From: Myxococcota bacterium
GTDB taxonomy: Bacteria; Myxococcota; SpSt-1050
Direction of reading: 5' to 3'
Assembly (NCBI GenBank): GCA_049969675.1
Contig: JBMFOP010000048.1
Location: 1 to 25,254 of the forward strand
DNA length: 25,254 bases
A program made the position numbers and the translations under genes. Positions 1 to 25,254 of the stretch are shown in pieces. The notes beneath the pieces were generated by a model. It saw nothing but the letters and a program-made list of their open reading frames with translations. It had not been told where the DNA came from and did not search any database. Position 1 is the stretch's first letter. Every line of letters starts with the position of its first letter.

Positions 1-262
1 TTACCTCTAAACTCCAGTAGATATCTCATATTACTACTGATAGGTCAACCAGAATTTATTATATTGTGGACTGTTGACTGCAGACTTAGGAAGCCTTATT
101 TTAAGGTCTTTGTTTGATAAAATAATTAGCCTGTTGATGCCTCCATATCAAAAAATCTATTCTGGACAGATGTGCTTAGACTGTAAATTTAAATCCAAAG
201 AACATTCATATCCATACAACTGAAGCAGAAGAATTAAGATTGTTGTAAGGTCAATTAATCTC

Positions 263-1192
263 CTATTCAAGACCCTCCATTAATGCAGTTGAGAGGTACC
301 GCTCTCCAGTATCTGGCAAAACCACTACAATGGTCTTCCCCTCTGACTCCTTCCTTTTTGCAACCTGAATGGCAGCCCACATTGCTGCTCCAGAAGAGAT
401 TCCAACAAGAATACCTTCTTTTCGCGCCACCTCTCTTGCTGTATTGATTGCATCCTCATTGGTTACCTGTATAATTTCGTCAATAACTTCACGGTTTAAT
501 ACATCAGGTACAAAACCAGCACCTATCCCCTGAATTTTATGGGGTCCTGGCTTCCCACCAGACAGGACCGGGGATGCAGCCGGTTCCACCGCCACAGAAT
601 AAATTTTTTTCCTCTTCTTAATAACCTCTGAGACACCCGTAATGGTCCCACCAGTTCCTACACCACCAACGAATATATCAATCTGTCCATCTGTATCATT
701 CCATATCTCCTCAGCAGTGGTCTTACGATGAATCTCTGGATTGGCTGGATTTTTGAACTGCTGTGGCATAAATGAATTGGGGGTGGTCTTTAGCAATTCC
801 TCTGCCTTTCTGACTGCCCCACTCATCCCTTCAGTCCCGGGAGTCAATACAATCTCTGCTCCAAGCAATTTCAGGAGTTTCCTTCTCTCAATACTCATCG
901 TCTCCGGCATAGTAAGAATCAATCTGTAATTTTTTGCAGCCGCTACAAATGCAAGGGCAATACCAGTATTTCCACTCGTAGGTTCTATAAGGGTTGTAAC
1001 ATTGGGCTTTATCAATCCCTTCTCCTCCGCATCTTCAATCATTGAAACCCCAATCCTATCCTTTACACTATGAGCCGGATTAAAGGATTCAAGCTTTGCC
1101 AGAAGGGTGACTCTTAAGCCCTCAGTTAGTCTGTTAATCCTGACGAGAGGTGTATTCCCAATCGTCTCTATTATACTGTTGAATACTCTCAT
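263..1192 (-). CDS. cysK: Cysteine synthase A (O-acetylserine sulfhydrylase)
   Basis: 309 aa with IGNTPL start, PLP-lysine motif [35 protein letters not shown] and [17 protein letters not shown] just upstream. Confidence 0.97.
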
Positions 1193-1210
1193 AAACTTCC
1201 TCCTTTTAAA

Positions 1211-1642
1211 TTAAATGTAAAACATAGGTGTCATTGGTGAAATGGTTGATTCAAATCTCTTAAATAAAGTCTCAAAATCAATTTGTCCGAGCCTCTTTAA
1301 GAACTCATCCTCTATTTCATTGGATATACTATATGAGAAAATCTGATAGATATTCTCTGCCTCATTACTTTTCTTCTCCTTAATCCCCTTTGTGGCTTTT
1401 ACAATGTCAAGAAGAGATATATCCTTCATACTTCTTTCAATAGTATAACCTCCATTACTACCTCTTATAGACTTGAGGATCCTGGCTCTCTGTAACTCCG
1501 ACAGTATAACTGTCAAAAACTTCTTTGGGATATATGTAGCGTCATAAATCTGATTCGCGGTGACAGAATTACCAGAACGAGTTGAATAGTATATATAAAT
1601 TACAATGGATATTGCATATTCAGCCTTTTTATTCAAGGTCAT
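1211..1642 (-). CDS. Rrf2-family transcriptional regulator, CymR-like
   Basis: 143 aa with Rrf2 wHTH features (AEYAI, IPKKFL, LKSIRGSNGGY, ISLLDIV); no cysteines, so not an Fe-S IscR/NsrR type; C-terminus MFYI as in CymR; 18 bp upstream of cysK. Confidence 0.88.
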   Translation of the reverse strand: MTLNKKAEYAISIVIYIYYSTRSGNSVTANQIYDATYIPKKFLTVILSELQRARILKSIRGSNGGYTIERSMKDISLLDIVKATKGIKEKKSNEAENIYQIFSYSISNEIEDEFLKRLGQIDFETLFKRFESTISPMTPMFYI

Positions 1643-1658
1643 ATATTCCTCCCTTCAA

Positions 1659-1692
1659 ATACTCTACCAATATAATGATTTATGTAGAATAT
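1659..1692. promoter_or_regulatory. Imperfect inverted repeat, candidate Rrf2 operator
   Basis: ATACTCTAC (1659-1667), 16 nt, GTAGAATAT (1684-1692); 8/9 palindromic match, straddling the -10 box and spacer. Confidence 0.5.
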
Positions 1693-1697
1693 GTCAA
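1669..1697 (-). promoter_or_regulatory. Sigma70-type promoter of the rrf2-cysK operon
   Basis: Minus strand TTGACA (1697-1692), 17-nt spacer, TATATT (1674-1669); SD GGGAGGA at 1653-1647 ahead of the ATG at 1642. Confidence 0.8.
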
Positions 1698-1901
1698 GAG
1701 AAAAATTAGAATAATCCTCAAAATAATTAAGGCAGTACGCTATTAAGCCAAATTACCAAGTAAAAACAGGCAATTAGAAAGTAACTTGCAACTGAATAGC
1801 ACAAAATTCCTTAAAAGTATATCTTATGTGCAATAAATAAAAATGTTTTGGTATGTAAATTGAAAATAAATAATAGCTTTTAATTATTCTGGAGGTCTTT
1901 T

Positions 1902-3908
1902 ATGAGATTTAAGATGTCGGCAGATGTAGCATTTGTGATCCTCTTTATAATGGTAATTATATGTATAGTAGTGCCTCTTCCGGGCTGGCTTCTGGATGTT
2001 TTAATTTCTATGAATATATCTGCTACAATATTGATTCTGATAATTTCACTTAATATATCATCAGCCGTTGAATTGCCTTCCTTCCCTTCTATCCTTCTTG
2101 TTACAACACTTTTTAGACTTGCACTTAATGTCGCATCTACACGTGCCATCCTCACCTGTGGTGATGCGGGGAGGGTTATCTCAGCTTTCGGAAATTTTGT
2201 AATCTCTGGAAATTACTTTGCCGGTGCAGTTGTATTCCTGATTATTACAATAATACAGCTCGTAGTGGTTACAAAGGGGGCAGAACGTGTGGCTGAGGTC
2301 TCAGCAAGATTTACATTAGATGCTATGCCGGGGAAGCAGATGTCCATAGATGCCGAACTCAGGGCTGGACATATAACTCTGGATGAGGCAATAAGAAGAA
2401 GGGCGAATCTCTCAGTTGAATCACAATTTTTTGGCTCAATGGACGGGGCAATGAAATTCGTCAAAGGAGATGCAATAGCGGGCATACTGATATCACTTAT
2501 AAATGTCATTGGAGGAATCTCCACCGGCACCATAATGAGGAATCTCTCAGTCTCAGAGGCAGTTCAAAGATATACTATTTTAAGTATCGGCGATGGGCTT
2601 GTCTCCCAGATCCCATCTTTGATTATATCTGTCTCTGCCGGAATCATTATAACAAGAATCTCTACTATCAAAAAGGCTGGTCTGGGGAAAGAGATATTTG
2701 TTAATCTTACAAAGAGACCTCTTACAATATTAATCGCTGCGGTCGTGGCCATAATCTTCTCTCTACTGCCTCACATCCCATTCCTTCCTTTCTTTTTAAT
2801 TGGCACATCCTTTATATTTGCTTACAGGAAACTTAACAACAGAATAGATGAGAGAGAGCCAGTAAGAGAGATGATTGAGACGACAAGACAGAATACAGAA
2901 AATCAGCCAGCAGAACAGAATACAGCTGAATCCATATCGTCATTTGCCGAGCCTCTCTCCCTTATTGTCTCTGAGGGAATTTCAAGAGAAGGTAGTATAG
3001 GGTCTGCTGAGGTAATTGTTAAAGATGTGCTTTCAACTGTAAGAAAGAGGCTCTTAAAAAGATACGGATACAGAATGCCGGGTGTAAAAGTTATAAAAGA
3101 TGATAGCGAGGAATTATTTTTTACACTCTCAATTTATGGGGTTGATATATATACATTTAGATGTGAAAAAGACCCCCTCTTTGCGATCAGAGGCAGATAT
3201 TCTGAAGGTGCCATTACCCAACTGGAGAATTTTAGATATCTTTACTACTCTGATGGGACAGATGAAGAGGTATTTGATTTAAAGATGATTATGATAGAAA
3301 TATTATTTACCCAGATATTGAAAAACATAAAAGATCTCTTCGGAATTCAGGAGACATCAGCTCTGATAGAGGAACTAAGTGGTAAATATCCAGCGCTTGT
3401 AAAGGAGGTAATACCAAGAGTAATAGGAGTCAATACCCTTTCAGAGATTTTAAAAAATCTACTATCCGAGCAGCTCTCAATCAGGAATATGAAGAGTATC
3501 CTTGAGACCATAGATAGGTATGCCCCTTTTGAGAAGAATCCAAATCTACTTTCAGAGTTTGTAAGGGTCTCTCTCGCAAGACAGAGCTGTATGGATTTCT
3601 CCGAAGACGGCAGGATGCGGGTCTATATACTTTCGCAAAACATAAATAAAATCATCTATGATTCCATTGCCAATATTCAGGGAGAGCAGGTGCTTTCAAT
3701 AAATCCAGAAGATGCGAGAAGGATTATTGAGGCCATAAAGAATGCAGTGAAAAACTCGGATTGCAGGCCGGTCATAATTACTGACTTTGAATTGAGGAGA
3801 TTTATCAGGAAGATCATTGAATATGAGATGCCATTTGTAGGTGTGCTTTCATTAAAAGAGATATCTCCCGATGTAAGAATAGAACCAGCCGGAACTATTG
3901 GTATCTGA
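1902..3908 (+). CDS. FHIPEP-family type III export gate protein (SctV/LcrD-like; FlhA family)
   Basis: 668 aa; hydrophobic N-terminal half with FPSILLVTTLFRLALNVASTRAIL, KGAERVAEVSARFTLDAMPGKQMSIDAELRAG, FFGSMDGAMKFVKGDAIAG and IGDGLVSQIP; cytoplasmic domain with FGIQET and LLSEQLSIRN; SD GGAGG upstream. Confidence 0.93.
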   Translation: MRFKMSADVAFVILFIMVIICIVVPLPGWLLDVLISMNISATILILIISLNISSAVELPSFPSILLVTTLFRLALNVASTRAILTCGDAGRVISAFGNFVISGNYFAGAVVFLIITIIQLVVVTKGAERVAEVSARFTLDAMPGKQMSIDAELRAGHITLDEAIRRRANLSVESQFFGSMDGAMKFVKGDAIAGILISLINVIGGISTGTIMRNLSVSEAVQRYTILSIGDGLVSQIPSLIISVSAGIIITRISTIKKAGLGKEIFVNLTKRPLTILIAAVVAIIFSLLPHIPFLPFFLIGTSFIFAYRKLNNRIDEREPVREMIETTRQNTENQPAEQNTAESISSFAEPLSLIVSEGISREGSIGSAEVIVKDVLSTVRKRLLKRYGYRMPGVKVIKDDSEELFFTLSIYGVDIYTFRCEKDPLFAIRGRYSEGAITQLENFRYLYYSDGTDEEVFDLKMIMIEILFTQILKNIKDLFGIQETSALIEELSGKYPALVKEVIPRVIGVNTLSEILKNLLSEQLSIRNMKSILETIDRYAPFEKNPNLLSEFVRVSLARQSCMDFSEDGRMRVYILSQNINKIIYDSIANIQGEQVLSINPEDARRIIEAIKNAVKNSDCRPVIITDFELRRFIRKIIEYEMPFVGVLSLKEISPDVRIEPAGTIGI

Positions 3909-3976
3909 ATACGCTTTTACTTTACTTTACCCAATAAAATATATAAATGGATTATCAGTAATTACCGGAGGAGATA

Positions 3977-5299
3977 ATGATAGACCGTTATGATGTAAAA
4001 GAGGTGAGCTCACTTTTTACAGAGAATGCCAGATTTAATGAGTTTTTAAATATTGAGCTTCTCGTCTGTGAGGCATACGAATCCTGTGGAAAAATCCCCA
4101 TCGGGACAGCGGCTAAATTGCGGGAGATAATAGGGGTCCTCTCAGATGAAGATATAAAGCAGATTAATGAGATTGAGAATCAGACAGGGCACGATATCAT
4201 AGCATTTCTGACCTTTATTGAAAGGAAGGCTTCTGAGCTCTCAAGATATATCCATCTGGGACTTACCAGTTACGATGTAGTGGATACAGCCCTCTCATCT
4301 TTAATAGTAAAGGCAATGAAAATCATTATTTCTGATCTGGAGGGACTCGCAGAGGTATTATTAAGACGTGCACAAGAATTTAAATATACTCCTATGATAG
4401 GTCGCTCGCACGGGGTCCACGCCGAACCTATTACATTCGGGCAGAAACTCATCAACTACTATGATGAGACGATGAGAAATATAAACCGATTGAAAAGGGC
4501 TAGTGAACAAATAGCAGTCGGTAAGATATCAGGGGCTGTAGGTGTATATGGGAATATTGACCCGAAGATTGAAGAGTATGTCCTATCAAAGATGGGACTG
4601 AGGCCACTTTATGCTACCACTCAGGTCATATCACGGGATATTCACGCAGAGGTCATACTTGCTCTGGCAATAAACGCCGCCTCACTGGAGAAATTTACAA
4701 CAGAGGTCAGACATCTGGAACGGACTGAGGTCAGGGAGGCATTTGAATTCTTCAAAAAAGGTCAGAAGGGCTCATCTGCTATGCCCCATAAGAAGAATCC
4801 AATCCTCTCCGAAAATGTCTGCGGTCTGGCAAGAGTTATCAAATCATACACAATCGCTGCACTTGAGAATATACCACTCTGGCACGAAAGAGATATATCC
4901 CATTCCTCTGTGGAGAGAATAATGCTATCAGATGTCTTTACCATCTCATCATTTATAATCAGGAGGACAAAAAATATTTATGAAAATCTGATAGTCTATC
5001 CGGAGAACATGCAGAGGAATCTGGATATAACAAAAGGATTATTTTTCTCAGAGGCACTTCTCTTAAAACTCGTGGATAAGGGTCTTTTGCGTCAGAGGGC
5101 TTACGAGATTGTGCAATCCCTCGCCCTTTATGCCTTTGAAAATAATCTTAACTTTAAGGATGTAGTTAAATCCGATAAGGATGTCTGTGCGATATTGTCA
5201 GAAGAGGAGATAGATTCAGTATTTGATATAAAACATCACCTCAGAAATATTGATTTTATATTTGATATGACAATGAAAAAGTATAACGACCAGATTTAA
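3977..5299 (+). CDS. purB: Adenylosuccinate lyase
   Basis: 440 aa; MIDRY start, HLGLTSYD, GRSHGVHAEP, KISGAVG, fumarate-lyase signature GSSAMPHKKNP, WHERDISHSSVER; SD GGAGGAG. Confidence 0.97.
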   Translation: MIDRYDVKEVSSLFTENARFNEFLNIELLVCEAYESCGKIPIGTAAKLREIIGVLSDEDIKQINEIENQTGHDIIAFLTFIERKASELSRYIHLGLTSYDVVDTALSSLIVKAMKIIISDLEGLAEVLLRRAQEFKYTPMIGRSHGVHAEPITFGQKLINYYDETMRNINRLKRASEQIAVGKISGAVGVYGNIDPKIEEYVLSKMGLRPLYATTQVISRDIHAEVILALAINAASLEKFTTEVRHLERTEVREAFEFFKKGQKGSSAMPHKKNPILSENVCGLARVIKSYTIAALENIPLWHERDISHSSVERIMLSDVFTISSFIIRRTKNIYENLIVYPENMQRNLDITKGLFFSEALLLKLVDKGLLRQRAYEIVQSLALYAFENNLNFKDVVKSDKDVCAILSEEEIDSVFDIKHHLRNIDFIFDMTMKKYNDQI

Positions 5300-5446
5300 T
5301 CAACATATTGATATTATTGGATAATTACACAATGTTGATCTAGAAGACATCTCAATAAAACTCGTTTTAGAAGAGTTTTTTAATATTGCCTTGGAACCAA
5401 TTTAATGTTAGTGGATTTATGTATTGGGCTTTTCGGGGAGATAGTT

Positions 5447-5593
5447 GTGACCCGTCTATGGATATGGATTTTGAGAAATTTTACATTGTTCCTGATCGTT
5501 GCGATATTTATGACAGATTGTGGAATTAAGGCACCCCCCAGACCCGCATCATATAAATCTACGGAGGTCAGATTATGTTCAAAGGTTCAATAG
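5447..5593 (+). CDS. Small putative lipoprotein, LptM/YifL-like
   Basis: Within the 5405..5593 ORF; GTG at 5447 follows SD GGGGAG; hydrophobic stretch FTLFLIVAIFM, then C-GIKAPPRP, resembling the CGxKxP motif; overlaps the dapA start by 19 nt. Start codon uncertain and lipobox (MTDC) atypical. Confidence 0.55.
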   Translation: MTRLWIWILRNFTLFLIVAIFMTDCGIKAPPRPASYKSTEVRLCSKVQ

Positions 5594-6456
5594 TTGCCAT
5601 TGTAACGCCATTTAATAATGGAAGAGTTGATAAAAAGGCCCTAAGTGAGCTTGTAAGATGGCATATAAAGAATGGGACAGACGCAATAGTGGTAAATGGT
5701 ACCACCGGTGAGACCCCAACACTTTCAAGGGAGGAGCAGAAGGAGAATATATATATTGTCCTTGAGGCATCAGAATCAAAGATCCCGGTAATTGCCGGTG
5801 TAGGTTCAAATAGCACAGAACATACTATTGACAATGTAAAAACTGCGATCGCCTGCGGCGTGGATGGATTGCTTGTTGTAACCCCATATTACAATAAGCC
5901 TACTCAGGAAGGGCTGTATCAGCACTTCAAAAGGGTCTCCGAAATATCTCCAACCCCTATAATTTTATATAATGTGCCTGGTAGAACTGGTGTTTCACTT
6001 CAAACCGAGACTGTCCTCAGGCTGGCTGAACTAAAGAATGTTACAGGTATTAAGGAGGCTGGTGGAGATTTCAAGATGGTTATGGAGATAGCAGCAACTC
6101 TAAAGAACTTCTCAATCCTATCTGGAGATGATGCCCTCAATCTACCACTGGCATCTGTGGGCTCAAATGGGGCTATCAGTGTTACAGCAAATGTGGTACC
6201 ACACCTTATCTCAAAGATGTATCGCCTGATTGAGAAGGGGGATTTTACTGAGGCGAGAAAGATTCATCTAAGGTTATTGCATCTCAACTCAATCCTCTTT
6301 ATTGAGTCCAATCCTATCCCTGTAAAGGCAGCCCTATCTCTTATGAAGAAAATTAAAAATGAGTTGAGATTGCCACTCACGCCGATATCAAAGGAGAATT
6401 TTAAAAGACTGAAAGGGGTAATAGATAAATTCTACCCCGAACTTTATAAATTATAA
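5575..6456 (+). CDS. dapA: 4-hydroxy-tetrahydrodipicolinate synthase
   Basis: 293 aa; AIVTPF, GTTGE, PYYNKPTQEGLYQHF, LYNVPGRTG, Schiff-base lysine in GIKEA, SGDD, FIESNPIPVK; SD GGAGG. Confidence 0.97.
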   Translation: MFKGSIVAIVTPFNNGRVDKKALSELVRWHIKNGTDAIVVNGTTGETPTLSREEQKENIYIVLEASESKIPVIAGVGSNSTEHTIDNVKTAIACGVDGLLVVTPYYNKPTQEGLYQHFKRVSEISPTPIILYNVPGRTGVSLQTETVLRLAELKNVTGIKEAGGDFKMVMEIAATLKNFSILSGDDALNLPLASVGSNGAISVTANVVPHLISKMYRLIEKGDFTEARKIHLRLLHLNSILFIESNPIPVKAALSLMKKIKNELRLPLTPISKENFKRLKGVIDKFYPELYKL

Positions 6457-6470
6457 ACAAGGAGTGTGGT

Positions 6471-7280
6471 ATGATAAAGATTATAGTAGTTGGTGCAATG
6501 GGAAGAATGGGTAGATTGATTATTCAGACAATAGCTGACGACCCTGAGGTGGAGCTCTCAGGTGCAGTAGAGATTATTGGACATAAGGATGTGGGTAAGG
6601 ATATCGGGACCCTATGTGGGCTCGGAACTCTCGGGATGGAGCTCGTGGACCAGTTAGAAAAAGTGGCGGCAGGTTCTGATTGCATAATTGACTTTTCTAC
6701 CCCCAAATCCACAATTGAGAATCTCCCGATTGCAGTTGAAAATAATATCCCTGTTGTAATTGGCACTACCGGGCTCTCTGGAAGAAAGGAGATGAAGGTG
6801 ATCAAACTCGCATCAAAGGAGATTCCAATCCTTTTATCTCCAAATATGTCAATAGGTATGAATATACTCTTTAAGGTAGTTCAGGATGTCGCACGATTTA
6901 CAAAAGGTAGATTTGATGTTGATATACTTGATATCCACCATCGCACAAAGAAGGATGTACCGAGTGGGACGGCTATGAAGCTCGCCGAGAATATTGCATT
7001 GGCAAGAGGTGTGGACCCTAAGAAGAGTATCCATTTTATGAAACACGAGACCAATTTTTCACGAAGTCCAGATGAAATCAAGATTATGGCTTCAAGGATA
7101 GGAGATATTGTTGGAGAACATACAGTCTTCTTCGGGGGTAAGGGCGAATCAATAGAAATCACCCACAGGGCATCCAATAGACTCAACTTTGCAGAAGGGG
7201 CGGTACTTGCAGCCAAATGGCTCGTAAATCAGAAGAAGGGTCTTTATACTATGGCTGATGTATTGGGACTCAATGATTGA
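6471..7280 (+). CDS. dapB: 4-hydroxy-tetrahydrodipicolinate reductase
   Basis: 269 aa; GAMGRMG Rossmann motif, IDFS, GTTG, SPNMSIG, HHRTKKDVPSGTA, VGEHTV, FAEGA; 14 bp downstream of dapA. Confidence 0.97.
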   Translation: MIKIIVVGAMGRMGRLIIQTIADDPEVELSGAVEIIGHKDVGKDIGTLCGLGTLGMELVDQLEKVAAGSDCIIDFSTPKSTIENLPIAVENNIPVVIGTTGLSGRKEMKVIKLASKEIPILLSPNMSIGMNILFKVVQDVARFTKGRFDVDILDIHHRTKKDVPSGTAMKLAENIALARGVDPKKSIHFMKHETNFSRSPDEIKIMASRIGDIVGEHTVFFGGKGESIEITHRASNRLNFAEGAVLAAKWLVNQKKGLYTMADVLGLND

Positions 7281-7716
7281 TTGATGATAAGAGATTTCTT
7301 CCGTTGACAATAATTGTAGGGGTCGTCTCAATCCCATTTTACGGGCACATAACAATAGAAAAAATCCTTCCCTCTTTTATGGATAGCTGTTTCTTTTCTT
7401 ATCTGTCCTTAATATCCAATCCTAAAACTATGAGTCAATAATTACACACCTATTTTTGTATTACTTATTTAAGTAATGAAATGAGAACTGGTTTTTCCAT
7501 TTGAACAAAAACTGACAGAGAAAAGATTGATTATAATCGCATTGGTACAAAGTAGGTTTTTGTTCTAAAAATTGATATGATAAAACACCTACTATTAAGC
7601 CTTGAGTGTTATAGTTTAGTCTAAAGGCTTTTAAAACTTACTTATGAATAAGATTAGAAGTTATGGCTTAACTTTCCAATACCAGATTTGGACAGCAGCA
7701 ATCAACAAATAAAAAC

Positions 7717-7740
7717 AAAAAAGGCGAGGTTCACCTCGCC
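7717..7740 (-). terminator. Rho-independent terminator of the Cys-rich lipoprotein gene
   Basis: Minus strand GGCGAGG-TGAA-CCTCGCC perfect 7-bp stem followed by TTTTTTGTTTTT, 24 nt after the stop at 7765. Confidence 0.88.
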
Positions 7741-7764
7741 CTCTAAATCTGAAATATAATCTAA

Positions 7765-10095
7765 TTACTGTTGCACACAGCTATTGCTATTCGGTACGCA
7801 GAGATTTACACCATTTACAGCCTTACAGGTAAAGCCTGTCGGACAGGCATCCTGTTCCTGTGGATTACAACCTGTCAAACAGAACATATCATTTCCGGTA
7901 TCAGGTACCTTAACACATCTATTTGGTGGATTTGGATTATTATAGTCTGGATTTCCACTGTTGCAATATGCATCATCAAAGCAGGGGACACAGAGCAGAT
8001 CTGTCATAGGAATACAGATTCCCTGATATAAAACACCAGACCCAAGATAGCTCTCATAACAGGCATAACCGGCCGGACAATCTGCATTTGATTTACAGAG
8101 GCTGGAACATTTGCCGTTATTTAGGCAGAGGTCATTTGCACAGGGTTTTTCTATACATCCCTCGTGACAGGCCTCATCTGTATTACATACAGTGCAATCA
8201 CCACCAAATCCAGCACCTTTCTCTGTAGGGGCTGAACAGTATGAATAGACCTTATTATTGATTGCATCAAATCCAGACATCTTACAGACCTCACCATTTG
8301 AGCAGTCTTTATCACCGTTGCACTCTTTGCCGGAGCCCGCAAGTGGGATACAGAAATTGAGCTGATTTACACTCTCATAACCTTCAGACAATGGTTGAGG
8401 CAAACATTTCCATACATAGTTGCCTGCATTATTATAATTGCAATCTGAACCAACATTATCACAGGCACCCGAGCAGTACCCTACTCTCAAGCATAGATTC
8501 GTTGTGCAGGAGAAGGATGCCTGACACTGCTCACCCGGTTTACTCGCGCCAGAATACTCTTTTGCACAAATGGAGATAGTATTATCATTATAGGTCTCTG
8601 GTCTGCTATAATCATCATTATCATTATTGCCAAATATAACCTTACATACCTCTCCAGAGACTTTGCAATCTGATGCCTTTTCACACTTTGTAAACTTATC
8701 ACCTTCATACACAGTCGGTATACAGATTCCCATATTTACGATAGTGCAGCCAGCCTGATCCAGACTCATACCTACATCACGGCATACCCCCTTAAATCTG
8801 TTTCCGTAGTCACAGGAGCAGTGCTCATCTGTGCAGTTGATATTCGCCACACAACGATCGTTTAGGCATTTGAGGCTGCAGCACTGCCCATCAGTTTTAC
8901 AGGACTCATTAATCTTCTTACAGGATGGATGACAGAAGTTGGCGCACTTCCCTTCAAGACAGAAGAGGGAACAACAATCATCATCTTTAATACAATCCTC
9001 TCCAGCCTTCTTCCCGCCCTTGCCGAGTTCGCAATTCTCTCCACATTTTGTATTTAAGCCCAGAATTGACTGTCCGGTCTTGTCAAGGGTAAAGCCCATC
9101 TGACACTTCTGATTCTCTCCACAGGTTAAATCGCCATAACAATCCGGTTTAAAGCGACTTGGAGAACAGGATGCGCAGTACTTCTTCTCTTCTACCTTAC
9201 CCTCATTTGAATTATAAATCTTAAACAATAGACATCTCTTATCTCCAACACAGTTTGAATCATCTGTGCACTGGTTATCATCTTTTATATCTGTGTTCTT
9301 AATATAACACCCCTGACAGATACTAGCCTGATGAGCCTCTGAATAGACACAATTTGCTTCACCCGGATAAGTACAATCCCTGTTATCATTACAATAGTTT
9401 ACACATCTATCAGTCTTGATACACATAGCTGTTCCATACTGGGCAGAGTTTAGACACTCATAACAACTCATACTATAACCACCTATGGTGCTTTTAATCT
9501 CTGAACAATCAGCAGATTTTTCGCACTTCATTGAACAGACCGAACCTTCTTTGTATAATCCATTGTCGTCCCTTTCACCCACACAATATGTCTCACCGGG
9601 CTTGCAGGCAACATTGCCGAGCTTATCACAGGGGGTGCCAGGACCACCGTTTTTCTGCTCACATTCACCCTCAGTATAAACACATATCTTCTTTGAACTA
9701 TCCAGTGAATCATATGTACAGCAGTAATTCTTCCCACCCGCAAAGCCAGCACAATCGCTATCAGATTTACACTCCTTTGAGCAATATGAATTCTTTATCT
9801 TTGCTACAAGACCATAGCAGAAGTTTGATTCACAGACATCATCAGATGCACAGAGTTCTCCATTTTTCTTAAGTGGTTTCTTACAGGTTTTTGTGGACTG
9901 ATTACATATAAGGCCCTCACAACAGTCCTCATTCTTTTCACAACCCTGATTGAGTGCAGAACACTCTGGTGTTGTATCTGCTGATGATGTGTCTGAGAGT
10001 GTGACATCCTTACTCCTATCAACGTTATCCGAGCAGGCAGAGAAAACCAATGCCATAAACATAAAAACTACAATTACCAATAAAACCTTTTTCAT
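7765..10095 (-). CDS. Cysteine-rich secreted lipoprotein of unknown function
   Basis: 776 aa; MKK plus hydrophobic core and lipobox FSA-C21; about 97 Cys by manual count, recurring C-x5-C and CC modules; SD AGGAGG at 10107-10102; own terminator. Confidence 0.88.
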   Translation of the reverse strand: MKKVLLVIVVFMFMALVFSACSDNVDRSKDVTLSDTSSADTTPECSALNQGCEKNEDCCEGLICNQSTKTCKKPLKKNGELCASDDVCESNFCYGLVAKIKNSYCSKECKSDSDCAGFAGGKNYCCTYDSLDSSKKICVYTEGECEQKNGGPGTPCDKLGNVACKPGETYCVGERDDNGLYKEGSVCSMKCEKSADCSEIKSTIGGYSMSCYECLNSAQYGTAMCIKTDRCVNYCNDNRDCTYPGEANCVYSEAHQASICQGCYIKNTDIKDDNQCTDDSNCVGDKRCLLFKIYNSNEGKVEEKKYCASCSPSRFKPDCYGDLTCGENQKCQMGFTLDKTGQSILGLNTKCGENCELGKGGKKAGEDCIKDDDCCSLFCLEGKCANFCHPSCKKINESCKTDGQCCSLKCLNDRCVANINCTDEHCSCDYGNRFKGVCRDVGMSLDQAGCTIVNMGICIPTVYEGDKFTKCEKASDCKVSGEVCKVIFGNNDNDDYSRPETYNDNTISICAKEYSGASKPGEQCQASFSCTTNLCLRVGYCSGACDNVGSDCNYNNAGNYVWKCLPQPLSEGYESVNQLNFCIPLAGSGKECNGDKDCSNGEVCKMSGFDAINNKVYSYCSAPTEKGAGFGGDCTVCNTDEACHEGCIEKPCANDLCLNNGKCSSLCKSNADCPAGYACYESYLGSGVLYQGICIPMTDLLCVPCFDDAYCNSGNPDYNNPNPPNRCVKVPDTGNDMFCLTGCNPQEQDACPTGFTCKAVNGVNLCVPNSNSCVQQ

Positions 10096-10714
10096 CTAAA
10101 ACCTCCTAAAAAATGGTTTTTACCCCAAAATGACCCGCTTAATAAAATATATATTACGGAGGTTGTCAAATATAAAAGTCCGGGATTAAATAACTGTCTG
10201 AAATTCCTGTCATAATCACTGCTGTCCAAAACAATATGCTCTGAGATGTTAACTATCTATTAAACCAGGGATTATGTATTGATAGATTAACATATCTAAA
10301 TCTTAAGACCGCCTTTTTTCGCTATCCATTAAAATGTGCTCCAATTTAAATAATCTTCAACAAAGACCACAAGTGCCCTGCTGGCGAAATGGGGAAGTAA
10401 AGCGTAGCCTCATAGTGCAATGCATAAATTCTTTATTCAATTAAGCCTATAATATTGATAAAACTGGATTCATTTTCAATTTTTATTTAAGACTCATAAA
10501 ATCTATGCAGTGCGAATCATCTGCTGAGCAATTAGAGGCAGGATGATTCTATTGTGATTATGCCGAAGGCGTCACACAAAAAAATTAACATCAAAATCTT
10601 ATAGTGCCGTTTAGGCTTATGCCTGTAAGGACTCATGCCGTGTAGGCAAAATGGCGGAGCGAAGCGACGCCTCGTAAAATCCTTCACCAAAAATTTATTG
10701 TGGGCAGATGTGTA

Positions 10715-10743
10715 TTGACTTAAAAAAATATTTTTACTATATA
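10715..10743 (+). promoter_or_regulatory. Possible sigma70 promoter for the tandem lyase gene
   Basis: TTGACT (10715-10720), 17 nt, TATATA (10738-10743); SD AAGGA before the ATG at 10793. The -10 box is imperfect and the region is AT-rich. Confidence 0.4.
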
Positions 10744-10792
10744 TCTCTCTGTCCTTTGAGACCTTAACCTATTTAAAGAAAGGAATACAAAT

Positions 10793-13456
10793 ATGATTCT
10801 TCACGAACCTTACAAGATTAAATCAGTGAGAAATATCCCATTTACAACAATTTATGAGCGGAAGAAGATTCTAAGGGAGCACTTCTATAACATCACCCTG
10901 ATACCATCTGGCAAAGTTACATTTGATATGACTACTCAGGGTACTTCTGCTATGACACAGGAGCAGGTATCAGCCCTCTTTGTTGGAGATGAGGCATATG
11001 CAGGTGCTGTAAATTTCTATCATCTGGAAAAGGCGGTGGCAGATATCTTCGGTCTGAAATTTACCTGTCCCACTCACAATAAATATGGAAATCTGAAACT
11101 TTTGACCTCAATCTTTGTAAAAGAAGGTAAGATGGCTGCCTCAAATACCATCTTTCCCAAAGAGTTAATAGAATATTACAAAGGAGAGTTCTTTAAAATA
11201 AAATCAAAAGTTGAGAATGGAATATCAAGGCTGGATATAACAGATATAAAACAACTCTCAGATAGGAAGGGGCAACTGGCATATATCTACATTGACCTTC
11301 GTTCTGATGAAGGTATAGCGGTGGACATAAATGATATACAGGAGATCTGCAGGCTTTTGAAGGATTCAGGTATCCCTTTCATTATTGATGCAAGCAATAT
11401 AGTACTCTGGGCTAATGTCATTAAAAACTCAAATACTGCCCTCTCTTCAAAGCCCATTTCTGAAATAATAAAAGAGACCGCTGCCCTCTCTACTACAGTA
11501 GTGGTAGATGCAGGACAGGATATAAAGAGCAATGTGGGAGGATTTATCGCTACGAACAACCCCAAATTTCACGAGGCTCATCAGAATGAGGTGGTAATCT
11601 ATGAGGGGCTTCATACTTATGGTGGGATGGCTGGAAGGACGATGGAGGTTGTTGCTGTTGGTTTGAGAGATATGATTGTTGAAAATGATGTAATCTGGTA
11701 TCATCAGCAGATAGAACTCCTCTCAAATCTACTTAAAGAGAACGGTGTTGCACATTATAAAGGGATAGATGGTATATATCTTGAGACCGACAAAATACTA
11801 AATCACATTAAGGAGAATAGGGTTCATACACTCGCCGCTGCGCTATACCTCAAGTCTGGAATCAGGGCACATATAGGTGGGAGATATCTTGATTCAGAGA
11901 TTCTACCAATACTTCTACCGAGAAGAGCTCTGTTGAATACACAGGTTGCTCAGATTGCGGAGGCGATCATTGAATTGTGTAAAGAGGCAACAGTGATTAC
12001 ACCACTTATGCTTACCAATAAGCCATTATATCATAATGAGGCGGTATTTGACTGGCTTTTACCCATAATTAAACCTTATGAATTTACCTGTGAGCCTTAT
12101 ATAATTCACTCAATTGAAAGAATCGCCATGAAGAGTATTGAGGAGAGGAGGAAGGCGATTGAGGATGCTGGTTATAATACATTCCTTTTGAAGATGGAGG
12201 ATGTTACAATAGATTTATTGACTGACTCCGGTACCGCTGCAATGAGTGTGGAACAGTGGAGGGCGTATCTGGGGGCACAGGAGACACCCAATACATCAGA
12301 TGCATATTTAGATCTCGTAGAGACCGCACAAAGAATTTATGGATACAAATATATTATCCTCACCCATCAGGGAAGGGCGGCGGAACATATTATGTCACAG
12401 ATGTTTATCAGACCCGGTGACTATGTCCCCGGAAATATGTACTTTACAACCACAAAACAACATCAGGAGATGGCTGGTGGAATATTTGTAGATGTTATAG
12501 TTGACGAGGCAAATGACACTGAATCAGAATTTGAATGGAAAGGCAATGTGGATATGAAGAAACTTGCCGATATCTATGATAAGGCAAAATCTGAGGGGAA
12601 GAGACTCGCATACATCTCCTTTGAGTTCAATGTAAATCTTGCTGGTGGTCAGCCGGTCTCAATGGATAATATGAAGGCGGTATATGAATTTTGCAAACCG
12701 AGGGGGATCCCGGTCTTCTTTGATGCAACCAGATGTGCAGAGAATGCAATATTTATCAAACAGCGAGACCCACGATATAGAGATGCATCAATAGAGGATA
12801 TCTTACTTGAGATGTTCAGTTATGGAGATGGTGCTACAATCTCTGCAAAGAAGGATATGCTTACAAATCTCTCCGGTGCACTGATTTTTAAAGATAATGA
12901 GCAGTGGTATAGAGACGCGCTGAGGATGCTCCAGATATTTGAGGGGAGCCATTCGAGCGGTGGGACATCTGCCGGAGATATGGCAACACATGCACAGGGA
13001 TTGCGAGAGATGGTAGATGAGAGATATCTGAGGGCGAGAGTTGAGCAGGCAAGATATCTTGGAAGACTTCTAACTGAAGCAGGGATACCTATCGTTATGC
13101 CCCCGGGAGGACACGCCATCTTTCTGGATGCAAGGAAGTTTCTTCCGCATCTGGACCAGGACCAATTTCCTGCTCAGACACTGGCCGCTCACATCTTTAT
13201 TGAGACCGGGGTTCGGGCGATGGAGAGAGGGAATGTAAGTAAGGGGAGAGACCCAAAAACGGGAAAGAATTACAGGCCAAAACTGGAACTTGTGAGACTC
13301 ACAATACCAAGAAGGGTGTATTCACTTGACCATCTGAAGGCTGTGGCGGAGGGAATTATCAAGCTCTACAAAAAACGAGATACCATCCGGGGGCTGGAAT
13401 TTGTATACGAACCAAAGGCACTGCGATTCTTCCAGTCCAGATTCAGATTGGTCTGA
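10793..13456 (+). CDS. Tandem-duplicated beta-eliminating lyase (tyrosine phenol-lyase/tryptophanase family), two homologous halves
   Basis: 887 aa; both halves begin with EPY(K/I)I(K/H)S (aa 5 and 434). The C-half has IDLLTDSGT, THQGRAAE, GNMYFTTT, FDATR, SAKKD, GGHA, MERG, RLTIPRRVY and LRFF. The N-half has GDEAYAG and YEGLHTYGGMAGR. Confidence 0.93.
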   Translation: MILHEPYKIKSVRNIPFTTIYERKKILREHFYNITLIPSGKVTFDMTTQGTSAMTQEQVSALFVGDEAYAGAVNFYHLEKAVADIFGLKFTCPTHNKYGNLKLLTSIFVKEGKMAASNTIFPKELIEYYKGEFFKIKSKVENGISRLDITDIKQLSDRKGQLAYIYIDLRSDEGIAVDINDIQEICRLLKDSGIPFIIDASNIVLWANVIKNSNTALSSKPISEIIKETAALSTTVVVDAGQDIKSNVGGFIATNNPKFHEAHQNEVVIYEGLHTYGGMAGRTMEVVAVGLRDMIVENDVIWYHQQIELLSNLLKENGVAHYKGIDGIYLETDKILNHIKENRVHTLAAALYLKSGIRAHIGGRYLDSEILPILLPRRALLNTQVAQIAEAIIELCKEATVITPLMLTNKPLYHNEAVFDWLLPIIKPYEFTCEPYIIHSIERIAMKSIEERRKAIEDAGYNTFLLKMEDVTIDLLTDSGTAAMSVEQWRAYLGAQETPNTSDAYLDLVETAQRIYGYKYIILTHQGRAAEHIMSQMFIRPGDYVPGNMYFTTTKQHQEMAGGIFVDVIVDEANDTESEFEWKGNVDMKKLADIYDKAKSEGKRLAYISFEFNVNLAGGQPVSMDNMKAVYEFCKPRGIPVFFDATRCAENAIFIKQRDPRYRDASIEDILLEMFSYGDGATISAKKDMLTNLSGALIFKDNEQWYRDALRMLQIFEGSHSSGGTSAGDMATHAQGLREMVDERYLRARVEQARYLGRLLTEAGIPIVMPPGGHAIFLDARKFLPHLDQDQFPAQTLAAHIFIETGVRAMERGNVSKGRDPKTGKNYRPKLELVRLTIPRRVYSLDHLKAVAEGIIKLYKKRDTIRGLEFVYEPKALRFFQSRFRLV

Positions 13457-13683
13457 TTAATAAGTCCTCCCCGCTCATCCGAGATAAGGTTTAATTTTAT
13501 TAGTAATTTCATCTAACTCTTGATAATTAAAAGTACTGCCTGATAGATTATTTGAAACGACAATTATATTCCCGGCACCTTTTGACTGAAAAATATCATA
13601 ATTTTCATTATACCTCATTTTATTTGCTCAACATTAATCATTTCCCGGATACTGTCAAGTAAAATGAATGTGGTTTATTTATT

Positions 13684-16600
13684 CTACTCCTCTATTATAA
13701 ACTCCACTCTCCTATTTATCTCTCTATTCTTCTTTGATGTGTTTGGGACAAGCGGTTTATCAGGTCCATACCCCTTTGCTTCAAGAAGTTCTGCTGGTAT
13801 TCCTACCTTTATAAGGTAGGCTTTTACAGCATCTGCTCTATCCTGTGAAAGCCTCAGATTCTTCTCCCTCAAACCAATGTCATCCGTATGACCCTCTATT
13901 TTTACCTTCTTTATTTTTGGATTGGCATTTATCACATCTGCTATCATATCCAATATGATTGTGGAACTCTTATCTATCTTTGCTGAATTGAGGGCAAACT
14001 GTATCTTCTTCTTTAATGTTATCTTATTCTGCTCCACCACTATCAATTGCTCCTTAGGTCTATCTTTTAGCATAAGTTCAACCGTAGCATCTCTCTCCTC
14101 CTCTACCTCTACTACTTTCCCAACAGATAATTTATCTGGAGCCTTCGCCACCACATACCACTTCCCCACATCAAGTCTTGATGTATATATCCCGTCTGAT
14201 GTCCTCTGTATCTTTATCTCCCTATCTCCGCTTACTGCTGTCACCTCTGCATCATTTATATTCCGCCTCTTCTCATTCAACACCTGAACTATTATACTCC
14301 CCTGAATAATCTTCTTCTTGAGAAAGACCTTGAGATTTGTAACCACATCCTTCGTTACCTGTGCACTTACCTTCTTCTCAAAATATCCATCCTTTGAGAG
14401 TGCCAGATTATATATCCCAACATTTAATGGCAGAGTCTTAAATTCCCCACTCTTTGAATCAGTTGCAAGATTCGGCAAATCCGTATTCTCTATCCTGATT
14501 ACCACATTCCCAAGCGGATTCTCTGTCTCCTCGTCATATACTACTCCCTTAATTATTCCAGTCTTTACAACTGGCTTTGGTGTCTCTACTACCTTCGGCT
14601 TCTCAACCACCCTCTCCACTATCTGCGGCTTTGGTGTCTCCATCCTATCGGTTGCAAACATCACTCCGAGTATTACTCTAAAGAGTGGTGAACCATAACC
14701 GGGTAGGATCCCTCCTCCAACTCCTCCTACCACCCCAATCCCATTGGCAAAGAAGTATCTTGAGGATAGTAACCATTCGAGCGGATTCTGCTCCTCATAC
14801 TGAAATGGATATACTGCGCTCGTCGCCCCTGAGAGGTCAAACCCTAATATCAGTTCCCTCCCCTTCAACATCAACGGATATGTCACTCCTATATTATACA
14901 CTATCTCATCATCATATATCTGATACAGCTTCTCTCCAAGTCTCGTCCTCTCCCTAAATGTATAACCAAGATTTAAGGCAAGCATCATCTTAAATGGAAA
15001 GACCCTTGAAAGCGTAAATCTTGGCGAGAATGCAAATCCGGGCTCACCCAGCATATTCTTTTCATCTCCAGACGGAATAATCACTGCTGGTACAAATCCA
15101 AATGATACAGGATATCTCCTCCTCCCGAATACCTCCTCTGTCTGTGATAAGAATCTGAGCTTGGGGATCAGCCAGATGTCCCCAAGCCCTCCCTGCGAAA
15201 GCCCCTCTCTTGCACCTTCGTAGAGTCCGCTCTTACCACTCTGAAAGAGTGCCATCGGAAGCACTACACCTCCCTCAAAATACGGGGCAAATGAGTAGCT
15301 CGCAAACAGGTCTGCATCCATTCTGTAATCTACAAGGTCATCCACCTTATTGTGTTTCTCATCTACAAATACCAGCGGGCTCTTTACATAAAATAGATAG
15401 AAACCAATGTTTAGATTATTGCTCTCAGAGATCTCGGCAGATTCCGTAATCATCGTCCCCTTAGAATCTACCGTAGAAATTAGACGATTGGTATTTACCT
15501 GCTGGGCATAGAGCGGGAGTGAGATTAAGAGTATCAGAAGCCAAAGCCACCTCCTGCTTATTGAACTGACTGCAAAGATTAATCCAACCACTACAAGCAA
15601 TATCTCAAGAACTCCAGAATCACTATCCTTTTCACTCTCATCCATCACTGAACATTGACATCCTCCTCCCATAACCCTACCTATCAGATTGTGCCTGCTA
15701 CCAGCATCCAGACTTATTATATCCTGCGAAGTAGCGACATCCGATATATTAGCATCCTCACCCATTACATCAATAGTCGCATCGGTAGCCATCACATCGG
15801 CTGTATCTATTGAGGTATCTCCTATATCCGTTATTATATCTTCACCGGCATCCTCTAAATCTGTGATCGCATCGCTTGTAGCATCCTCTACATCAATCGT
15901 GGCATCCAATACAACATCCTCAACGACATCAGGCAATTCAGCATCTGTCTCTGCATCCGTTCCCGCATCGGGACCAACACAGTCTGGAAGATTTTCATCA
16001 ATGAGTCCATTACAATTATTGTCTTTTCCATCACACACCTCGGGAACAGGATCAATTGCACCTATGCATTCGCCTATCTTCCCTCCTACACAGGTCGCAA
16101 TACCCATCCTGCACTCACCCACATTGGTGCCACAGGGTATTGTGATATTTTCATCATATTCACCGTTGCAGTTATTATCAAGTCCATCGCACTTCTCATA
16201 TGTCGGTTTTATTTCACCGAGACACTCTCCCCATACACCGTTTTTGCATACCCTGACTCCACTCTTACATTCGCCAATATCTGAGCCACATTTTGAATAG
16301 AGATTCTCATCAGTCTCTCCATCGCAGTCATTATCCTTGTTATCACAAATCTCTGCTGTTGGGTTGATTGCGCCAGAACAGACTCCCCACTGTCCATTTA
16401 CACAGTTCTGAATTCCCTTCTGACATTCACCCTCATCGGTACCACACTCCTGAGTCTCACCGTCATCGCAGGCACACCCTTCATCAATCTGACCATTGCA
16501 GTTATTGTCAAGCCCATCACCACATATCTCATCCTTTGGACCAATAGCGCCTATACATTCTCCCCACCGACCATCTTTGCAGCTCTGAAGACCCGTTCTA

Positions 16601-19600
16601 CAGCTCCCTATATTAGAACCACACTCTCTTACGAGATACTCATCAATCAATCCATCGCAGTCATTATCCAGTCCATCGCAGACTTCCTCCTGTGGGCCTA
16701 TTTCATCCATACAATTTGTATAGATGCCGTTTATACATTTTCTATAACCGGCCCTGCACTCTCCAACAGAGGAGCCGCACGGAACTGTAAGTCCCTCATC
16801 TACCTCTCCATTGCAGTTATTATCTTTACCATCACATACCTCTGGTGTGGGCTTTACCTCTCCAAGACAGGGTCCCCACTTTCCGCTCGAGCAGACCTGA
16901 ATACCCCGCTTGCATTCTCCAACATCTGTTCCGCATAGTTGTGTATTGCCGTCAATACAATCACAACCTTCATCCACCACCCCATCGCAATTATTATCCA
17001 GACCATCACAGACCTCGGGCTGTGGTCCTATCTCTCCCACACAGGCTCCCCATACACCGAAATAGCAGGTTCTTATACCTGTCCTACAGATTCCTGCATT
17101 GCTGCCACATACCGTTGTGATGCCCTCATCTACAAGCCCATCACAGTCATTATCCTTCCCATCGCATACTTCCTCGGTTGGTCCTTTTCCCCCTACACAA
17201 TCCGTATATCTTCCATTTACGCAATAAGATATCCCCTGAGTGCACTCACCTACAGAAGAGCCACAGCTCTGGTAAAGGTCTTCATCAGTCTCGCCATCGC
17301 AGTCATTATCCAGACCATCGCATACCTCAATAGACGGTCCTGTTGCCCCAACACAGGCGCCCCACTGTCCACCCACACAGGTCTGCACTCCCGCCTTACA
17401 CTCTCCGATATTGGAACCACAGGCTCTCTGCTCACCATTTACTGCACAGGCACACCCACCATCTACATTATCCACGACTCCGTCACAGTCATTATCAAGC
17501 CCATCACATACCTCAGGTTGTGGTGTTATCTCATTTTCACAATTCCCCCAATTCCCACCCACACAGGTCTGAATTCCCATCTTACACTCCCCTACATTTG
17601 AACCACATAGTCTCGTCAGAAATTCATCTATCTGGCCATCGCAGTCATTGTCAAGCCCATCACATATCTCAACGGACGGCTTTATCTCTCCGAGACAATT
17701 GCCCCAGGAGCCATTCACACATATCTGAGTTCCACTCTTACATTCACCAATATTGGAGCCACACTCTCTTATCAGATTCTCATCTATCTCCCCATCGCAA
17801 TCATTGTCCAATCCATCGCAGACCTCAAAAGAAGGGTCAATCTTACCAATGCAGATGGTCCAGCTCCCTGCTGAACAGGTAGAGAAGCCTTTTTTACAGA
17901 CTCCAAGGTTGTAATCACCACACTCAACCACCAGATTCTCATCAGTTGAACCATCGCAGTCATTATCCTCATTATCGCATATCTCTGGTTCTGGATTGAC
18001 CGCACCTTCACATAAACCCCAGACTCCACCTGTGCAGGTCTGCAGTCCCTGTCTGCATTTCCCAATATTCAGGCCACAGGCTCGTGTCTGACCGGGAGTA
18101 CAATCACAACCTTCATCTATCGTCCCGTTGCAATTATTGTCAAGCCCATCGCAGACCTCTGGCTGTGGCAAAATTCCTCCGATACAGCTACCCCATACAC
18201 CGTTATTGCAGGTCTGGGTACCTTCTTTACAGATACCAATATTGTTTGAACAGCTTCTTGTCAGAGATTCATCTACAAACCCATCACAGTCATTATCAAA
18301 TCCATCGCATATCTCCTCTGTTGGCTCGGTCGCCCCAATACAGGGTCCCCACTCACCTGAGGCACATCTCTGATAACCGTAGGTACAGACACCTACATTC
18401 TTCCCACAGACCTTCGTGAGGTCCTCATCTGTAAGCCCATCACAATCATTATCTTTATTGTCACACAACTCCTCAGAGGGCTCAATATTCCCCACACAGC
18501 TTCCCCACTGCCCATTCTCACAGGTCTGGGTTCCGAATTTACACTCACCTTTATTGCTTGAGCCACAATTCCTTGTCTGCCCATTTATACAGCTGCAACC
18601 CTCGTCTGTAGCATTATCGCAATCATTATCTTTGCCATCACAAATCTCCTCAGCCGGTTTTATTTCACCCACACACTCAGAAGAATAGACGCCATTTATA
18701 CAGTATCTGAACCCGCCTCTGCACTCGCCAATATTTACTCCACAGGGAATCTTTAGTTGCCCGCCGGTATCAGATTCATCTGTATTCCCATCACAGTCAT
18801 TATCTTTGCCATCGCATATCTCGGGCTGTGGGTCAATTGAGCCTGTGCATTGCCCCCACTTTCCATCAGAACACCACTGTGTCCCCTGTTTACAATTTCC
18901 TATATTTGAGCCGCAGGGACGGGACTGCCCATCAATACAGGAACATCCCTCATCTGTAACACCATTACAGTTGTTGTCTTTGCCATCGCATATCTCGGTG
19001 GATGGGAGGACAGCACCCACACACTCAGTTGAATATACCCCATCAATACAAATCCTTCTTCCTTTCCTGCACTCGCCGATATCTGTTCCACACTCCATAG
19101 AGAGCGGTGATCCGTTATCATCCTCATCTATCTGTCCGTCACAGTCATTATCTTTATTGTCACAAATCTCAACAGTTGGTCCCCGTGCACCAATGCACTC
19201 TCGCCACTGCCCGTTTACACACTGCTGTATACCAGCGACACACTCACCTACATCTGTCCCACAGGGTCTGAATAGCCCGTTATCAATTATACCATCGCAG
19301 TCATTGTCAAGTCCGTCACAGACCTCTGGCTCTGGCCAGGTTGCACCATTACAGGTGCCCCAGACTCCATTCTCACAAATCTGTGTCCCCTGTCTGCATA
19401 TCCCCTGAGTATATCCACAGGGTCTGGATGTACCGCTCTGGCATTCACATCCCTCATCAATTGTTCCATTACAATTATTGTCAAGCCCATCACAGACCTC
19501 GGCTGTCGGCTTTACCTCTCCCACACAATCGCCCCAGTTGCCACCAATACAGGTCTGGATCCCGGTCTTACACTCACCTATACTTGAGCCACAGACCCTT

Positions 19601-22600
19601 GTAAGTCCCTCGTCTACCTCCCCATCGCAGTCATTATCAAGTCCATCACAGATCTCAGAACGTGGTCCAACTGAGCCCGTACAGGCTGACCATACACCAT
19701 TTGAACATACCTCAATTCCAGTCTGGCACTCACCCAGATCAGTTCCGCAGACCCTTGAGAGCGTCTCGTCAATCAACCCATTGCAATTATTGTCAATGTT
19801 ATCACAGATCTCCTGTACTGGTTCAACATTACCTATACAGGGACCCCAATTGCCGGCTGTACAATACTGAATTCCGTATTTGCAGGCTCCTATATTAGAA
19901 GAACCACACTCTCTTGAGACACCATTATCAGTTTCACCATCGCAATCGTTGTCCTTATTGTCACAGATTTCTGGAGCCGGATTTACCGCCCCGACACAGG
20001 GACCCCACTGACCATTCTCAAGACATGTCTGAACGCCTGCTTTACATTCACCAATATTTGAACCGCAGGGTTTGGTCTCACCAGTTATACAACTACAACC
20101 CTCATCGGTGGTACCATCGCAGTTATTATCTTTTCCATCACACTTCTCCTCAGATGGCATTATCCCCCCTTCACAGAGCCCCCAGGCACCACCAATACAG
20201 GTTTGAATACCCTGCCTGCACTCTCCTATATTGCTTGAGCAGGTCCTCGTCAATTCCTCATCAGTCTGACCATCGCAATCGTTGTCAAGCCCATCACATA
20301 TCTCCAGAGAGGGGTTAATTCCGCCCTGACACTCTCCCCAATTACCCGCAGAACAGGTCTGAATTCCAAATTCACACATTCCCACATTTGTTCCACAATT
20401 TCTCACAATCTCCTCATCTGTCTGTCCATCACAGTCATTATCCTTATTATCACATATCTCCGGAGTTGGATTTACTCCACCTTCACAGATACTCCACTGC
20501 CCATTTATACACATCTGGGTACCATACCTGCATTCTCCAATATTCAATCCACAGTTTCTGGTCTGCCCATTGATACAGGAGCAGCCCTCATCCACAGCAT
20601 TATCACAATCATTATCCAGACCATCGCAAATCTCCTCAGAAGGCCTTATCTCTCCAATACACTCAGTTGTATATTGCCCATTGATACAAATATATAGTCC
20701 CTTTCTACACTGCCCTATATCTGAGCCACAAGGGATAGATAGCAGTCCACCACCATCTGCCTCATCGGTAGTACCATCGCAGTCATTATCCAGCCCATCA
20801 CATATCTCTAACTGGGGATCTACCTTCCCATAACATTCCACTGACCAGTGGAAATCGATGCAAAGTTTTACGCCGGGCCTGCATATACCGACATTAGAAC
20901 CCGGACACTGGAGTGTATCACCAGGCCTGCACTCAACATTGTCTGAACCATCCAGCCAGTTTGGAATCCCATCATCATCTACATCACCTGTCAACTCAAA
21001 TACATCTGGATTATTGTCTCCATCAGAATCAAAGTCCCTGAAGTTCATAACTCCATCTCCATCGGCATCAGGATAGAGTGTATTGCAGATAGGGTTGGTA
21101 CAGAGTGAGAAGTTGGGTACATACTCAACATTATCAGATATAGTATCATTATCAGAATCCAGATCTCTGAAGTCCGGTACTCCATCGCTATCTGTATCCA
21201 CCGGTGGCTGGTGTGATTGTGTCCTCCCATATTCTATAGAATCCGGGATACCATCATTATCAGAATCTGTATCTCTAAAATCTGGTGTCCCATCATTATC
21301 CCTATCAGAGACATCGTATGGATTGCAGTTTGAATAGTTCTTACAGACCTCATAGAAGTCATCAATACCATCCCCATCTGTATCCCTGCTATTTGGATTT
21401 GAACCAATAGATACCTCCACACCGTTCTTAATCCCATCATCATCCATATCTCCGTCAGGACCATCATCATCACTCATATCCAAGTAATTTGGCTTACCAT
21501 CATTATCTATGTCTCCACCACCCTCTACCATATCAGGTTTACCATCTCCATCTGAATCCGTATCTATATAGTTCGGTACTCCATCATTATCACAATCAGT
21601 AAGTGGTCCAATACACTGACCGGATGTGGGATTGCGTTCTAATGAATCCAGAATTCCATCGTTGTCAGAATCTGTATCTCTAAAGTCATATTGCCCATCA
21701 CCGTCAGAATTTCTGGGTGGAAAATTATATGCACCAGAAGGTAGTCCGCTCTCAATTAAATCTGAGATTCCATCATTATCAGAATCAGTATCCAGAAAAT
21801 CTGGTACTCCGTCTCCATCTGTATCTACCGGGTGAGCGGGGTCACAGGGGCCCGAGGTCGGACAGACCTCAAATCTATCTCCTATATGGTCCCCGTCAGT
21901 GTCCGGGTTATTCTTATTAGACCCCGCGAGGTCCTCCTCAGCATTTGTAAGTCCATCATTATCGGCATCCGCAATTGGCCCATCCAGATCATTGGAATCC
22001 AGATAGTTCTGAATACCATCACCGTCAGAATCACCGGTCCCTTCAATCTGGTCAGACTTTCCATCATTATCTGAATCCCAATCCCTATAATTTGGAATTC
22101 CATCTCCATCTGTATCTGCTGTCCCTTCCACAGAATCCGGAATCCCGTCATTATCAGAGTCTGTATCTCTAAAATCTGGAATTCCATCTCCATCTGTATC
22201 TCTCGGCGCCTCATTTATAAAGACATTCCCGCGCTCTACAGAATCCGTGATCCCGTCATTGTCAGAATCAGGGTCTTTTGCATCTATCAATCCATCTCCA
22301 TCCGTATTCACTGGATTTAATGGATTACATACACCCACATACGGGCAGACCTCATAGTAATCGCTGATTCCATCTCCATCAGTATCTGCATTATGGGTAT
22401 CTGTCCCGATAGCCTGCTCAACCTGATTGGCAAGCCCATCCTCATCGGGGTCACCGATAGGACCATCTGTATCATTGTAATCCATATAATTTGGTGCCCC
22501 ATCTCCATCATTGTCATCCATACCTTCCAGATAATCTCCCTTACCATCTCCATCTGAATCCACATCCAGATAATTTGGAATCCCATCATCATCACAGTCA

Positions 22601-24798
22601 GTGAGAGGTCCCATACATTGACCCGATGGAGGGTTGTATTCTACAGAATCCGGTACTCTATCATTGTCAGAATCTGTATCCTGAAAGTTATATATCCCAT
22701 CATAATCAGAATCAAGGGGTGGTTGATTCAGAACCGAATTCCCTTTCTCCTCTGTATCTGGAATTCCATCTCCATCTGAATCCAGATCAAGTGCATCAGG
22801 TATTCCATCACTGTCATGGTCATAAGGATGTGCGGGGTCACTCCCCACCTCATACCTATCCAATATATTATCCCCATCAGAATCAGGGTTAAACGGGTCC
22901 ATACATATCGCAGTATCTGCATCAGAACAATAGCAAATACACCTCTCACCTGGCACGGCACAATTTACAGAGAGAACCCAATTGTTACAGGCTGGAACAC
23001 CTGTGGTTGCACCATTTGGGACCCCGTCATTATCGGAATCTCCACAGGGACCATCATTGTCATTAATATCAAGGTAATTTGGGTTCCCATCACAATCTAA
23101 ATCACCCAACCCCTCAACCAGATCTGATTTGCCATCTCCATCAGAATCTGTATCAGCTGAATTTATAAACCCATCATTGTCACAGTCCCAGAGCGGTGCA
23201 CCGGCCACACACTCCCCGACTGTTGTGCTATACTCCACCGAATCCAATATTCCATCTCCATCTGAATCCAGGTCTCTAAAATCTGGAATTCCATCTCCAT
23301 CTGTATCCACAGGGGGAGTCAGGAAGTCATCATCTCCGGCCTCAATGCTATCTGGAACCCCATCATTATCCGAATCTGTATCCAGATAATCTGCTATTCC
23401 ATCATTGTCGGTATCTGGGGGAACCGGGTCAAATCTACCCTCGTGTATATCACTTATCCAATCCCCATCCTGATCAACATCCGGCATCGCCTTGAGTTGT
23501 AACTGAAAATTGTCAAATGCATTGCCACCGCCAGTCTGAACCACACAGGGTTTATCGCATTGAACTCTGTAGAGAGTATTTCTATAATTTGCTGAAAGAA
23601 AGTCAATAAATCCATCTGCATTTAAGACCTGAGGAGATGGTGGAATCTGGCCTGCCCCCGCAAGGCGGGTAATTGTAACCGTAGTATTGTTATACATTGC
23701 AAATAGGACTGCACCCAGATTCTGTGTCTGGAAAATAATATCCAGACCGTCCTTATCTATCTGCTGTGCAATATCATCTCCCATATAATCAATTGTAGTT
23801 CCTCCCTGCGTATCTCCACACCAGACCTTTATATCTTTATCAGCCTTTACTCTATAATTTCTCGTTGCACCTGCTACTCCGAGATTATTTCTAAAATATA
23901 CCTCACCAGCATTTAGTGTCCTCAGACACTCTGTGGTACAACACCCATTTGCATCACAGTTTGCACAACTACCTGTAATATTCAAATAATTTCCTGCGCA
24001 GGTTCCATTGAAATCAAAGACAGAGATTTTTGTATTATTCTCAAAAGAGAATGCAGCAATATCTCCGCCACCCGTACTGAGTCTCATCACAGGACAGTAG
24101 AAAGTCTTCCCTGTATCAGTCCCCTTTTCAGAGGGATTTACATCATATCCATCAACTGCTGTAGCCACAATAGCGATATTTCCAGCGCTCTTAATCCAGG
24201 TCACATCGTGAAAACCTATATATGCCCTTATATCTCTAAACTCCTCTCTTGCCAGATTGAATTGCCCTCTGATATTTCCACTCTCATCCATAATACATAC
24301 ACCGCAGGTGCAGGTCGGGGCACTTGTATTACAGGCTGGGCCCGTTGTTGCATCTTCATAACCTATTGCCACATATATAGTCTCCGTCCTCGTAGCATCT
24401 CCAACAGGGGCGAAGAAGAAGAACTCTCTCCCCACTCTCACATTTGGGTCAATTGTTGAGTAAAAGACCGTACCAGAGTTTTCATGGGCAAAAAATGCAC
24501 TTCCACCACCCATCTGCGCAACAATAGGATGATTATAAGACCTGACTTTATAATGTCCTACAGGTAGAGTTACTATTTTAAGAGAACCTCTCCCGAGCAG
24601 AATTGGTCCCCAATGAAAACTTGGGTTATCAAGCGACCACACCTCCACATAGGTATTGTCGTACACCCCGGACAGATAGAGTCTCCCCCCAGTAGAACCT
24701 CCAAGCGGGTTATAGACATAATAGAGATTCCCTGCTGGATAAAGAAAAGATGGGAAAAATATAGAGATAAATACGACCAGTAAACATAGCCTTCTCAT
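13684..24798 (-). CDS. Giant repeat adhesin fused to a beta-barrel/OmpA-family outer-membrane protein
   Basis: 3704 aa; N-terminal signal peptide, about 410-aa non-acidic head, DxDxDG Ca-binding repeats, 30 ExCDxxDNxCxG repeats, acidic linker, GGGCQCS plus two hydrophobic helices, barrel-like region, and OmpA-like C-terminal domain (IQFALNS, IEGHTD, NLRLSQDRADAV, GYG, NRRVEF). Confidence 0.92.
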   Translation of the reverse strand: MRRLCLLVVFISIFFPSFLYPAGNLYYVYNPLGGSTGGRLYLSGVYDNTYVEVWSLDNPSFHWGPILLGRGSLKIVTLPVGHYKVRSYNHPIVAQMGGGSAFFAHENSGTVFYSTIDPNVRVGREFFFFAPVGDATRTETIYVAIGYEDATTGPACNTSAPTCTCGVCIMDESGNIRGQFNLAREEFRDIRAYIGFHDVTWIKSAGNIAIVATAVDGYDVNPSEKGTDTGKTFYCPVMRLSTGGGDIAAFSFENNTKISVFDFNGTCAGNYLNITGSCANCDANGCCTTECLRTLNAGEVYFRNNLGVAGATRNYRVKADKDIKVWCGDTQGGTTIDYMGDDIAQQIDKDGLDIIFQTQNLGAVLFAMYNNTTVTITRLAGAGQIPPSPQVLNADGFIDFLSANYRNTLYRVQCDKPCVVQTGGGNAFDNFQLQLKAMPDVDQDGDWISDIHEGRFDPVPPDTDNDGIADYLDTDSDNDGVPDSIEAGDDDFLTPPVDTDGDGIPDFRDLDSDGDGILDSVEYSTTVGECVAGAPLWDCDNDGFINSADTDSDGDGKSDLVEGLGDLDCDGNPNYLDINDNDGPCGDSDNDGVPNGATTGVPACNNWVLSVNCAVPGERCICYCSDADTAICMDPFNPDSDGDNILDRYEVGSDPAHPYDHDSDGIPDALDLDSDGDGIPDTEEKGNSVLNQPPLDSDYDGIYNFQDTDSDNDRVPDSVEYNPPSGQCMGPLTDCDDDGIPNYLDVDSDGDGKGDYLEGMDDNDGDGAPNYMDYNDTDGPIGDPDEDGLANQVEQAIGTDTHNADTDGDGISDYYEVCPYVGVCNPLNPVNTDGDGLIDAKDPDSDNDGITDSVERGNVFINEAPRDTDGDGIPDFRDTDSDNDGIPDSVEGTADTDGDGIPNYRDWDSDNDGKSDQIEGTGDSDGDGIQNYLDSNDLDGPIADADNDGLTNAEEDLAGSNKNNPDTDGDHIGDRFEVCPTSGPCDPAHPVDTDGDGVPDFLDTDSDNDGISDLIESGLPSGAYNFPPRNSDGDGQYDFRDTDSDNDGILDSLERNPTSGQCIGPLTDCDNDGVPNYIDTDSDGDGKPDMVEGGGDIDNDGKPNYLDMSDDDGPDGDMDDDGIKNGVEVSIGSNPNSRDTDGDGIDDFYEVCKNYSNCNPYDVSDRDNDGTPDFRDTDSDNDGIPDSIEYGRTQSHQPPVDTDSDGVPDFRDLDSDNDTISDNVEYVPNFSLCTNPICNTLYPDADGDGVMNFRDFDSDGDNNPDVFELTGDVDDDGIPNWLDGSDNVECRPGDTLQCPGSNVGICRPGVKLCIDFHWSVECYGKVDPQLEICDGLDNDCDGTTDEADGGGLLSIPCGSDIGQCRKGLYICINGQYTTECIGEIRPSEEICDGLDNDCDNAVDEGCSCINGQTRNCGLNIGECRYGTQMCINGQWSICEGGVNPTPEICDNKDNDCDGQTDEEIVRNCGTNVGMCEFGIQTCSAGNWGECQGGINPSLEICDGLDNDCDGQTDEELTRTCSSNIGECRQGIQTCIGGAWGLCEGGIMPSEEKCDGKDNNCDGTTDEGCSCITGETKPCGSNIGECKAGVQTCLENGQWGPCVGAVNPAPEICDNKDNDCDGETDNGVSRECGSSNIGACKYGIQYCTAGNWGPCIGNVEPVQEICDNIDNNCNGLIDETLSRVCGTDLGECQTGIEVCSNGVWSACTGSVGPRSEICDGLDNDCDGEVDEGLTRVCGSSIGECKTGIQTCIGGNWGDCVGEVKPTAEVCDGLDNNCNGTIDEGCECQSGTSRPCGYTQGICRQGTQICENGVWGTCNGATWPEPEVCDGLDNDCDGIIDNGLFRPCGTDVGECVAGIQQCVNGQWRECIGARGPTVEICDNKDNDCDGQIDEDDNGSPLSMECGTDIGECRKGRRICIDGVYSTECVGAVLPSTEICDGKDNNCNGVTDEGCSCIDGQSRPCGSNIGNCKQGTQWCSDGKWGQCTGSIDPQPEICDGKDNDCDGNTDESDTGGQLKIPCGVNIGECRGGFRYCINGVYSSECVGEIKPAEEICDGKDNDCDNATDEGCSCINGQTRNCGSSNKGECKFGTQTCENGQWGSCVGNIEPSEELCDNKDNDCDGLTDEDLTKVCGKNVGVCTYGYQRCASGEWGPCIGATEPTEEICDGFDNDCDGFVDESLTRSCSNNIGICKEGTQTCNNGVWGSCIGGILPQPEVCDGLDNNCNGTIDEGCDCTPGQTRACGLNIGKCRQGLQTCTGGVWGLCEGAVNPEPEICDNEDNDCDGSTDENLVVECGDYNLGVCKKGFSTCSAGSWTICIGKIDPSFEVCDGLDNDCDGEIDENLIRECGSNIGECKSGTQICVNGSWGNCLGEIKPSVEICDGLDNDCDGQIDEFLTRLCGSNVGECKMGIQTCVGGNWGNCENEITPQPEVCDGLDNDCDGVVDNVDGGCACAVNGEQRACGSNIGECKAGVQTCVGGQWGACVGATGPSIEVCDGLDNDCDGETDEDLYQSCGSSVGECTQGISYCVNGRYTDCVGGKGPTEEVCDGKDNDCDGLVDEGITTVCGSNAGICRTGIRTCYFGVWGACVGEIGPQPEVCDGLDNNCDGVVDEGCDCIDGNTQLCGTDVGECKRGIQVCSSGKWGPCLGEVKPTPEVCDGKDNNCNGEVDEGLTVPCGSSVGECRAGYRKCINGIYTNCMDEIGPQEEVCDGLDNDCDGLIDEYLVRECGSNIGSCRTGLQSCKDGRWGECIGAIGPKDEICGDGLDNNCNGQIDEGCACDDGETQECGTDEGECQKGIQNCVNGQWGVCSGAINPTAEICDNKDNDCDGETDENLYSKCGSDIGECKSGVRVCKNGVWGECLGEIKPTYEKCDGLDNNCNGEYDENITIPCGTNVGECRMGIATCVGGKIGECIGAIDPVPEVCDGKDNNCNGLIDENLPDCVGPDAGTDAETDAELPDVVEDVVLDATIDVEDATSDAITDLEDAGEDIITDIGDTSIDTADVMATDATIDVMGEDANISDVATSQDIISLDAGSRHNLIGRVMGGGCQCSVMDESEKDSDSGVLEILLVVVGLIFAVSSISRRWLWLLILLISLPLYAQQVNTNRLISTVDSKGTMITESAEISESNNLNIGFYLFYVKSPLVFVDEKHNKVDDLVDYRMDADLFASYSFAPYFEGGVVLPMALFQSGKSGLYEGAREGLSQGGLGDIWLIPKLRFLSQTEEVFGRRRYPVSFGFVPAVIIPSGDEKNMLGEPGFAFSPRFTLSRVFPFKMMLALNLGYTFRERTRLGEKLYQIYDDEIVYNIGVTYPLMLKGRELILGFDLSGATSAVYPFQYEEQNPLEWLLSSRYFFANGIGVVGGVGGGILPGYGSPLFRVILGVMFATDRMETPKPQIVERVVEKPKVVETPKPVVKTGIIKGVVYDEETENPLGNVVIRIENTDLPNLATDSKSGEFKTLPLNVGIYNLALSKDGYFEKKVSAQVTKDVVTNLKVFLKKKIIQGSIIVQVLNEKRRNINDAEVTAVSGDREIKIQRTSDGIYTSRLDVGKWYVVAKAPDKLSVGKVVEVEEERDATVELMLKDRPKEQLIVVEQNKITLKKKIQFALNSAKIDKSSTIILDMIADVINANPKIKKVKIEGHTDDIGLREKNLRLSQDRADAVKAYLIKVGIPAELLEAKGYGPDKPLVPNTSKKNREINRRVEFIIEE
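15505..15669 (-). other. Internal MYXO-CTERM-like sorting tag followed by an internal signal-peptide-like segment
   Basis: aa 3044-3098: GGGCQCSV, polar spacer, helix VLEILLVVVGLIFAVSSI, SRR, helix WLWLLILLISLP, then LYA|QQ. Confidence 0.7.
15975..20930 (-). repeat. 30 intragenic Cys-rich repeats (MopE-related/myxococcal ExCDGxDNDCDG type)
   Basis: Manual count of 30 units of about 52-62 aa, consensus E[IV]CDG[LK]DN[DN]C[DN]GxxDE...CGxNxGxCxxGxQxCxxGxWGxCxGxxxP; boundaries approximate. Confidence 0.9.
20935..23485 (-). repeat. Thrombospondin type 3-like acidic Ca-binding repeat region
   Basis: Dense DTDGDGIPDFRDTDSDNDG-type motifs arranged in about five super-repeats; boundaries approximate. 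Confidence 0.85.
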
Positions 24799-25254
24799 TT
24801 CTCACCTACCTTAAATATAGATAAAAGACATACCTCTAATAATTTATACCAGAATTATCAATCTCTGTCTATCTTTTTTCTCTTATCCTGCTTTGAGTAT
24901 TGGATTTCAGAAATATAGAATCAGTATTATGTTATATTTATCACCACTCACTCATCTATCTGAAATAAATTTACATTGAAGACTCAAAGATATTGAATTT
25001 TTAAGAGATGGGTTTCTATAAATATATGTCATAGTAGTTTTCAACAAACCACACAAATACTTCTTAAGAATTATGTTTTAAAAGGTGGTGAGAAAGGATA
25101 GTAGAGAGAGGAATAAAGGGATTTAACTCTTAAAAGTAATTCGTAGCGATGTTTATGGATTATCTCTTCACCCTCTTAGACTCTTTAATCGTAACTTCTA
25201 CGCAAAGTGCACAGAAGGTCTTTCAATGACTTTGGTTTCGGCTATACCGAATCA

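Follow-up and report, generated by a model that had tools for sequence, protein, structure and literature searches.

Tyrosine phenol-lyase (TPL) is a textbook PLP enzyme, activated by K+ or NH4+ and used as an industrial catalyst for L-DOPA and non-natural tyrosines, and to our knowledge it is known solely as a symmetric tetramer. TPL (EC 4.1.99.2; Citrobacter freundii, Erwinia herbicola; PDB 2ez1, 1tpl, 1c7g; family model TIGR02618) has the PF01212 fold, which tryptophanase (TnaA, EC 4.1.99.1; E. coli, Proteus vulgaris; PDB 1ax4, 2c44) shares together with the shared-site design and the catalytic tyrosine supplied by the partner subunit. According to the available parts of PMC10170061, four subunits of ~456 aa form the canonical TPL homotetramer, which has four PLP sites and whose cycle passes through the Lys257 aldimine, Calpha deprotonation, and closure of the small domain; Arg381 and Thr124 contact the phenol hydroxyl, and Tyr71 is the general acid. 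The accessible text of PMC11301627 describes strain involving Phe448 and Phe449 along with roles for Thr124 and Arg381, and assigns the catalytic tyrosine (there Tyr-72) to the other chain of the catalytic dimer; that of PMC2770544 has E. coli TnaA Tyr74 and Tyr307 bonding the PLP phosphate of the neighboring subunit.

Two other systems place related folds in a longer chain. The glycine decarboxylase P-protein (single-chain GcvP or a GcvPA/GcvPB pair; PDB 1wyt, 4lgl) also has two modules in one chain, and by our alignment aa 26-369 of E. coli GcvP match Thermus subunit 1 and aa 485-878 match subunit 2. The P-protein modules are fold-type-I duplicates of which one has lost its active site and the second carries PLP, the same polarity as in the fused TPL described below. 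P-protein belongs to another family with another reaction, and its halves have diverged beyond BLASTP recognition whereas those of the fused TPL are still 26% identical; in further contrast, partial decay stages survive among the fused TPLs. No P-protein appears among the PDB or family matches of the fused protein, and the resemblance is confined to architecture. PF01212 domains in PKS/NRPS assembly lines (leinamycin LnmJ type; PDB 9cen) likewise place a TPL-like domain in a longer chain, and in the available portion of PMC3870968 they are without a Tyr71 equivalent, as is the C-half of the fused TPL. The LnmJ-type domains also lack Arg381 and have no partner module with Tyr71, whereas the fused TPL has the whole set, spread over two modules. 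We found no published description of a tandem TPL in the literature searched, which lay mostly outside subscription journals; given the P-protein precedent, the architecture appears to be new for the TPL family but not in kind.

Two unequal TPL-like halves in one reading frame

The window, by which we mean the whole 25,254-nt stretch of Myxococcota DNA analyzed here, carries on its plus strand at 10793..13456 an ORF without internal stop for an 887-aa tandem TPL-like product, the gene assignment being further supported by the homologue set described below; a putative RBS-like purine-rich run, read off the sequence at 10780..10785 (+), lies 7 nt 5′ of the ATG. Pfam PF01212 matches the protein twice, and the NCBIfam TPL and tryptophanase models are matched by both halves. 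The N-half (approximately aa 1-422; 10793..12058, +), a putative donor module without the PLP lysine, is 29.5% identical to the TPL of Pantoea ananatis (P0243), and the C-half (approximately aa 429-887; 12077..13453, +), a PLP- and substrate-binding module with a TPL-type pocket, is 53.7% identical to the same TPL and 39.4% identical to E. coli TnaA. Aligned to each other, the halves are 26% identical (E 4e-39). Against TIGR02618 the whole protein scores 828.5 bits as the sum of two domains, the C-half alone 617.4, and the N-half alone 221.1, with a curated cut-off of 720.7; scores against TIGR02617 and NF053783 fall below their cut-offs. Among solved structures the nearest are single-domain TPLs, which align with aa 431-886; the 22 matched PDB sequences include no tandem protein, and the TPL/TnaA clusters in the protein atlas are single-domain only. 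That ORF 10793-13456 comprises two TPL folds in tandem is confirmed at the level of sequence comparison. Database labels of plain tryptophanase or TPL hide this architecture, and the likely substrate is often misassigned.

Residues were numbered on the 456-aa P. ananatis TPL and on E. coli TnaA (P0241), to which both halves were aligned. The N-half retains E67 (Glu69) and Y69, the equivalent of the catalytic acid Tyr71 (codon 10997-10999), in donor loop 1 (aa 65-71; 10985..11005, +), as well as Y276 (Tyr291; codon 11618-11620) and L273 (TPL 288) in donor loop 2 (aa 271-285; 11603..11647, +), where aa 271-279, 281, and 282 are invariant in all of the best 120 homologues. E. coli Tyr74 and Tyr307 map onto the same Y69 and Y276. 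In the dead PLP-lysine segment (aa 239-243; 11507..11521, +), Q242 replaces Lys257 and D239 replaces Ser254; elsewhere in the N-half Arg100 has become Y98, Thr124 P122, Arg381 G362, Arg404 P372, and His343 D326, and Asp50 is deleted. The C-half retains K687, the predicted PLP Schiff-base lysine (Lys257; codon 12851..12853, +), together with T552 (Thr124), R812 (Arg381), R835 (Arg404), F879 and F880 (Phe448 and Phe449), D644, R647, N615, and H774; S722 stands in place of Tyr291, and P499 occupies the Tyr71 position in a remnant of donor loop 1 (aa 494-501; 12272..12295, +).

The likeness to canonical TPL is therefore divided: the C-half, 54% identical, has Lys257, Thr124, Arg381, Arg404, Phe448, and Phe449, and the N-half has Tyr71 and Tyr291. 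Canonical TPL consists of identical subunits that each carry both the PLP lysine and Tyr71; the fused chain consists of unequal halves with one lysine between them, and neither half has both residues, so that the protein would be TPL-like in its working yet is no canonical member. The C-half has the TPL signature (Thr124, Arg381, Phe448) and not that of tryptophanase (Asp, Ile/Val, His): the indole pair Asp133/137 and His458/463, of which Asp137 and His463 (E. coli numbering) set TnaA specificity, is Thr and Phe in the fused protein (T552 and F879), and R812 stands at TPL 381, where tryptophanase has no Arg. In the trees the C-halves come out as a single clade nested among the TPLs (support 98-100).

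Reciprocal residue loss and distribution of the family

We compared 146 full-length fusions, or 143 after removal of duplicates. Tyr71 and Tyr291 are present in 143/143 N-halves and 0/143 C-halves; Lys257, Arg381, Arg404, and His343 show the mirror image (0/143 N-halves, 143/143 C-halves), as very nearly do Thr124 (1/143 vs 143/143) and Phe448 (12/143 vs 141/143). Phe449 is kept in 141/143 C-halves, and the C-half PLP set is complete for K687, D644, R647, and R835 (143/143) and present in 142/143 for N615. At the dead lysine position Gln is found in 135/143 N-halves, and Asp239 in 142/143. The pattern is also intact in 34/34 clusters at 70% identity, and the reciprocally split residues are all present in 139/139 single-domain TPL-type proteins (144 sequences besides the reference, from which 5 without Thr124 were removed as being of tryptophanase type). 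Single-domain TPLs have 188 conserved positions, and those that only the N-half retains cluster at 67-73 and 283-300: no more than 5 residues away from either tyrosine, 11 conserved positions are N-only and none C-only, and elsewhere 10 are N-only and 108 C-only (Fisher p 1e-10, a value that overstates significance because neither columns nor sequences are independent). A chance origin of the residue split is excluded. As each half has only those active-site parts that are missing from the other, the two halves must cooperate in any working site.

These counts bear on a prior sequence-only reading of the window, which proposed duplication and fusion with reciprocal loss and a single PLP lysine per chain. 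Both proposals are borne out, by the alignment of the halves to each other and by the residue pattern and C-half lysine in 143/143 fusions; each of the motif substitutions it listed was recovered by alignment to TPL and TnaA, and its call for a search for homologues of similar length with the same reciprocal pattern yielded the 143 distinct full-length proteins, all conforming. Its statement that the C-half has lost both donated motifs needs a small refinement. Tyr71 of GDEAYAG is indeed gone from every C-half, but Glu69 is still present in 78/143; the EGxxxYGG loop is lost from the C-half at positions 288-291 only, Glu286, Gly287, Gly292, and Gly293 being kept by both halves.

The family is widespread. 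Among 8000 scored candidates of 487-1553 aa, 1768 matched, and of the best 120 of these, 119 span 838-928 aa at 49-87% identity, the other one being a fragment of the 887-aa protein itself. A genome scan found at least 80 loci, at least 26 of them with a full-length fusion; judged by their titles, the fusion-bearing genomes among the matches listed are all metagenome-assembled or uncultured and include Deltaproteobacteria, Bacteroidales, Planctomycetota, Acidobacteriota, Gemmatimonadota, Ca. Eisenbacteria, Gammaproteobacteria, Myxococcales, and Chloroflexota. The gene is present in two of three genomes from the same genus (the third is 85% complete) and in 11 of 301 sampled genomes of the phylum. 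We therefore regard it as scarcely credible that the ORF is an assembly or read-through artefact in which a decaying TPL pseudogene has been joined to an intact TPL, an outcome that the sequence-only reading had named as fatal and that the homologue set rules out. The longer N-half branches, indicating that the N-half evolves faster than the C-half, are all that speaks for such an artefact; against it stand the 143 distinct full-length fusions, found in several phyla among the named genomes, the sharing of most subclades by the N-half and C-half trees (quick or FastTree runs on subsets of 66, 72, and 31 rows, in which the N-half branches are long), the fact that no half is intact alone, and a contig of run X1, possibly the source sample, that crosses the junction.

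Two fused genes are damaged, one by a stop codon in frame where Tyr71 would be encoded (L134, G039:C172) and one by a frameshift in the N-half (L129, G101:C47); each is either a pseudogene or an assembly error. Among the best 120 and best 150 rows of the N-half searches there is no clear case of a split, two-gene form. Ten single-domain rows there have both tyrosines and lack the lysine, and were considered as stand-alone N-type genes; 9 of the 10 are 346-529 aa long with the fused-family signature and look like truncated gene calls, and P0341 groups with tryptophanases. We also note at least 14 single-domain representatives that have the PLP lysine and lack both partner tyrosines (P0290, P0292, P0297, P0312, P0321, P0325, P0334, P0336, P0337, P0339, P0350, P0382, and others) and three that lack the lysine as well (P0365, P0370, P0372). 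Such single-domain proteins without partner tyrosines could be other lyase subfamilies or heteromer subunits.

The proposed composite site and its wiring

We think it probable, from the distribution of residues, that the fused protein works as a TPL and has a single PLP site per chain, formed by the C-half pocket and the N-half tyrosine; folding, pairing of the halves, substrate, and activity are all read from sequence. The players that act within one subunit of TPL are all in the C-half and those supplied by the partner are all in the N-half, so that one C-half and one N-half together make a complete TPL site, and for the same reason the reciprocal site is empty on both sides. Gene duplication and fusion would thus have separated two roles that a subunit of the normal homodimer combines. 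The C-half would bind PLP through K687, with D644, F551, T646, R647, N615, T477, and R835 holding the cofactor and the carboxylate, and closure of its small domain would let T552, R812, F879, and F880 hold the phenol ring and bend it; the N-half, itself without PLP, would complete the site from outside, with Y69 protonating the ring carbon as general acid, Y276 holding the PLP phosphate, L273 lining the pocket, and E67 probably binding the activating K+. The predicted reaction is conversion of L-tyrosine to phenol, pyruvate, and ammonia. Each 887-aa chain would have a single live site, and an assembly of two chains probably two, as against four in the TPL tetramer. The genome of the window has a separate, intact single-domain gene of tryptophanase type on another contig (L001:1366-2736, G000:C64), and in each of the 11 fused-gene genomes of the phylum sample (this one and ten others, which as kin are not independent) one further single-domain gene is listed, in 11/11 cases of tryptophanase type; the fused protein therefore appears to occupy the place of a TPL. 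With donor and acceptor roles on separate modules, either side of the pocket could be mutated independently, which permits direct tests of inter-subunit catalysis and of the need for communication between partner sites.

The substrate need not be L-tyrosine: an alternative is a composite-site lyase acting on ring-substituted tyrosine, or on an S- or O-substituted amino acid. The C-halves have acquired 11 new near-invariant residues, including N814, K817, and R828 (beside the Arg381 loop), W582, and Y492, which could shift specificity; some lie by the lid loop and near the donor face, and gene context does not speak for tyrosine, the 34 loci compared having no shared neighbor beyond close kin and no conserved tyrosine-related genes. 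Leu and His at TPL 288-289 might also be taken to indicate another substrate, but both are common to 139/139 single-domain TPL-type proteins; moreover the phenol-gripping residues are all kept (Thr124 and Arg381 in 143/143, Phe448 and Phe449 in 141/143), and Tyr71, needed for C-C cleavage, is invariant. We consider a different substrate unlikely. The sequence-only reading further suggested that the dead site had been freed for an allosteric or other new role, and this finds no support in conservation: the mean top-residue share is 0.53 at 14 former pocket positions of the N-half vs 0.57 for the whole N-half, and 0.51 on the C-half face that would complete the dead site vs 0.73 for the C-half, so neither surface is conserved above the average of its half. 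There are new near-invariants in the former PLP subsite (S201, D239, N96, and Q242 in 135/143), as a pocket binding a regulator might have, but the simpler reading of the Ser-to-Asp change at the phosphate-binding position is a plug that mimics the PLP phosphate. Regulator binding is accordingly very improbable in our estimation, and S201, D239, and N96 may simply fill the old cofactor subsite.

The preferred composite site of one N-half and one C-half may be assembled within a chain or between chains. The junction (aa 421-435; 12053..12097, +), with conserved W421, P424, F431, and P435, is 15 residues long in 140/143 fusions, only about 4 residues beyond two canonical subunits placed end to end. 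In TPL and TnaA two catalytic dimers are joined via the N-terminal arms (available parts of PMC10170061), so that the N-terminus of a subunit need not sit on its catalytic partner, and strands 12-17 pair across the non-catalytic interface (PMC2770544, as available); where the termini lie within the tetramer is not given in the accessible portions of PMC13578870, PMC5805759, PMC7508748, or PMC7461572. A short junction of fixed length could thus join arm partners instead of catalytic ones, and we regard it as quite possible that the junction ties together non-catalytic, arm-interface partners and that each live site combines the N-half of one chain with a C-half from another. The enzyme would then be an obligate two-chain assembly and not a self-contained pseudo-dimer, a departure only from the single-chain picture of the sequence-only reading, the chemistry being as set out above. 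Arm residues are indeed divided between the halves, Lys9 and Lys11 being kept in N-halves and Glu14 and Trp61 in C-halves, but this split fits within-chain wiring equally well, and the junctions of early-branching fusions exceed the canonical length by 9-16 residues, so that they could have spanned to the catalytic partner before they became shorter.

Distant fusions and genomic surroundings

A profile search of 1.84 billion representatives, combined with a phylum scan, recovered more distant fusions at partial stages of decay, with the polarity constant throughout. In P0246 and L130-L133 the N-half has Glu for the lysine yet keeps Arg100, Ser254, and Glu14, and the C-half has Asp68 and Glu69 and lacks both tyrosines. 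In P0250, P0251, P0253, and P0255 the N-half still carries the lysine together with the two tyrosines; from the C-half, Tyr291 is missing in 4/4 and Tyr71 in 2/4, and the TPL specificity residues, Arg381 and the Phe448/449 pair, are absent. Two trees place the latter four proteins outside the TPL clade, but an AU test does not reject one clade (p 0.195), which leaves a second origin for them unproven.

Tentatively, and with more doubt than confidence, we suggest that the fusions form a living series that records how a symmetric enzyme with shared sites gives up half of them, each time with the same polarity and perhaps on two independent occasions. The series would run from lysine in both halves with C-half Tyr291 gone (P0250, P0255), through loss of the N-half lysine and the C-half tyrosines with arm and dimer residues intact (P0246, L130-L133), to the complete reciprocal loss seen in the 887-aa protein of the present window. 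Constant polarity would follow if the tethered C-terminus of the N-half blocks closure of its small domain, inactivating the N-half site first. The fused TPLs may thus illustrate the change from homo-oligomer to pseudo-heteromer with intermediates still extant.

The fused gene stands by itself, flanked on both sides by genes of opposite orientation that encode large cysteine-rich proteins. A promoter and terminator scan around it gave results at chance level, Rfam has no match within 9900-13800, and no RNA dataset is listed as containing the gene. Upstream, the intergenic stretch 10400-10730 of the window is a dispersed repeat with 25 matches in its own genome at 67-100% identity; several copies lie near contig ends, with raised depth and loose ends in run X1, and the repeat looks like a small non-coding mobile or REP-like element. 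Downstream, 13684-24798 (-) encodes a surface protein of 3704 aa; it contains numerous Asp-rich and Cys-rich repeats (PF11617, 16 stretches) as well as a carboxypeptidase-regulatory-like domain, with an OmpA domain at its C-terminus. On the other side lies a 776-aa Cys-rich lipoprotein-like ORF (7765-10095, -) with no Pfam match, a relative of which adjoins the fused gene at three further loci (L011, L092, L093). Immediately upstream of the fused gene of one Ca. Eisenbacteria genome (L025:4572-8634) is a single-domain gene of tryptophanase type. Farther away, at 1902-3908 (+), the window has a FHIPEP-family (FlhA/SctV-like) export-gate gene with no flagellar or secretion neighbors within the window; it lies between genes for an Rrf2 regulator and for an adenylosuccinate-lyase-like protein, the second of which was identified by eye.
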